NCBI GenBank assembly: GCA_963798085.1 | Contig: CAWCRS010000007.1 | Coordinates: 1,120,001-1,184,000 of the forward strand | DNA from: an uncultured Gemmatimonadales bacterium | GTDB taxonomy: Bacteria > Gemmatimonadota > Gemmatimonadetes > Longimicrobiales > RSA9 | Direction: 5' to 3' | DNA: 64,000 nt | In this document: positions 1 to 64,000 of the stretch, piece after piece | Position numbering within the stretch: the first letter of the stretch is position 1 | How the letters are laid out: each line of letters begins with the position of its first letter | The notes under the pieces: generated by a model | The model's database searches: none | Seen by the model: the letters and a program-made list of their open reading frames with translations, nothing else | What the model was told of the DNA's origin: nothing | Program-made: the position numbers and the translations under genes

Positions 1-1
1 G

Positions 2-745
2 TTCGGGACGGAGGACATCCGGCGTGCGTGGCAGACCGGTGCGGGCGTCGAGAACGGGACCCGCGTTCTCGAGGAAGGCCGCGCGCCGCTGGCCGGACTG
101 CGCAAGCTGATCTCCGCGAAGTCGGATGGCCAGCTCGCATACCTCGATGCGATCGCTCGTAATGACGTGGTAGTCGCCATCGGTCCGGCCGGCACGGGCA
201 AGACGTATCTCGCCGTGGCGGCGGCACTGGATGCGCTGCGCAAGAATCGCATTCGTCGCATCGTCCTGGCGCGGCCCGCCGTGGAGGCGGGAGAGAGTCT
301 GGGCTTCCTGCCGGGCGATGTGCACGAGAAGGTGGACCCGTACCTGCGTCCGCTCTACGATGCGCTCGAAGACCTGATGCCCACGGACTGGGTGCGTCGC
401 TCCATCGAATCGCGCACCATCGAGATCGCGCCGCTGGCCTACATGCGCGGACGCACACTCTCGGACGCGTTCGTGATCCTGGATGAGGCACAGAACGCGA
501 CCAGCATGCAGATGAAGATGTTCCTGACGCGGCTGGGTCTCAATTCGCGCGTTGTGGTTACCGGCGACAAGACGCAGATCGACCTGCCGCGCAGCGATGA
601 CTCGGGTCTGCTGCAGATCGAGCGCATCCTGCGCGGCATTGAAGGCATCGATTTCATTTACCTGGACGAGCGTGACGTGGTACGGCACCGGCTCGTGAAG
701 GAAATCATCCGGGCGTACGAGGACGCCGGACGCCAGGATTCCTGA
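2..745 (+). CDS. phoH: PhoH-family ATPase (5' end outside the window)
   Basis: Walker [35 protein letters not shown] and DEAQN motifs; frame is open from position 2. Confidence 0.95.
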
Positions 746-746
746 C

Positions 747-3024
747 ATGGCGCCCGGCACCGGATTCCGTGGTTTTCTGGATACGCTCGACCACCGTCCG
801 GAGGGTGCGTGGCCCGAGGGCATCCGGCATCACGGCGCCCGCTTCCTGCTGCTGCTGGCGCTCGCCCTGCTCACCTCACTGCTGTTTCCGGTAGCGCCCG
901 TCCCCGACTTTCCCGCGGTCGAAAAAGGCATGGTGCTGCCGCGCGACATCATCGCGCAGATCGACTTCGACGTGAAGAAGCCGGAGGCGGAGCTGCTGCG
1001 CGAGCGCGAGCAGGCGGCGGCCGCCGTGGCGCCCATCTTCCGCTACGACTCGGCAGCGATGGACACGATGCGCGTGCGCGTGGATTCGCTGCTCGCGCGC
1101 ATCGATCACGCCTTCACGAGTAGTGGCGAAGCGGCCGGAAGTGGAAGCGCGCGCGCGCTCCGTGCTGGCCGGCTACTCGCTGCCCACGCGTCCGGATGTG
1201 ATCGCGCTGCTGCACGTGCACGGCAATCGTACGGCACTGCGGCGCTCGCTGTCGCAGACGCTGTCGCGCGACCTGCAGGCGGGCGTGGCCCGGGCGGCCG
1301 AGCTGCAGAACAGCGTGGCGCCGCGCGTCCGCATCATCCGCAACGGCACGGACCAGCTGGTGGCCCGGGAAGAAGTGCCCACGGGCGAACGAGTGCGCGA
1401 GTCCGCCGCGCGCAACCTGCCCATGGATGCGCCCGCCGGCCTGGCCGAATTCCAGAAACTCGTGCTCATCGGGCTGTTTCAGCCAACACTGCGTTATGAC
1501 CGGAGCGCCACCGAGACCGAGCGGCAGAGCGCGCGCAACGCGGTGCCCGAGGTGAAGGCCAGCGTGGTGGCGGGCGAGCGCGTGATCGGTGCGCACGAGC
1601 GCATTGATGACGACGATGTGCAGCGGCTGCAGGCGTACGAATCGAAGCTGGCCGCGCAGGGCCGACTGCGGCCGGGACCGGCCCGCCTGGCGAGGGCCGG
1701 CGGCGGCTTCATCCTCAATGCGCTGCTGCTCGCGATCTTCGGCGTGATGCTGTTGTTCTACCGGCAGCCGATCTACCACAGCCCGCGCGGCATGCTGCTG
1801 CTGGCCACCCTGTACATGGCGGTGCTCGTGCCCGCGGCCGTCATTGCGCGCGGCGGGTCCTCGACACTGCTCATCCCCATTGCCTTCCCGGTACTGGTGG
1901 CGGCGGTCCTGTGGGAGGGGCGCATGGCGCTCGCCTTCGCCCTGGTGCTGGCCATTGTACTGGGCGCGCAGGCGCCGCTGGGCGATCTCTCGGTGCGCGT
2001 ACAGCTGGCGGCCGCGGGTGCGGCGGCGGCACTGTGCGTGCGCGTCGTGCACCGCCGTGCGCACGGCCTGATCCTGGGCATCATCGTGGCCGGCGCCTAC
2101 CTGCTGGTTAGCCTGGGCGTGGGCCTGCTGCTCTCCTGGTCGCCGGGCACCATGGCATTGGCGGCGGCGCTGGGCTCCGCCAACGGCATCGGCTGTGCGC
2201 TCATCGCGGTGGGCCTCATGCCGCTGTTCGAAGCGTGGACGGGCATCACCACGGACCAGACACTGCTCGAGCTGGCCGACCTGAACGGTCCGGTGCTCAA
2301 GCGGCTCTCCCTCGAAGCGGGCGGCACGTACGCGCACTCCGTCAATGTCGCGCATCTCGCGGAGGCTGCGGCGCGCGCGATTGGCGCCAATCCCGTGCTG
2401 GCCAGGGTGGGCGCGTACTATCACGACATTGGCAAGCTGGCGGCGCCCCAGTACTTCGTCGAGAACCAGGTCAGCGGGCGCAACCCGCACGACCGGCTGT
2501 CGCCCGAGGAATCGGTGGCGGTGATCCGCGGCCACGTGAGCGAAGGCGAACGCATGGCGGAGCAGGCCAAGCTGCCCGAGTGCGTGCGCGCGTTCATTCC
2601 CGAGCATCACGGGACGCAGCTGATCGGCTTCTTTTTCGAGAAGGCGAAGCAGCGCGACGGCGGCAGTCCGGATCCCGCGGAGTACTCGTATGGCGGGCCG
2701 CGGCCGCGCAGCCGCGAGACCGCGATCCTGCTGCTCGCCGATTCCGTCGAGTCCGCGACCAAGGTGCTGGACGATCCCACACCCGATCGCATTCGCGAGC
2801 TGGTCGATCGCATTGTGCAGGGCAAGATCGACCGCGGCCAGCTGGACGATGCGCCCTTCACGATGCGTGATCTGAGCCGCGTCCGGCAGGCGTTCGTCAA
2901 GGTACTCAGCGGCATGTACCACCATAGAATTGACTATCCGGCCTCCGCGATCGGTGTCGAGCACAAGCCGCTCGCGGAGGGGCCGAGCCCGGCGACCGGC
3001 ACGCCCGCGGGCCGCGGGCAGTGA
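747..3024 (+). CDS. 7TM-HD (HDIG) phosphohydrolase, PgpH/YqfF-like; frameshift near 1115-1125
   Basis: N-terminal TM helix and extracellular domain (ORF 747) continue in ORF 1123 with multiple TMs, AHS, YYHDIGK, EHHGT and LLADSVE motifs; typical phoH-HD-ybeY context. Confidence 0.9.
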
Positions 3025-3461
3025 CGCTGCGGATCCAGGTGCAGTCGGGTGGCCGCACCCCCGCCCGCCGCGGCGATGTGGCCATTGTGCGCCGCGCCAC
3101 GCGCACTACGCTCGAGCAACTCGGTGTTACCGATGCCGAGCTTTCCATCACGCTGCTGCGGGACCGCGCCATGGCCAGGCTGAATCGGGAACACCTCGAG
3201 CACGACGGCACCACGGATGTCCTCAGCTTTGCGCTGTTCGACGGCGGTGAGGCGCCTGTGGGCGACATCTACATTGGCGTGGAGCAGGCTGCGCGGCAGG
3301 CGGAAGCACTGGCGGTACCGCTGCGCGAGGAGCTGGCGAGGCTCGCGATCCACGGCACCCTGCACGTGCTGGGACACGATCATCCGGCAGGCAGAAACAG
3401 GGAACGCAGCCGCATGTGGCGCGTTCAGGAACGCATCCTGGCGACGGTGATGGCAACGTGA
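3021..3461 (+). CDS. ybeY: rRNA maturation endoribonuclease YbeY
   Basis: TDVLSF, GDIYI and HGTLHVLGHDH zinc motif; GTGA overlap with the upstream gene. Confidence 0.95.
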   Translation: MTLRIQVQSGGRTPARRGDVAIVRRATRTTLEQLGVTDAELSITLLRDRAMARLNREHLEHDGTTDVLSFALFDGGEAPVGDIYIGVEQAARQAEALAVPLREELARLAIHGTLHVLGHDHPAGRNRERSRMWRVQERILATVMAT

Positions 3462-4139
3462 CGGGCGGGTTCATCCGGAAACGCATTCCGCCGGCGGCTG
3501 ATCGCCGGGCTGGTGGTGATCGCGCCACTGACGGCGACGTTGTTCGTGCTCTGGTGGATCTTCCAGCTGCTGGACGGTCTGCTGGGCCGTTTCCTGTATC
3601 CGGCGCTGGCGCGCTACATCCCGTGGATCGGCCTGCTGCCGGGGCTCGGTCTGATCGCGCTGCTGCTGCTGCTCCTGCTCGTGGGCTGGATCGCGGAGCG
3701 CGCCATTGGCTCGCGCATCGTGCGCGCCTACCAGCGCCTGCTCGAGCGCATCCCGGTGACCCGGCGCATCTACAGCGCTGCGAACCGCATTGTTCGCACG
3801 GTATTCGGCCAGGGCCGGCGCCCCTTCAACGTGGTGGTGCTGATCGAGTATCCCTCGCCCGGGCGCTGGTCCATCGGTTTCCTTGCCGCCGCGGCGCCCG
3901 CGGTGGTGCAGGCGTATGTGCCGGACTCCGTATCGGTGTTCGTGCCGACAACGCCCAATCCGACGTCCGGCTGGTTCGTCATCGTGCCGCGCACCAGCCT
4001 CATCGTGCTGCCCATGACCGTGGATGAAGCCTTCACGCTGATCCTGTCCGGCGGTGCCGCCGTGCCGGAATCGGACCGCACGTCGCACGCTGCTGTGATC
4101 CCGGCCCTGCACCCGCCCGTATCGCCCGTGGAATCATGA
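3458..4139 (+). CDS. DUF502 membrane protein; apparent frameshift near 3489
   Basis: RRRLIAGLVVIAP start, VLIEYP and VFVPTTPNPTSG motifs; GTG overlapping the ybeY stop joins ORF 3513 after one indel. Confidence 0.85.
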
Positions 4140-5788
4140 AGCGCTGGCGCCGTGCGTTCCGCATCATGACGAGCCTGCTCCCGTTCGTCGTGGCGTTCCT
4201 GCGCGACCGCCGCCGCTTCATCCTGTTCGGCCGGCCCGCAAGGCGGAACCCCGATGTGCACCAGCTGCGCGCGGACCGACTGACGCTGACCATCGCGTCG
4301 CTGGGTCCCACGTTCATCAAGCTGGCGCAGGTGTTCAGTGCGCGCGCCGACATTCTGCCGGAGCCGTACCTGTCCAGTGTCAGCCGCCTGCAGGATCGCG
4401 TGCCGGCCGATCCGTTCGACGCCATCGAGCACGTGCTGATCGCGGAGCTGGGCAAACCGCCCGACGAAGCGTTCGAGGATTTCGTGCAGGAGCCGGTGGC
4501 GGCGGCCAGTCTGGGGCAGGTGTACCGTGCCCGCCTGGGCGGCCGCGAGGTCGCGGTGAAGGTGCTGCGTCCCGGTGTCGAGGAAGTCGTGGCCATCGAC
4601 CTGGAGATTTCCTTCCGGCTGCTTTTCCTGCTGAATGTCCTGTTCCGCAACCATCACATTCGCGCGCTGACCAGTGTGGTGCGCGAGTTCAGCGTGAAGG
4701 TGCGCGAGGAGATGGACTTCCGGCAGGAAGCCGCCAATATGGCGAGGTTCCACAAACACTTCGATAGCGACCCGCGCGTGCGCGCGCCGCAGGTGGTCGA
4801 GAGTCTGGTGCGCCAGCGCGTGCTGGTCATGGAATGGGTGTCGGGCGACAAGGTGGATCAGCTGCAGTCGCGCTTCGCCGCCGGCTCGCTCAGCTTCCGC
4901 CAGCTCATGGAGACGCTGACCGAGACTTACCTGCGCATGCTGCTGGTGGATGGATTTCTGCACGCCGATCCGCACCCGGGCAACATTGTCGTGGAAGAGA
5001 ATGGCACGGTCGTGTTCCTCGACTGGGGCATGGCCGTGCAACTGGACCGCTCCGCGCGCGACCACATCCTGCGCACGGCCATGGCCGCGGGACGCAACGA
5101 TCTGGACGGCATCATCAACGGCATGTACGCGCTGGGCATGATCGATCCCAACATCTCGCGCAGCGAGATCCGCGACGCGGCCGTCGAGATCCTCGACATT
5201 GTCGAGCGTATGCGTGAGCTGGGGCAGCGGCGGGTGCAGGAGATGGTGCAGGAGATCATGGACACGTTCTACACCTTCCCGCTGCTGCTGCCGCCGCAGC
5301 TGGTGTACTTCTTCAGGGCGACGACGCTGCTCGAAGGCATCGGGCTGCGCTACGATCCGGCGTTCAACGGGCTCGAGGTCGTGCGTCCCGTGGTGCGGCG
5401 CATGCGCGGTGAGCTGCTGCAGGCGACGGCGCGCCAGCCGCGCGAGATCGCGCTGGGCGTGATGGACGAGGTGCGCACCGGCTTTTCCGCGATCCGCGAC
5501 GTCATTGCCCGTGCCGAGCGCGAGGAATTCCGCGTCCGCATCCATCCCCGTGATGTGACCCAGGCCGAGCGCTTCCTGCAGCTCCAGGTGCGGCGCATCC
5601 TGGTCAGCATCTTTGCGCTCACCGTCGCGCTCATCACCGCGATCACCTATCTCGCGGAGCATAACTTCTGGTTACTGGTGGGCGGCCTGACACTCTCTTT
5701 CATCACCTTCGTGGTGGTGCTCTTCCTGCCGGTGCACCTGCTGGAGAATCCGCTGCGGCATGCGCGCGGCCTGCGCTCCGAGCGTTGA
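4136..5788 (+). CDS. ABC1/UbiB (AarF) family atypical kinase
   Basis: LGPTFIKLAQ, AAASLGQVY, VAVKV, HADPHPGN and LDWG motifs; two C-terminal TM helices. Confidence 0.92.
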   Translation: MKRWRRAFRIMTSLLPFVVAFLRDRRRFILFGRPARRNPDVHQLRADRLTLTIASLGPTFIKLAQVFSARADILPEPYLSSVSRLQDRVPADPFDAIEHVLIAELGKPPDEAFEDFVQEPVAAASLGQVYRARLGGREVAVKVLRPGVEEVVAIDLEISFRLLFLLNVLFRNHHIRALTSVVREFSVKVREEMDFRQEAANMARFHKHFDSDPRVRAPQVVESLVRQRVLVMEWVSGDKVDQLQSRFAAGSLSFRQLMETLTETYLRMLLVDGFLHADPHPGNIVVEENGTVVFLDWGMAVQLDRSARDHILRTAMAAGRNDLDGIINGMYALGMIDPNISRSEIRDAAVEILDIVERMRELGQRRVQEMVQEIMDTFYTFPLLLPPQLVYFFRATTLLEGIGLRYDPAFNGLEVVRPVVRRMRGELLQATARQPREIALGVMDEVRTGFSAIRDVIARAEREEFRVRIHPRDVTQAERFLQLQVRRILVSIFALTVALITAITYLAEHNFWLLVGGLTLSFITFVVVLFLPVHLLENPLRHARGLRSER

Positions 5789-5820
5789 CACGCCATGCGC
5801 GCGGCGGACAAGTTGACGCG

Positions 5821-6930
5821 ATGAGCGAGGGCTCCAGGCCTGTCAGTGCGGACAGCGCGATTGCCGAGCTGGTGCGCCGGCTGCAGAGCGGCGCGCGTCC
5901 GGCGCTGGCGCGCGCCATATCGATCGTGGAGAACCAGGTTCCCGGATTCCGCGACCTGCTGCACGCGCTGCACCCGGATGCGGGGCGTGCGCAGCGTATC
6001 GGCATTACGGGTCCGCCTGGCGCGGGCAAGTCGACGCTCGTCAATGCGCTGATCACGCGTTATCGCGCGGCCGGCCTGACCGTGGCCGTCATTGCCGTCG
6101 ACCCGACATCGCCTTTCACCGGCGGTGCCCTGCTCGGCGACCGCATCCGCATGAACGAGATCAGCATGGATGCGGGGGTGTTCGTCCGCTCGATGGCGAC
6201 GCGCGGCTCCGTGGGCGGCCTGGCTCTTACCACGGAGGAAGTGGCCGACGTCCTCGATGCCGCGGGCTACGACCGCATCCTCATCGAGACGGTGGGTGTC
6301 GGCCAGACCGAGCTGGACATCGCGGCCGCGGCCGATACCACAGTCGTGGTGCTCGTGCCCGAGTCCGGCGATGGCATCCAGGCCATGAAGGCAGGGCTCA
6401 TGGAAGTCTCCGACCTGTTCGTCATCAACAAGTCGGACCGGCCGGGCGCCGATCGCATGGCTCGCGACATCTCGATGATGCTGCACCTGCGGGCAGGCCG
6501 GCTGATGCGGAATGTCCCGGCGCACCACGGTGTCGATATGCGACGTGCCGCGCGTTCCTCGAAGGGCGAAGCGGACAGTGCCCGGCCGTCAGCCAGGCCC
6601 GCTCGCGTCGAGGCCGCGACCGCTGCGGCACAGGCCTGGGAGATTCCGGTGCTGGAGACCGTTGCCGATACGGGTGAGGGCGTGGCGCCGGTGATCGAAG
6701 CGCTGGACCGGCATTTCGAATGGCTGCAGGAGAGCGGGGAACGGGAGCAGCGGCGGCAGGCGAGAGTGCTGGAGCGCGTACGCGAGGAAGTGGAGCGGAC
6801 GGTGCGTCGTCGCATATGGCAGGAAAAGGGTGGGGATGCGTTGCTGGCGCAGGCCGCCGATGCGCTCGCCCGGCGCGCGCAGTCGCCCTACGAAGTGGCG
6901 TCGGCCATTATCCGTGCTACGATCGGTTAG
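5821..6930 (+). CDS. meaB: MeaB/ArgK GTPase chaperone of B12-dependent acyl-CoA mutase
   Basis: GITGPPGAGKST, AVDPTSPFTGGALLGDRIRM, ETVGVGQ, QAMKAG and NKSD motifs. Confidence 0.95.
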   Translation: MSEGSRPVSADSAIAELVRRLQSGARPALARAISIVENQVPGFRDLLHALHPDAGRAQRIGITGPPGAGKSTLVNALITRYRAAGLTVAVIAVDPTSPFTGGALLGDRIRMNEISMDAGVFVRSMATRGSVGGLALTTEEVADVLDAAGYDRILIETVGVGQTELDIAAAADTTVVVLVPESGDGIQAMKAGLMEVSDLFVINKSDRPGADRMARDISMMLHLRAGRLMRNVPAHHGVDMRRAARSSKGEADSARPSARPARVEAATAAAQAWEIPVLETVADTGEGVAPVIEALDRHFEWLQESGEREQRRQARVLERVREEVERTVRRRIWQEKGGDALLAQAADALARRAQSPYEVASAIIRATIG

Positions 6931-7013
6931 TCGCATGTCACGCAGCCGCGGAATCCGCAGCGCGCGGCGGGGGTAGTCAGAACGTTGGACCCTACGACAG
7001 CGGATGGTGAGCG

Positions 7014-8747
7014 ATGGGCCTGTTGAATGCCGATGCCCGCAGCGGGCATGCCACGGCCGGCATGGCGGAGCGCCTCGAGCAGCAGGAGCGCGAGATCCAG
7101 GCGCTGCGCACTCGCCTGGCCGAATGGGAAGCTGATTTCGACCGGCTGCCCTGGCGCCTGCCCGAGTACGGCACGGTTTCGGGAGCGCCCATTGCGCCAC
7201 TGTACACGCCGGCGGATCTCGAAGCGGACTGGGACTACCTCGAGAAGCTGGGCGTACCCGGCGAATACCCGTTCACGCGCGGTCCCTACACCTCAATGTA
7301 CCGCACGCGGCTCTGGACCATGCGACAGTTCGCGGGCTTCGGCACGGCGGAGGAGACGAACCAGCGCTACAAGTACCTGCTCGACCACGGTCAGACCGGT
7401 TTGAGCGTGGCATTCGACTTTCCCACGCTGATGGGCTACGACTCGGACCATCCGCGGTCGCTCGGGGAAGTGGGTAAGTGCGGTGTCGCCATTTCGAGTC
7501 TGGCGGACATGGAGACCCTGTTCGACGGCATTCCGCTGGACCAGGTGTCCGTCTCCATGACCATCAACGGTCCCGCCATCATGCTGTTCTGTTTCTATGT
7601 GGTCGCGGCGGAGAAACAGGGTGTCAGTCCGGCGCAGCTGCGCGGCACCGTGCAGAACGACATCCTGAAGGAGTACATGGCGCAGCACGCCTGGATCTAT
7701 CCGGTCGAGCCGGCGCTCAGCCTGATCGTCGACATGTTCGCGTGGACGTCCCAGCACGCGCAGAAGTACAATCCCATTTCCATCAGCGGCTACCACATCC
7801 GTGAAGCAGGCGCTACCGCGGCGCAGGAGCTCGCCTTCACGCTGCGCAACGGCTTCGAGTACGTGGAGCGTGGCATTGCGCGCGGGCTCGATGTCGACGC
7901 GTTCGCGCCGCGACTTTCCTTCTTCTTCGATGTACACAACGAATTCTTCGAGGAGATCGCGAAGTTCCGCGCGGCCCGGCGCATCTGGGCGCGCCGTCTG
8001 CGCGACGTATACGGTGCGGAGAAGGAAGAGTCGTGGCGACTGCGCACACACGCGCAGACCGCCGGAGTGACACTGGTCGCGCAGCAGCCGGAGAACAACA
8101 TCGTGCGCGTCGCGTACCAGGCGCTGGCCGCGGTGCTGGGTGGCACGCAGTCGCTGCACACCAACTCGATGGATGAGACGCTGGCGCTGCCCACGGAGAA
8201 ATCCGTGCGCATTGCGCTGCGCACACAGCAGATCCTGGCGCACGAGACGGGTGTGCCGCACACCATCGACCCGCTGGCCGGTTCCTATTACCTCGAAGCA
8301 CTGACCGACCGCATGGAGCGCGAGGCGGAGGAGATCTTCGAAGAGATCGATCGCTTCGGCGGTGTCGTGGCCGGCATTGAAGGCGGCTACTTCCAGCGCG
8401 AGATCGCGCTGAGCGCGCAACGGCAACAGCTGGCGCTGGAGGCGGGCACGCTGGAGGTGGTGGGCGTGAACGCGTTCACCGAGGGCAACGGCGACTCCGC
8501 CATTGACATCCTGAAGATCGGGAACGAACCGGAGCAGTGGCAGCGGGAACGACTCGCCCGGCTGCGTGCTTCGCGTGACAGCAGGCGAGTCGAGCGGTCG
8601 CTGGTGGCACTGCGCAGGGCTGCGGAACACCAGGAGAATGTGGTCGAGCCGATGCTGGAGTGCGTCCGCGCGTACTGCACGCTGTTCGAGATCCGCCACG
8701 CGCTCGAGCTGGAGTTCGGCGCCTACCGGGAGCCCATATTCTTCTGA
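7014..8747 (+). CDS. B12-dependent acyl-CoA mutase large subunit (MCM family, isobutyryl-CoA-mutase-type residues)
   Basis: PFTRGPY, WTMRQFAGF, GTVQNDILKEYMAQ, ISISGYHIREAG and SLHTNSMDE motifs; no B12-binding domain in this ORF. Confidence 0.93.
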   Translation: MGLLNADARSGHATAGMAERLEQQEREIQALRTRLAEWEADFDRLPWRLPEYGTVSGAPIAPLYTPADLEADWDYLEKLGVPGEYPFTRGPYTSMYRTRLWTMRQFAGFGTAEETNQRYKYLLDHGQTGLSVAFDFPTLMGYDSDHPRSLGEVGKCGVAISSLADMETLFDGIPLDQVSVSMTINGPAIMLFCFYVVAAEKQGVSPAQLRGTVQNDILKEYMAQHAWIYPVEPALSLIVDMFAWTSQHAQKYNPISISGYHIREAGATAAQELAFTLRNGFEYVERGIARGLDVDAFAPRLSFFFDVHNEFFEEIAKFRAARRIWARRLRDVYGAEKEESWRLRTHAQTAGVTLVAQQPENNIVRVAYQALAAVLGGTQSLHTNSMDETLALPTEKSVRIALRTQQILAHETGVPHTIDPLAGSYYLEALTDRMEREAEEIFEEIDRFGGVVAGIEGGYFQREIALSAQRQQLALEAGTLEVVGVNAFTEGNGDSAIDILKIGNEPEQWQRERLARLRASRDSRRVERSLVALRRAAEHQENVVEPMLECVRAYCTLFEIRHALELEFGAYREPIFF

Positions 8748-8782
8748 CGCGACATCGTCCGGAACGGGACGCGTAACGTCTG

Positions 8783-10146
8783 ATGCCCCAGGATCCCTCC
8801 GCCGCTCAGGCCGCCATCAGCCTGGTCGGCTATGTCTGGCGTCTGAGTGTCGTACTCCTGCTGGTTCTGGCCAATGCCTTCTTCGTGACTGCGGAGTTCG
8901 CGCTGGTCGGCGCCCGGCGTACGCGCATCTCCAGCCTGGCTGCGAGCGGCAACGCCATGGCGAGGATGGCGAAGTACGCGCTCTCGCATCTCGATCGCTT
9001 CATATCAGGCACACAACTGGGCATTACACTGGCCTCGCTGGCCCTCGGCTGGGTGGGCGAGTCGACGGTTTCCGCGCTCATCAGCTTCACCTTCCATGGG
9101 CTGCCCGCATCCGTGGGATGTCGTGGCCACGCACGCCGTCGCCGGCACCATCGCCTTCGTGTGCATCACCTTCCTGCATATCGTGCTGGGCGAGCTGGTG
9201 CCGAAATCGCTGGCGCTGCTCTATCCCGAGACCATGACGCTGTGGACCGCGGGGCCGCTCATTGTTTTCGCGAAAGCACTGACACCGTTCATCAGCGCGC
9301 TCAATGGCACGGCCAACCTGCTGCTGCGCGTGATCGGGCTGCGCGCGCCCCGGGAAAGCTCGAGCGTGCACCGGCCCGAGGAGATCGAGATGCTTGTAAC
9401 ACAGAGTTATGAGCACGGCCTGCTGCGCGAGGAGCCGGTGGAAATGATCCGCGGCGTCTTCCACCTGTCGGAGACCACGGCCGCCGAGGTCATGACCCCG
9501 CGCACCGGAGATGATCGCGCTGCCGGTGGAATCGTCCATGGAGCGCGCGGCTGATTTCATCCTGGCCGAGGGACACTCGCGCTATCCCGTCTACGAAGGC
9601 AACATGGACCACATTGTGGGCGTGGTGCTGGCGCGTGAGGTGTGGAAGGCGCAGCGCGACGGCGTCACCGCGCTGCGCGCCGTGGTGCGCGACGTGCCCT
9701 TCGTTCCCGATACCAAGTCCGTGGAAGCACTGTTGCGCGACATGCAGCGCGCGCAGACGCACATGGCGGTCGTGATCGACGAGTTCGGGGGCACGGCCGG
9801 CATCGTGACCATTGAGGACGTCGTCGAGGAGATCGTCGGCGAAATCTCCGACGAACTGGACGAGAAGCCGCCCGAGTTCATCGAAACCGATGGCCGCGTC
9901 GAGCTGCGCGGCAATACACCCATCAGCGCACTCAACGACCGCTACGGGCTGACCCTGCCCGACGAGGACTTCACGACCGTCGGGGGCTTCATGCTGGGTC
10001 GGCTGGGCCGGGTGGCACGGGTGGGTGATGAAGTGACCATGCCGCACGGCATCCTGCGCGTGCTGTCCATGAAGGGCCGGCGTGTCGACCGGCTGGCGCT
10101 GACACTGAAGAAGGAGCCCAAGCAGCTGGATGTGGAGGAGGTGTGA
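8783..10146 (+). CDS. HlyC/CorC family CNNM-CBS transporter; frameshifts near 9115 and 9508
   Basis: ANAFFVTAEFALV, QLGITLASL, LGELVPKS, GHSRYPV, VIDEFGGTAGIVTIED and CorC TVGG motifs spread over three consecutive ORFs. Confidence 0.88.
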
Positions 10147-10943
10147 GCCGGGCTCACAGCGTCGCCGCGGTTCCCTGGTGGCGCACGCTGTTCGACGACG
10201 CCTGGCTGCGCCTGCACGAGCCGCTCTTCCCGCCGGAGCAGAGCCGGCGCGAAGTGGCGGGCATGATCGGGCTGCTGGGTCTGCCCCTGGGCGCGCGCGT
10301 GCTGGACGTGCCCTGCGGCTGGGGGCGCCATACCCGTCTGCTGCGGGAGGCCGGCCTGCGCGCGGTCGGTGCCGACCTGTCACGCGACATGCTGCGCGCC
10401 GCGCGCGGCGCTGGCCCGCGCCGGCAGGCAATCCCGTGCGCCGCTGCCGATGTGCGCACACTGCCGTTCCGCGATGCCAGCTTCGATGCGGTGATCAATG
10501 TGTGCACCGGCTTCGGTCTTTTCGGTCGCGATCAGGACGACGTGCGCGCGCTGCGCGAGCAGCGGCGCGTGCTGGCGCCCGGCGGTGCCCTGCTCATCGA
10601 GACCATGCACCGCGACGAAATCGTGCGCGGGTATGCCGAGCGCGATGCGTGGCAGCTGCCTGACGGTACACGCGTGGCTGCGCGGCGCCGGTTCGACCCG
10701 CTCACCGGCATGAGCCACGAAGTGTGGCGCTGGCGCCGCGGCAGTGAGAGCGGCGAAAAGCGACACACACTGCTGCTGCGCACGGCGGGCGATGTCGCTC
10801 GCCTGGTGCAACGCGCCGGATTCCGGCGGCTGCGCGCGTTCGGCGGCTGGGAAGGCGACGCATTCACGCACCGCTCGCCGCACCTGATCCTGCTCGCCGT
10901 CGCGCCGCCCGCTCGCTTGCGAGAGGGGCCGGCCGCGCGGTAA
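10143..10943 (+). CDS. Class I SAM-dependent methyltransferase
   Basis: VLDVPCGWGRH SAM-binding motif, GADLS, FDAVIN, LAPGG. Confidence 0.88.
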   Translation: MSRAHSVAAVPWWRTLFDDAWLRLHEPLFPPEQSRREVAGMIGLLGLPLGARVLDVPCGWGRHTRLLREAGLRAVGADLSRDMLRAARGAGPRRQAIPCAAADVRTLPFRDASFDAVINVCTGFGLFGRDQDDVRALREQRRVLAPGGALLIETMHRDEIVRGYAERDAWQLPDGTRVAARRRFDPLTGMSHEVWRWRRGSESGEKRHTLLLRTAGDVARLVQRAGFRRLRAFGGWEGDAFTHRSPHLILLAVAPPARLREGPAAR

Positions 10944-10988
10944 GGTCATGCGCAATCTGACAGTTCACGACCCGGCAAACAGGCAGGC

Positions 10989-11426
10989 ATGACGCAACGC
11001 AAGATCCGCGTGCTGGTCGCCAAGCCCGGCCTCGATGGTCACGATCGCGGCGCGAAGGTCATCGCCAGCGCGTTCCGCGATGCCGGCTTCGAGGTCATCT
11101 ACACGGGACTGCACCAGACGCCCGAGAATGATCGTGAATGCCGCCGTTCAGGAAGATGTCGACGTCGTCGCCCTCTCCATACTCTCCGGCGCGCACATGA
11201 CGCTGTTTCCGCGCGTGCTCGAGCTGCTGCGCGCCGAGGGCATGGACGACGTGCTCATCATCGGAGGCGGCATCATACCCGAGGAAGACATTGCCGCGCT
11301 CGAAGCGGCCGGCGTCGCGAAGCTGTTCGGTCCGGGCACACCGACATCCGCCCCGATCGACTACGTGCGCGAGCATTTCACGGCGCAGGGCCGTGGCGCT
11401 GCGACCGGCCGCAGTCGAAGAGCTGA
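10989..11426 (+). CDS. Cobalamin-binding small subunit of the acyl-CoA mutase; frameshift near 11125, 3' end uncertain
   Basis: [13 protein letters not shown] (DxHxxG), then [21 protein letters not shown] and FGPGT in the next frame. Confidence 0.9.
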
Positions 11427-11440
11427 CGCAAGCGCTGCGT

Positions 11441-13043
11441 ATGCGACTGCAGCAACTCACGACCGAGCTGCGCCAGCTCGAAGAGCGGCTGCGGCAGGGT
11501 GGCGGTGCCGAAAGGGTCGAGCGGCAGCACAAGCCAGGGCAAACTCACGGCGAGCGAACGCATCGGCCTGCTGCTCGATCACGGGCTGCGTACTTCCTCG
11601 AAATCGGTCTGCTCGTTGCGCACGACCGCTACGAGGGCCAGGCGCCGGCCGCCGGCGTCGTCACCGGCGTGGGTGATAGTGCACGGCCGGCCCGTCGTGG
11701 TCATCGCCAACGACGCGACCGTCAAGGCCGGGTCGTGGTGGCCGGAAACCATCACGAAGATGCTGCGCGCGCAGGAAATCGCGATGCGCTGCCGCGTGCC
11801 GATCGTCTACCTCGTCGATTCCGCCGGCGTGAATCTGCCCTACCAGGGCGGCGTCTTTCCCGGACAGTACGGTGCCGCCCGGATCTTCTACTACAACTCG
11901 ATCATGCGGCGTTACCTGCGCGTGCCGCAGATCGCCGCGGTGATGGGCCCGTGCATTGCCGGCGGCGCCTACCTGCCCGGCGCTCTCCGACGTCATCCTC
12001 ATGGTCGAGGGCACGAGCTTCATGGGTCTCGGCGGCCCGAACCTCGTGAAGGGCGCGACCGGCCAGACGGTCGACGCGGAAGAACTGGGTGGCGCGTGGA
12101 CGCACACAGCGATCAGCGGCGTCGCCCACTATCCGCGTGCCCGACGACGCGGCATGCATCGAGCAGATCCGCGAGCTGATCTGCGGAGCTGCCCGCACCG
12201 CCCGCCATCACGCGTGCGCGCCGCACGCGCGCCGGCTGCCGCCGCCGGCGAGCGAGCTGTACGCGCTCCTGCCCGCAGATCACCGCCAGCCCTACGACAT
12301 GCAGGCAGTGCTGGACGCGATGCTCGATGGCGGCGACGTTCGATGAGTTCCAGGCCGACTACGCGCCGGAGATGATCTGCGGCACCGGCCGCATCGATGG
12401 CATTGCCGTCGGCGTCATCGCCAACGCGCGCGGCATGGTGCAAGGATCCGCACGGCGGCCCGCCCAGGTTCGGCGGCATCATCTACACGGACAGCGCCGA
12501 GAAAACCGCCTACTTCATTGAGACCGTCAACCGCCACCACACGCCGCTGCTCTTCGTCCAGGACGTGAGCGGCTTCATGGTCGGGCACGGAGGCCGAGCA
12601 TTCGGGCATCATCCGCGCCGGCGCGCGCTTCGTCGAGGCCATGGCGACCGCGACCGTGCCCAAGCTCGTGCTCACGGTGAACCACGCCTCCGGCGCCGGC
12701 TACTACGCCATGGCAGGCCAGGGCTTCGATCCCGACTTCATCTTCACCTGGCCCACCGGCCGCATGGGCGTGATGGAAGGCGAAAGCGCCGTGCAGGCGC
12801 TGTTCGGACCCGCGCTCGAAGAGCTGAAGCAGAAGAAGGCGAAACCCGATGCCGCGCTGCAGCAGAAGATCGATGCCGTGCGCGCCGACTACGAACAGCA
12901 GCTGGACGCACGCTTCGCCGCGGCCCGCGGCTTTGTCGACGTCGTGCTCGCCCCCGAAGACACGCGTCCCGCTCTCTCCCTCGCCCTGCGCACCGCGCTC
13001 TCCAACACCGGGCCCGCACATCGGGCCGTTCTCTACAGGCTGA
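11441..13043 (+). CDS. Acyl-CoA carboxylase carboxyltransferase (beta) subunit; at least eight frameshifts, start uncertain
   Basis: Pieces in alternating frames: [64 protein letters not shown] and GVMEGESA. Confidence 0.85.
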
Positions 13044-13045
13044 AA

Positions 13046-13307
13046 CTCTTCACCGCGGAGGGCGCGGGGGGCGCGGAGAACGCATTCTTTCTATTGAACG
13101 GACACGGAATCACGGCGGGTCCTCAGCGGTATCAGGATATCGGGCATGCAGAGGAACAGTCCGCAAAGAGCGTGGTGTTGCGAATCTGTCAGACCATACT
13201 CGTTGCGTGAAGCTACCATGAAGCAGGGTCTTGAACTGCAGACGAACGATGAGACCAGAGCAACGCCGATGGCCCTTCGCGCCCTTCGCGCACACTGCGG
13301 TGAAGAG
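13046..13307. repeat. REP/MITE-like element with ~35-bp imperfect terminal inverted repeats
   Basis: CTCTTCACCGC (13046-13056) is the exact reverse complement of GCGGTGAAGAG (13297-13307); pairing extends inward with ~9-nt periodic GGGCGCG units. Confidence 0.7.
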
Positions 13308-13339
13308 CCCGGACGGTGACGAGGCCGGACGGTGAGAGG

Positions 13340-14716
13340 ATGAGTGAAGACAGGATAAGGGTGGCGTCGGGGCAGGGGTTCTGGGGGGATCTGCTCAGCG
13401 CGCCGGTGGATCAGGTGCGGGGTGGACCCATCGACTACCTCATGCTCGACTACCTCGCCGAAGTCACCATGTCGATCATGCAGAAACAGCGGGCGCGGGA
13501 CGCGACGCAGGGGTATGCTCGCGATTTTGTGCCGCTGATGCGCGAAATCCTGCCGGACTGCGCGCAGAAGAACATCCGCGTCGTGGCCAATGCGGGCGGT
13601 GTGAATCCGCGCGGCTGCGCGGAGCGCGTCCTGGAGCAGGCCAGGCAGGCGGGGCTCGCGGGGCAGGTGAAGGTGGGCGTCATCACCGGTGATGACATCA
13701 TGGAGCGGCTGCCGGACCTGCTGGCGCGCGGACACGCGTTGCAGAACCTGGATGACGGCCGGCCGCTGTCCGAAGTGCTGGATCGTGTGCAGAGCGCCAA
13801 TGCCTACATCGGCGCGCGCCCGATCGTGGAAGCGCTGCGTCGTGATGCGACTGTCGTGATAACAGGGCGTTCGACGGACACGGCGCTGACCTACGCGCCC
13901 ATGATCCACGCCTTCGGCTGGGCGGAGGACGACTGGGACCGGCTGGCGGCGGGCGTGGTCGCCGGTCACATCAACGAGTGCGGTGCGCAGGCCAGTGGCG
14001 GCAACTCGCTCATCGGCTGGCCCACCATCACCGACCTCGAGAGCGTCGGCTTCCCCATCATTGAAGCCAGCGCCAATGGCAGCTTTGTCGTTACCAAGCA
14101 CGACCACACTGGCGGGCGCATCGACCGCGCCATTGTCAGCGAGCAGGTGCTCTACGAGCTGGGCAACCCCGCCGAGTACATCACGCCCGATGTCATTGCC
14201 GACTTCGGCACCATCCGGCTCCAGGATGCGGGCACGAATCGCGTGCGCGTGCACGGCGTGAAAGGCCGGCCGCGTACCGACCGGCTCAAGGTGTCCATTT
14301 CCTATCACGCCGGTTACAAGGCAGTGGGCACTCTCGTTTACGGCTGGCCCAATGCCGTGGCCAAAGCCCAGGAAGCGGATCGCATCCTGCGCGCCCGCCT
14401 CGACCGCCTGGGTCTCGAGTTCAATGAAGTGCGCACGGAATTCGTCGGCTGGAACGCGTGCCACGGCGCGCTCGCAGGACCGCCACCGCGCGACCTGCCC
14501 GAAGTCGAATTCCGCATTGCCGTACGCGGGCCCGACCAGAAAGCGGTCGAAGCCTTCACGCGCGAGCTGGCGCCCCTCGTACTCACCGGTCCGCCCACCG
14601 TGACCGGCTTCGCCGGCGGCCGCCCGCACGTCCAGGAAATCGTCGCCTACTGGCCCGCGCTCATCGACCGCACCGTAATCGAGCCGGGTCTCGGCGTGGA
14701 CGTCATCACCGCTTGA
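13340..14716 (+). CDS. atuA: Acyclic terpene utilization AtuA family protein (DUF1446)
   Basis: IRVASGQGFWGD, DYLAEVTM, NAGGVNP, NAYIGA, ITGR.D, AGHINECG, EQVLYE and YITPDV motifs. Confidence 0.9.
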   Translation: MSEDRIRVASGQGFWGDLLSAPVDQVRGGPIDYLMLDYLAEVTMSIMQKQRARDATQGYARDFVPLMREILPDCAQKNIRVVANAGGVNPRGCAERVLEQARQAGLAGQVKVGVITGDDIMERLPDLLARGHALQNLDDGRPLSEVLDRVQSANAYIGARPIVEALRRDATVVITGRSTDTALTYAPMIHAFGWAEDDWDRLAAGVVAGHINECGAQASGGNSLIGWPTITDLESVGFPIIEASANGSFVVTKHDHTGGRIDRAIVSEQVLYELGNPAEYITPDVIADFGTIRLQDAGTNRVRVHGVKGRPRTDRLKVSISYHAGYKAVGTLVYGWPNAVAKAQEADRILRARLDRLGLEFNEVRTEFVGWNACHGALAGPPPRDLPEVEFRIAVRGPDQKAVEAFTRELAPLVLTGPPTVTGFAGGRPHVQEIVAYWPALIDRTVIEPGLGVDVITA

Positions 14717-14721
14717 ACGGA

Positions 14722-14794
14722 TTCACCGCAGTGGGCGCAGAGTTGGCTGAGAGTAACCTGACTTCTATGCGTTCGCCGCGCCCTCCGCGGTGAA
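14722..14794. repeat. Second copy of the TTCACCGC-ended inverted-repeat element (hairpin)
   Basis: TTCACCGCAGTGGGCGC (14722) ... GCGCCCTCCGCGGTGAA (ends 14794). Confidence 0.7.
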
Positions 14795-14808
14795 AAGGAG
14801 TACGACGG

Positions 14809-15168
14809 ATGAGGACAGTGAGGCTTTTTGCGTTGGCGCATGCGCGGTCGGGAGACAAGGGTGACACGGTCAATGTAGGTGTCATTGCGCGCCGGCCCGA
14901 GTACTGGGAGTTCCTGCGGCAGAAGCTGACGAAGCGGCGCGTGCGCGAGCACTTCGGCGATATCGTGGAAGGCAGCATCGACCGCTTCGAGCTGCCCAAC
15001 CTGCACGCGCTGAACTTCCTGCTGCATGGTGCGCTGGATGGCGGCGGCACCATGTCGCTCATGACCGATGCGCAGGGCAAGACTTTCTCCACGGCCATGC
15101 TGCGCATGAAGCTGCGGGTACCTGACGAAATCGCTGCACTGCTCGGACCGGAGGCGGACGTTGGCTGA
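14809..15168 (+). CDS. Small AtuA-related protein (AtuA C-terminal-like domain)
   Basis: AHARSGDKGD, ELPNLHALNF, LDGGG and DAQGK motifs. Confidence 0.85.
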   Translation: MRTVRLFALAHARSGDKGDTVNVGVIARRPEYWEFLRQKLTKRRVREHFGDIVEGSIDRFELPNLHALNFLLHGALDGGGTMSLMTDAQGKTFSTAMLRMKLRVPDEIAALLGPEADVG

Positions 15169-15937
15169 GGTGTGGCAGCGGCTTCACGTCGCGGCGGCGG
15201 CGGGCGTAGGCACCATCACGCTGAACCGCCCGGAAAAGCGCAACGCGCTGGACACATTGACGGTCGCCGAGCTGAAGGACGCACTCCGTGCGCTGGATGC
15301 AGGCGACGACATTCGTGTCATCATCCTGCGCGGCGAGGGCCCGGACTTCTGTGCCGGCGCGGATCTGCAACAGCTCGAGCGCATCGCGCAGGGCGCCGGT
15401 CCCGCCGAAAACCTGGCCGATGCCTCGGCGCTGGGCGACCTGTTCATCCAGATGCGTCTGGCGGCACGTCCCATCATTGCGGCCGTGCACGGCAACGCCA
15501 TCGCCGGTGGCGCCGGACTCGCCACCGCCTGCGATCTGATCGTGGCCAGCGAGAGCGCAACCTTCGGTTACCCGGAAGTGCACCTGGGCTTCGTGCCCGC
15601 CATGGTCGCCGCGCTGCTGCGCCGCTCACTGGGTGAGAAGCAGATCTTCGAGTTGATCACACTGGGCGGCCGATTCAGCGCCGCGGACGCGCTGCGCATG
15701 GGCCTGGTGGCACGCGTGTTTCCTGACACGGAGTTCGTCGAACAGAGCACGGCCTTCGCAGCGGAACTGGCGTCGCGCTCCGCCTCGGCCGTAAAGCTCT
15801 GCAAACGATTGCTCTACGAGATCGATGGGGCGGCGTTCGAGACCGCAATCGGCCGCGGCGCCGAAATCAACGTGATCGCCCGCGGCACGCCCGACTGCCG
15901 CGACGGCGTGCGCCGCTTCCTCGAGAAGAAACGCTGA
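15161..15937 (+). CDS. Enoyl-CoA hydratase/isomerase (methylglutaconyl-CoA hydratase-like)
   Basis: LNRPEKRNAL, FCAGADL, AGGAGLA and YPEVHLG motifs. Confidence 0.88.
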   Translation: MAEVWQRLHVAAAAGVGTITLNRPEKRNALDTLTVAELKDALRALDAGDDIRVIILRGEGPDFCAGADLQQLERIAQGAGPAENLADASALGDLFIQMRLAARPIIAAVHGNAIAGGAGLATACDLIVASESATFGYPEVHLGFVPAMVAALLRRSLGEKQIFELITLGGRFSAADALRMGLVARVFPDTEFVEQSTAFAAELASRSASAVKLCKRLLYEIDGAAFETAIGRGAEINVIARGTPDCRDGVRRFLEKKR

Positions 15938-16164
15938 TGGTATTCTATCGGCGGACCCAGGATGGCGATGCCCGCTGGCTCCAGGTGCGCATGGTGCTGC
16001 TCGCCCTGGGCGGCGTCCTGGGCCTCATCGGCATGGCCACCGAAATCACCTGGCTCGTCCTCAGCGCCCTCGCCGTCCTCTTCGCCGGCATGCTCCTCGG
16101 CCTGATCGGCCGCCGCCGCCATCCCGCAGACATCGGCACCGACACCCCCGCCGAGGAGGAGTGA
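15937..16164 (+). CDS. Small two-TM hypothetical protein
   Basis: TGATG coupling to the hydratase; two hydrophobic stretches; GC3-rich codons. Confidence 0.6.
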   Translation: MVFYRRTQDGDARWLQVRMVLLALGGVLGLIGMATEITWLVLSALAVLFAGMLLGLIGRRRHPADIGTDTPAEEE

Positions 16165-16259
16165 CCAGCCTCCTTCCCTCGCGTCCGCAATCCGCCCGGG
16201 CCAGCCCTCACCTCCACCCCGCACCCCTCCGTCTGACCCTGTGTCCCCTGTATGATAAC

Positions 16260-16330
16260 AATCCGTTATCCGTTTCTCGCAGTCGATCCCCCGCCGTTAA
16301 TCCGTTCCCCGCCGCCAATCCGTTCCCCGC
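16260..16330. repeat. Short tandem repeat (18-bp unit CCCCGCCGYYAATCCGTT x2.3, plus ATCCGTT copies)
   Basis: Units at 16289-16306, 16307-16324 and partial 16325-16330; ATCCGTT also at 16261 and 16268. Confidence 0.6.
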
Positions 16331-16371
16331 GACGCCTCCCACACCGTGTCGAACGTCCTCACCCCCCACCC

Positions 16372-18818
16372 TCACTCGGCGCGCAGCGACACGAGGGGAT
16401 CGACACGGGCGGCCCGCCACGCCGGCCCCCAGCTGGCCAGCACCGCCACGCTCAGCAGCACCAGCACAAGTACCGCGACGCTCAACGGGTCGGCCGAACC
16501 AATGCCGTAGGTCATGCGCGCAGTACGTGCAGTCCCCAGAACCCCGCGGGCAGGCCAATGGCCATCCCGAGAACCACGAGCAGCACGCCCTGTCGCACCA
16601 CCATGGCCAGCACGTCGCCGGCCTGCGCACCCACTGCCATGCGCACACCGATCTCGCGCCGGCGCTGCGTGACCGCGTTGGCCAGCAGCGCATACGCGCC
16701 AATGGCCGCTAACAGCAGTGTCAGAATCGCGGGCAGACCGACGAACACACCGTAGAGCTGCGCAGTCCACAGCAGGCTGGCGACAACGCCGGCCAGCGAC
16801 CCGCCGCCGTTGACCTGGAGATCAGGGTCCAGATCGCGCACCACGCCGCGGATCGCCGGCAACCCCGAACCCATGTTGCCGTGGGGTCGCGCATAGATCT
16901 CTGCCGTGTAGCCGTTCGGGCGTTGCGCCCACGACAGGAACAGGTAGGGGGTGTGCAGATCCCTGTCCCCCGCGTACTTCGCATCGGCGACCACGCCCAC
17001 TACCTCGTAGTCGCGGTCCTTCACCAGGAAATGCTGGCCCAGCGCATTTCCGCCCGGCCACAGCTTCGCCATCGTCTCATTCACGAGTGCGATGGCCGGT
17101 GCACCGGCCCCGTCCGACGCCTGGACCGAGCGGCCGCGCAGCACGCGCATGCCCACCAGTCGGCTCAATTGCGGGGAAATCGCGTTGTACAGGACCTGAC
17201 GCTCCGCGCCCTTCTCCGGCGGCGGTTCGCCGGGAAGCCGCACCGGAAGCTGCGCGGAGGCGGAACCGAGCAGGGTGCTGGAAGCGAGCGCCACGGACGC
17301 GAACAATGGCGTCGCCTGCAATCCCTGTTCGAGCCGATCGAACAGCTCGCGGCGGGCGGCGTCCTCGTAGCGCGGCGGAAACGCGGAGACGCTCGCGACT
17401 ATGACGCCATCTACCGTGAGACCGGGATCCTCGTGCAGCGCGGACAGCACGGTGCGCCAGATCACGCTCCCACTAAAGATCATGGGCACGGCGAACGCCG
17501 TCTGCATGACGACGATCGCACTGCGCAACCGCGTGCGCGAACCGGCGCGCGGTGTGCCCGAGTGCAGCGCGCGCACCAGATCGGGACGCGTGGCCTGAAA
17601 CGCGGGCGCGAGACCGAACAACAGCACACAGACCATGGCTACGCCCAGCGTGAACGCGAGCACGCGCAGATCAGGCGAAAAATCCCAGGCGACGCGCATC
17701 AGGTTGGCGCCGCGCGCCGGATACTCGAACAGTGCACGCAGCAGCTGCGCGCCCGCGCTGGCCAGCAGATAACCTGCGGCGCCACTGAGCAGTGCCAGCA
17801 AGACGCTTTCCAGCAGCAGCTGGCGCAGCAGTGCGCCACGGTGCGCGCCGAGGGACAGCCGGATCGCGATTTCTCGCTGCCGCTCGACGGCGCGCGTCAG
17901 CAGCATGCTCGCGACATTGCCGCACGCCACCAGCAGGACGAGCGCGGCCAGACCCAGCGGGAAGAGCAGAAACCGGAGCGCGCCGCCGTCGAGACGCCGC
18001 GGCACACCGCGCAACGGTTCGACCTGCACAACGTCACCAGCCGTGTCGGGGCGTTGCGACGCCGCGAGCTGATGGAACAGCGCCGAGAATTCGCTGTGCA
18101 CCGCAGCCTTGCCCACACCAGGTCGCATCCGCCCCACCATGCGGCCCCACGACGTACTCGCATCCACCGCGGGCGCCGCTCCCGGAAGCAGCCAGCCGCG
18201 CATCATGAGCGAGGTGAACACATCCGTGCCGAAGCCCACGACCGCTCCCTCGAATCCTGGCGGCGTCACACCGATCACGGTGTAAGGATGGCTGTTGAGG
18301 ATCAGCGTCCCGCCAATGACCGAAGGGTCCGCGTTCAGCCGGCCTCGCCAGTACGCATCGCTCAGCACGACCACCGGGTGTGTGCCCGGCGTGCGCGTTT
18401 CCTCCGGCGCGAAGAAGCGGCCCAGCGCCGGGCGCACGCCCAGGACATCGAAGAAGTTGTCGGACACCAGTGTCGCAGCGACCGTGTGTACCGGCCCATC
18501 CACCGTGCGCCCGGTTGCAGGGAAGAAACCGCTTGTGGCCAGCCCGACGAGCGTGTGTGTCGCCGCACGGTACTGCAGGTAATCGCCACGCGTCACCGGC
18601 TCACTGCCGCCAGTCCGGCCAATGGTGCCGATTTCCACCAGCCGCTCCGCCTGCGGTACGGGCAGCCGCTTGAACTGCCAGTAGTTGATGACCGAGAAGA
18701 TCGCCGAATTCAGGCCGATGCCCACGCCCAGCGAGAGTACCGCGCCCACCAGCAGTCCCGGCCTGCGCAGCAGTCCCCGCGCCACCTGGCGCACATCGCG
18801 CCCGGAATCTGACAGCAT
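16372..18818 (-). CDS. Duplicated MacB/FtsX ABC permease (ADOP-like orphan permease); frameshift near 16515
   Basis: LGVGIGLNSAIFS, VSDNFFDVLG, LLVACGNVASMLL, REIAIRLSLGA, RRREIGVRMAVGA; C-terminal PAWRAARVDP lies in the adjacent frame. Confidence 0.9.
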
Positions 18819-19042
18819 GTTTGGCCCCGCTCGCGCTGGTTCGTCCGGCTCACGACCCGCAAGATTGCGTTCGCACATCTCGGTGATGCAATCGCGACCA
18901 CCGGCACGGCTGTGATCCTGTCCGGGATTGACAGCCACCAGCGGCGTGCGCGGGACGCAGCATTGCAGATCCAGCGCCGGCGGGATCGCCGGCTGACTCG
19001 CGCCGCCATGGAACTGCCCCGTTCAGGCGACAATGTTGCGTC

Positions 19043-20647
<1,605 letters not shown>

Positions 20648-20790
20648 GCGAACAGCTCGCCGGTCGCAGCGCTCACCGCCGGCGCATCCGAGATCCCCGC
20701 CAAACACCCTGTGCAGCCGGCCGCCCCTTTCGACCCCGTGGTCGCGCGCCTACCTTTTCCGCGGGTTGCAAGCCGAAATCGCGGAAGAAC

Positions 20791-22008
20791 ATGACGATAG
20801 ACGAACCATCCCGGCATCAGGAGCTGCGGCAGGAAGTGCGCGACTTCGCACTCCGGTCGATCGCCCCCGTGGCCCGGGAGCTCGACGAGCAGTGTCGCTT
20901 TCCATGGGACAACGTCCGAGCCATGGCTCAGCGCGGCTGGCTGGGCGTCAACGTGCCGGCCGAGTACGGCGGCATGGGGCTCGACTATGTCAGTTACCTG
21001 ATCGTGCTGGAGGAACTGGCGCGCGTCGATCTCAGCCATGCGATCACGATCAGTGCCCATTCCACACTGGGGCTCTCCCCCATTCTGAATTTCGGAAATC
21101 CCGAGCAGAAGCAGCGATTCCTGCCGCTTCTCGCGGCCGGCCGCGTTCTCTGTGGGTTCGGCCTCACGGAACCCGGCGCCGGCTCGGACGCGGGCGCCAC
21201 CCGCACCACGGCGCTCCGCCAGAACGGCGAGTACCGCATCACAGGCAGCAAGATCTTCATCACGCATGCCGGCGTGGGCGAGGTTTTCGTAGTGACGGCA
21301 GTGACCGACCGTGCGCGCGGACCCAAGGGCATTACCAGCTTCATCGTCACCAAGGAAACGACGGACCGCGCCGAAGCGCAGCGTGTGGGAGTGGGTCACG
21401 CCACCGAGCTGGAACCCTTCACGCCGGGTGTCCGCGCCGGCAAGAAGGAAGACAAGATGGGCTGGCGCGCGTCGGATACTCGAGAGCTGATCCTCGAGGA
21501 CGCGCGTGTCCCGGTCGCAAATCGCCTCGGTCAGGAAGGCGAGGGTTTCATCAATTTCATGAAGACGCTGGACGCGGGCCGCATTGGCATTGCCGCCTGT
21601 ACCCTGGGCCTGGCCCGCGGCGCCTTCGATACCGCCCTCGCCCGGGAGCAGGGCCGCGAGCCTGAGGAAAGCCCGGACGAGAGCCGCCAGGCCGTGCACT
21701 TCGCGCTGGCCGACATGGCCACCGAAATCGAGGCCGCACATCACCTCGTGTACAACGCTGCCCGCCTGCGGGAAGCCGGCCAGCCGTTTACCCGCGAAGC
21801 TTCAATGGCGAAACTCTATGCCAGCGAGCTGGCCATGCGGGCGACCATACGAGCGGTCCAGCTCCTCGGCGCCGACGGGTACTCGTCGGCATGGCCGGTG
21901 GAGCGAATGATGAGAGACGCAAAAATCTGCGAGATCGGCGAGGGCACCAGCGAGGTGCAACGTCTGGTCATCGCGCGGAGCTTCCTTCGCGAGGCAGCAG
22001 GGCGCTAG
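20791..22008 (+). CDS. Acyl-CoA dehydrogenase
   Basis: FGLTEPGAGSD, GSKIFIT, KMGWRASDT, GRIGIA, ASMAK and EIGEGTSEVQR motifs. Confidence 0.93.
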   Translation: MTIDEPSRHQELRQEVRDFALRSIAPVARELDEQCRFPWDNVRAMAQRGWLGVNVPAEYGGMGLDYVSYLIVLEELARVDLSHAITISAHSTLGLSPILNFGNPEQKQRFLPLLAAGRVLCGFGLTEPGAGSDAGATRTTALRQNGEYRITGSKIFITHAGVGEVFVVTAVTDRARGPKGITSFIVTKETTDRAEAQRVGVGHATELEPFTPGVRAGKKEDKMGWRASDTRELILEDARVPVANRLGQEGEGFINFMKTLDAGRIGIAACTLGLARGAFDTALAREQGREPEESPDESRQAVHFALADMATEIEAAHHLVYNAARLREAGQPFTREASMAKLYASELAMRATIRAVQLLGADGYSSAWPVERMMRDAKICEIGEGTSEVQRLVIARSFLREAAGR

Positions 22009-22099
22009 TACGGCGTCGCAGGCGACGCGTGCCGGGGATTCACCGGTACGGGTGTGCCCGCGCGACCGATCCGCGTTCCGGCCTCGCGTTCCGGTAACC

Positions 22100-23641
22100 A
22101 TGAAACGTGAGATCCTGATTTCGGCCACGCCGCAGGAAACGCGGGTGGCCATCCTCGAGGACAACGTCCTGGTCGAGTTGATGATCGACCAGCCCGACAG
22201 CGAGCGACTCGTCGGCGACGTCTACCTCGGCCAGGTCCAGGCTGTGCTGCCCGGCATCCAGGCAGCCTTCGTCGATATCGGCACCGAGAAGGCGGCGTTC
22301 CTGCACGTCTCGGATGTCGCCCGCGACGATGACGAAGACGAGGAGGCTGAAGGTGGTGGCGGTGGAGGCAATGACGCCGACGCACGCTCCCGTCGGTATC
22401 CGCCCATCCAGGACCTGATCGAGAAAGGCGAGAAGCTGCTGGTCCAGGCCTCCAAGGAGCCGATCGGCACCAAGGGCCCCCGCGTCACCACGCACATCTC
22501 GCTGCCCGGCCGGTTCCTCGTCTTCATGCCCGGCTCCGACCACATCGGCGTCAGCCGCAAGATCGAAGGCAGGGAGGAGCGCGGCCGCCTGCGGGCGATC
22601 GCCCGCGAAGCCGTTCCCGAAGGCAGCGGCGGCGTCATCATCCGCACGGCCGGCGAGGAACTGACGCGCGAGGTGTTCGAGCGCGAGTTCAACACGCTCA
22701 CGGAAACCTGGAAGAAGATCCAGAAGCGCTCGAAGGGCGCGCGGCCGCCCGCCCTCATCCACCGTGAAGCCAAGCTGACCTCCGGCATCATCCGCGACGT
22801 GTTCACGCAGCGCGTCGACGCACTGATCGTCGACAGCAAGCAGGTGAACAACGAAATCCGCACGTACCTCGAGGGTGTGGATCCGACGCTGGTCGAGCGC
22901 GTGCACCTCTACGCGGATCCCGTCCCGCTCTTCGACAAGTATGGCGTCGAGGATGCCATCCGGCAGGCGTTCCAGCGGCGCGTCGATCTGCCTTCGGGCG
23001 GCTACATCATCATCGAACCCACCGAGGCGCTCGTCTCCATCGACGTCAACACCGGCCGCTACACCGGTCGCAAGGATCCCGAGAAGACCATCCTGCGCAC
23101 CAACCTCGATGCGGCGAGGGAAATCGCGCGCCAGCTGCGCCTGCGTGATGTCGGCGGCATCATCGTCGCCGACTTCATCGACATGGAAACGCGCTCCAAC
23201 CAGGAGCGCGTGCTGCAGGAGCTGCGCACGCACCTGAACCGCGATCGCGCCCGCACACGCGCCTTCCAGGTCTCCGAGCTGGGTCTCGTCGAGATGACGC
23301 GCCAGCGCGTGCGCCCATCGCTCTTCCACACCCTGACCGAGCCCTGTTCGCACTGCGGCGGCAGCGGCCGCGTATTCCGGCCTGACACCGTGTTACGCCG
23401 CATCGAACGCGCCGCCCGCCGTATCGCCGTCACCCAGGCCGAGTCCGACATCACGGTGCGCGTGCACCCCGAGGTCGCACTCTACATCCTCGAACAGGAG
23501 CCCGACTTCCTGCGTCGCATGCACCGTTCCCTGCGCATGTCCATGGACCTCCGCGACGACCCGCTCATGCGCCAGGACGAGTTCCGACTGCTGGCCGGCA
23601 CGGCCGAGAACGACATCACCGAGAAGTATGCGCTGGGCTGA
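22100..23641 (+). CDS. rng: Ribonuclease G (Rne/Rng family)
   Basis: S1 domain VLPGIQAAFVDIG, KEPIGTKGPR, IDVNTG, RQLRLRDVGGIIVADFIDM and CxxC. Confidence 0.93.
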   Translation: MKREILISATPQETRVAILEDNVLVELMIDQPDSERLVGDVYLGQVQAVLPGIQAAFVDIGTEKAAFLHVSDVARDDDEDEEAEGGGGGGNDADARSRRYPPIQDLIEKGEKLLVQASKEPIGTKGPRVTTHISLPGRFLVFMPGSDHIGVSRKIEGREERGRLRAIAREAVPEGSGGVIIRTAGEELTREVFEREFNTLTETWKKIQKRSKGARPPALIHREAKLTSGIIRDVFTQRVDALIVDSKQVNNEIRTYLEGVDPTLVERVHLYADPVPLFDKYGVEDAIRQAFQRRVDLPSGGYIIIEPTEALVSIDVNTGRYTGRKDPEKTILRTNLDAAREIARQLRLRDVGGIIVADFIDMETRSNQERVLQELRTHLNRDRARTRAFQVSELGLVEMTRQRVRPSLFHTLTEPCSHCGGSGRVFRPDTVLRRIERAARRIAVTQAESDITVRVHPEVALYILEQEPDFLRRMHRSLRMSMDLRDDPLMRQDEFRLLAGTAENDITEKYALG

Positions 23642-23691
23642 CGGGCCGTTTCTGGGGCTGGGGCTCGGGCTCAGGCAACAGATCTGACGGC

Positions 23692-23730
23692 GTTGCTCGG
23701 GCTGGTTGCTGGGGATGGTTGCTCAGGACC
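23692..23730. repeat. 13-bp tandem repeat x3
   Basis: GTTGCTCGGGCTG / GTTGCTGGGGATG / GTTGCTCAGGACC. Confidence 0.55.
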
Positions 23731-24595
23731 GGCTTGAAGAACAGGTGCAGATTGCCCCCGAACGGGTGAGATTCTGCTGCTGGTAGTGGGTCAATTTGAG
23801 CCGTGACAAAGCGCCTCGCTCCCTACATTCTACTGAGGTCCCGACCACACTCCCCGGGGGTAGAATGGAACAGCGGGCGTACAGCTCAGCAGAGATGAAG
23901 ATCAACATTCGGTATTCCGGTCCCGGCCCCGAACGAGGCCGTATGAGCGTGGTCGAACTTGGCCCCGCCATGATCGGTCTCGGCCAAATGGTGGGAGGGG
24001 CGAGCCGCATACTGTATGGCGACGAGGCGCGAGTACAGGTTGAGGTTCACGCGAATTTCCGAAGAGCATTGTTTGGGGTCGATTTCTTCGCTGTTTCGTC
24101 ACAGGTTGGATTGCTTCCACCACTGGATCTACCAAGCCTGGCGGCGATTGCGACCCTGATAGGAGTAGGGGGCGGCGCCGTAAAGGGGCTAATACAGCTC
24201 GTCCGTTGGCAACGCGGACGGCGAATTGATCGGGTTGGAACTGATGGAGACCTGATTCAGATTCAGATCAACAATGAGGTTCAGGAAGTCACGGTGAATC
24301 AATATCGCATTCTTATCGATCCGGATGCACGAAAGGGACTCGGGGCCTTGGTTTCGCCCTTGACTACCGATGATGTGGATCTTGTGGAGCTTCAGAAGGA
24401 GGACGATCCTCCCATAGTCATCCCCTCAAATGAAGCAGCGTCGTTCACATCATCGCCGCTACCTGAACAGGAGATCTCCATTCGATAGCTACACCACGGT
24501 CCTCGAAGTCGTGGCGGTGACCTTCCGCGAGCGGAACAAATGGCGCTTCTCCCAAGGGGGCAACACATTCTACGCCGAGATCACGGATGAGGATT

Positions 24596-26056
24596 TGGAC
24601 CTGTCCCGATTCCGTGGACGGTTGAGTGTTTGGGTTGCCTGCTGCCGGCGCATGGCAATCCGTTCTGCTGTTGTTGATATGATGGATCCGTTTGCTGCCT
24701 GGGGTCCGAGCGAAGGCGAGGAGACCGCGCACGGCGCGGCCGCCCGCGGAAGGTGCCTTGTCGCGAGCCTCCAGAATCGCGTGTACGGGCCGGGAGCGGC
24801 CGGGAAGGTATCCCAGCACCCCCCGAATCGGCGGTGCGTGCGACTCACGCGGCTGACCCATGCAGTCGCTCGAAGTTCATGGGTGAGCGTTGACCCAGCG
24901 CAGAATGGCGCCGGTGCGGATTGTACCAGCCTTCGATGAAATGGAACACCGCTGTTTCGGCTTCCGCCGGCGTGCGAAAGCGGTAGCGGTCGAGCAACTC
25001 GCACTCGAGCGTGGCAAAGAAGCTTTCGCACAGCGCGTTGTCGTAGCAGTCGCCCACGCTGCCCATCGAGGGACGCACGCCGGCCTCGCGACAACGCTGA
25101 CCAAATGCCAGCGACGTGTACTGACTGCCCTGATCGGAGTGATGGATCACGGCGTGCGGACGCCGCTGCATGAGCGCCATGTTCATCGCCGCCACTACCA
25201 GTTCACTGCGCAGGTGTGTGGCCATGGCCCAGCCCACCACCCGTCGACTCCACACGTCCACCACCACCGCCAGATACAGCATCCCGCTCCAGGTCGAAAT
25301 GTACGTGATGTCGGCCACCCAGAGCTGATCCGGCCCCGTCGCCTTGAACTGACGGTCCACCAGATCCGGTGCCGGTCGGCTGTCCGCATCGCGCACGGTC
25401 GTGACTACCTTGCGTCGACGGCTTACGCCTTCCAGCCCTTCTTCCCGCATCAGGCGGCCCACGCGCTTGGGGGACACCGCCTCACCGTCATCCTGCAACT
25501 CCGCGTGCACACGCGGGCGGCCGTACGTCCCGTCCGACCGCTCGTGGATCTCGCGTATGCGCTGTTTCAACTGCGCGTCGCGCTCGGCTCGCGCCGACGC
25601 CCGACGCTCGAACCATGCATAGTACCCGCTGGTGGAGACCTCCAGCACGCGGCACATGGTGGCAATCGGATACATGGCCTGGTGGGCTCTCACGAATCGG
25701 TAGACCTCGACGGCACCGCATTCGGTCTCCCGAGCGAACCAGGCCGCGGCTTTTGCCAGGATCTCCCGCTCGACGCGCAACTGCTTGTTCTCGCGCCGCA
25801 GCCGCTTCAGCTCCGCCAGCTCCTCGCTGGTCGGCCCTTCACGGCGGCCCGCATCCCGATCCGCCTGCTTCACCCAGTTGCGAAGTGACTGCTCCGACAC
25901 CTTGAATTCCTTCGCCAGCTCTCCGATCGAGCGACCCGCCCGGGCCAGGTCGATAAGCCGACTACGGAATTCCAAGGGATACGACCGTCGTTTCGACATT
26001 GTGGACTCCTTTCTCTACCCAAGAGAGTAAGTGTCCACGAAACCGGGTCAACTCCA
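24596..26056 (-). mobile_element. IS3-family insertion sequence, 1461 bp
   Basis: TG...CA ends; 24-bp IRs with 19/24 identity; GATGAGGATT duplicated at 24586-24595 and 26057-26066. Confidence 0.93.
24845..25999 (-). CDS. IS3-family transposase (OrfA HTH and OrfB integrase core in one frame)
   Basis: LRNWVKQ and ELKRLRRENKQL; DDE triad WVADITY / HHSDQGSQY / DNALCESFF. Confidence 0.95.
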   Translation of the reverse strand: MSKRRSYPLEFRSRLIDLARAGRSIGELAKEFKVSEQSLRNWVKQADRDAGRREGPTSEELAELKRLRRENKQLRVEREILAKAAAWFARETECGAVEVYRFVRAHQAMYPIATMCRVLEVSTSGYYAWFERRASARAERDAQLKQRIREIHERSDGTYGRPRVHAELQDDGEAVSPKRVGRLMREEGLEGVSRRRKVVTTVRDADSRPAPDLVDRQFKATGPDQLWVADITYISTWSGMLYLAVVVDVWSRRVVGWAMATHLRSELVVAAMNMALMQRRPHAVIHHSDQGSQYTSLAFGQRCREAGVRPSMGSVGDCYDNALCESFFATLECELLDRYRFRTPAEAETAVFHFIEGWYNPHRRHSALGQRSPMNFERLHGSAA

Positions 26057-26277
26057 GATGAGGATTTTCTGCGACGGGTGTCACAGCGCAATGAGACTTT
26101 CGGCGCTGGCGATGCCCTTCAATGTAACGTGGAGCTTAGAACGTCGTCCACGGCGGATGGCTTTCGGTTCGAGCACCGCATTCTGAGGGTATTACAACAC
26201 ATCCGGGCGGACCAAGGCGGGCAACTTCCGATGCTTTGATACTTGTCCGATCACTACCGCTTTCCTACCTTTAGCTC

Positions 26278-26547
26278 ATGCCAAAGCGCAAAAGCATCAA
26301 ACCCAGCAATGACCCCAACCTGCGCGCATTCCGGGTTGCGGAGGCCGCGACTGCGGAGAAACCGGAGGCCGAAACGCCGGAGCCTCCCCGCAGAAAGAAC
26401 CCCCATGCCGTCCGGCTCGGCCAGCTCGGCGGGAAGAAGGGCGGCAAGCGCCGCCTCGAAACGATGACGCCGGAGCAACGATCTGACGCGGCCCGGAAGG
26501 CCGCCCAAGCTCGCTGGAAGAATAAGGGTCGAGATACCAAGAATTGA
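26278..26547 (+). CDS. Small basic protein of the KNPxAVxLGxLGGxKGG type
   Basis: KNPHAVRLGQLGGKKGGKRRLETMTPEQRSDAARKAAQARW; from recall, this type often lies beside IS1/IS1595-like transposases. Confidence 0.75.
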   Translation: MPKRKSIKPSNDPNLRAFRVAEAATAEKPEAETPEPPRRKNPHAVRLGQLGGKKGGKRRLETMTPEQRSDAARKAAQARWKNKGRDTKN

Positions 26548-26572
26548 CAGTTTCCCTCCGCTGGGAAGAAGA

Positions 26573-26606
26573 AAAGCACCGTACAGTATATACTGTACGG
26601 TGCTTT
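26573..26606. repeat. Perfect 34-bp palindrome
   Basis: AAAGCACCGTACAGTATATACTGTACGGTGCTTT equals its own reverse complement. Confidence 0.9.
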
Positions 26607-26773
26607 CTTGTCCATACTGGACTGAAACCAAAGATTTATGGCCCAACGGATGGTCGGGGTTGAAGGGACTGGTCCTGTGTCCATCGATTTGCGGCCCTGT
26701 CGGATGAGCGACGGCCATATTAAATTGCCTCGGACAGAACGCTGTACGCGCGTCACAAAATGGGTAATCTGCC

Positions 26774-27220
26774 ATGACAACGATTGATGATCTCGTCCAG
26801 TCTATCGACAGGCGCTTGCATGAGATCGATTTGGAGCGCCAGGAACTGCTGCGCTTTCGCACAATCTACGTTTCAACGCAACGCGAGCTACCGATGCCTG
26901 ATAACGTCACTGTTATTGAGTCCCATGCGCCGACAGATGATGGAATCTCTCCCCGCAGGAATGGCGCCGGGCCGAGTCAGGCTATTATCGAAGTGTTAGG
27001 AGTGAGCGCCAAGTCATTGAAGGCAAGCGAGCTGATCGACCGTGTAGTAGAACGTGTGGGTCACACGAGATCCACGGATGAGCGTCGTCAGCGCCGGACA
27101 ATTTCGTCCGTTCTTGCCTACCTCGTGAAGAGAAAGCGCGTGGTTCGTCGTGGATCGAGATATTCGCTACCCAAGGAAGGGGAAGGCGGTGCGATGCAGG
27201 ACCGCCCTATTGAGCGTTAG
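26774..27220 (+). CDS. Hypothetical protein, N-terminal coiled coil and probable C-terminal winged helix
   Basis: IDRRLHEIDLERQELL heptads; AIIEVL...LKASELIDRV...ISSVLAYLVKRKRVVRRGSRYSL pattern. Confidence 0.6.
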   Translation: MTTIDDLVQSIDRRLHEIDLERQELLRFRTIYVSTQRELPMPDNVTVIESHAPTDDGISPRRNGAGPSQAIIEVLGVSAKSLKASELIDRVVERVGHTRSTDERRQRRTISSVLAYLVKRKRVVRRGSRYSLPKEGEGGAMQDRPIER

Positions 27221-27236
27221 AGGCTCAATAGGGCGG
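27202..27236 (+). terminator. Perfect 14-bp stem hairpin (terminator-like, weak U tract)
   Basis: CCGCCCTATTGAGC-GTTAGAG-GCTCAATAGGGCGG spanning the stop codon. Confidence 0.55.
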
Positions 27237-27249
27237 GTTCGCTGAGTGG

Positions 27250-27285
27250 GGGCCAGTAGCTCAATGGGAGGAGCGCCGGCTTGAC
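27250..27285 (+). pseudogene. tRNA 5' half (acceptor strand, D-arm, anticodon 5' strand; possibly Val-GAC)
   Basis: GGGCCAG-TA-GCTC-AATGGGAG-GAGC-G-CCGGC-TT-GAC; no matching 3' half or T-arm follows. Confidence 0.6.
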
Positions 27286-27944
27286 GAGATCTGGAGTTTC
27301 GCGGGCTGCAAGGACCGGCGCGTGCCGGTCGAGGAGCAAGGGCAGGCCGGGGCGACGTGTGGACCTGGACGGCGCTCGATCAGGATTCCAAGCTCATAGT
27401 GGCGTATCGGGTCGGGAACCGTGACCCCAAGACGGGCCATGCCTTCATTCAGGATCTCCATGACCGGCTGTCCTCGCGCGTGCAGCTTACGACCGACGGC
27501 CTCACGATCTACCTGACCGCCGTGGAGCGAGCCTTCGGTTGGGGTCAGGTCGATTACGCCATGCTGATCAAGCTGTACGGTCACAGCCCGGACGGGGAGG
27601 AGAACCGCCGCTACAGCCCCGCCGTCTGCGTCGGGACGCGCAAGGAGCCGATCATGGGCCGCCCGGAAGAGGCCGACGTTTGCACGTCGCATGTGGAGCG
27701 GCAGAACCTGACGATGCGGATGCAGATGCGGCGCTTCACGCGCCTGACCAACGCGTTCTCAAAGAAGGTGGAAAACCACCTGTACGCGGTGGCGCTGCAC
27801 TTCATGCACTACAACTTCTGCCGCCCGCATCAGACGCTCACACGCGCGAACCGGGGTATCCATACGACGCCAGCGATGGCGGCCGGGCTCACGAACCGCG
27901 TGTGGACGATGGAGGACATTCTGAATTTGTTACACGGTGACTGA
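27280..27944 (+). pseudogene. IS1-family-like DDE transposase, N-terminus deleted, frameshift near 27347
   Basis: [65 protein letters not shown]; upstream in-frame stop at 27229 and no start codon. Confidence 0.85.
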
Positions 27945-27967
27945 CCCACTACCTGCTGCTCGAGGGG

Positions 27968-27996
27968 TTGACGGAAGGGGGCCGCGCCGTCAAAAT
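27968..27996 (+). promoter_or_regulatory. Putative sigma70 promoter of rplU-rpmA
   Basis: TTGACG-N17-CAAAAT; overlapping inverted repeat TTGACGG...CCGTCAA. Confidence 0.5.
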
Positions 27997-28037
27997 ACCA
28001 AGTCTGTAACCGAATACGAACGGCGCAAAGAACCGGC

Positions 28038-28349
28038 ATGTACGCGATCTTCCGCACAGGCGACAAGCAATTCCGGGCCGAGCCAGGGGCAAGAATCAAG
28101 GTCCCATCGCTGACCGCGGAAGTGGGTGATACGGTGGCTTTCGATCAGGTCCTGGTCGCCAGCTCCAATGACGGCCTCAAGGTTGGCGTGCCCGTGGTCG
28201 AGGGTGCCCAGGTGCTGGCCGAGGTCGTGAAGCACGGCAAGGGCCGCAAGATCACGATCTTCAAGCGCAAGCGACGCAAGAACTACCGCCGCAAGCAGGG
28301 CCACCGCCAGAAGTTCACGGAGGTCCAGGTTTCCGAGATCCGGCTCTAG
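28038..28349 (+). CDS. rplU: 50S ribosomal protein L21
   Basis: [12 protein letters not shown]...[17 protein letters not shown]. Confidence 0.98.
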
Positions 28350-28447
28350 CCGCCCTTCACCGTGAGCGCAGCGCCCCGCGGCGATGCGCCCACCTCAATG
28401 CGGGCGGCGACCCACAACGCGAGTACGGAGCAGACGAAGGATCACGT

Positions 28448-28705
28448 ATGGCGCACAAGAAAGGCGTAGGCTCTAGCCGTAACGGCCGGGACTCGAATCC
28501 GCAGTTCCTGGGTGTGAAGCGCTACGGCGGACAGTTCGTCGTGGCGGGCAACGTCATCGTGCGTCAGCGCGGCACGAAGTTCCACGCCGGGCGCAACGTC
28601 GGGCAGGGCCGCGATCATACACTGTTCGCGCTCGTCGACGGCGTCGTGAAGTTCGACCGTCGTGGCCGCGACCGCCAGGAAATATCGGTGCAGCCGGCCG
28701 ACTGA
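28448..28705 (+). CDS. rpmA: 50S ribosomal protein L27
   Basis: [16 protein letters not shown]...[10 protein letters not shown]...DHTLFAL. Confidence 0.98.
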
Positions 28706-28728
28706 GCCCGCGCCATCGCTCGATGCTT

Positions 28729-28759
28729 GCCCCGGGCTGCCTGCAGTCCGGGGCTTTTT
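28729..28759 (+). terminator. Rho-independent terminator after rpmA
   Basis: GCCCCGGGCTGC/GCAGTCCGGGGC stem followed by TTTTT. Confidence 0.8.
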
Positions 28760-28905
28760 GTTTCTGTTACAGGCCTCGTGCGTTGCCGATCCAGTCAGGC
28801 TCCATCTTGCGAGTGCGCCGGCCGGACCCGACAGTGCAGCGTGCGCACCGCGGCCGCGACACGGCTGCCATCCCCCCGGAAGACAATCAATCTCGAGGTG
28901 TTCTG

Positions 28906-31689
28906 ATGCGCCTGGCGCTCATCACGATCGCGCTGTCCGTCCACGCCCTCGCAGCGAGTGCGCAGGGCCGGCAGTCGCCGTCGCCCAGGCCGGGCGTGGT
29001 GACAACCCAGCAGAAGATCGCACCGGCCGGGAATCAGACCGTATTCCAGGGCCGCGTATACGGCGTGGCCTTCGGCCGTTCCAGCGACGACGTGTGGGTC
29101 CTCACCACGGCCGGCGGAGCCCATCCCGCGACGCTCTACCACCTCTCAATGGCGCAGAATCGCATCCTCGCCAGCATCCCGGTGAACGGCAGCGCGGGTC
29201 TGCAGGGGCTGGGTTACGACGCCATCGCGGACCGGCCACTCGTGAGTCATTCCCTGCGTCTCAGCGCGCAGCCCGAAAAGCCAGAGCCCACGGACGGCGC
29301 ACCCGTGCGCATGATCACCGCGGTTCGCCTGAGCGCCGTGGATGGCGATACGCTGCGGCCATTGAGCGACCGGCTGGGGCTCAACGCCGTCGGCTCGCCT
29401 GCGGTTGCGCGACGCGCCAGCGCGAGTGGCCAGCGCATCGCGGTCGTCCCCCTCCTGTTCAACGACTCGCTTGCGGTCATCGATGCATCCACCGGTGCAT
29501 TGCTGCGCAAGGCGCCCACCGGCATTGCGCCGTTCGCCGCGGCCATCGATTCCGCGGGCACGGTAGCGTACGTGAGCAACTGGGGCGGCCGCCGGCCGCT
29601 GGCCGGAGAGCAGTCCGCACCCACGGGAATCGCGCCGCATGCCGACCGGGTGGTCGTGGATGCGCGCGGCATCGCCGCCAGCGGCACGGTCACACGCATC
29701 GATCTCATCAGCGGCCGCGCAACGCACACGATCGCCGTGGGTCTGCACCCGACCGCCATCGTCTGGGACGAGACGCACCAGCGCGTCTTCGTCGCGGATG
29801 GCAATTCCGATGCCGTGTCCGCCATCGACACGCGCCGTAACACCGTTGTTCGCACCATGCCCATCAATGCCTTCCGCGAGCGCACCAGCGGCCTCGCACC
29901 CACGGCATTGGCACTGTCGCGCGATGGCCAGACGCTCTACGTCGCACTGGGCGGCATCAATGCCATTGCCGTGGTGAATGCCGACGACGGGACCGTGAAA
30001 GGACTCATTCCCACCGCCTGGTATCCCGCCAGCCTGGCGCTCAGTGCGGATGGGAAGTACCTCGCCGTGGGTGCGCTGCTGGGCATCGGCTCGGGCACGG
30101 CGTCCGCCGAGCTGGCCGCGCGCTATCCGGATGATTTCGTCGCCGGCAAGGGCTACGTCCACGCCTATCAGGGCGCGGTGAACGTGGTGCCCGTTCCCGG
30201 CGCCGCGGCACTGGCGGGCTTCTCCCGCGCAGTCGCCGCCAGCAATCGGCTGACACCAGTGTCGTCCCCCGCTAACGTCGCATTACAGCCGCGCAGCGGT
30301 GTCGCTCCCCGTGCGGTTCCCGAGCGGCCGGGCGAGCCCTCTCTCGTCGATCACGTGGTCTACATCATCAAGGAGAACCGCACCTACGACCAGTTGTTCG
30401 GCGATATTGCCCGCGGCAACGGCGATCCGACTCTTGCCATCTACGGCGACAGCATCACGCCCAACCACCACCGCCTGGCGCAGCAATTCGTGCTGCTGGA
30501 CAACTTCTACGCGACCGGCGGCAATTCCGGCGATGGCCACCAGTGGGTGACGCAGGCCAATGAGAGTGATTACGCAATGTGGCCCGGGTACGAGGGGCGC
30601 AGCTACCCGTTCGATGGCGCGGATCCGCTGGCGCCGGCCGGCGGCGGCTTCCTCTGGGACGCGGTCCTCGCCAGAGGCCGGACGGTCACCGTGTTCGGTG
30701 AGTACGCCGGCACCATGCCGCCCGCCGAGCAGGGCAAGCGACTCGTCCACCTGGAGGCGTACCGGCAGGGCTCTGACTTCGCGGGCCGCTTCCACATCGA
30801 GGCGCCCAACCATCGCCTGAACACCATATTAGCGCACGACTTCCCCTCGTACGGCGGCACCGTGCCGGATGTGGTGCGCGCGCGCATCTTCCTGCAGCAC
30901 CTGGCGAAGTGGCAGCAGGCCGGCAGCATGCCCGACCTCGTGATGATTCAGCTGCCCAGCGATCACACGGCCGGCACCACCCCGCAGTTCACCACGCCGG
31001 CCGCCTGCCTCGCGGACAACGACCTTGCCCTGGGCCAGATCGTCGAAGGGCTCTCCAGGTCGCCGTTCTGGAAATCGATGGCCATCTTCGTCGTCGAGGA
31101 TGACGCACAGGGCGGTGTCGATCACGTGGACGGTCACCGCACGGTGGCGCTGGCCATCAGTCCGTTCACCCGCCGCGGCGTACTCGACCACACCATGTAT
31201 GCACAGCAGAGCATGGTGAAGACCATCGAGCTGATGCTCGGGCTGCAGCCGCTCAGCGTGTTCGACCTGATCGCCAACGACATGCGCACCAGCTTCATCG
31301 AGCCGGCGCAGCCCGCGGATCTGACACCCTATGTGGCCGTCGAACCTGCGGTTTCCATCTACCAGCAGAATCCCAAGAGCCAGTCGCTGCGCGGCGCCGC
31401 GCGGAGTGCCGCGCTCGCCTCTGCGCGCATGAACTTCGTCGAGCCGGATGCCGCGCCCTCCGACGCCCTCAATCGCATTCTCTGGCACGCGGCGAAAGGC
31501 TGGAACACGCCCTACCCGGCCACCGGCCAGTCGCTCTTCTTTCCCATGTCGAAGGATCTGGCCGATGACGAGCGCGAGGACGCGAAGGAACGCGGCGCAC
31601 GCGCCGATGATGACGACCGCCCGGCTGCTCGCCGGGGTGCGTCGCCCGACAGCGCGCGGGCCCGGGCCCGCAGCGGGCGAGGCGGCTGA
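28906..31689 (+). CDS. Secreted YncE/YVTN beta-propeller fused to an alkaline-phosphatase-superfamily phosphoesterase
   Basis: Signal peptide MRLALITIALSVHALAASA; VGLHPTA and IPTAWYP propeller repeats; IIKENRTYDQ, DNFY and EDDAQGGVDHVDGHR motifs. Confidence 0.88.
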   Translation: MRLALITIALSVHALAASAQGRQSPSPRPGVVTTQQKIAPAGNQTVFQGRVYGVAFGRSSDDVWVLTTAGGAHPATLYHLSMAQNRILASIPVNGSAGLQGLGYDAIADRPLVSHSLRLSAQPEKPEPTDGAPVRMITAVRLSAVDGDTLRPLSDRLGLNAVGSPAVARRASASGQRIAVVPLLFNDSLAVIDASTGALLRKAPTGIAPFAAAIDSAGTVAYVSNWGGRRPLAGEQSAPTGIAPHADRVVVDARGIAASGTVTRIDLISGRATHTIAVGLHPTAIVWDETHQRVFVADGNSDAVSAIDTRRNTVVRTMPINAFRERTSGLAPTALALSRDGQTLYVALGGINAIAVVNADDGTVKGLIPTAWYPASLALSADGKYLAVGALLGIGSGTASAELAARYPDDFVAGKGYVHAYQGAVNVVPVPGAAALAGFSRAVAASNRLTPVSSPANVALQPRSGVAPRAVPERPGEPSLVDHVVYIIKENRTYDQLFGDIARGNGDPTLAIYGDSITPNHHRLAQQFVLLDNFYATGGNSGDGHQWVTQANESDYAMWPGYEGRSYPFDGADPLAPAGGGFLWDAVLARGRTVTVFGEYAGTMPPAEQGKRLVHLEAYRQGSDFAGRFHIEAPNHRLNTILAHDFPSYGGTVPDVVRARIFLQHLAKWQQAGSMPDLVMIQLPSDHTAGTTPQFTTPAACLADNDLALGQIVEGLSRSPFWKSMAIFVVEDDAQGGVDHVDGHRTVALAISPFTRRGVLDHTMYAQQSMVKTIELMLGLQPLSVFDLIANDMRTSFIEPAQPADLTPYVAVEPAVSIYQQNPKSQSLRGAARSAALASARMNFVEPDAAPSDALNRILWHAAKGWNTPYPATGQSLFFPMSKDLADDEREDAKERGARADDDDRPAARRGASPDSARARARSGRGG

Positions 31690-31704
31690 CAGGCTGTCAG
31701 GGGT

Positions 31705-33219
31705 TCAGTCGGCGGCGGCCACGGCGTCTGTCGGACCAGCGGTGGCGCCGGCGGCGTCGTCGTCCGACATGAAGTCCGCGACGTGCGCCACCGCCTGCGG
31801 CTGCGTCAGCAGGCTCACGACCACCAGCAACACGACATTAACAATGACGCCCAGAATGCCTTCGTGGATCTGGAACGGTCGCAGCCCCTGCCGGAAGACG
31901 AAGAAGAGCGCCGTCGCCATGCCGCCGAAGAGACCGGCCAGCACGCCCGCCGTGGTGGCGCGCTTCCAGTAGAGCGCCGCGTAGACAGGCGGTGCCAGCT
32001 GGTCGACGAACGCGTAGGCCGTGAGCAGCAGCACCACCAGATTGGGCCGCGCAACCACGGCCAGGAAGTAGGCCAGCAGTCCAAAGACCACCACCAGCAA
32101 CTGCATGAGATGGCGGCGCAGGCTTTCCCTGATGCGGAGGAACGGTGCCACGCCATCCTCGATGGTGATCGAACCGGCCGCGTGCAGCAGTGCATCGCCC
32201 GTCGACATGGAAGCCGCCAGCGCGCCCGCGCAGAACAGGCCGACAACGACTGCGGGCATGCCCGACTGCAGCAGCACGTGCGGCAGAATGAAGTCGGCCG
32301 TGGCCGGCCGCGGCGTGAACAACACGCCCGCGAAGCCCACCAGCAGCAGCGGAATCAGGAACAGCTGGAATGTCGGATAGAGCACCACGGTGCGCCGCAG
32401 CGTGCGATCGTCGCGCGCATTGAACGCCTTCATGAACAGGTGCGGCCACACCACGAAGCCCAGCGCCGAGGAGAGGATCGCCGTGGAGTAGGCGCCCCAG
32501 CTCCAGGTATGGCCCGCCGCATCGAGTCCGGGCAGCAGCAGCATCTCGGGGCGCGCGGCCGCTATGCGCTGGAACATGGGGCCAACGCCGCCGTACAGCG
32601 CGTGCGGCACATACAGTCCCAGGCCCCACGCCACCGCGATCATGATGGCGCCCTCGAACACGTTGGTCCATCCCACCGCCGAGGCGCCGCCGATGAGCAC
32701 GTACAGCACCACCACGAAGTAGGACAGCGCCGCGCCCGCCCAGAACGGAATGTGATTCGCCGTCACCGCGCTGAAGACGATGCCCGCGCCGCTCATCTGC
32801 AGCATGATGTAGGGAATGAACGAGCCCACGGCAATGACGGCCATGAGGAGAGAAAGCGCGCGACTGGGGAAACGCCCTGTTACCAGCTGCGCCTGCGTCA
32901 CGAATCCCTTGCGCCGGCCCAGCCTCGCCGTGCGCGGGCCCACGAAATACCAGGGCGAAACGCCCAGCACGCCGTAGCTCAGGATGTAGAGCACCGCCAC
33001 GCCCCGGGAATACGCCCAGCCCGGTCCGCCCAGGAACGCGAACGCGCTGAAGACCGTGCCGCCGATCACGAAATACATGGACAGCAGACCGAAGCGCCGG
33101 TCTGCAGCCACGTAGCCCGTGACGCCGTGGCTCACCCTGCGGCCTGCTAACAGCCCGATACCCAGGGCCAGCACCAGGTAGCCCAGCACGATCGTCGTGA
33201 TCAGCTGCCAGCGTTCCAT
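31705..33219 (-). CDS. Sodium:solute symporter family protein
   Basis: FSAFAFLGGPGWAY, AGALAASMST, ATTAGVLAG; many TM helices. Confidence 0.9.
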   Translation of the reverse strand: MERWQLITTIVLGYLVLALGIGLLAGRRVSHGVTGYVAADRRFGLLSMYFVIGGTVFSAFAFLGGPGWAYSRGVAVLYILSYGVLGVSPWYFVGPRTARLGRRKGFVTQAQLVTGRFPSRALSLLMAVIAVGSFIPYIMLQMSGAGIVFSAVTANHIPFWAGAALSYFVVVLYVLIGGASAVGWTNVFEGAIMIAVAWGLGLYVPHALYGGVGPMFQRIAAARPEMLLLPGLDAAGHTWSWGAYSTAILSSALGFVVWPHLFMKAFNARDDRTLRRTVVLYPTFQLFLIPLLLVGFAGVLFTPRPATADFILPHVLLQSGMPAVVVGLFCAGALAASMSTGDALLHAAGSITIEDGVAPFLRIRESLRRHLMQLLVVVFGLLAYFLAVVARPNLVVLLLTAYAFVDQLAPPVYAALYWKRATTAGVLAGLFGGMATALFFVFRQGLRPFQIHEGILGVIVNVVLLVVVSLLTQPQAVAHVADFMSDDDAAGATAGPTDAVAAAD

Positions 33220-33240
33220 GTCAATCGCCGGTTGGAGGGC

Positions 33241-33486
33241 TCACTGCGGGGGAATGCGTTCCTCTGCCGCGGCGGCTTCATTCTCCGCGCGCGTCTGCGC
33301 CAGCTCCATGATGAGCAGCACGAAGAAGCCCAGTGCCACCCAGGCTGCGACCCAGATCATCACGAAGGGCATGCCGAACACACGCGGCTCGATGCGGTTG
33401 AACGGCAGGATGGCCGGGAACGTGAGGAAGAACGCTGATGCCACGATGTACGCGACGACGAGGCGTCGGGCCGCCGGCGCGCTCAC
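33241..33486 (-). CDS. DUF3311-like small membrane partner of the symporter
   Basis: FNRIEPRVFGMPF motif; two TMs directly upstream of the SSS gene. Confidence 0.75.
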   Translation of the reverse strand: MSAPAARRLVVAYIVASAFFLTFPAILPFNRIEPRVFGMPFVMIWVAAWVALGFFVLLIMELAQTRAENEAAAAEERIPPQ

Positions 33487-33722
33487 CGCTTCACCTCGCG
33501 CAGCGCGCGCGCGGCCGCTTCCAGTGATGCGCTGAGCTCGTCGATCAGCACGCGCGTGGCCGATAGTGTCAGACCTTCCGCACCCATCTGGGTGCGCAGC
33601 ATGCGGATCTTGCGCGCCGCGTGCTCCAGCCGCTCGATCGGATTCAGGTCGCCGCCCTCATCACCGAACGGATTCGAGCGACGCGATCCCGCCGCCTCAT
33701 CTTCGCCGAACGGATTCTTCAT
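33483..33722 (-). CDS. Small hypothetical protein with repeated NPFG motifs
   Basis: GGAGG RBS before the ATG; GTGA overlap with the next gene. Confidence 0.65.
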   Translation of the reverse strand: MKNPFGEDEAAGSRRSNPFGDEGGDLNPIERLEHAARKIRMLRTQMGAEGLTLSATRVLIDELSASLEAAARALREVKR

Positions 33723-33757
33723 GCCGCCTCCGTGTGCGTGCGGTTGTGGCTTCGCGA

Positions 33758-34537
33758 CTAGCGTCCGCGGAACCCGGGCGGGCGCTTTTCCAGGAACGCG
33801 CGCACGCCCTCGACGCGATCTTCGCTCGCGAACGCGCTGATGAACAGCTCGCGCTCCTGCGCCAGGCCCGCGCTCAGCGGCGCTTCCATGGCGGCGCGCA
33901 CCGCCGTCTTCGCCAGCTCCAGCGCTACGGGCGAGAATCCCGCCAGCGTGTGCGCGATGGTCATCGTGCTTTCACGCAGTGCCGCATCATCGAAAACCCA
34001 TTCGACCAGCCCGATGCGCTCGGCCTCGGCCGCGTCGATCAGCTCGCCCGTCAGAACCAGCCGCATTGCACGCCCGAAGCCCACCAGCCGCGGCAGTCGC
34101 TGCGTGCCGCCGCCACCGGGAAGCAGACCCAGCCGGATCTCCGGCTGGCCGAGCTTCGCCGAGCGTGCGGCCGTGCGCAGATCGCACGCCAGTGCCACTT
34201 CGCACCCGCCGCCCAGGGCGAAGCCGTTGATCATGGCGATGGTCGGGCGCGGAAACGCCGCGATCTCCTCGAACAGCCGCCGTCCCGTCATGGTGGCACG
34301 CTGCTCGACCGGCGTACGCTCCGCGAATTCGCTGATGTCCGCGCCCGCGATGAACGCCTTGTCGCCCGCGCCGGTGAATACCACGACACGGGTTTCCGCA
34401 TCATCACGCAGCGCAGCCAGTGCCCGGACCACTTCGTCCCGCACCATCGCGTTCAGCGCATTGCGCTTGTCCGGCCGATTGATGATGATCGTGGCTACAT
34501 GCCGGTCCCGCTCGACGAGCAGTGTTTCGAAAGGCAT
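33758..34537 (-). CDS. Enoyl-CoA hydratase (PaaF/crotonase-like)
   Basis: AFIAGADI, LGGGCE, QPEIRLG and GGGGTQRL (both catalytic Glu present). Confidence 0.92.
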   Translation of the reverse strand: MPFETLLVERDRHVATIIINRPDKRNALNAMVRDEVVRALAALRDDAETRVVVFTGAGDKAFIAGADISEFAERTPVEQRATMTGRRLFEEIAAFPRPTIAMINGFALGGGCEVALACDLRTAARSAKLGQPEIRLGLLPGGGGTQRLPRLVGFGRAMRLVLTGELIDAAEAERIGLVEWVFDDAALRESTMTIAHTLAGFSPVALELAKTAVRAAMEAPLSAGLAQERELFISAFASEDRVEGVRAFLEKRPPGFRGR

Positions 34538-35403
34538 CACGCGCCCGCCGTCCAGCGGTAGAACCCTTCACCGGTCTTCTTTCCCAGCTTGCCCTGCGCC
34601 ACCATGTCCTGCAGGATGCGCGGCGGGCGGAACTGCTCGGCGCCCAGCTGCTCGAACAGGTAGTTAGCTATGTCCAGGCGCACGTCCAGACCCACCAGGT
34701 CAGTGAGGCGCAGCGGCCCCATGGGGTGGCGGTAACCGAGTTCCATCGCCTTGTCGATGTCTTCCGCACTGGCCACGCCCTGTTCCACCATGCGCATTGC
34801 TTCCAGGCCGAGGAGCACACCCAGCCGCGAGGTCGCGAAACCGGGCGAATCGTTCACCACGATCGGCTCCTTGCCCAGACCGCGCACGAACCAGAGTGCA
34901 CGCGCCACCGTGTCCTCGCTCGTGGCGAGGCCGCGCACCAGCTCTACCAGCTTGTTGATGTGCACCGGATTGAAGAAGTGCAGGCCCACGACCTGCTCCG
35001 GGTGTGTGAGACCCCGCTGCAGCTCACTGATGCTCAGGCTCAATGTGTTGCTGGCCAGCACCGCCCGACCCGCAGTGGCCGCATCCACCGTGCGCAGCAG
35101 CGCCTGTTTCAGCTCCATCCGCTCGGGCACCGCTTCGATGACGAAGTCCGCATCCACGGCCGCCGCGCCCGCGTCCACGTCAGCGCGCACCCTCGCCAGG
35201 GCTGCGTCGCGCTCCTGAACACTGAGTTTGCCGCGCGCCACACCACCCTCGAGGTTCTCCCGGATGCGCTCGAGGCCGTGCCGCGCCAGCTCGATCCTGA
35301 TGTCCACCAGCGTTACCTTGTGCCCGGCCTGCGCTGCCACCTGCGCAATGCCGTGGCCCATGGTTCCGGCGCCCACCACCAGGACGTTGAACGTTTCTGC
35401 CAT
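34537..35403 (-). CDS. 3-hydroxyacyl-CoA dehydrogenase (Hbd/PaaH-like)
   Basis: GAGTMGHGIA, IEAVPE, HFFNP and HPMGPL motifs. Confidence 0.93.
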   Translation of the reverse strand: MAETFNVLVVGAGTMGHGIAQVAAQAGHKVTLVDIRIELARHGLERIRENLEGGVARGKLSVQERDAALARVRADVDAGAAAVDADFVIEAVPERMELKQALLRTVDAATAGRAVLASNTLSLSISELQRGLTHPEQVVGLHFFNPVHINKLVELVRGLATSEDTVARALWFVRGLGKEPIVVNDSPGFATSRLGVLLGLEAMRMVEQGVASAEDIDKAMELGYRHPMGPLRLTDLVGLDVRLDIANYLFEQLGAEQFRPPRILQDMVAQGKLGKKTGEGFYRWTAGA

Positions 35404-36215
35404 CAGCGTGTGCGGGCAGGTGAGGGCTTCCGGTTGAAGCGCGGACTGCGCTTCTCCAGGAACGCGTGCAGTCCCTCGCGGAAATCATCGGAGCGGAATG
35501 CACGCAGCTGCGCCTGCACCTCCATTTCGAGCATCTCGTGCAGCGGCGCCGTCGAGCTGTGGCGCAGTGCGCGCTTGGCATCGGCCAGCACCTGTGCCGG
35601 TGCGCCGGCGATCTGTCCGGCAATGCCGCGCGCAGCCGTTTCCAGCTCGGCGGCAGGCACCACGCGGTTGAACAGACCCAGCCGCTCACAGCGCTCGGCG
35701 TTGATCATGCCGCCCGTGTAAATGGCCTCGGCGGCCACCGCCATGCCCACGAGGCGAGGCAGGAAATAACTGCCGCCCCAGTCAGGGTGCAGGCCGACGC
35801 GCAGGAAGGTGAGCCCGATGGATGCGGTTTCACTGGCCACGCGCAGATCGCAGGCCAGCGCCAGGCAGGCGCCGGCGCCGGCTGCGGGGCCGTTCACCGC
35901 CGCCATCACCGGCTTGCCCATGTTCTCAATGTACGAGACCACGTTGGCTCCCGCGCGCACCAGCGCCTCGAAGCGCGCTTCGTCGTTGGCATCCACCAGC
36001 TCGGACATGACGCTGATGTCGCCGCCAGTCGAAAACGCGCGCCCCACACCGGTGATGATCACGCAGCGAACATCGCTGTTCCGCTCGTGTGTCTCGAGCG
36101 CCGCGAGAATGTCGTTGCGCATGCCTTCCGCGAACGCATTCAGCCGCTCCGGCCGGTTGATGCGGATCCAGCCGAGTGCGCCCTCGGCCTCGACCAGCAC
36201 CTTGTCCGTGCTCAT
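35403..36215 (-). CDS. Enoyl-CoA isomerase, PaaG-like crotonase
   Basis: FSTGGD, AAGAGACLA and FLRVGLHPDWGG (Asp-type active site). Confidence 0.85.
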   Translation of the reverse strand: MSTDKVLVEAEGALGWIRINRPERLNAFAEGMRNDILAALETHERNSDVRCVIITGVGRAFSTGGDISVMSELVDANDEARFEALVRAGANVVSYIENMGKPVMAAVNGPAAGAGACLALACDLRVASETASIGLTFLRVGLHPDWGGSYFLPRLVGMAVAAEAIYTGGMINAERCERLGLFNRVVPAAELETAARGIAGQIAGAPAQVLADAKRALRHSSTAPLHEMLEMEVQAQLRAFRSDDFREGLHAFLEKRSPRFNRKPSPARTR

Positions 36216-37414
36216 GCGAACACCTCCACGATCGTGGCAATGCCCTGGCCGACGCCAATGCACATCGTGGCCAGACCCACGCCGCCGCCCCGCCGGCGCA
36301 GCTCGTGCACCAGCGTAGTGAGGATGCGTGCGCCCGAGCAGCCCAGCGGGTGCCCGAGCGCAATGGCGCCACCGTTCACGTTCACACGTGCCGGGTCGAG
36401 CCCCAGCTCACGCATGCACGGAATCGATTGTGCCGCGAACGCCTCGTTGATTTCCGCGAGGACGATGTCCTCGATGCCAAGCCCTGCCCGCCGCAACGCG
36501 ATTCGCGTGGCAGGAACCGGGCCCATGCCCATGTACTGCGGCTCAATGCCGGCAACCGCGCTGCTCACCACGCGCGCCAGGGGCGTCATGCCCAGTGCGC
36601 GCGCGCGTGCAGCCTCCATCAGCAGCAGTGCGGCGGCGCCGTCATTGAGGCCCGAGGAATTGCCGGCCGTGACGGTGCCGCCTTCCCGAAAGGCCGGCCG
36701 CAGTCGCGCCAGCTTTTCCAGTGTCGTATCCGGGCGAGGGTGCTCGTCGCGGGCCACCGTCTGACTTTGTCCTTTCGGACCCGGGACCGTGACCGGCACC
36801 AGCTCGGCCGCAGAACGACCGGCCGTCATCGCCGCGCTCGCACGCTGCTGGCTCTCCAGCGCGAACGCATCCTGGGCGTCACGCGTCACGCCGTACTTCT
36901 CCGCCACCAGCTCGGCGGTCTCGCCCAGCGAAACGGTGTAAATGTCGGGGAAACGCGAATTGGTGAAGCGCCAGCCCAACACGCTGTCAGCCACACGCGG
37001 CGCGCCCCGCGCATAGGCTTCTTCCGGCTTGAGCATCACCCAGGGTGCGCGACTCATCGATTCCACGCCGCCCGCCAGGAATACATCGCCTTCACCCGCG
37101 CGAATCGCGTGCGCCGCCGAGTTGATGGCCTGCAGCCCGGACCCGCACAGGCGGTTCACGGTCTGGCCCGGCACGGTGACCGGAAGACCCGCGAGCAGTG
37201 CCGCCATGCGAGCCACGTTGCGATTGTCTTCGCCTGCCTGATTGGTGCAGCCCAGAATCACGTCATCGACGGTTGCACCATCGATGCCGGTCCGGCTCAG
37301 AACTGCCTGGAGGATGTGCGCGCCGAGATCATCGGGGCGGACGCCGGCGAGCGCGCCGCCGTACCGTCCCACCGGCGTGCGGGCTGCGTCGACGATCCAC
37401 GCTTCGCCGGCCAT
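36212..37414 (-). CDS. Thiolase, PaaJ/PcaF (3-oxoadipyl-CoA thiolase)-like
   Basis: NQAGEDNRNVARM, NRLCGSG, NEAFAAQ, GHPLGCSG and MCIGVGQG motifs. Confidence 0.92.
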   Translation of the reverse strand: MAGEAWIVDAARTPVGRYGGALAGVRPDDLGAHILQAVLSRTGIDGATVDDVILGCTNQAGEDNRNVARMAALLAGLPVTVPGQTVNRLCGSGLQAINSAAHAIRAGEGDVFLAGGVESMSRAPWVMLKPEEAYARGAPRVADSVLGWRFTNSRFPDIYTVSLGETAELVAEKYGVTRDAQDAFALESQQRASAAMTAGRSAAELVPVTVPGPKGQSQTVARDEHPRPDTTLEKLARLRPAFREGGTVTAGNSSGLNDGAAALLLMEAARARALGMTPLARVVSSAVAGIEPQYMGMGPVPATRIALRRAGLGIEDIVLAEINEAFAAQSIPCMRELGLDPARVNVNGGAIALGHPLGCSGARILTTLVHELRRRGGGVGLATMCIGVGQGIATIVEVFA

Positions 37415-37424
37415 GTCGTGCGGA

Positions 37425-38897
37425 TCAGTTCAGATCCACCCACACGCTCTTGATCTGCGTGTAGAGATCCAGTGCGTAGCGACCCAGTTCCCGGCCGTAA
37501 CCCGATTGTTTGTAGCCGCCAAAAGGCGAAGCCGCGTCCAGTGGGTGATAGGTGTTGATCCAGACAGTGCCGGCCTGCACGCGCCGCGCGAAGCGGTGCG
37601 CCTTCTTGATGTCGCGGGTCCACACGGCCGCGGCCAGCCCGTAGATGGTGTCGTTGGCAAGCGCGATGGCCTCCTCCTCGTCCTCGAAGGTGAGCGCCGC
37701 CAGCACCGGTCCGAAAATCTCCTCCTGCGCGATCACGTGCCCGGGCTGCACCGCGTCGAACACCGTCGGCTCGAGCCAGTAGCCGCGCGCCTCGCCACCG
37801 TACAGTGCCCGCTTCCCGCCGACCAGCAGGTTCGCGCCCTCGCGCCGGCCCTGCTCAATGTACCCTTGTACGCGCGTCAGCTGCTCCTCCGAAATGAGCG
37901 GACCCATGCGCGTCTTCGGATCGAGCGGGTCGCCCGGCTGCAGCTTGCGGGCTCGCTCCACGATCTGTGCCAGCAGTGCTTCCTTGATCGATGCCGCCAC
38001 CAGCAGGCGGGAACCGGCCGTGCAGGCCTGGCCCATGTTGTAGAAGATGCCGGCAAAGGCGCCTCTGGCCGCGGCATCCACGTCGGCATCTGCTAACACG
38101 ATATTCGGGGACTTGCCGCCCAGCTCGAGCGAGACGCGCTTCAGCGTGGCCGCCGCCTCCCGCATGATGATCTTGCCCACCGCCGTCGAGCCGGTGAATG
38201 CCACCTTGTCCACGCCCGGATGCCGCACCAGGGCCGCGCCCGCGGTCTCGCCGAAGCCCGGCAGGACATTGAGCACCCCCGCCGGAAGTCCCGCTTCCGT
38301 GGCAATGGCCGCCAGCTCGAGTGCGGTCAGCGGCGTCTGCTCGGCCGGCTTCAGTACCACGGTGTTACCACAGGCCAGCGCCGGTGCCACCTTCCACGCG
38401 GCCATGAGCAGCGGGAAGTTCCACGGGATGATGGCGCCCACCACACCCAGCGGCTCGCGCAGCGTGTAGTTCAGGATGTTGCCGCGTACCGGGATGGTTT
38501 CGCCTTCCAGCTTGGTGGTCCAGCCCGCGTAATAGCGGAAGGCGTCGATCGTTTCGCGCAGATCGATCTGGGCTTCGCGGATGGGCTTGCCGTTGTCGAT
38601 GACTTCGAGCCGGGCCAGCGTGTCGGCGCGCGCCTCGATCAGGTCACTGATCCTCCAGAGCAGCGCACCCCGGTCTGCCGCATCCATGCGGCTCCACGGC
38701 CCTTCGTATGCCTTGCGCGCCGCGCCGACAGCGGCATCGACATCCGCGGCGCCCGCTTCGGCGATCTCGGCAATCACTTCGCCGGTCGCTGGATTGCGCG
38801 TCTCGAAGCGGTCGCCGCTGGCCGCGTCGACCCAGGCGCCGTCCACGAACAGGCGGTTCGGTGCCGCCCGCTCGACCGGAAGGCTGGTCGTTGCCAT
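37425..38897 (-). CDS. NAD-dependent aldehyde dehydrogenase
   Basis: PWNFP, FTGST, LELGGKSP, GQACTAGSR and EEIFGPV motifs. Confidence 0.94.
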   Translation of the reverse strand: MATTSLPVERAAPNRLFVDGAWVDAASGDRFETRNPATGEVIAEIAEAGAADVDAAVGAARKAYEGPWSRMDAADRGALLWRISDLIEARADTLARLEVIDNGKPIREAQIDLRETIDAFRYYAGWTTKLEGETIPVRGNILNYTLREPLGVVGAIIPWNFPLLMAAWKVAPALACGNTVVLKPAEQTPLTALELAAIATEAGLPAGVLNVLPGFGETAGAALVRHPGVDKVAFTGSTAVGKIIMREAAATLKRVSLELGGKSPNIVLADADVDAAARGAFAGIFYNMGQACTAGSRLLVAASIKEALLAQIVERARKLQPGDPLDPKTRMGPLISEEQLTRVQGYIEQGRREGANLLVGGKRALYGGEARGYWLEPTVFDAVQPGHVIAQEEIFGPVLAALTFEDEEEAIALANDTIYGLAAAVWTRDIKKAHRFARRVQAGTVWINTYHPLDAASPFGGYKQSGYGRELGRYALDLYTQIKSVWVDLN

Positions 38898-38908
38898 GGC
38901 CCGGCCGC

Positions 38909-39736
38909 TCAGCGGGCCTTGAACTCCGGCTTGCGCTTCTCGATGTACGCTGCCAGGCCTTCCTTCGCGTCCCCGCTCTGGAAGAGCAGCTGCTGCAGCT
39001 CGCGCTCCACCGCCAGTGCATCCTGCAAAGGCAGTTCGCCGCCCGTCTGCACACTGCGCTTGATGTTGCCCACCGCCTTCGCCGCCTTGTTGGGCGGTGT
39101 GAACTGCCTGGCGTAGTCGAGGATGCGCGCCAGGAACTCGGCGCGGTTGCCGCCCTCGATGACATCGTTGACGATGCCCATGGACTGCGCCTCCTCGAAC
39201 TCGAACGTCCGCCCGGTGATCATCAGATCGATCGCCTTCGCCTTGCCGACCAGGCGGCAGAGACGCTGCGTGCCGCCAGTGCCCGGAAGCACGCCCAGCG
39301 TGACCTCGGGCAGGCCGATCTTGCCCCCGCCCTTGCGCGCAATACGCATGTCGGCCGCCATGGCGATCTCGAGTCCGCCGCCCACGGTGTGGCCGTTGAG
39401 CGCCGCGATCACCAGCTTGGGCGTCTGCTCCAGGCGGTTGAGCGTCTCGTTCGCATGCAGGCAGAAGTAGTACTTGAACTGCGGCGTCACGGTGTTGAGC
39501 ATCTGGATGTTCGCGCCCGCGCAGAAAAACTTCTCGCCCGCGCCGGTGAGCACCAGCACGTAGACGCTGTCATCCATGCGTGCCCGCAGAATCGCGGTGT
39601 CCAGGTCCTGCATCATCTCGTAGGTATAGGTATTGGCGGGCGGGTCGTCGAGCGTCAGGACCGCGACGCCATCTCTCGCCTCGTACGCCACAAGCGTCCT
39701 GCGATCGCTCATGGTTTCTTCTGCCACATGGGCCAT
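38909..39736 (-). CDS. Enoyl-CoA hydratase/isomerase family protein
   Basis: FCAGANI, VGGGLE and LPEVTLGVLPGTGGTQRL motifs. Confidence 0.9.
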   Translation of the reverse strand: MAHVAEETMSDRRTLVAYEARDGVAVLTLDDPPANTYTYEMMQDLDTAILRARMDDSVYVLVLTGAGEKFFCAGANIQMLNTVTPQFKYYFCLHANETLNRLEQTPKLVIAALNGHTVGGGLEIAMAADMRIARKGGGKIGLPEVTLGVLPGTGGTQRLCRLVGKAKAIDLMITGRTFEFEEAQSMGIVNDVIEGGNRAEFLARILDYARQFTPPNKAAKAVGNIKRSVQTGGELPLQDALAVERELQQLLFQSGDAKEGLAAYIEKRKPEFKAR

Positions 39737-39839
39737 GTCATCCTCCTCTTTCCCGAATCAGGCGTGAAGCGCGCCGCGCGGCGGTGCGCCATCAAGTCAG
39801 GTGTCCCCATGCCCCTCGCGGGCCGGCGCGGGTGCGGCG

Positions 39840-39865
39840 AAAAAAAAGCTGGCGCGTCTGCCAGC
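39840..39865 (-). terminator. Rho-independent terminator (minus strand)
   Basis: Minus strand GCTGGC-AGACGC-GCCAGC-TTTTTTTT. Confidence 0.75.
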
Positions 39866-39925
39866 CTCGCCTCGGGTCGCCGCCAGTGCGCCGGCCTCGA
39901 CTTTCCGGCCGCGGAAGAGTACTCC

Positions 39926-40114
39926 GCAGGACCTCAGCCGTGCCCAGCGAGCAGCCCGGTGAACCTGAACCTGTGCTGACGCTCGGTCAAGTATGGACAG
40001 CCGTGAGCGCCGGGTGCGGCACGCGCGTATCAGCTTGCAGTGACTCACGCTCCGGCCGCATGAGCCGCTGTCGGGCGCGAGCGGAACAGGGCGCGTGACA
40101 CGGTTGCCGCCCGC
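39926..40114 (-). ncRNA. ssrS: Candidate 6S RNA (~189 nt)
   Basis: Closing stems GCGGG/CCTGC and AACCGTG/CACGGCT; inner stems GACAGC/GCTGTC and TGCGGC/GCCGCA; CTTGACC...GGTTCAGG element resembling the 6S 3' bubble hairpin; promoter upstream and terminator downstream. Confidence 0.55.
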
Positions 40115-40120
40115 ATGGGA

Positions 40121-40149
40121 AATGCACTCGCTACTTCGGTGGCAGTCCA
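40121..40149 (-). promoter_or_regulatory. Putative sigma70 promoter for the ncRNA
   Basis: Minus strand TGGACT-N17-TGCATT, 6 nt upstream of the predicted 5' end. Confidence 0.4.
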
Positions 40150-40212
40150 CTACCTTGCGATGGGTATAGTGCTGTCGCGGAACCGCCGGAGCCCTCACCG
40201 GTAGGATCGATC

Positions 40213-41586
40213 ATGCCCTCATCTCCGATACGTGCGCTGTTCGTCATCATCGCCGTGATGCTGGGCACGCTCGCGGCCGCGGTCGTCGGCGTGGGCATGC
40301 TGCTGTCACACAAGCACGCGCCCGCGCCACCTTCCGCCGCGGTGTATCGCGTGCCGCTGAACGGTGTGATCGAGCTGGGACTCGCTCCCTTTGTCGAGCG
40401 CAGCCTGGCTGACGCCGCCAGGGCTGGTGCGCGCGCGATTGTCCTCGACATGGATACGCCCGGTGGCCGCATCAATGCGGCGGATCAGATCGTCAATGCC
40501 ATCCAGAAGAGCCCGGTGCCCGTCTACACCTTTGTCGATCGCCGCGCGTTCTCGGCGGGTGCTCTCATTGCGCTCGCCACACGCCGCATCTACATGAAGC
40601 CGGGCGCCGTGATCGGCGCTGCCACACCCGTGAACGGCAGCGGCGAGAAGGCGCCCGAGAAGATCGTGAGCGCCATGCGCAGCGAGATGCGTGCGCTGGC
40701 GGAGCAGCAGGGCCTCGATCCGCGCGTGGCGGAAGCGATGGTCGATGAAGACGTCGCCATCGACGGCGTCGTCGCCCAGGGCAAGCTGCTCACACTGACG
40801 ACAGACGAAGCCGTGAGGATCGGGTACGCACAGCCGGCTGCGGATCTGGATGGTGTGCTGGCGGCTGTCGGCGTGCCCGCGACCGAGGTGCACGACACGC
40901 AGATCAACTGGGCTGAATCGCTGGTGCGCTTCCTGTCCAACCCCGCCGTCGCGCCACTGCTCCTCGTGCTCGGCTTCCTGGGTGTGGTCATCGAAATCAA
41001 GGCGCACGCCTTCGGTCTGGCCGGTCTCATCGGCCTCGGCTCGCTGGGTCTCTTCTTCGGCAGTCGCTATCTCGTGGGCCTCGCCGGCATGGAAGAGATG
41101 ATCCTGCTGGGCGTCGGCATCCTGCTGCTCCTGCTCGAGGCGTTCGTCATTCCCGGCTTCGGCATCGCCGGCATTGCGGGCATCGCTGCGGTGGGCACGA
41201 GCATCTTCCTCAGCCTGCTCCCGCATTTCGCGACATCTGCGGACGTCGCCACCGCCGCCGGCGTCGTTTCCATTGCCGCCATCACGGTGGTGCTCATCGT
41301 GTGGGCACTGCTGCGCCATCTGCCGCGCAGCGGTCGGTTCGCGCGCTCCGGTCTCATGCTCGAAGAATCGACGAGTCGCGATGTCGGCTATCAGTCCGCC
41401 GAAGTGCGCCACGAACTGGTCGGCGCCGACGGCGTGGCGCTGACCGACCTGCGGCCGTCCGGCGTCGCAAAGATCGGTGAGGAGCGCGTCGACGTGGAGG
41501 CCGAGTCCAGCTGGATCAGCGCCGGTACGCCCGTGCGCGTGATGCGCTCGGAAGGCTACCGTCACATCGTGCGCGCGGTGCGCTGA
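40213..41586 (+). CDS. nfeD: NfeD family membrane serine protease (ClpP-like domain, TMs, OB fold)
   Basis: DTPGG, AFSAGA, IGAATPV, AEAMVD, GKLLTLT and LTDLRPSG motifs. Confidence 0.9.
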
Positions 41587-41623
41587 GCGCCGCGCACTTC
41601 AAATCATCGAAACGGAGCCACGG

Positions 41624-42616
41624 ATGGACGCCTTTACGGCACTACCCATCATCGCTTTGATCGTCGCACTCATCGCCATCATGCTGTTGAACTGGGCGAT
41701 CCCTGTGCGACTCTGGATCGAAGCCATCTTCGCCGGCGTCCGTGTCGGCATTACCGATCTCATCGGGATGCGACTGCGCAAGGTGAATCCCGCGCAGGTC
41801 GTGCGTCCGCTGATCGCCGCCACCAAGGCCGGTCTCCATCTCAACGTGCAACAGCTCGAGGCGCATTACCTCGCCGGCGGTCACGTGGATCGCGTGGTGA
41901 AAGCACTGATCAGCGCCGACAAGGCGAATCTCGGACTCCCGTTCCCGCAGGCCGCCGCCATCGATCTCGCCGGCCGCGACGTGCTCGAAGCCGTGAAGGT
42001 CTCCGTCAATCCGAAAGTCATAGACACACCGCGCGTCGCCGCCATGGCGAAAGACGGCATTCAGCTGATCGCCACCGCGCGCGTTACCGTGCGCGCCAAC
42101 ATCACCCGCCTCGTGGGTGGCGCGGGCGAAGACACGATCCTCGCGCGTGTCGGTGAAGGCATTGTCTCCACCATCGGCTCTTCTGCGTCGCACAAGGCCG
42201 TGCTGGAGAACCCCGACAACATCTCGAAGACGGTGCTGGCCAAGGGACTCAATGCAGGCACCGCTTTCGAGATCCTCTCCATCGATATTGCCGATGTCGA
42301 TGTGGGCAAGAACATCGGCGCCGAGCTGCAGACGGATCAGGCGGAAGCGGACAAGCGCATCGCGCAGGCCAAGGCGGAGGAGCGTCGCGCCATGGCCGTG
42401 GCCGCCGAGCAGGAAATGCGCGCGAAGGTGCAGGAGATGCGCGCCAAGGTTGTGGAAGCCGAAGCCGAGATCCCGCTGGCCATGGCCGAAGCGTTCCGCG
42501 AGGGAAATCTCGGCATCATGGACTATGCTCGCTATCGCAATGTTACGGCGGACACGGAAATGCGGCGCGCCATTGCCGGTGGCGATGACGGCGCGCATCC
42601 GCGCGAAGGGGGCTGA
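41624..42616 (+). CDS. floA: Flotillin-like protein FloA (YqfA)
   Basis: [37 protein letters not shown] and [14 protein letters not shown] motifs. Confidence 0.95.
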
Positions 42617-43279
42617 GTGGGAAGCGGCCTTTTCTGGATCTTCCTGGTCATCATATTCGTCGTACTGCCCGCGATCGAGCGCGTACGCAAAGCCGGACAG
42701 CCGCCACCGAGCCGCCCGCCGCAGGGCCGGCCAGGGCAGCGCCCAATGCAGAGCGGCCCGATGGCGCGCACCACCATGACGTCACCGGGCGAGCGGCCGA
42801 ACGCTGCGGACATGCTGCCGCAGGATCTCTGGGAGATGCTGACCGGGCAGCGTCGCTCCGGCCCCACGCCACTGCCGCAGCCACAACCGACACTGCCACA
42901 GCCGCCCAGGGCGCCATCTGTGCAGCAGCCCGCGACTCAGGTGCCTGCTGCGCGTTCGGCTGCGCTCACGCCTCGCCCGCTCGGTCAACCGTCGCGCGAG
43001 GACGCGGCCATCACCGAACTGCTGCGCAACCGCGAACGCGAAACCGAAAAAGACCGGCGCGCGGCGCCCGCCGTCGCCGAAATACAGTCGCTCGAGACGG
43101 AGCCACCCTCCGCTGCTGTGCGCGACGCGCAGTTCCACGAAAAGCTGGCCCACCTGGCACCGCCACCCAGCGTGCATGAAGCAGGCGACCGCCTGCACAT
43201 CGATCTGCGTAATCGCTCGGCGCTCGCTCGCGCGATTCTCTTCAGGGAAGTACTGGGCCCGCCGAAAGGTCTGGAGTAA
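42617..43279 (+). CDS. Hypothetical membrane-anchored protein (YqfB-like position)
   Basis: N-terminal TM, Pro/Gln-rich linker, C-terminal AILFREVLGPPKG motif. Confidence 0.7.
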   Translation: MGSGLFWIFLVIIFVVLPAIERVRKAGQPPPSRPPQGRPGQRPMQSGPMARTTMTSPGERPNAADMLPQDLWEMLTGQRRSGPTPLPQPQPTLPQPPRAPSVQQPATQVPAARSAALTPRPLGQPSREDAAITELLRNRERETEKDRRAAPAVAEIQSLETEPPSAAVRDAQFHEKLAHLAPPPSVHEAGDRLHIDLRNRSALARAILFREVLGPPKGLE

Positions 43280-43308
43280 TCGGAATCACCGGGTTAGTTT
43301 TGGCGTCT

Positions 43309-43391
43309 GCCCGGGTGGCGAAATGGCAAACGCGGCGGACTCAAAATCCGCTGCCTGCAAGGGCTTGAGGGTTCGAATCCCTCCCCGGGCA
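43309..43391 (+). tRNA. tRNA-Leu (CAA), CCA not encoded
   Basis: Acceptor GCCCGGG/CCCGGGC, anticodon arm GCGGA-CTCAAAA-TCCGC, long variable arm, GGTTCGAATCC T-arm. Confidence 0.95.
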
Positions 43392-43414
43392 CTCCTCCCA
43401 CGCAGGGGCTGATC

Positions 43415-44155
43415 GTGCCACGCGCCATCTCGCATCTCGTCATTGCCAGCTTCGCCTTCACGGCGCTCGCCTCCACTGTCGCAGCGCAGGACACGACGTG
43501 GATCGCGACCGCACGCATTTACGGGCATGTGTTCGATCGCGGCCGCGCCAAAGCACTGCCCGGCGCCCGCCTCACACTCCTGGCGCTCGATCGACAGGCC
43601 ACCAGCGACAAGGACGGGCACTTTTCGTTTCAGGGCATCCCCGCTGGCACGTTCGTGCTGCGCGCCGAGCTGGATGGCCGCGCCACACGCGAAGATTCCG
43701 TGACCGTGCAGCAGGGACAATCGCTGGATGTGTTCGTGCGCCTGAGTCCGGACGCCGGCGAATTCCCGCACTTCGAAATCGCGCAGCGCTATTCCGGCCT
43801 GGAGGCGCGTGGTTTCTATGAACGCCGCGAGCATGTCGCAGGCATCTTCTTCTCGCCGCAGGACCTCGATCGCCGCAATGCGCGCCAGACCAGCGACATC
43901 TTCCAGGGGCTCTCCGGCATCGTCGTGAAACTCGAAGACGGTGTGAGTCGCGTCGACTTCATCCGCGGCGTGCGCTGTCGGCCGGACATCTACGTCGACA
44001 ACGCGCCGCTGGGCAGCAATCAGACCGTGGATGTGCTGCGTCCTGCCGAGGTGGCCGCCATCGAGATCTATTTCGCCGGCAACATGCCGCCGCGCTACAA
44101 GTCCAACCTGTGCGGCGCCATCGTCTTCTGGACGCGACGCTTCGGACTCAGCTGA
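43415..44155 (+). CDS. Secreted carboxypeptidase-regulatory-like domain plus TonB-plug-like domain protein
   Basis: Signal peptide; G.VFD...LPGA.L and TSDKDGHFSF; GFYERR; C-terminal IEIY...CGAIVFWT. Confidence 0.7.
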   Translation: MPRAISHLVIASFAFTALASTVAAQDTTWIATARIYGHVFDRGRAKALPGARLTLLALDRQATSDKDGHFSFQGIPAGTFVLRAELDGRATREDSVTVQQGQSLDVFVRLSPDAGEFPHFEIAQRYSGLEARGFYERREHVAGIFFSPQDLDRRNARQTSDIFQGLSGIVVKLEDGVSRVDFIRGVRCRPDIYVDNAPLGSNQTVDVLRPAEVAAIEIYFAGNMPPRYKSNLCGAIVFWTRRFGLS

Positions 44156-44164
44156 GCGCCGCGC

Positions 44165-45271
44165 TCAGCGGCTGTGGCGCATGCGCGCTTTCGCCTCGGC
44201 CAGCGCCGTTCCATAGCGCGCGACCATTGTTTCCAGACTGAACTGCTGCTCGGCCCGCAGCCGCGCGGCTGCCGCCATGCGCCTCCGCCACGCTTCATCG
44301 TGCGCCATTAACAGCAGGTTTTGAGCGACGGCGCCGGTATCGCCCGCGGTCACCAGCACACCGCTCACGCCGTCTTCGATCTGTTCGTCGTGGCTGGCGC
44401 CGCGACTCGCGATCACGGGCAGGCCGCACGCCAGCGCCTCGATCACGGCATTGGAGAAGCCCTCGGCCGCGGAGAGGTGCACCGCCACGTCCGCGGCCGC
44501 CAGCAGCTCCGGGATGTCGCGACGAGGGCCGGTGAACGTCGTCGCCAGCCCCAGCTCGCCCGCGAGCGCCTCGAGCGCCGGCCGCTCCGGCCCCGGCCCG
44601 ACGAGGAGCGCGTGCACCTGCGGCTCGCCTAACAGGCTGATAGATCGCAGCAGCAGGTCCACGTTCTTGCGCGGCTGCAGTACGCCGTGGTAGCAGACCA
44701 CGAACGCGCTGCCGGGTATACCCAGCGCCTGGCGCATGGCGAGGCGCAGCTCCGGCCGGGGCGCAAAGCGCGACAGGTCCTTGCCGTTGTGGATCACGTG
44801 CATGGGAACCGCCGCGATCCAGGGCGTCGCCGCCAGCAGCTGCGTACGCATGGCGGCGGAGTTCACGATCATGCCCTCGATGCGCGTCCACAGCGTGCGA
44901 TACAGCAGACCGTCGCGCAGCACGCTGGGCGCGCCGTGCCGGTGTACCAGGGCCGGCCCTTGCCGCAGCAGGCGAGCGGCGAAGCTGAGCTTCACGTCCT
45001 TCCGGCGGTCGGCAAGAATCACGTCCGGCCGCGTGCGCTCGATCACCGTGGCGATCTGCACCGCGCGCCACGCATTCAGCTCCGCGCGGATGGCGACGGG
45101 CATGACCTCGACAGTGCCGGCGGCAGCGAGTCGTTCGCGCAGCACACTCGCGGGATGACAGACGACGGACACGGCATGACCGGCGCTCGCCAGCCCGGTC
45201 GCCAGCTCGACCGCTGACGAGAGTCCGCCTGCCACACCGCGTTCGGAATTGACGAGGAGGATCCTCAGCAC
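44165..45271 (-). CDS. GT4 family glycosyltransferase
   Basis: VIHNG, RKNVDLL and EGFSNAVIEALACGLPVI (EX7E). Confidence 0.9.
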   Translation of the reverse strand: MLRILLVNSERGVAGGLSSAVELATGLASAGHAVSVVCHPASVLRERLAAAGTVEVMPVAIRAELNAWRAVQIATVIERTRPDVILADRRKDVKLSFAARLLRQGPALVHRHGAPSVLRDGLLYRTLWTRIEGMIVNSAAMRTQLLAATPWIAAVPMHVIHNGKDLSRFAPRPELRLAMRQALGIPGSAFVVCYHGVLQPRKNVDLLLRSISLLGEPQVHALLVGPGPERPALEALAGELGLATTFTGPRRDIPELLAAADVAVHLSAAEGFSNAVIEALACGLPVIASRGASHDEQIEDGVSGVLVTAGDTGAVAQNLLLMAHDEAWRRRMAAAARLRAEQQFSLETMVARYGTALAEAKARMRHSR

Positions 45272-45346
45272 CTTCTCACGGCCCCTGTCCGCGGTTAAGT
45301 TACGCGGGGTCAAGTCCAAGAAGCAAAACGATTTGGGAGCACACTG

Positions 45347-47145
<1,799 letters not shown>

Positions 47146-47149
<4 letters not shown>

Positions 47150-48154
47150 GCGAGGACGGACGGCGGCTCGTGGTCCGGGCGCCGAATCATCTCGGGCGAC
47201 CTGGTCATGGCCCTGCCCGCGCTGCTCGCCGCGCGCGCCGATGCCATTGTCGTCGCTGCCTGGCTCGCGCCGCTGCTCTCACTCACGCCACTCACGGCCC
47301 GGATCGTACCCCTGCGTCGCGGTGTGCGCGGCATGCTGCCCGCCGCGACGCGCATCCGGCGCGGCCAGTTCGCACGCGGCGTGCTGCTGACGTCGTCGTT
47401 CTCCTCGGCGCTGCTCTTCCGCATGTCGGGCGTGCGTTCCGTGCGCGGTGCGGCCACGGATGCCCGCGAGCGTCTGCTGAACGACGTGGTGCCGCGCAGC
47501 GCGATCGACGCGCTGCATCGCAGTGTCGCCTATCATCTGCTGGTGACCGGCGAGCCGTTGCCGGATGTGCCCCTGCCTCACCTCGAAATACCGGAGGCCG
47601 CGCAGGTGGCGTGGCGTCAGGTGTGGGGGCAGCCGGGGCAGGGCAGCGGCCGCGTGGTCGGCGTGATACCGGGCAGTCACGCCTCGTCACGCGCCTGGCC
47701 GGCGGCGCGTTACGCCGCCGTGGCGCGCGCGCTCGCCGCCGAAGGCATGCGGGTCGTCGTGTTCGGCAGTGCGGCCGAGCGCGCATTGACACGGGTCGTA
47801 GCCGGCGACTGGGCCTTCGATGCCGGCGGGCGCACGGATCTGCCCACGCTGGCGGCTGCGCTGGCGTCGTGCGACATTCTGATCACCAACGACAGTGGGC
47901 CCATGCACCTGGGCGCGGCGGCAGGCGTTCCCACGCTTGCCCTCTGGGGCGCGGGCAATCCCGCGGTCACCGGCGTCGCGGGCGCCTGCCACCGCATGCT
48001 GCGCCGCACCGATCTGCCCTGTGTGCCCTGTGTGAAAAACGAATGCCCGCGCCACGGTGCGGGCTTCATCCTGGACAATGCGGAGCGCGAATGTCTGACC
48101 CTGATCGAAGCAGTGGACGTGCTGCGCGCGGCACACGAAGCGCTGGCGCCGTGA
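47146..48154 (+). CDS. GT9 lipopolysaccharide heptosyltransferase (WaaF-like); frameshift near 47196
   Basis: VRAPNHLG(D)[21 protein letters not shown] and CVPC motifs. Confidence 0.85.
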
Positions 48155-49173
48155 TGGATGTGCACGCGGAACAGCCCACCGACAAGAAGTGGATCGTGGG
48201 CGTCGACCTGGGTGGCACTAACATTTCCGTTGGCGTGCTGCCCATGGATGGTGGCACAGGCGATGTGCTGGGTCTGCGCACCGTGGCCACCGAAGCCGGC
48301 CGCGGCGCGAAATTCGTCGTCGACCGCATCATCGGTCTGATCCAGGACGCACGCGAGGAAGTGCTCGCCGAGCATGGAGGCGTGGCCAGCGACTTTGCCG
48401 GTGTCGGCATTGGCTCGCCCGGTCCGCTCAATCGCAAGACCGGCACGGTCATCAACACGCCCAACCTGGGCTGGCGCAATTTCCCGCTGCGCGATCTCGT
48501 GGCGCGCGCCGTCGGCCTGCCTGCCACACTCGACAACGACGCCAACTGCGCCACCTATGGCGAATGGTGGCTGGGCGCCGGTCGCAACGTCGAAACGCTG
48601 GTCGGCCTCACGCTGGGTACCGGCATTGGTGGCGGCATTGTGCTGAACGGCGAGATCTTCCACGGCGTGAGCGACGCAGCCGGCGAGATCGGGCACATGA
48701 CCATCGACTCCACCGGTCGCCTCTGCAAGTGCGGCAACTACGGCTGCCTGGAAGCTTACGCATCGGGTCCGGCGATCGCGTTCCGCGCGATGGAGGGAAT
48801 TCGCGCGGGCGCGGAATCGCTGCTGCCCGGGCTCGTCGATGGCAAGCTCGAGGACATCACGGCTGCCACCGTCTATGAAGCCGTCGTGCTCGGTGATCCT
48901 TACGCCAACGAGGTGATGCGCGAGACGGCGAAGTTCCTCGGCGCCGGTGTGGCCAACATCATCAACGTGCTGAACCCGCACATGGTCGTGATCTCCGGTG
49001 GCGTGACGCGCGCCGGCGATCACCTGTTCGTGCCGCTGCGCGCGGAGGTCCGGCGTCGCGCTTTCCGCAGCGCCGAGGAAGCCTGCCAGATCGTTTCCGG
49101 CAGACTGCCCGGCACGGCGGGCGTGATCGGCGCGGCCGGCGTCTTCAAGCGAGAGACGTACGGCGTCGTTTGA
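48154..49173 (+). CDS. ROK family sugar kinase (glucokinase-like)
   Basis: GVDLGGT, DNDANCA, TLGTGIGGG, GEIGH and CKCGNYGCLE motifs. Confidence 0.93.
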   Translation: MDVHAEQPTDKKWIVGVDLGGTNISVGVLPMDGGTGDVLGLRTVATEAGRGAKFVVDRIIGLIQDAREEVLAEHGGVASDFAGVGIGSPGPLNRKTGTVINTPNLGWRNFPLRDLVARAVGLPATLDNDANCATYGEWWLGAGRNVETLVGLTLGTGIGGGIVLNGEIFHGVSDAAGEIGHMTIDSTGRLCKCGNYGCLEAYASGPAIAFRAMEGIRAGAESLLPGLVDGKLEDITAATVYEAVVLGDPYANEVMRETAKFLGAGVANIINVLNPHMVVISGGVTRAGDHLFVPLRAEVRRRAFRSAEEACQIVSGRLPGTAGVIGAAGVFKRETYGVV

Positions 49174-49183
49174 ACGCCACGCC

Positions 49184-50164
49184 ATGCCTCGCGTTGGTGT
49201 GCTCGGAACCCTGGTGTGGGACCGCATCCACTCCCGCGACGGCCGCGCTCTGCCTTTCGAGGAATGGGGCGGCTTGAGCTACGCCCTCGCCGCCGCCGCC
49301 GCCGCGTGTCCACCGGACTGGACCATCGTGCCCCTGATCCGCGTCGGGCAGGACCTGCAGGAGTCGGCGTGGCGCTTTCTCCGCTCGCTTCCCGGCTTCG
49401 ACCTCGAGTCCGGCGTGCGTGTGGTGCCGCAGCCCAACAATCGTGTCGAGCTGCGTTATCAGGATCGCGAGCGGCGCTGCGAGCAGATGTCAGGTGGCGT
49501 CGGTCCCTGGCAATGGCAGGACCTCGCGCCCATCGTCTCCACGCTCGATGCGCTCTACATCAACTTCATCTCCGGGTTCGAATTCAATCTCAATGTGGCG
49601 ACGAAGCTGCGCACCGTCTTCAGCGGTCCGATCTACGCGGACCTGCACTCGCTGTTTCTGGGAATTGATCCGGCCGGCTGGCGCACACTGCAGCCGCTCT
49701 CCGCGTGGCGCGACTGGCTGCGCTGCTTCGACATCGTGCAGGTGAACGAAGCGGAACTGCCCATGCTCGCCTCGGCATGGGGCGATCCCTGGCGCTTCGC
49801 CGCCGAAGTCGTCGGTCCGGAACTGCGCATGCTCGTGGTAACGCTCGGTTCGCGCGGCGCCGCGTACGTCGCTTCACCCGAGTTCGGCAGCGGGCCCCTG
49901 TCCTGGCGGCGCGTCGCCGGAAGCTCCGTCGTCGCCTCCCCGGCAGCCGCGCGCAGCGAGCGCTTCCCGCCGCCCGCAGGCGAGGAGGAAGGCGATCCCA
50001 CGGGCTGTGGCGATGTCTGGGGCGCCACCTGCTTCTGCAGCCTGCTCGGCGGAGAACCCATCGAGCGCGCCGCCCGGCTTGCCCTCGACGCCGCTGCGCG
50101 CAACGTGCGCTACCGCGGCGCCACGGGGCTGTTCGAGCACCTGCGCGGCAGGATCCCATCGTGA
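49184..50164 (+). CDS. PfkB/ribokinase family kinase
   Basis: GTLVWD, QVNEAE, VTLGSRG and DPTGCGD motifs. Confidence 0.85.
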   Translation: MPRVGVLGTLVWDRIHSRDGRALPFEEWGGLSYALAAAAAACPPDWTIVPLIRVGQDLQESAWRFLRSLPGFDLESGVRVVPQPNNRVELRYQDRERRCEQMSGGVGPWQWQDLAPIVSTLDALYINFISGFEFNLNVATKLRTVFSGPIYADLHSLFLGIDPAGWRTLQPLSAWRDWLRCFDIVQVNEAELPMLASAWGDPWRFAAEVVGPELRMLVVTLGSRGAAYVASPEFGSGPLSWRRVAGSSVVASPAAARSERFPPPAGEEEGDPTGCGDVWGATCFCSLLGGEPIERAARLALDAAARNVRYRGATGLFEHLRGRIPS

Positions 50165-51102
50165 AGCTCGTCGCGCTGCCGTCGTCGCTCGATGAGCGGT
50201 CCTTCGATACGGTCGTGCGCGGCCTCGAAGGCGATCCGGCGGAGCGCCGCCTGTTCGATGGCAGCCACATGCGCTGGGCCGATCCCTACGGCATGATCGG
50301 ACTGCTCGCGGTCGGCACCGTGGCCGGACAACAGGCGGAGCAGCCCATATTGCGCCTGCCGGAGTCGCCCGAGGTCGTCAGCTACATGACACGCATGGGC
50401 TTCTTCGAGCACGCAAACCCGCTGTTCGAGCTGCACGGCGCCGGCCGCCGTGCGCGCGCCGATGGCCCATCCGATGTCCTGCTCGAGATCACGGGCATCC
50501 ACTCCCACGCCGACGTGCACACCATCGTCAATCTCGTGAACGAGCGCGGCATGGCCATCCTCACCAAACAGCTGCGCTATCCCGTGCGCGAGGCGTTCCA
50601 GTTCAGCGTGGTGCTCTCCGAAGTCTGCCAGAACATCATCGAGCACGCCGAGGTCGGCGGCTGGGTGGCCACCCAGACCTACACGTGGACGAAGCGGCTG
50701 GCCGGGCGCCGCGTCGTGGTAATTGCCGTGATGGACCTCGGGATCGGGTTCCGTGGTTCGCTGGCCGCGGCGCAGGCCGCGCGTCATCCTGATGTCAGTC
50801 GCTGGACCGACGCGAACGCGCTCGAGGCTGCGTTCCTGCACGGGCAGACGCGCTTCCACGATCCCGGCCGCGGCCAGGGCCTGCAGCAGATCCGCAAACA
50901 GGTGGGCAGGTGGAACGGCCGCGTCTCCATCCGCAGCGGCACCGCGCGCATTGCTGATGTGCCCGACTGGGACGAGTCATTGCCGCTGGAACAGAATCTG
51001 CCTTTCCTGCCGGGGGCACAAATCGGTATCATTCTGCCAGCACGCGTTGCCGACGAGGAAGTTGCCTCGCCTGGTGCTGCGCGGAAGGGAGGGGCACTTT
51101 GA
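50161..51102 (+). CDS. STAS-like domain plus GHKL (HATPase_c) ATP-binding protein
   Basis: N-box SEVCQNIIEHA, G1 DLGIGF, G2 GRGQGL; N-terminal FDGSHMRWADPYG segment. Confidence 0.75.
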   Translation: MKLVALPSSLDERSFDTVVRGLEGDPAERRLFDGSHMRWADPYGMIGLLAVGTVAGQQAEQPILRLPESPEVVSYMTRMGFFEHANPLFELHGAGRRARADGPSDVLLEITGIHSHADVHTIVNLVNERGMAILTKQLRYPVREAFQFSVVLSEVCQNIIEHAEVGGWVATQTYTWTKRLAGRRVVVIAVMDLGIGFRGSLAAAQAARHPDVSRWTDANALEAAFLHGQTRFHDPGRGQGLQQIRKQVGRWNGRVSIRSGTARIADVPDWDESLPLEQNLPFLPGAQIGIILPARVADEEVASPGAARKGGAL

Positions 51103-51686
51103 GCTACGGACCGGCCATGCTCGCGTTCCAGATCGATCTCTCGAAGATCGCGCCCCGCTCCGTCGCCAGCCTCTTCTCCCACCTCGTCACCCGTCCCACC
51201 GGCCGCGCCCTGCGTCTGGGCATCGAGAGCCAGATCGGCGAGCTGGGCGCCAGCTGCGTATCCATTCTCGATTTCACGCAGGTCGTGGTGCTCGACTACA
51301 GCTGCGCCGACGAAGCGGTGGCCAAGTTGATCCAGCATTATGTGGGTGCAGACCGGCCGGCCGATGTGTACTTCGTTGCGCGCGGGCTGGGCGAACAACA
51401 TCGCGATCCCATCGAGGCCGTGCTCGCGCGTCATGGTCTGGCGCTGGTGGGCGAGGTCGAAGCGGTGGGCTTTCTGCTGCTGGGTGAGGCGACGCGGGTC
51501 GAGCGCGGCGTGTGGAACGCTCTCGAGCACGCGCGCAATGCAGCGCCCGCACAGATCGCGCACTCACTCGATGGCGGCGAAGCAGAAGTCGCCGATGCGC
51601 TGCAGGCGCTGGCCAACCGGCGTCTCGTGCTGCGCCAGATGCGCGACCGTTACGTCGCGCTCAGCTCACTGCTCGAAACGCACTGA
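51099..51686 (+). CDS. STAS-like (DUF4325-like) domain plus C-terminal winged-helix protein
   Basis: LVTRPTG, LDFTQVVVLDYSCADEAV and AQIAHSL...ALQALANRRLV patterns. Confidence 0.65.
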   Translation: MSYGPAMLAFQIDLSKIAPRSVASLFSHLVTRPTGRALRLGIESQIGELGASCVSILDFTQVVVLDYSCADEAVAKLIQHYVGADRPADVYFVARGLGEQHRDPIEAVLARHGLALVGEVEAVGFLLLGEATRVERGVWNALEHARNAAPAQIAHSLDGGEAEVADALQALANRRLVLRQMRDRYVALSSLLETH

Positions 51687-51694
51687 CCTCGCGC

Positions 51695-52429
51695 TCAGCG
51701 CGAACGGGGAAAACGCAGGCGCCGCTCCGCGCGTCCCATCACGAACCACAGCACCCGATTCGATGCCTTGAGCACGGCCAGCGCAGAGGCGGTCTGTATG
51801 TCCTCGTCCTGACTGTGCGCGCCGGCCAGGCTCAGCGAGCGGCGGCCCAGATGCGGTGACGTCACCACCACGCTCGTGAGCGCGTACCGCTCGCCCACCG
51901 CCTCCACCACAGTCGCGAACTCCAGTCCGAACCTTGCCTGCTCGCCGCTGATCTGATTCACCGCCTGCAACGTGGCCAGCGCAGCGGCTCGCGCCCGGCC
52001 GTCACCCGCCTCGAACTCGGTCGCCAGTCCCTGGATCGTTCGGCCCTCGTGCAGCAGGTGCACGCGCACGGTCACCCGTGACGCGACCACTTCGCTTTCC
52101 ACCGCGGTGAGCCGAACGCGCGTGAACGGCAGATCCATGCGCGGCGGCGGCGGTCGGTCAGCGGCAGGCGCTGGCGCTGCTTCGGCGCCATCCGTCTTCT
52201 CGTCCGCCAGCTGCGCTATGCTGATGATGCGCTGGTCGATGGGCACGCGCAGCCGGCTCTCCAGCACGCCCTTCACATGCTGCGCGAATTCGCGCGGGCG
52301 CGGACCGGGCTTGATCAGCAGATGGATCTCGCGCGGATGACCGAACGCATCAGGCTGCACGAATGCGCCTACGACGCCGGGCATCTCGCGCAGAACCGAT
52401 TCGGCGGTTTCCTTTATCCCCTTGTCCAT
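51695..52429 (-). CDS. Conserved hypothetical protein (two small alpha/beta domains)
   Basis: EIHLL...PIDQRIISIAQL, Pro/Ala linker, C-terminal SLAGA...ALAVLKASNR; codon usage fits the minus strand. Confidence 0.7.
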   Translation of the reverse strand: MDKGIKETAESVLREMPGVVGAFVQPDAFGHPREIHLLIKPGPRPREFAQHVKGVLESRLRVPIDQRIISIAQLADEKTDGAEAAPAPAADRPPPPRMDLPFTRVRLTAVESEVVASRVTVRVHLLHEGRTIQGLATEFEAGDGRARAAALATLQAVNQISGEQARFGLEFATVVEAVGERYALTSVVVTSPHLGRRSLSLAGAHSQDEDIQTASALAVLKASNRVLWFVMGRAERRLRFPRSR

Positions 52430-52648
52430 GGATGCGTCATGCAGGCGGAAGCGACCGCGCCGCCGTCGGCGGGGCCCGAGACAATGTGTCCGATCCGGTG
52501 TGAGGTCAAGACCCGTGCCCCGTCTGCACCCACGTGAACACCGCCAGGCCCCACCTCGATTGCCGGCCCGTACGCTCTCCCCGTACTTTCTTCTCCGCGT
52601 CGGCGTGCGCGCGCCGCGTTCGCTCGCCCATTCTTGCGGACCGAACCT

Positions 52649-55155
52649 ATGAAAGGCGTGATCATGGCGGGCGGCTTCGGCACCCGCCTCAAACCGCTCA
52701 CCATCAATCGCCCCAAGCCGATGGTGCCGGTTGCCAACCGGCCGATGATGGAGCACATTGTCGAACTGTTGAAGCAGCACGGCATCACCGACCTCATCAG
52801 CATCCTCTATTTCCAGCCCGAGCACATCACCTCGCATTTCCGCGATGGCGCCGCGTTTGGCGTACGCATGGATTACGTGACCGCCGATGCCGATTACGGC
52901 ACAGCGGGCGCCGTGCGCAATGCGCTCGACCTCATCGGCAATGACCGCATTATCGTCATCAGCGGTGATGTGCTCACCGACTTCGATCTCACGGCCGCGA
53001 TTCGCGAGCATGATACGCGTGGTGCCGAAGCGACCATTGCGCTGACCTCGGTGGAGAATCCGCTCGCGTTCGGCATCGTCATCATGGATCAGGAGACCCG
53101 CCGCATCGAGCGCTTCCTCGAAAAACCCACCTGGGGTCAGGTCTTCAGCGATACCATCAACACGGGCATATACATCCTCGAGCCGGCCGCGGTGCGGCGC
53201 GTGCCGGCGAAGACCAACTTCGACTTCTCCAAGGACCTGTTCCCGTCCATGCTGCGGGACGAGGCCCGGCTCTTTGGTCATGTCGCAACCGGGTACTGGC
53301 GCGATGTCGGTAACATCGAGGAGTATCGGCGCGCCAACGAAGATGCTCTCGCGGGTCGCGTCCACCTGCGCTTCCAGGGCCAGCAGCATGCAGAGGGCAA
53401 AGGCACCGTCTGGGGCGAGCGCGGCGCGGCGACGGCGCGCGATGTCCGCATTGCCGGCAACGTCGTGCTGGGTCGTTCCGCGTCCGTAGCCAGCGGCGTC
53501 ACGCTCGAGAACGTGGCGATCGGCGCCGGCTGCGTGATCGGCGAAGGCGCCGAACTGCAGAATGTCGTGCTCTGGGAGAACTGCCGCATCGGCAAGGGCG
53601 CACGCCTGAACGAGACCGTGTGCGCGGCGCGCGTGGGCGTGGGCGAGGGCGCGGTGATCCGCGAGAAGTGCATCCTCTCCGATGGCGCCGAGGTCGGCGA
53701 CTTCGCCGTCGTCGGTCCCAACGTGCGCATCTGGCCGGACAAGGTGGTCGAGGAGCGCGCCGTCCTCACGCACTCCCTTATCTGGGGCGAGGCGTGGGAG
53801 CGCAATCTGTTCAATAACGCGCGTGTCAGCGGCATCCCGAATTTCGAGCTGACGCCTGAAATGGCCGCGCGTCTGGGTGGTGCCTACGGAGCACTGCTGG
53901 GACCGGGCGCGTACGTGGTGGCTTCGCGCGATTCCGACCGCGCCTCGCGCATGCTCAATCGCGCAATGATGACGGGCTTCGTTTCCACGGGCGTCAATGT
54001 CGAAGACCTGCGCGAGATGCCCATACCCGTGGTGCGTCACACGATCCACCATGGTCGCGAATCCGGCGGCTTCCACGTGCGCCGCTCGCCCTTCGACAGC
54101 AAGGTCATCGACATCCTCTTCTTCGACCGCGATGGCCGCGATCTGGCGCCCAGCAAGACACAGTCGATCGAACGGCTCTTCGCCCGCGAGGACTACTCGC
54201 GCGCCGGCCCCGACGGCACCGGCGACATCAACTTTCCGATGCGTGTGGTGGAAGGGTACTTCGAGCATTTCCTCGGCGAAGTCGCCCGCGAGCTGATCGT
54301 CTCGCGCGGCTTCAGCCTGGTAGTCGACTACGCCTACGGCTCGACCGTCGAAGTCTTCCCCCGCGTGCTGGGCGCACTCGAAGTCGAGATGGTCAGCCTC
54401 GACGCCTACGCTTCGCCCGGCCGGCTGACGCGCACGGACCAGGAATTCCAGGAAGTGAAGCGCCGCCTCGCCGGGATCGTGCGGTCCGTCGGCGCCGAGC
54501 TGGGCATTCGGATCGACCCGGGCGGCGAAGTCATCCAGCTGGTCGACGATGCCGGCCGCGCGCTTTCTTCAGAGCTGACGCAGTCGCTGTTCGTGCGCCT
54601 CGCGCTCGATTACCTCGGCGTGCGCACGGTCGCCATCCCCGTGACCAGCCCCGGCGCTGTCGTGGGCATCATTCGCGAGGCCGGCGCCGAGCTCATCTGG
54701 ACGAAGACCGAGCACCACGCGATGATGGGTTCCGCTACGGATGCAGACATGGTGGCCGGCACACGCGGCGAGTTCATTTCTCGCACTTCATGCCCGCATA
54801 CGATGGCATGTTCGCGGCCGTCAAGCTGCTCGAGGGCCTGGCGCGCGCGCAGACGCCACTGCGCGAGCTGGCCGATGCGGTTCCGCCCATTCACGTCCTG
54901 CAGCGCCGCATTGCCTGCCCGTGGGGCAAGCGCGGCGCCGTCATGCGCCGGCTCATGGAAGCGACCGAATCGGAAGAACGCGATCTGGTCGATGGCGTGA
55001 AGATCGTGAAGGCGCCCAATGAATGGTCCCTGATCATCCCGCATTCGCACCGGCCCTATTTCGTGGTCACCGTGGAAGCACCGGACGCGGCATTGGCCGA
55101 GGCCGCGGTCGAGCAGTACAGCACCATGGTCGAGCGCTGGCGCGATGAGGCGTGA
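52649..55155 (+). CDS. Bifunctional mannose-1-P guanylyltransferase / phosphomannomutase-like protein; frameshift near 54780
   Basis: MAGGFGTRLKPLT, PKPM, GTAGAV, FLEKP, hexapeptide repeats, then a phosphohexomutase-like region. Confidence 0.88.
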
Positions 55156-55161
55156 GCGCAC

Positions 55162-57489
55162 GTGAGCCGGCGTTTCAAACCGGTTGTTAGTGGCGCCACG
55201 GCGCTGTTCGTCCTGCTGCTGCTGGCCGCACTCGCTCTCAATCTGTACCTGCGCAGCGCCGCGCCGCAGCGCACGGGCACCGTCGCGCTGCCGGGCCTTA
55301 GCGCCGCCGTCGAGATCCGGCGTGATTCCCTCGATGTTCCGCACATCCGCGCGGCCTCCGCTGAGGACCTGTTCTTCGCGCAGGGCTGGGTGCACGCGCA
55401 GGACCGCCTCTGGCAGATGGAGCTGTTCCGCCGCGTAGCCCAGGGCAGACTCGCCGAAATCCTGGGACCCGGACTCGTCGACACGGACCGCTTTCTCCGT
55501 ACCATCGGACTCTGGCGGGCGGCACAGGCGCAGCAGGCCACCGTGTCACCCGCCACCATGCGACTGCTTCAGGCGTATGCCGACGGCGTCAACGCCTGGT
55601 TGACCCACCATCATGGCGCATTGCCGCCCGAATTCCTCGTACTGCGCTTCTCGCCCGAGCCCTGGACGCCACTGCACTCGCTCGCCATCGAGAAAGTGAT
55701 GGCGTGGGATCTCTCCAGCTGGGGCATCTCCGCGGCCGCGACGCGCGCTGCAAGAACGCTCGGCGAGGAACGGGCACGCCAGCTCGTGCCCGCATATCCC
55801 GAATGGGGCCCCACCATCCTCGATCTGCCACAGGTGCCTGAGGTGCCGCAGACGGCCGCGGCACTGCTCGATGCCGCGAGCATTACGCACGCGTCGAATG
55901 CCTGGGTCATCGGCGGCGCGCGCACCCGCTCGGGCCGGCCGATCCTGGCGAACGACATGCACCTCTCGCTGCGCGCGCCATCCGTCTGGTATCTCGCCGC
56001 ACTGCATGGCGGCGGCTACGATGTGGCGGGCATGACCCTGCCCGGCGTGCCCTTCGTCGTTGCCGGACACAATCGCGCCATTGCGTGGGGCTACACCAAC
56101 GCGTCGCTCGACGACATCGATTTCTTCGTCGAGCGCGTCGATCCCGAGGATTCGTCGCGCTACATGACGCCCGCCGGCAGCGAGCCGTTCCAGGTGATCC
56201 AGGAATCGATTCCCGTGCGCGGCCGCGATCAGCCCATCCTGTTCGCGGTGCGCGTCACGCGTCACGGACCCATCCTCACCGATGTGACCGATCCGCAGTC
56301 GCGCGGCCCGCTCGCCCTGCGCTGGGCCGGGCTGGATCCCTCGCACACCATTGATGCCATCCCCGCATTCGATCTCGCCGGCGACTGGGACGACTTCCTC
56401 ACCGCGGTGCGCGCCTTCGATGACCCGCACCAGAATGTCGTGTTTGCCGATACCGCGGGAGACTTCGGCTATGCCATGGGCGGACGCATCCCGCTGCGTG
56501 GTAACGGACGGTTACCACCACTGCTGCCGGTTCCCGGCTGGACCGGGGAGTGGGACTGGAACGGCTGGGTGCCCTTCGAGCAGCACCCGCAGGTGCGCAA
56601 CCCGCCGCAGGGTTTCGTGGTGACCGCCAACAACCGGCAGGTGGCCGGCGAGGCGGCGGATCGCATCAGTCAGTACTGGGAGCAGCCGTATCGCGCGGCG
56701 CGCATCCGCGCGCTGATTCTGGAGACGGATTCCATCGACGCGCCGGCCGTCCAGCACATGCAGCTGGATGTGCATGACATGCGGGCCGAACGCTACCGGC
56801 CGCTCGCGGCCACGCTGGCCCGCCGCGCGGGTCTGCCTGCCGTTGCCCGGGCGCTCATCGACTGGGACCTGCGCGCCAGCAGCGATTCGCACGGTGCGGC
56901 GCTGTTCTACGCGTGGTACGAGCTGCTGGATCGCCGCCTGCGCGCAGTGATTGCGGGCCGCGCCGCGGATATCAGTCTGCCGCGCAGCGCACTCAATGCC
57001 ATGCTCGATGCCGCGGCGGTGCCGGGCATTGATGATGGCCACGCCGTATTCGACTCGGCTGCGCTGGGCGCCATGCGCGCCGCGGATTCGCTGGTTGCGG
57101 ATCGCAACTGGGGCGCGCTGCACCACGTCTATGCACAGCACGCGCTCGATGCATCACACCTGCTCGATCGACTGCTGCATCTCAATGTGGGTGGCGGCCC
57201 CGGCGATGGCTCACCCACAACCGTCAACGTGTCCGATTACCCGGCCGGCTCCATGCCCGTGCGAGCCGCATACGGCCCCAGCGAGCGTCACGTCGTCGAC
57301 ATGGCGAACGTCGACGGTGCCGGTGGCTTCATCCTGCCGACCGGCGAATCGGGTCTGCCATTCGACGCGCACTACCGCGATCAATGGAACCCGTGGCACA
57401 ACGGCGGATTATGGCGTATTCCTCTGGAGTGGAGCGCCGCCGTGGCCCGCAGCGTACACACACTCACGCTGCAGCCCGCTGGCAAATGA
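55162..57489 (+). CDS. Penicillin acylase family (S45) Ntn hydrolase
   Basis: PHIRA, AQDRLWQME, SNAW nucleophile, LANDMHL, TRHGP, TANN. Confidence 0.92.
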   Translation: MSRRFKPVVSGATALFVLLLLAALALNLYLRSAAPQRTGTVALPGLSAAVEIRRDSLDVPHIRAASAEDLFFAQGWVHAQDRLWQMELFRRVAQGRLAEILGPGLVDTDRFLRTIGLWRAAQAQQATVSPATMRLLQAYADGVNAWLTHHHGALPPEFLVLRFSPEPWTPLHSLAIEKVMAWDLSSWGISAAATRAARTLGEERARQLVPAYPEWGPTILDLPQVPEVPQTAAALLDAASITHASNAWVIGGARTRSGRPILANDMHLSLRAPSVWYLAALHGGGYDVAGMTLPGVPFVVAGHNRAIAWGYTNASLDDIDFFVERVDPEDSSRYMTPAGSEPFQVIQESIPVRGRDQPILFAVRVTRHGPILTDVTDPQSRGPLALRWAGLDPSHTIDAIPAFDLAGDWDDFLTAVRAFDDPHQNVVFADTAGDFGYAMGGRIPLRGNGRLPPLLPVPGWTGEWDWNGWVPFEQHPQVRNPPQGFVVTANNRQVAGEAADRISQYWEQPYRAARIRALILETDSIDAPAVQHMQLDVHDMRAERYRPLAATLARRAGLPAVARALIDWDLRASSDSHGAALFYAWYELLDRRLRAVIAGRAADISLPRSALNAMLDAAAVPGIDDGHAVFDSAALGAMRAADSLVADRNWGALHHVYAQHALDASHLLDRLLHLNVGGGPGDGSPTTVNVSDYPAGSMPVRAAYGPSERHVVDMANVDGAGGFILPTGESGLPFDAHYRDQWNPWHNGGLWRIPLEWSAAVARSVHTLTLQPAGK

Positions 57490-57540
57490 GCACTGCGACG
57501 CGGAGAACGTGAAAACGCGTCTGAGAAACACGGACGGGAG

Positions 57541-58539
57541 ATGGTGACTGAAACGAGTCCGCTGTTCGACCTGGCGGTGGTGGGCGCGGGTCCCTGCGGC
57601 CTCGGCGTCGGCATTGCCGCACACCAGGCCGGGCTGTCCTGTGTGCTCTTCGACAAGAGCTGCGTTGCCGCGTCCCTGGGCAATTATCCCACCTTCATGA
57701 CCTTCTTCAGTACTGCGGAACGACTGGAGATGGGCGACGTCCCTTTTTCCATTGCCGGCGACAAACCGACGCGTCGCGAAGCCATCCGCTACTACCAGCG
57801 GCTCGCCGAACACTTCCAGCTCGATGTGCGACAATATCATGCCGTGGAAGCGATCACTGGCAGCACAGGCCGCTTCGATATCACCACGCGTTCGTTCGCG
57901 GGAAGCGTCGCGAGGTGGCGGGCACGCAACGTCGTAATCGCGACGGGCTACTTCGATCATCCGAACCGTCTCGGCGTCCCTGGCGAAGACCTGCCGCACG
58001 TGTCGTACGGCTATCGCGAGGGCTACCCTTTCTTTCGCGAGCAGGTGGTCATTGTCGGTGGCGGCAATTCCGCGGTTGACGCGGCGCTCGAGCTGTATCG
58101 CTGGAAAGCGCGCGTCACGCTCGTGCACTTCGAAGCGGGCCTGGACGGTGGCGTGAAGCCCTGGGTACTGCCCGACATCACGAACCGCATCCGTGATGGC
58201 GAAATCGCGGCCCGCTTCCGTACGCGCGTCGTCGAGATCCGGCCCTCGAGCGTGCTGTTGCGACACGAGGAAAGCGGTGCGCTCGAAGAACTCGCTGCCC
58301 GCTGGATCCTCGCCATGACCGGCTACACGCCGGATCCCGTGCTGCTGCGACAGCTCGGTGTGGACTTCGATGCGCGAACCGGCGTCCCGCAGTTCGATCC
58401 GGATACCATGCAGACCGGTACACCGGGCGTATTCATTGCCGGCGTGATCGTGGCCGGCTACGACGCCAACAAGGTCTTCATTGAAAATGGTCGCGATCAC
58501 GGGAACCGCATCGTGGCCGCCCTGTGCGGCGCCGCCTGA
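57541..58539 (+). CDS. ypdA: YpdA family putative bacillithiol disulfide reductase
   Basis: GAGPCG, YPTFMTFFST, KPTRREA, GGGNSAVDAALE, VKPWV and FIENGR motifs. Confidence 0.88.
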   Translation: MVTETSPLFDLAVVGAGPCGLGVGIAAHQAGLSCVLFDKSCVAASLGNYPTFMTFFSTAERLEMGDVPFSIAGDKPTRREAIRYYQRLAEHFQLDVRQYHAVEAITGSTGRFDITTRSFAGSVARWRARNVVIATGYFDHPNRLGVPGEDLPHVSYGYREGYPFFREQVVIVGGGNSAVDAALELYRWKARVTLVHFEAGLDGGVKPWVLPDITNRIRDGEIAARFRTRVVEIRPSSVLLRHEESGALEELAARWILAMTGYTPDPVLLRQLGVDFDARTGVPQFDPDTMQTGTPGVFIAGVIVAGYDANKVFIENGRDHGNRIVAALCGAA

Positions 58540-58551
58540 ATCCGGCGTCGG

Positions 58552-58596
58552 TTGACACCCAACCCCATCGCTTCTAGAGTCGAGGGGCTGTATACA
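58552..58596 (+). promoter_or_regulatory. Putative sigma70 promoter of pruA with downstream TGTATACA palindrome
   Basis: TTGACA(58552)-N17-TAGAGT(58575); TGTATACA at 58589-58596. Confidence 0.6.
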
Positions 58597-58628
58597 CGAA
58601 CGCATTCTCCTGAAAACGGGCATACCGA

Positions 58629-60226
58629 ATGGCAACCACGATGGAGTCGCGCCCGGGGGCGCTTGATACCGCGTCGATTCCGGAGTTCCGGAACGAACCG
58701 CTCACCGATTTCAATGATGCCGGGAACGCGCGGCGCATGCGCGACGCGCTCGCCACCGTAGGCGCTCAGCTGGGCCGCACGTATCCGCTCATCATCGGTG
58801 CACGCGAGATCAGCGAAGGCAAGACCGCGGCATTCGATCAATCCCGCCGATCCGGAGCAGATCGTCGGCCGCTTCGTGCAGGCCAACGTCGAGCAGGCCA
58901 TGGAGGCCATGGCTGCCGCCGACGCGGCCTTCGAAGACTGGCGCAAGGTTCCGGTCGAGGAGCGCGCCGCCGCCATATTCCGCACTGCACAGGCGCTGCG
59001 TGATCGCAAGTTCGAGTTTGCCGCGCTCATGGTGTACGAGGTCAGCAAGTCGTGGCGCGAGGCCGATGCGGACATCGCCGAATTGATCGATTTCGCGGAA
59101 TACTACGCCCGCGAAGCGCTGCGCATCGGCGGCCCCCAGGCCGTGGTGCCGATCCCCGGCGAAAAGAACGAGCTGCGCTATATCCCGCTGGGTGTCGGTC
59201 TCGATCATTCCACCGTGGAATTTCCCGTCCGCCATCATGGGTGGCATGACCATCGCCGCCGTGGTCACAGGCAACACCGTCATCGTGAAGCCGGCCTCGA
59301 CGTCGCCGACGATTGCCGCGTGGTTCGTGCGCACGCTCATCGATGAAGGCGGCCTGCCACCCGGCGTCGTCAATTTCCTGCCCGGCCCGGGTGGCGCCAT
59401 CGGGGATTCGCTCGTCGACCACCCCAGGACCCGTTTCATCGCATTCACCGGCTCCAAGGAAGTCGGCCTCCGCATCTTCGAGCGCGCCGCCCGCGTGCAC
59501 CCCGGCCAGAAATGGCTCAAGCGCACTGTGCTCGAAATGGGTGGCAAGGACTCGATCGTGGTCGATGAGACCGCGGATCTCGATGCCGCAGCGGAAGGCA
59601 TTGTCGCTTCGGCGTTCGGCTTCCAGGGACAGAAATGCTCGGCCTGCTCCCGCGCCATCGTCGTGGACAGCGTGTACGACCAGGTGCTGAGCAAGGTGAT
59701 CGAGCGCACCCGGAAGCTGAGCGTCGGTGATCCCACGCAGCCCGACACCTACATGGGCGCCGTGATCAATGACAAGGCCTATAAGAAGATTCGCGAGTAC
59801 ATCGAGGTCGGAAAGAAGGAAGGTCTGCTGGTTGCAGGTGGTGAGCCTGTCCAGAGCGTCGGCTACTTCATTCCACCCACCATCATCGCGGATATCAAGC
59901 CGGATGCGCGCCTGGCGCAGGAAGAGATCTTCGGACCGGTGCTCGCGTTCATTCGCGCACGGGACTTCGATGATGCGATGACGATTGCCAATAACACGGA
60001 GTATGGCCTGACCGGCGCTCTCTACTCGAAGCTGGAAGATCGGCTCGAGCGGGCAAGGGAAGACTTCCACGTCGGCAATCTCTACCTCAACCGCAAGTGC
60101 ACCGGCGCCATGGTCGGCGCGCAGCCGTTTGGTGGCTTCAACATGTCCGGCACCGACTCAAAGGCGGGCGGTCCCGACTACCTGCTGCTTTTCACGCAGG
60201 GCAAGTCCATTGCACGCCGCACTTGA
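58629..60226 (+). CDS. pruA: L-glutamate gamma-semialdehyde (P5C) dehydrogenase; frameshifts near 58835 and 59203
   Basis: [43 protein letters not shown] and KAGGPDYL motifs. Confidence 0.9.
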
Positions 60227-60329
60227 GCGGTCCTCCGGACTGCGGCGCTGAAATGATCCTCGCCGTTGACGGGGTGTAGCAATTCCCGGTAGCTTCGATG
60301 AAGGCCACGGCTGCCGGGAAGGTGATGTA

Positions 60330-60560
60330 GTGGGTCCAAGAGAGAAGATCGAGCAGGTTCTCGAGGCCATCAGGCCTGCCCTGCGCTCGGATGGCGGCGA
60401 TGTCGAGTTCATCGACTACGATGAAGATGACGGCGTCGTGCAGCTCCGCCTGGTGGGCGCCTGTGGATCCTGCCCGGTTTCGATGATGACATTGAAGCGC
60501 GGCATCGAGCAGCGCATTACGTCTGCCGTACCGGAGGTCCGGACCATTCAGGCGCTGTGA
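60330..60560 (+). CDS. nifU: NifU-like (Nfu) Fe-S carrier
   Basis: IRPALRSDGGDVE and GACGSCP motifs. Confidence 0.92.
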   Translation: MGPREKIEQVLEAIRPALRSDGGDVEFIDYDEDDGVVQLRLVGACGSCPVSMMTLKRGIEQRITSAVPEVRTIQAL

Positions 60561-60637
60561 CACCCGGCACACGTGAGAACGAGCGCGGCCGGCGCCCTGC
60601 AGGGTGCCGGCCGTTGTCTTGGGAGGATGTCAGGAAA

Positions 60638-61747
60638 ATGGCGGATACGAAGCGGCTGGAGGAGCAGATCATCGCCGCGCTCATGCATGTGCTGAACACG
60701 CGCACTGGTCAGAATATCGTCGACGGCGGCCACATTCATGCCCTCGAAATCACTGATGACGGGCGCGTCACCTTCCAATTCCTGCTGGGCGCGGAAGACG
60801 CCGGCACACTGGTGCGTGAGGCAAGGGGTGTCGTCGAACGCGTGGAGGGGGTCGCCAAGGTCAAGATCGATGTGCGGCTGCCCACCACCCAGCAGCCGCA
60901 GCGTGCGGGTGGGCGCGGACTCAAGCCCGGATCCGTGCCGGCGCCGACACCGGATCCGCAGCGCGCCCTCGGCATCGGCCATATCGTCGCCGTCAGTTCC
61001 GGCAAGGGCGGTGTGGGCAAGTCCACCGTTGCGGTGAATCTCGCAGCGCAGCTCGCGCTGATGGGAAACCGCGTGGGCCTGCTGGACGCCGATGTGTACG
61101 GCCCCGATGTCCCGCTCATGTTCGGTGAAAGACGGCGGCCGCCCGTGACCGGCGAAAAGGGTCAGGAGAAGATCGTCCCGCTGGAAACCTACGGCGTCCG
61201 TCTGATGAGCCTGGGCTTCCTCCTCGAGGAGGATCAGCCCGCGATCATGCGCGGGCCGCTGGTTTCCGGGATTCTCAAGCAGTTCCTCGAGCAGGTCGAA
61301 TGGGGCCCTCTCGACTGGCTCGTCGTCGACATGCCACCCGGTACCGGGGATGCCCAGCTCTCGCTCGTGCAGACCGTCAATCTCGATGGCGCCGTGCTGG
61401 TGACCACGCCCCAGGAGGTGTCTACCGGTGATGTGCGCCGCGCCTGCCGCATGTTCGAGCGTGTGCGCACCCGCGTGTTCGGTATCGTCGAGAACATGAG
61501 TGGAATGAACTGTCCGCACTGCGGCGGACCTCTCGACATTTTCGGCGAAGGCGGCGGCCAGCGGCTGGCCGAAGCACTCGCTGTCCCGTTCCTCGGCAGC
61601 GTACCACTGGATCCGGCAGTACGGATTTCAGGCGACACGGGTCAGCCCACGGTCCTCTCCGCACCCGACTCGCCCGCCGGGCTGGCCTTCGCGCGCGTCG
61701 CCGACCAGCTGATCGCAGCAGCCGTGGGTGTGCCTGCGACCGGCTGA
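60638..61747 (+). CDS. mrp: Mrp/NBP35 (ApbC) Fe-S cluster carrier ATPase
   Basis: SSGKGGVGKSTV, DADVYGP, DMPPGTGD and ENMS...CPHC motifs. Confidence 0.93.
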   Translation: MADTKRLEEQIIAALMHVLNTRTGQNIVDGGHIHALEITDDGRVTFQFLLGAEDAGTLVREARGVVERVEGVAKVKIDVRLPTTQQPQRAGGRGLKPGSVPAPTPDPQRALGIGHIVAVSSGKGGVGKSTVAVNLAAQLALMGNRVGLLDADVYGPDVPLMFGERRRPPVTGEKGQEKIVPLETYGVRLMSLGFLLEEDQPAIMRGPLVSGILKQFLEQVEWGPLDWLVVDMPPGTGDAQLSLVQTVNLDGAVLVTTPQEVSTGDVRRACRMFERVRTRVFGIVENMSGMNCPHCGGPLDIFGEGGGQRLAEALAVPFLGSVPLDPAVRISGDTGQPTVLSAPDSPAGLAFARVADQLIAAAVGVPATG

Positions 61748-62529
61748 TGGAGCCGTTTCCCCACCCGCGCATCACGCTGCTGACGGATTTCGGAACCGCC
61801 GACGGCTACGTCGCCGCGCTGTGCGGCGTGTTGGCCACGCTGGCGCCTGCCGTACCCGTCGATCACGCCAGCCACGATGTCCCTCCCGGTGACATTGCCG
61901 CTGCAGCCAGCGCGTTGAGCCGCTACTGGGAGTTCTATCCAGCCGGGACCGTGCACGTCATTGTGGTCGATCCCGGTGTGGGCAGCGCGCGGCGCGCGCT
62001 GCTGGTACGGGCCGCGGGCCGGATGGGCGTGGGCCCTGATAACGGTGTGTTCGAGCCCATGCTCGCCCATGCCGACGACGTCCGTGAGATCACCTGCAGC
62101 GCGCTGTTTCGACAGCCCGTTTCCGCCACCTTCCACGGTCGGGATATCTTCGCGCCAGTAGCCGCCTGGCTGGCGCTGGGCGGCCTGCCCGAGCGCGTGG
62201 GGGCGCCCTTGCCCGATCCGGTCCGTGCTGACACGGCTGTTATCGAGGCATCGGCGGGTACGCTGCTCGCGACCGTCGTTCACGTCGATCGCTTCGGCAA
62301 CCTGATCACCAACCTGTCTGGGGCACGCATCGGGCGGGGCACCCGCATCGAGATCGACGGGCGCAGCCTGGGTGAGGTGCGTCGCACCTACGCCGAGGCA
62401 GATTCCGGCGAGGCGCTGGCGCTGATCGGATCCAGCGGGTTCCTCGAGATTGCAGTGCGGGATGGCAGCGCCGCACAGCAGTTTGGCGCGACGCGTGGCA
62501 CGCGCGTTCGTGTCACGGCGGCCCCCTGA
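61747..62529 (+). CDS. DUF62 SAM hydroxide adenosyltransferase (halogenase superfamily)
   Basis: LLTDFG, VVDPGVG.ARR, GPDNG, TFHGRD and DRFGNL motifs. Confidence 0.9.
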   Translation: MEPFPHPRITLLTDFGTADGYVAALCGVLATLAPAVPVDHASHDVPPGDIAAAASALSRYWEFYPAGTVHVIVVDPGVGSARRALLVRAAGRMGVGPDNGVFEPMLAHADDVREITCSALFRQPVSATFHGRDIFAPVAAWLALGGLPERVGAPLPDPVRADTAVIEASAGTLLATVVHVDRFGNLITNLSGARIGRGTRIEIDGRSLGEVRRTYAEADSGEALALIGSSGFLEIAVRDGSAAQQFGATRGTRVRVTAAP

Positions 62530-62535
62530 AAGCAC

Positions 62536-62567
62536 GGAGGGCCGGACCCTCGCGGGTCCGGCCCTCC
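62536..62567. terminator. Perfect 14-bp stem hairpin between convergent genes
   Basis: GGAGGGCCGGACCC-TCGC-GGGTCCGGCCCTCC. Confidence 0.7.
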
Positions 62568-62587
62568 TCTTCATTCCCGTTCGCGAA

Positions 62588-62803
62588 TCAGCTCTCCAGC
62601 CACTTCCGGTCTTCGGAACTGATCTGCTTGCGCTTGGGCGACAGCAGCTTTACCGCCAGCCAGCCAATCGCAACCAGTGGCGCAACCTTGAACAGCAGGA
62701 AGGTGGCCAGTCCCACGGCCAGCCCGATCACGGACATGGCTACACCGAGAACCACGATCGCGAGGAACCCGATCAGCAGGAACGTCAGCAACGACGAGAT
62801 CAT
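62588..62803 (-). CDS. Small membrane hypothetical protein
   Basis: GGAGG RBS; long hydrophobic stretch; basic C-terminal tail. Confidence 0.7.
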   Translation of the reverse strand: MISSLLTFLLIGFLAIVVLGVAMSVIGLAVGLATFLLFKVAPLVAIGWLAVKLLSPKRKQISSEDRKWLES

Positions 62804-62903
62804 GAGCGCCTCCCGTGCTTCTATGTCGTTACCCGCGACCTTCGCGTCGCGGCGTGCAAGCGTCCGAGATGTACTGGCCTGCTCGGTCAGGTTGTGCGCA
62901 TCG

Positions 62904-63749
62904 TCAGATCTGGTTTGCGTCCACCCACATCACGCGGATGGAACCGAACGCCGCTTCAATGTCGATCGCCAGCTTGTGATCGGCCCGTTCCCAGTCCACC
63001 GAAGAATACACATCACCGCGCTTCACGAGCCCTTCACTGTCGAATCCCACGAGCAGCCCGTTCTTCCGCACCTGCAAGCCCACCCCGCGCGGTACGCGCA
63101 GCGTGAGGGAGCCCAGACCCATGTGCACCGTGGCATTCAGATTCTGCTGCCATTCGCCCGTGAAGTCCAGTGTGACGTCGCCAATGCCACCGGAGAAATC
63201 GAGTGTCTTCGCGTTCAGGTTGCCCAGGCCTTGCGCCTCGAACTTCGCCGCGCCGACATCGAGGTCGGCCGATTCGCAGACTTCCTGGTTGCGCCGGTCC
63301 AGCCGCATGATCGTTTCACTCGCGCCCGTGTGCAGCGCGAAACGCCGGATGCGAAGGCCGGAGAGGTCGATATCTGCCTTGGCCGCACCGAATTCCAGCT
63401 GCAGGTCGTATGGCGTGCCCGTGCCCAGCGCCAGTCGCAGCTCGCCGCCTTTGACGTTCCTGCCCCGCACTCTGACATCGCTCAGACCCAGGTGCAGCAG
63501 CCCCGGCTGGTACGAGAGGTCCGGCTGGAACGCATCGGCATCGTAGCGCAGTGATGCGCGGTAGAGCAGACCGCTGCTGCCCGGCGACAACGCCAGTGTA
63601 CCGGCGCCGTACTGGACCAGGACACGGAAGACGTCGTCACCCGGCGAGGCCTGGCGCATCTGGGTAACGGTGCGCCAGTCCTGCGCGTGCGCCGCCAGCG
63701 GCAGCAACGCCAGGGCAACAGCCGCGGCAAGCGTGCGGAGCCCGCTCAT
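62904..63749 (-). CDS. Secreted beta-solenoid protein (toast-rack/LiaF/DUF4097-like)
   Basis: Signal peptide; repeated GA.K/E..LD and G.G..TL beta motifs. Confidence 0.7.
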   Translation of the reverse strand: MSGLRTLAAAVALALLPLAAHAQDWRTVTQMRQASPGDDVFRVLVQYGAGTLALSPGSSGLLYRASLRYDADAFQPDLSYQPGLLHLGLSDVRVRGRNVKGGELRLALGTGTPYDLQLEFGAAKADIDLSGLRIRRFALHTGASETIMRLDRRNQEVCESADLDVGAAKFEAQGLGNLNAKTLDFSGGIGDVTLDFTGEWQQNLNATVHMGLGSLTLRVPRGVGLQVRKNGLLVGFDSEGLVKRGDVYSSVDWERADHKLAIDIEAAFGSIRVMWVDANQI

Positions 63750-63756
63750 GGCAGGA

Positions 63757-64000
63757 TCAGGCACCCGTCGGCTCAGCATAGATCTCCGGGTCCGGCATGG
63801 CGGAGCGAGCGCCGCGAATCGGTCGCGTGCCGGCGCGCGAAATCAGCACGGCGCCGAAGCCGATGCTGATTGCGGCCCAGGTCGTCACGGCACCGAGTGC
63901 CACCAGGATACCGTAGAGGAAACCCAGCCACGGTCCCGCCATGCGCACCACGTTCATGATGATGAACGGTGCCATCAGCAGCCCCAGGCCGGTCATGAGG
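63757..64000 (-). CDS. Membrane protein, C-terminal fragment (5' end outside the window)
   Basis: Hydrophobic helices ending GFGAVLISRAG; stop codon just upstream of the next gene. Confidence 0.6.
   Translation of the reverse strand, partial: LMTGLGLLMAPFIIMNVVRMAGPWLGFLYGILVALGAVTTWAAISIGFGAVLISRAGTRPIRGARSAMPDPEIYAEPTGA

Follow-up and report, generated by a model that had tools for sequence, protein, structure and literature searches.

The element between rng and rplU (positions 23782-27953 of the window, which is the whole 64,000-nucleotide stretch of DNA analysed) is probably a no longer functional member of a widespread group of IS1-related passenger transposons that have two core genes, one encoding a zinc-finger-less, single-ORF HTH-DDE transposase and the other a basic partner protein of 70-95 aa. 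What is new here, drawn from structure prediction and alignments, is the predicted binding of the partner's N-terminal helix to the transposase and a pair of residues that appear to change together in the two proteins. Small insertion sequences are usually viewed as a transposase plus its ends, but here a conserved separate subunit is predicted to bind the transposase. Together with a bias to a set distance from promoters, such a partner would offer direct access to the way a compact transposon selects harmless sites, and Asn19 of the small protein and His237 of the transposase (L007 numbering) form a ready residue-swap pair. In addition, a candidate function is offered for a small protein family that is common, lacks a Pfam model and goes by 'histone H1' or hypothetical in annotations. 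The present copy is dead, cannot move by itself and carries little weight.

Ends, insertion site and family

The terminal inverted repeats (TIRs), GGTAGTGGGTCA at 23782-23793 and its reverse complement at 27942-27953 (Table 1), agree at 12 of 12 positions, begin with GGT and have little identity further inward. They are flanked by CTGCTGCT on the left and TGCTGCT-C on the right, giving a 7-bp target duplication as read; among the 155 perfect 12-bp inverted pairs spaced 1-6 kb apart in the window, this pair alone is flanked by a 7-bp direct repeat. The perfect ends and the TGCTGCT duplication claimed by the first-pass annotation are borne out. Its suggestion that the duplication was originally 8 bp and lost one C is supported, because the duplication is exactly 8 bp in 34 of 35 complete relatives (9 bp in none) and the distance from the element's right end to the rplU -35 box is 14 bp, whereas the relatives peak at 15 bp. 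Its size of about 2.7 kb agrees with the 2701 bp measured after exclusion of the IS3 and one copy of the IS3's duplication. The left-end pattern of this lineage had no match in viral and metagenome contigs, and a search for a same-species empty rng-rplU site found none, a same-genus genome yielding only a partial rplU match.

Insertion occurs preferentially 15 bp upstream of -35 hexamers. Thirteen of 35 elements have a -35-like hexamer at offset 15, against a background of 1.1% per position (p ~1e-12, the kin among them not being independent), and a matching -10 is present in four of the 13. At the host locus, TTGAC precedes rplU in 11/11 family relatives (read by eye). Across 11 family-level loci, rng lies 84-300 bp before rplU in six (one of them from G019), 727-751 bp before it in two, and is not in the locus in the remaining three; here, the spacing minus the element would be 217 bp. 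The position 15 bp upstream of a -35 box corresponds roughly to the UP-element region, which on the adaptor reading given below would be a safe, transcribed site.

The transposase remnant contains an IS1-type DDE domain (PF03400, DDE_Tnp_IS1; 32.3 bits, cut-off 24.1) and aligns to residues 67-87 and 91-284 of its counterpart in L007, the nearest relative, in two frames. Against NCBIfam NF033558 (cut-off 100), the remnant reaches 36 bits and intact relatives 65-70 bits (3/3 tested), the latter matching only from positions 39-43, so the zinc-finger part is missing. The consensus of 57 transposases begins with MNKL and has no Cys pairs; these relatives align as single ORFs, and the frameshift of this copy is not shared. 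ISAcma3, at about 26% identity, is the nearest named element seen. The clade occurs in more than 10 phyla, with passengers swappable in two slots. Duplicate loci (L002, L118) and weak matches (L004-L006) were dropped before counting. The first-pass description of a passenger-carrying IS1 relative holds; the element has the DDE domain, the GGT ends and the passengers within one TIR pair, the last being the defining arrangement of a transporter IS (tIS). The transposase it listed does have the IS1-type domain, but about 66 N-terminal codons are missing and the frame is broken.

Table 1. Features of the element and its flanks (positions in the window)
Feature	Position	Strand	Remarks
Left target duplication copy	23774..23781	+	CTGCTGCT
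Left terminal inverted repeat	23782..23793	+	GGTAGTGGGTCA; first 29 bp 93% identical to L003 left end
Cargo gene, LAPAL_fam/phrog_3243 family	23865..26239	+	Broken by frameshift near 24482 and by IS3; start codon guessed
IS3-family element, later insertion	24596..26056	-	Pfam HTH_Tnp_1/HTH_21/rve; 10-bp duplication here
Likely leaderless small-gene promoter	26243..26277	+	TTGTCC-17-TACCTT-6-ATG; read from sequence, not called by scanner
Small basic protein, 89 aa, core gene	26278..26547	+	N-terminal helix predicted to bind transposase
34-bp perfect palindrome	26573..26606	.	Private to this copy; z -7.2
Coiled-coil + linker + winged-helix protein, 148 aa	26774..27220	+	Passenger of optional module
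14-bp hairpin	27202..27236	+	Directly 5' of tRNA; z -6.1; position conserved in relatives, sequence not
5' half of tRNA-like gene	27250..27282	+	Positions 1-33, cut in anticodon loop
IS1-related DDE transposase remnant	27283..27944	+	Starts at first catalytic Asp; frameshift near 27346
Right terminal inverted repeat	27942..27953	-	Contains transposase stop
Right target duplication copy	27954..27960	+	7 bp as read
Host rplU promoter, likely insertion landmark	27968..27996	+	TTGACG-17-CAAAAT

The small basic protein and the transposase

The small gene lies within 33 of the 35 complete elements, the exceptions being L003 (itself deleted) and L133. A hand count gave 34 strong matches to its protein in 400 genomes of the phylum, comprising 21 that adjoin a transposase (two from G116 and G202), three beside remnants, seven near contig ends and three without a transposase, two of which have a TIR. 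The protein is labelled 'histone H1' in one GenBank record; no Pfam family is common to more than one of 58 members, and fold searches gave no match (Foldseek best E 7.8; VIA best Z 4.1). A weak NCBIfam match to actinobacterial IHF (E 0.014) was not accepted.

Structure prediction for the transposase and small protein of L007 gave a complex score of 0.82, with 0.26 for the best of three controls; the mark set for this score was reached by 116/157 solved pairs and 2/215 mismatched pairs, a calibration that holds roughly, since own alignments were used. At least 47% of contacts are common to the runs, and the complex was folded for this relative instead of the present copy. The fold predicted for the partner itself is uncertain (pLDDT 46-51 in the complex), and no sequence like the L007 pair was found among solved structures (best E 0.84 and 0.24). 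Predicted contact pairs covary, with mean z of 2.2, 1.7 and 0.9 in 75, 58 and 35 protein pairs, values that the null reached 0, 1 and 40 of 10000 times, respectively; this covariation shares data with the complex model. At small-protein Asn19 and transposase His237, 52 of 75 pairs are N/H, 20 other/other and three discordant, and eight of nine independent contrasts agree with none opposite (sign test p ~0.008). The two residues were chosen for ranking first; they lie in the predicted interface, although the list of the 25 closest pairs does not include them. Taken as wholes, the two proteins co-diverge weakly (Mantel rho 0.29), the trees behind this value and behind the contrasts being quick ones without bootstrap, from which the decayed L175 was left out. 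The model and the covariation together support a docking of the partner's N-terminal helix between the HTH and catalytic domains of the transposase.

The basic C-terminal half of the small protein (mean column conservation 0.70) lies outside the predicted interface and recurs in other proteins (phrog_2384, phrog_12127 and a long ORF in L070), suggesting a second binding job. In addition, the linker of the partner has anywhere between 9 and 26 residues, yet the insertion offset remains 15, so the partner is not a simple ruler. The partner may be a working subunit of the transpososome, with its basic C-terminal helices contacting DNA or promoter-bound RNA polymerase; an element guided in this manner would land upstream of a promoter and leave it intact, as at rplU. 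A role as activator or aiming subunit comes close to an even chance in our estimate, and some other role, neither this nor inhibition, appears rather improbable. The fuller proposal is tentative and, taken whole, somewhat unlikely: the small protein would be an adaptor, attached to the transposase by its N-terminal helix and recognising either promoter DNA or RNA polymerase bound at a promoter through its basic C-terminal module. Insertion would thereby be directed to the position 15 bp upstream of sigma-70 -35 boxes, and irregular tRNAs carried in a swappable slot could change decoding or serve as decoys for anticodon nucleases.

It is possible, if doubtful, that the small protein is instead an inhibitor, an anti-transposase keeping activity low, with promoter-proximal targeting arising from the transposase alone. 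The predicted interface takes in the catalytic Asp67 as well as the first part of the HTH, the small gene has a likely promoter of its own separate from that of the transposase, and classical IS1, in the available text of PMC8944449, has a two-ORF layout in which InsA is a negative regulator. Against inhibition stands the conserved basic half, which is outside the interface and shared with other proteins. Less probable is an ordinary catalogued IS1 subgroup with passengers (an ISMhu11-type tIS), in which the small gene would be a frequent passenger without transposase contact. Close homologues do carry the PGAP name 'IS1 family transposase', and passenger-bearing tIS are already a known class in the accessible part of PMC7986276, but the small gene persists while passengers vary, the complex score and covariation point to contact, and intact transposases fall short of the IS1 cut-off and have no zinc-finger part. 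Within the literature searched by title and abstract start (subscription journals and ISfinder being outside its scope), no description of the clade, its targeting or its partner was found, and the partnership of small protein and transposase, our preferred reading, seems not to have been described previously.

Passengers and decay of this copy

The cargo gene is in three pieces, matching NF053583 profile positions 1-199, 207-242 and 240-291. The IS3 has two more near-identical copies, which are flanked by 3-bp duplications. Cargo of the LAPAL family is present in 11 of 400 other genomes, and none of 13 loci has a transposase, small or winged-helix (wHTH) gene within 1.5 kb, which argues that it is an unrelated passenger. 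Judged by sequence comparison, the wHTH gene, hairpin and tRNA are an optional module: the wHTH and tRNA are absent from L007, and a tRNA occurs in 8 of 80 relatives. A hairpin with z<=-2 stands ahead of 10/11 passenger tRNAs versus 10/53 host tRNAs. The wHTH protein model (pLDDT 72) has a winged-helix fold, its best structural match reaching Z 9.8 with an rmsd of 1.7 across 68 residues, but the protein matches no Pfam or PHROG family; its Atlas neighbours are unnamed, the nearest named being HARE-HTH, on 15% of members at 0.89, and none of 313 metagenome candidates for the wHTH pair was confirmed as a relative. The module most likely represents, though with low confidence, a passenger operon encoding a DNA-binding protein and a processed tRNA-like RNA, which would be dispensable for transposition.

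The single fixed "structured regulatory core" proposed in the first-pass annotation is not supported, only the small protein being near-universal; of the accessory proteins named there, this one is core and the coiled-coil/wHTH protein optional. The recited order of small protein, coiled-coil/wHTH protein, hairpin, tRNA and transposase does recur in L117, L130 and L175. The hairpin is real and keeps its position in relatives, but its sequence is not conserved. The palindrome is likewise present but has no counterpart in 80 relatives (L003 left out of the comparison); it probably represents a terminator-like hairpin following the small gene, although the scanner reported no terminator there and a minus-strand promoter-like site (26614-26585) overlaps it. 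An Rfam SpF11 hit on it (36.5 bits, gathering 54) was rejected as a hairpin plus U-run. The internal TIR-like motif (26249-26258) exists only as a 7-bp match within the spacer of the small-gene promoter, and CACTACC precedes the small gene in one of 77 cases, namely this copy.

The tRNA-like sequence proved real: in a hand-chosen 60-bp stretch it matches Rfam tRNA positions 1-34 of 71 (17.8 bits, E 0.069), although a scan of the whole region gave no match, and its D-arm pattern occurs in the 6.2-Mb genome 26 times within called tRNAs and once outside, here. It has the 5' acceptor strand, D arm and anticodon 5' strand with U33, but lacks the T arm and 3' acceptor strand that a complete cloverleaf would include; no host tRNA is close (best alignment score 24.5 of 33). 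A tRNA-Val(GAC) was rejected, because GAC here is the Asp codon of the transposase and is not followed by a 3' stem. The best reading of the half-tRNA is a scar left by deletion rather than a functional half-RNA. The distance from tRNA start to Asp codon is 33 bp here versus 357-412 bp in five Rfam-confirmed relatives; a deletion of ~325-380 bp joins the tRNA 5' half to the first catalytic Asp codon and took the tRNA 3' half, the transposase promoter and the HTH domain. The transposase N-terminal domain, found in 76/78 relatives with sufficient upstream DNA, is absent from this copy (HMM), and six-frame translation of the 90%-complete genome did not recover it (best E 0.23). A palindromic motif at the transposase promoter, present in 43/98 relatives versus 6/89 control segments, is also absent, leaving no complete transposase with promoter. 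The history would be insertion, then IS3 entry into the cargo, then internal deletion.

Near-identical repeats in the assembly differ by 13 gaps and 40 mismatches per 15.3 kb, so the single-base breaks, two of three of which sit in homopolymer runs, may be errors. It is nevertheless very unlikely that these and the deletion are all assembly artefacts of an intact living element, since homopolymer error does not account for a clean loss of ~350 bp, the IS3 insertion is a separate instance of decay, and the element is single-copy. A functional junction (a regulatory half-tRNA, splicing or reversible programmed excision) is highly improbable: although the break falls in the anticodon loop, where integrases often cross over, exactly at the catalytic Asp codon, it occurs in no relative, tRNA-bearing relatives have whole tRNAs, the two relatives without the transposase N-terminus are each cut by another IS, the missing part is not elsewhere in the genome, the open frame has no start codon, the fused RNA folds no better than shuffles (z 0.0, 0.5), and internally deleted copies are frequent (L003, L174, L176, L178).

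Comparison with known systems

IS1 family members have an N-terminal zinc finger before the HTH, terminal inverted repeats beginning with GGT and target duplications of 8-9 bp; in the classical group a programmed frameshift joins two ORFs. The clade resembles IS1 (E. coli IS1; InsA/InsB'/InsAB') in its PF03400-type DDE domain, GGT-starting ends, 8-bp duplication and HTH before the catalytic domain. However, its transposase is a single ORF without a zinc finger and below the NCBIfam cut-off, and its elements, 1.3-3.7 kb long, include passengers and a conserved partner encoded separately and keep a fixed distance to -35 boxes. Transporter IS, reportedly described by Siguier et al. 2009, are said to include the IS1 subgroup ISMhu11 and IS1595-family members; the elements resemble them in carrying passengers inside one inverted-repeat pair, upstream of the transposase, and differ from that reported description in the core partner with predicted transposase contact and the tRNA-like passengers.

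Rok of Bacillus subtilis consists of an N-terminal helical segment, a flexible linker and a C-terminal winged helix, a layout shared by the wHTH protein; the Rok domain heads the Foldseek results (E 0.03), but the likeness is one of layout only, with no match at E<=0.001 and many wHTH proteins tied. Finally, irregular tRNA genes of soil bacteria, sometimes paired, adjoin toxin-antitoxin genes or an ORF for a 'transposon-related protein', and several may not serve translation, according to the available portion of Mukai et al. (PMC5389517), which describes allo-tRNAs with a long variable arm and stems of the 8/4 or 9/3 type and in that portion names no IS family. The hallmarks of allo-tRNAs lie in the 3' half, which is deleted here. 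The passenger loci resemble those reported in that portion of PMC5389517 in having irregular tRNA genes beside a transposon-related ORF, but unlike the allo-tRNAs described there, 6 of 11 have a tRNA whose variable arm is short and whose anticodon is GCU.

Boundaries and target site of the element

The element lies between rng and rplU and ends in perfect 12-bp inverted repeats, with TGCTGCT common to both flanks. Among the 155 perfect 12-bp inverted pairs spaced 1-6 kb apart in the window, no other carries a 7-bp repeat in its flanks. Both the repeats and the duplication described in the first-pass annotation were recovered. Its passenger parts have a G+C content of 56-57%, down from about 67%, and the element is present as one copy in the 6.2-Mb, 90%-complete genome. 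The best matches of the transposase suggest that the host probably belongs to Gemmatimonadota. Searches of GTDB genomes using the transposase remnant yielded 588 relatives in 600 candidate stretches, of which the best 80 were retained, and a phylum sample of 400 genomes contributed 27 additional genomes with a match, from which 20 longer regions were taken. Complete relatives, having both ends and the duplication, numbered 35 (29 of 86 loci and 6 of the 20 longer regions). The target duplication is exactly 8 bp in 34 of these 35 and 9 bp in none. A -35-like hexamer starts exactly 15 bp from the element end in 13 of the 35, versus 1.1% per position elsewhere; the other 22 insertions lack a -35 box at this offset. 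The rplU promoter, whose TTGAC is present in all 11 family relatives, is undamaged by the insertion, and its TTGACG lies 14 bp from the right end of the element. Set against the 15 bp of those 13 relatives, this means that the right junction has lost one C, which bears out the earlier suggestion of an 8-bp duplication that had lost one C.

Features with coordinates (L, relative loci; G and C, surveyed genomes and contigs)
Feature	Sequence	Position	Remark
REP-like short repeat	window	23641-23760	rng-rplU spacer; 84-91% matches at about nine other genome places
Element	window	23782-27953	
IS3 flanks	window	24586-24595, 26057-26066	10-bp duplication; the two other IS3 copies have 3-bp duplications
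Extra T in IS3	window	25721	as assembled, one T more than both other copies; two ORFs fused into a 384-aa frame
Small protein gene	window	26278-26547	89 aa, basic
wHTH gene	window	26774-27220	coiled-coil/winged-helix product
Palindrome	L007	4668-4685	conserved, on -35 box of transposase promoter
Basic C-terminal motif in longer protein	L070	3546-4757, minus	also in phrog_2384 and phrog_12127
Tandem irregular tRNAs	L117 (G422:C50)	1523-1705, minus	one has a UUA anticodon and would read ochre stop
wHTH homologue	L139 (G187:C1)	1500-2370	convergent with truncated transposase, IS1595-like by eye
Possible mini-element	L176 (G301:C88)	2736-3310	small gene, then right-end repeat, no transposase
tRNA array	G000:C5	189593-193300	3.7 kb with 22 called tRNA genes

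Decay of the resident copy

The element is real yet defunct, and this copy is dead. Its DDE part aligns with residues 67-284 of the transposase of L007, the nearest relative, but is split over two frames, and no start codon precedes the remnant. The N-terminal 66 residues, which form the HTH domain, were found in 76 of 78 relatives (the other two are interrupted by other IS), and an HTH-domain profile gave no match in this genome (best E 0.23). A tRNA 5' half, scoring 17.8 bits against Rfam positions 1-34, occupies the place of the missing domain; its D-arm pattern occurs outside called tRNAs only at this site in the genome. The distance from the tRNA start to the Asp codon is 33 bp, versus 357-412 bp in five relatives with Rfam-confirmed tRNAs. 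Also absent is a palindrome that covers the transposase promoter, likely an autoregulation operator, which occurs in 43 of 98 relatives (6 of 89 controls). A single deletion, some 325-380 bp long, accounts for the losses of the HTH domain, the tRNA 3' half and the transposase promoter. The cargo gene, a LAPAL_fam member (phrog_3243), is broken into three pieces. Because near-identical repeats of this assembly show 13 gaps among copies in 15.3 kb, the single-base breaks in the element may be assembly errors. The longer duplication around the IS3 possibly arose by recombination of two nearby insertions or from mixed assembly.

The small basic protein and its predicted contact with the transposase

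Of the 35 complete elements, 33 contain the small basic gene, mostly in first-gene position, a count that includes L061, where it is reversed and matches in its C-terminal part only. By hand count, 24 of 27 strong matches away from contig ends adjoin the transposase or its remnant, two of them from the unpublished genomes G116 and G202. Pipelines annotate the product as 'histone H1' or hypothetical; no Pfam family covers it, and fold comparison gave no clear match. Its N-terminal helix and its basic C-terminal part are both conserved, and a 9-26-residue linker lies between them.

Structure prediction and covariation suggest that this protein probably binds the transposase. The predicted complex with the intact L007 transposase scored 0.82 (best control 0.26), a mark attained by 116 of 157 solved pairs and 2 of 215 mismatched pairs; contact agreement between runs was at least 47% and partner pLDDT at least 46. 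No solved structure resembles either protein in sequence, which makes it less likely that the prediction reproduces a known complex. In the predicted interface, partner residues 13-30 meet transposase residues 17-26, 67-72, 94-108 and 226-241. Across 75 paired sequences, of which 15 were absent from the folding input, the 13 testable predicted pairs covary above shuffled columns; this holds when the set is thinned to 35 pairs, where the shuffled columns did as well in 40 of 10000 trials. The strongest pair, partner 19 and transposase 237, picked as top of many from an alignment overlapping that used for folding, is Asn/His in 52 cases, other/other in 20 and discordant in 3, with joint change in 8 of 9 independent contrasts and opposite change in none. 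The resident copy keeps this Asn and His, but the interface residues in its HTH domain are gone.

The evidence establishes the element's ends, its 8-bp duplication, its bias towards promoter-proximal sites, its modular cargo and its decay. As for the partner, we tentatively propose a working subunit, which would supply the transposase with a second, basic binding module, perhaps substituting for an absent zinc finger and aiding promoter finding. The main rival, in which the small protein would be an inhibitor, appears somewhat less likely. A simple ruler setting the offset is disfavoured, as linker length varies while the offset is constant, and 22 of 35 insertions have no -35 box at 15 bp.

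Passenger genes and comparison with known systems

A variable slot separates the small gene from the transposase. In the best 80 of 588 relatives, it holds a tRNA-like gene in eight (seven detected by ARAGORN, L130 by Rfam). A wHTH profile, constructed without genomic context, matched L117, L130 and L175 at E<0.001 and L119 at 0.0018, and in all four the wHTH gene is followed by the tRNA-like gene and transposase. L016, L034 and L015 carry ORFs resembling the wHTH gene beyond reach of the profile, and the L139 homologue adjoins neither a tRNA nor an IS1-type transposase. A strong hairpin lies 5' of 10 of 11 passenger tRNAs versus 10 of 53 host tRNAs. Carriers are dispersed across the transposase tree, and L007 has different cargo. 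We favour the view that the wHTH-tRNA module is a self-contained passenger, dispensable for movement. The passenger tRNAs of L011, L016, L043, L044, L120 and L175 have a GCU (Ser) anticodon yet a short variable arm, and several an Arg-like D loop by eye. None of the 80 relatives has an equivalent of the 34-bp palindrome (two have an unrelated hairpin of at least 12 bp at that place), and the internal TIR-like motif occurs in 1 of 77 cases, the present copy, its position being the spacer of a plausible promoter. Of the companions listed in the first-pass annotation, the small gene is core, the wHTH-hairpin-tRNA set is optional, and the palindrome and TIR-like motif are peculiar to this copy.

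A search of the open-access literature found no paper on the element's clade. Mukai et al. (PMC5389517) record irregular tRNAs adjoining a transposon-related ORF, which may belong to the same elements. The element works in a manner like IS1-family tIS, and annotation pipelines name its transposase IS1 family. Its intact relatives lack the zinc finger of that family and score below the NCBIfam cut-off; we therefore file the element as IS1-related, which agrees with its original description as a passenger-carrying IS1 relative.

Follow-up and report, generated by a model that had tools for sequence, protein, structure and literature searches.

A tRNA-like 5′ half joined to a transposase remnant: a probable deletion scar in an IS1-family cargo transposon

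Results

An IS1-family cargo transposon in the window (the whole 64,000-nt stretch analysed here) probably once carried a tRNA-like passenger gene. With a likelihood of about 0.8, the 33 nucleotides at 27250–27282 are what remains of its 5′ half, which an internal deletion joined to codon 66 of the transposase gene. The tRNA-like 5′ half, which comes after a hairpin and adjoins a transposase remnant, is confirmed as a real feature. Hairpin, stump and remnant are enclosed by a 4.2-kb transposon at 23782–27953, which also contains the cargo ORFs, the KGG gene and the 148-aa ORF; passenger genes lie between its inverted repeats. The parts of the element and of its borders are listed in order below.

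23775–23781, no strand: left target-site duplication, TGCTGCT; the same 7 nt stand directly after the right end
23782–23800, + strand: left terminal inverted repeat, GGTAGTGGGTCAATTTGAG; nt 1–12 match 27942–27953 perfectly in inverted orientation
23865–24488, + strand: cargo ORF of 207 aa, with a match to phrog_3243
24430–24595, + strand: 5′ part of a cargo ORF split by an IS3 and continued at 26057–26239; the reading frame stays open to the left and right of the IS3
24596–26056, − strand: IS3-family insertion sequence with its transposase ORF at 24845–25999, inserted in the cargo and flanked by the direct repeat GATGAGGATT
26057–26239, + strand: 3′ part of the cargo ORF split by the IS3, open frame
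26278–26547, + strand: gene of a small basic 'KGG' protein, 89 aa, a recurrent companion of the transposase lineage
26774–27220, + strand: cargo ORF of 148 aa, of no known family
27202–27236, + strand: perfect 14-bp hairpin with a 7-nt loop, just 5′ of the tRNA-like stump, as read and folded
27250–27282, + strand: probable tRNA or tRNA-like passenger gene of which the 5′ half (positions 1–33, to U33) is left, from a 3′-truncated Rfam match, the identities to relatives, and the same slot and strand
27283–27944, + strand: IS1-family transposase remnant (PF03400), without codons 1–65 (HTH domain) and with a one-base frameshift
27935–27953, − strand: right terminal inverted repeat, overlapping the transposase stop codon
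27954–27960, no strand: right target-site duplication TGCTGCT, a copy of 23775–23781
27968–27996, + strand: native rplU promoter, outside the element (TTGACG, 17 nt, CAAAAT)

Borders, setting and cargo of the element

The left inverted repeat, GGTAGTGGGTCA, starts at 23782 and its inverted copy ends at 27953, with 12 of 12 positions perfect (23782–23793 with 27942–27953). This is the sole such pair in the 6.2-Mb genome, and the 19-mer at the left end is the right end of the relative L096. IS1 ends read GGnnnTG. The window element has both a match to an IS1-family DDE profile and terminal inverted repeats. The duplication at its borders amounts to 7 identical nucleotides in a CTG-repeat context, and reaches 8 only with a one-base offset; about 8–9 bp would be expected of an IS1 element.

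The element sits between the gene for RNase E/G and the rplU promoter, which starts 15 bp past the right end of the element. The TTGAC...GTCTGT layout of this promoter is common to the rplU upstream regions of L089–L092. The gap between RNase E/G and rplU is 110–338 bp in all four of the four relatives with both genes on one locus, and ARAGORN found no tRNA in the five loci L088–L092. The comparison shows that the element is an insertion relative to four related genomes. It also bears on the reading in which the IS inserted at a chromosomal tRNA gene, part of which was later lost, the tRNA being the target and not the cargo. Elements of this lineage do often adjoin host tRNA genes (L044, L162, L177, L188 and L192). 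However, 3.5 kb separate the stump from the left inverted repeat, and it belongs to the unit flanked by the target duplication; in the relatives the interval from RNase E/G to rplU is free of tRNAs, and the tRNA set of the genome has no missing isoacceptor. A chromosomal target is very unlikely.

The 207-aa ORF matches phrog_3243 with E = 2.1e-24 (positions 7–201 of the 293-position profile) and matches no Pfam family; the KGG protein has neither a Pfam nor an NCBIfam family. Family searches likewise gave no known family for the 148-aa ORF, which is not significantly alike to the 161-aa ORF that occupies the corresponding position in L002 (E = 0.42). The IS3 copy has two more copies in the genome, both 100% identical, at C10:16994–18458 and C7:696231–697692.

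The hairpin and the tRNA-like stump

In the hairpin, nucleotides 27202–27215 pair with 27223–27236, and the stop codon of the upstream 148-aa ORF falls in the 7-nt loop. The minimum free energy of 27195–27300 is −46.8 kcal/mol (z = −3.0). No run of T residues stands 3′ of the hairpin, and no terminator is listed there.

The stump reads GGGCCAG-TA-GCTC-AATGGGAG-GAGC-G-CCGGC-TT. It comprises a 7-nt acceptor strand, U8 and A9, and a D stem of 4 bp (GCTC/GAGC) that pairs around a D loop of 8 nt containing GG. Position 26, a 5-nt anticodon-stem strand, and U32 and U33 stand 3′ of the D stem. The canonical features of a tRNA 5′ half, from the acceptor strand to U33, are all present when the stump is aligned to the Rfam model; position 21 is a G, where A is usual. 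The 3′ acceptor strand, CTGGCCC, is absent throughout the element, and stump and hairpin are each single-copy in the genome. Reading and folding thus bear out the initial annotation, which had described a perfect hairpin and a canonical tRNA 5′ half abutting the transposase remnant.

The transposase remnant and the junction

Codon GAC at 27283 encodes the D of the DEIW motif and comes directly after the stump, so that the junction is at 27282/27283. In the alignment, homology to the full-length relatives (285–286 aa) starts at the same D, their residue 66. The remnant scores 32.3 bits against PF03400 (DDE_Tnp_IS1; cut-off 24.1), and the relative P0003, to which it is 81% identical over residues 88–286, scores 38.4 bits. 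NCBIfam transpos_IS1 is the best match for P0003, but below its cut-off (66.3 vs 100). The one-base frameshift falls between 27342 and 27345. With codons 1–65 lost, the frame shifted and no other copy of the element in the genome, the transposase of the window element is inactive. AGT, ATA and TTA each occur once as codons of the remnant, the AGU at the S of DEIWSF.

Among 135 relatives, the D is preceded by C in 100 cases, by A in 18, by V in 10 and by L in just 3. The leucine of an 'LDEIW' motif, which had been read as a transposase residue, is thus rare in that place, and its CTT is C31-U32-U33 of the tRNA. The microhomology proposed at CTTGAC cannot be shown because CTT is tRNA sequence and not transposase; at most 1–3 nt could overlap.

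The junction could in principle be an assembly chimera, in which two unrelated pieces were joined at 27282/27283, and the genome is a draft of 12 contigs with 90% completeness. Both sides of the junction, however, belong to the same element bounded by inverted repeats and stand in the order found in the relatives, and we regard such a misjoining as very improbable.

The tRNA slot in intact relatives

We surveyed 162 related loci, 151 of them with at least 300 bp of upstream sequence, and a further set of 28 Gemmatimonadota loci. Across 401 Gemmatimonadota genomes searched, the best identity was 62%. The closest relatives compared at the DNA level have 59–69% protein identity, among the matches listed from genome and metagenome scans; P0003–P0012 (74–81%) were compared as protein. 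The lineage is widespread and occurs in Gemmatimonadota, Acidobacteriota, Alphaproteobacteria, Nitrospirota, Planctomycetota and others.

The layout of the relatives is left inverted repeat, small 'KGG' gene, variable cargo, transposase and right inverted repeat, with flanking duplications of 8 bp; the left end stands 1–3 kb beyond the 250 bp that precede the ATG. Both inverted repeats, of the same type, are present in 98 of the 162 loci, and 76 have a homolog of the KGG gene on the + strand ahead of the transposase. In 14 of the 162 loci a complete tRNA or tRNA-like gene on the + strand ends 56–160 bp before the transposase ATG, and one more ends at 345 bp. The same slot holds a tRNA in 5 of the 28 further loci, one of the five duplicating L011. 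Carriers make up about 10–18% of the related elements. Seven tRNA-bearing relatives have both inverted repeats, and their tRNA genes lie inside these repeats and the 8-bp duplications, which are perfect in six of the seven and offset by one base in L044. The spacer of about 100 bp between the slot and the transposase holds a promoter/operator palindrome. These same-strand slot genes support the initial proposal of a tRNA or tRNA-like gene that once stood 5′ of the transposase in the intact element, the middle having since been deleted.

The class-I tRNA-likes of the relatives form a real cloverleaf. In their alignment 99.5% of cells are paired, and 16 of 21 pairs are changed on both sides, a number that none of 500 shuffles reached. 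In nine of the relatives' elements these tRNAs are 74–77 nt long with 7/5 stems, and tRNA position 34 and the D codon are 325–397 bp apart. The commonest cargo tRNA in the sub-lineage is class I with the anticodon GCU or ACU. Odd tRNAs also occupy the slot in the lineage: long-arm tRNAs with UAU or CAA, among them the 90–91-nt tRNAs with anticodon UAU of L131 and L170, and tRNAs with UUA, an anticodon that would pair with the stop codon UAA.

Strength of the tRNA signal

Taken alone, the tRNA signal of the stump is weak and only marginal. ARAGORN called no tRNA there, and the Rfam tRNA model (RF00005) gave no match with the whole region as query. With the stretch cut at 27285, and only then, a 3′-truncated match of 17.7 bits (E = 0.16) was obtained; it spans model positions 1–35 of 71 and stays below the gathering score of 29, at which a full cloverleaf would be called. 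A model built on the relatives' cargo tRNAs gave the stump 16.7 bits (E = 0.25). In a scan of the 6.2-Mb genome with a sequence-only HMM of host tRNA 5′ halves, the stump scored 9.8 bits (E = 9.2).

These scores are the main ground for a chance resemblance, in which no tRNA was ever present in this copy and the 33 nt, ordinary spacer or degraded cargo, resemble the D-arm region of a tRNA by accident. The signal is below threshold in every general detector, 11 non-tRNA places outscore the stump in the host 5′-half scan, and roughly 85–90% of the related elements have no tRNA in the slot. Against chance, positions 1–33 are matched in register, from the acceptor strand through U33, on the right strand and in the one slot where relatives hold tRNAs; the identities to the relatives' tRNA genes reach 22–25 of 33; and the transposase is cut exactly where the tRNA match ends, as a single deletion predicts. 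By arithmetic, the genome-wide E-value of the HMM scales to roughly 2e-4 for a one-strand slot of about 300 nt. We consider a chance resemblance unlikely. The stump is convincing as a tRNA because its place and strand are those of the slot where intact relatives hold a tRNA gene.

The counts of 22–25/33 were obtained with the 5′ halves of nine relatives' cargo tRNA-likes, the class-I members most like the stump, which have 7/5 stems and not the 8/4 or 9/3 stems of allo-tRNAs. With the 33 nt that stand before the D codon of those elements as the comparison, the count drops to 8–15/33. The concern that intact relatives might have ordinary transposase coding sequence at this place thus holds in part: the 65 codons before DEIW are present in them, but the stump is not homologous to these codons. 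MAFFT aligned the stump to the transposase codons and not to tRNA, and from the identity counts this alignment is placement, not homology. The best host match of the stump is a tRNA-Asn on contig 10 (28/33), and no parent tRNA stands out among the host or cargo tRNAs.

Discussion

A probable deletion scar

The stump matches the tRNA genes of the slot and not the codons that it replaces; a deletion that took away the rest of the tRNA, the transposase promoter and 65 codons is inferred from this. In the course of events that we propose, this copy would once have carried a complete tRNA-like gene upstream of the transposase, as in the relatives. One illegitimate-recombination deletion of about 325–400 bp would have removed the 3′ half of the tRNA, the spacer of about 100 bp with its promoter/operator palindrome, and the transposase codons for the HTH, fusing the tRNA 5′ half, cut after U33, to codon 66. 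The frameshift and the IS3 insertion complete the decay of the element. The fusion is likely a scar and would have no function. The lost anticodon cannot be told either from the codons of the remnant (one each of AGT, ATA and TTA) or from the 5′ half, for which no clear parent emerged.

Codon supply as a possible role of the slot

The intact tRNA-like gene might serve the element by decoding rare codons in the transposase gene, a role that we put forward only tentatively. In a similarly speculative vein, the slot of IS1 cargo transposons may be a private decoder that gates or tunes the element's own transposase. The stump in the window would be the relic of such a decoder circuit, beside a transposase with AGU in its DEIWSF motif.

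The body of the slot tRNA with GCU or ACU is most like tRNA-Arg(CCU/UCU), and in five members the T-loop has A and T in place of the usual T54 and A58. Bacterial tRNA-Ser belongs to class II, and therefore a class-I tRNA with GCU or ACU is not an ordinary tRNA-Ser. The transposase genes of eight carriers have 37 copies of the rare codon AGU where about 7 are expected, about five times the level of GC3-matched relatives. Against a decoder stand three carriers with few AGU codons (L016, L098 and L195) and four AGU-rich genes that have enough upstream sequence and no tRNA (L177, L188, L059 and L063). The two UAU carriers, L131 and L170, have 2 and 6 ATA codons where the mean is 1.3, which is a weak link, and no ATA column is strongly fixed in the transposase set (at most 14/135).

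At the conserved Lys/Arg column 37 of the HTH, AGT is found in 4 of 8 GCU/ACU carriers and in none of 127 others, one of which has AGC. A recoding of AGU as Arg or Lys was dropped: L177 has AGT at column 37 without a tRNA-like gene in the slot, and 7 of 8 carriers also use an AGY codon for the invariant Ser of 'YSP'. Codon supply is kept in its place as a weaker idea, and a doubtful one.

Implications

The locus in the window, taken alone, is a dead transposon by the rplU promoter and of little consequence. A lineage with a fixed tRNA slot, on the other hand, offers a concrete vehicle by which tRNA genes can pass from genome to genome and into phages. It is also a physical setting for the 'irregular tRNAs' that Mukai et al. 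(PMC5389517), in the excerpted text, placed near transposons and toxin-antitoxin genes. If the decoder reading were true, the lineage would provide a testable mobile element that controls its own transposase via decoding.

Comparison with known systems

Genomic islands and prophages integrated in tRNA genes are alike in having a partial tRNA next to mobile DNA. In the islands, however, a duplicated 3′ part stands at the integrase-bearing border, whereas here a 5′ part lies deep in a DDE transposon, with no repeat. The anticodon loop is a known crossover place for some integrases, and the break in the stump falls in this loop; the initial annotation had offered, as an alternative, an att-like scar of recombination there, which would come from an element with a tyrosine or serine integrase. 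We reject this alternative, which is extremely improbable. No integrase ORF is seen in or beside the element (ORFs of 19.5–30 kb), and no part of the tRNA stump is repeated in the genome, so that the window element has neither a border integrase nor a direct repeat of a tRNA part. Integrases duplicate 3′ parts, whereas here a 5′ part is joined to the interior of a transposase gene, and the junction lies inside an IS.

No description of a tRNA slot or a KGG gene in IS1 cargo transposons was found in the literature searched, where a hint is given by Mukai et al. only. In the excerpted text of that paper (Nucleic Acids Res 2017), an allo-tRNA(UAU) pseudogene overlaps a transposon-related ORF in Edaphobacter C40. 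Like the stump, it is a degenerate tRNA-like gene beside a transposon ORF; the excerpted text leaves the transposon family unnamed. The UAU tRNAs of L131 and L170 share their anticodon with the Edaphobacter allo-tRNA, whereas the nine cargo tRNA-likes most like the stump are of class I with 7/5 stems, and the stump, its 3′ half gone, was probably of that form too. An allo-tRNA would have a long variable arm and a 12-bp acceptor branch divided 8/4 or 9/3.

ISfinder lists a passenger-carrying subgroup of IS1. The closest likeness is to the IS derivatives with passenger genes for which the term tIS is used in the excerpted text of PMC9330008. The tIS are alike in their DDE_Tnp_IS1 transposase and in passengers inside short terminal inverted repeats starting with GGTAGTG; the target duplication in the relatives studied here is 8 bp. 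Unlike the tIS described, the lineage in the window has a fixed tRNA slot upstream of the transposase promoter and a KGG gene near the left end.

The element and its insertion site

The tRNA-like 5′ half at 27250–27282 and the transposase remnant that follows it lie inside an IS1-family transposon of 4,172 bp (23782–27953), with these landmarks.

23775–23781 and 27954–27960: target duplication TGCTGCT, flanking both inverted repeats
From 23782: left inverted repeat GGTAGTGGGTCA, a perfect inverted copy of 27942–27953
First after the left inverted repeat: 207-residue ORF matching phrog_3243, function unknown
24596–26056: IS3-family copy, splitting the second cargo ORF; two more genome copies are 100% identical
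26278–26547: "KGG" gene, encoding an 89-residue basic protein
27202–27215 pairing with 27223–27236: hairpin, 14-bp perfect stem and 7-nt loop
27942–27953: right inverted repeat TGACCCACTACC, overlapping the transposase stop codon

The order is left inverted repeat, 207-residue ORF, split ORF, KGG gene, 148-residue ORF, hairpin, tRNA-like half, truncated transposase and right inverted repeat. The 23782/27953 repeat pair is unique in the genome, which holds no second transposase copy elsewhere.

Across 20 related genomes, a DNA search shows rplU and rpmA directly after the RNase E/G gene (22052–23641; PF10150). The gap between RNase E/G and rplU is 110–338 bp in the four relatives with both genes on one locus and 4.4 kb in the window, and the rplU promoter layout TTGAC...GTCTGT is common to the window (start 27968) and the relatives. 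None of the five related loci examined has a tRNA. These empty sites, and the location of the tRNA-like half inside the inverted repeats, exclude a chromosomal tRNA gene as the target of the transposon. An integrase attachment scar, which the initial annotation offered as an alternative, is likewise excluded; there is no integrase and no repeat, and the surviving tRNA half is the wrong one.

The right end lies 15 bp short of the rplU −35 box, and related elements (L044, L162, L177, L188, L192, L186, L190 and L003) often have their ends between a few tens and a few hundred bp ahead of a host tRNA gene or tRNA cluster that shares their orientation, which hints that this lineage prefers the upstream border of strong promoters. 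Much of the tRNA set of the genome is in one array of about 24 genes in 3.7 kb (contig C5, 189593–193300). Immediately 3′ of the RNase E/G gene, a segment of about 95 bp (23643–23738) recurs in at least 10 other genome places at 74–82% identity and resembles a REP or MITE. A 10-bp direct repeat, GATGAGGATT, borders the IS3-family copy (24586–24595 and 26057–26066). IS3-family target duplications are 3–5 bp, shorter than this repeat, part of which may belong to the IS3 ends because the other two copies share 1–4 of its bases. The perfect 34-bp palindrome AAAGCACCGTACAGTATATACTGTACGGTGCTTT at 26573–26606, located between the KGG gene and the 148-residue ORF and recovered as a self-inverted hit in the DNA search, is probably a two-way terminator.

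The junction of tRNA-like half and transposase

Direct reading of 26800–28600 confirmed the arrangement first described, a hairpin and then a tRNA start that runs to U33 and abuts the transposase. The hairpin dominates the fold of 27195–27300 (−46.8 kcal/mol, z = −3.0), and the stop codon of the 148-residue ORF (26774–27220) falls in its loop. Twelve bases past it begins GGGCCAG TA GCTC AATGGGAG GAGC G CCGGC TT (27250–27282), which follows the tRNA layout in register, position 1 through U33.

GAC, the triplet that follows (27283), encodes the D of the DEIW motif of the IS1-family transposase (PF03400, 32.3 bits). This D is residue 66 of full-length relatives (285–286 residues; ...KRVQCDEIWSF...), and the homology of the window translation to them starts there. 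Of 135 relatives, 100 have C before this D, 18 have A, 10 have V and only 3 have L. Since the homology starts at D and L is rare before it, the initial proposal that CTTGAC encodes a transposase L-D must be given up; CTT is C31-U32-U33 of the tRNA. The transposase carries a second lesion, a frame shift between 27342 and 27345 (...VPVEEQG to GRGDVWTWT...).

General detectors alone do not lift the tRNA likeness above chance, and the case rests on context. ARAGORN makes no call here, the sole tRNA in the window being elsewhere. Rfam gives zero matches on 26900–27600 at E up to 10, and a 3′-truncated match of 17.7 bits (E = 0.16; gathering 29) only with the stretch ended at 27285. An HMM trained on the first 34 nt of 39 host tRNAs and searched against the whole genome scores the tRNA-like half at 9.8 bits (E = 9.2), and 11 non-tRNA places score higher. 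Among these are C1:245906–245931 (17.5 bits) and C7:1510374–1510402 (14.4 bits) outside the window, and 14143–14172 (−; 13.8 bits) and 32971–32996 (+; 12.1 bits) inside it; each may be another tRNA fragment or just a chance match. When our own arithmetic narrows the search space to a single strand of 300 nt, the slot just upstream of the transposase promoter that a tRNA gene occupies in some relatives, the genome-wide E-value scales to about 2e-4. A chance resemblance to tRNA, which would fit the poor detector scores and the 11 better places, is improbable.

Some related elements carry tRNA genes as cargo

Protein-guided scans of species-representative genomes (at least 80 loci) and metagenomes (at least 80), with L002 and L003, gave 162 related loci, including at least nine pairs of near-identical duplicates. 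In 98 of them the consensus end GGTAGTGGGTCAGTTTGAA, with 5 mismatches at most, lies both upstream (+) and downstream (−) of the transposase. By ARAGORN, 14 of the 162 have a + strand tRNA whose end is 56–160 bp from the transposase ATG, and one more has one at 345 bp; 151 loci had at least 300 bp of upstream sequence. Searching 401 genomes supplied a second set of 28 Gemmatimonadota loci; L189, which belongs to an unpublished genome, was set aside. In this set the slot holds a tRNA in L176 (two of them), L179 (which duplicates L011), L190 and L195, and our own covariance model adds L186 (22.3 bits).

Both ends were identified for seven tRNA-bearing elements. Six (L034, L096, L170, L173, L176 and L186) have perfect 8-bp duplications, and that of L044 is offset by one base. 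Because ends and duplications enclose them, the tRNA genes are cargo that belongs to the transposed unit. In every case the gene is closely followed by a conserved promoter/palindrome (TTGACA ATGCTTGAGCGCTCAAGCAT ATATT) that lies ahead of the ATG. The initial suggestion that the intact element carried a tRNA or tRNA-like RNA upstream of its transposase thus gains support.

Nine cargo tRNAs are class I, of 74–77 nt, with anticodons GCU (5), ACU (3) and GUU (1). Their cloverleaf shows strong covariation: 99.5% of cells are paired and 16 of 21 pairs have both partners changed, a level that 0 of 500 shuffles reached, and slid controls were far lower. Five have the T-loop GGATCG.., in which A and T replace the usual T54 and A58. 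For five of the nine, tRNA-Arg(CCU) or (UCU) is the best or joint-best match among the tRNAs of the window's genome. The other cargo tRNAs are long-arm, with anticodons UAG, UAU (2), UUA (2), UGG, UGC and CAA (2). The UUA tRNAs (L158, 2428–2511; L176, reverse-oriented, 1276–1364) would base-pair with UAA, a stop codon, and that of L176 adjoins the second long-arm tRNA (CAA) of this locus.

The KGG gene is the commonest companion of the transposase lineage (L007–L174), usually 60–100 bp inside the left inverted repeat. Among the 162 loci, 76 have a homolog upstream on the strand of the transposase and 7 have one on the other strand alone; none was found in 79, of which 43 offered 1.5 kb or more of upstream sequence, and no significant match was listed downstream of the transposase. 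The protein has the motif ..LG..GGKKGG..R...LTPEQR..AARKAAQARW and matches no Pfam or NCBIfam family. It weakly resembles phrog_2384 and the beginning of actinobacterial IHF (E = 0.014), and may assist the transposon as an accessory DNA-binding factor.

A probable single deletion

The tRNA-like half shares 22–25 of 33 positions with the 5′ ends of the nine class-I tRNAs, against 8–15 of 33 with the bases preceding the D codon in the same elements, where tRNA position 34 lies 325–397 bp from that codon. One deletion of about this length would remove the tRNA 3′ half, the promoter and 65 transposase codons, explaining all three losses at once. The acceptor 3′ strand CTGGCCC occurs nowhere in the element. 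The deletion of the middle part first proposed is thereby supported and sharpened, though not its microhomology, the anticodon being lost. Subtracting the IS3 copy and adding back the deleted bases would give an element of about 3.05 kb. L096, whose right-end 19-mer is also the left end of the window element, measures 3,046 bp. An assembly chimera at the junction is very improbable, as a misjoin would not recreate the gene order of the relatives. The locus is a non-functional relic.

Codon use

Eight transposase genes beside GCU or ACU tRNAs contain 5, 0, 7, 6, 6, 2, 4 and 7 AGT codons, 37 against about 7 expected (GC3-matched relatives average 0.3–2.3), in carriers that are not all independent (L011/L044 are 71% identical, L095/L162 64%). 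Counter-examples are the carriers L016, L098 and L195, with few AGT codons, and L177, L188, L059 and L063, AGT-rich genes for which a tRNA was not found; the AGT-rich L116 and L193 are loci without upstream sequence. Our best guess, a doubtful one, is that the cargo tRNA may supply decoding capacity for rare transposase codons. Recoding, with AGU read as Arg or Lys, was tested and dropped, and the transposase alignment has no strongly fixed ATA column. The fourth codon (Leu of MNKL, alignment column 3) is the rare CTA in 22 of 135 transposase genes and TTA in 15, a possible translational throttle at the gene start.

Comparison with known systems

On tRNAs borne by IS or transposons, we found nothing in the literature beyond Mukai et al. 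(2017), in which an allo-tRNA(UAU) pseudogene overlaps a transposon-related ORF (PMC5389517; review PMC7609411). A link to a transposable element was guessed there, the element itself not being described in the portions of these two sources available to us. IS derivatives with passenger genes are, by the account in PMC9330008, an accepted class, the "transporter IS".
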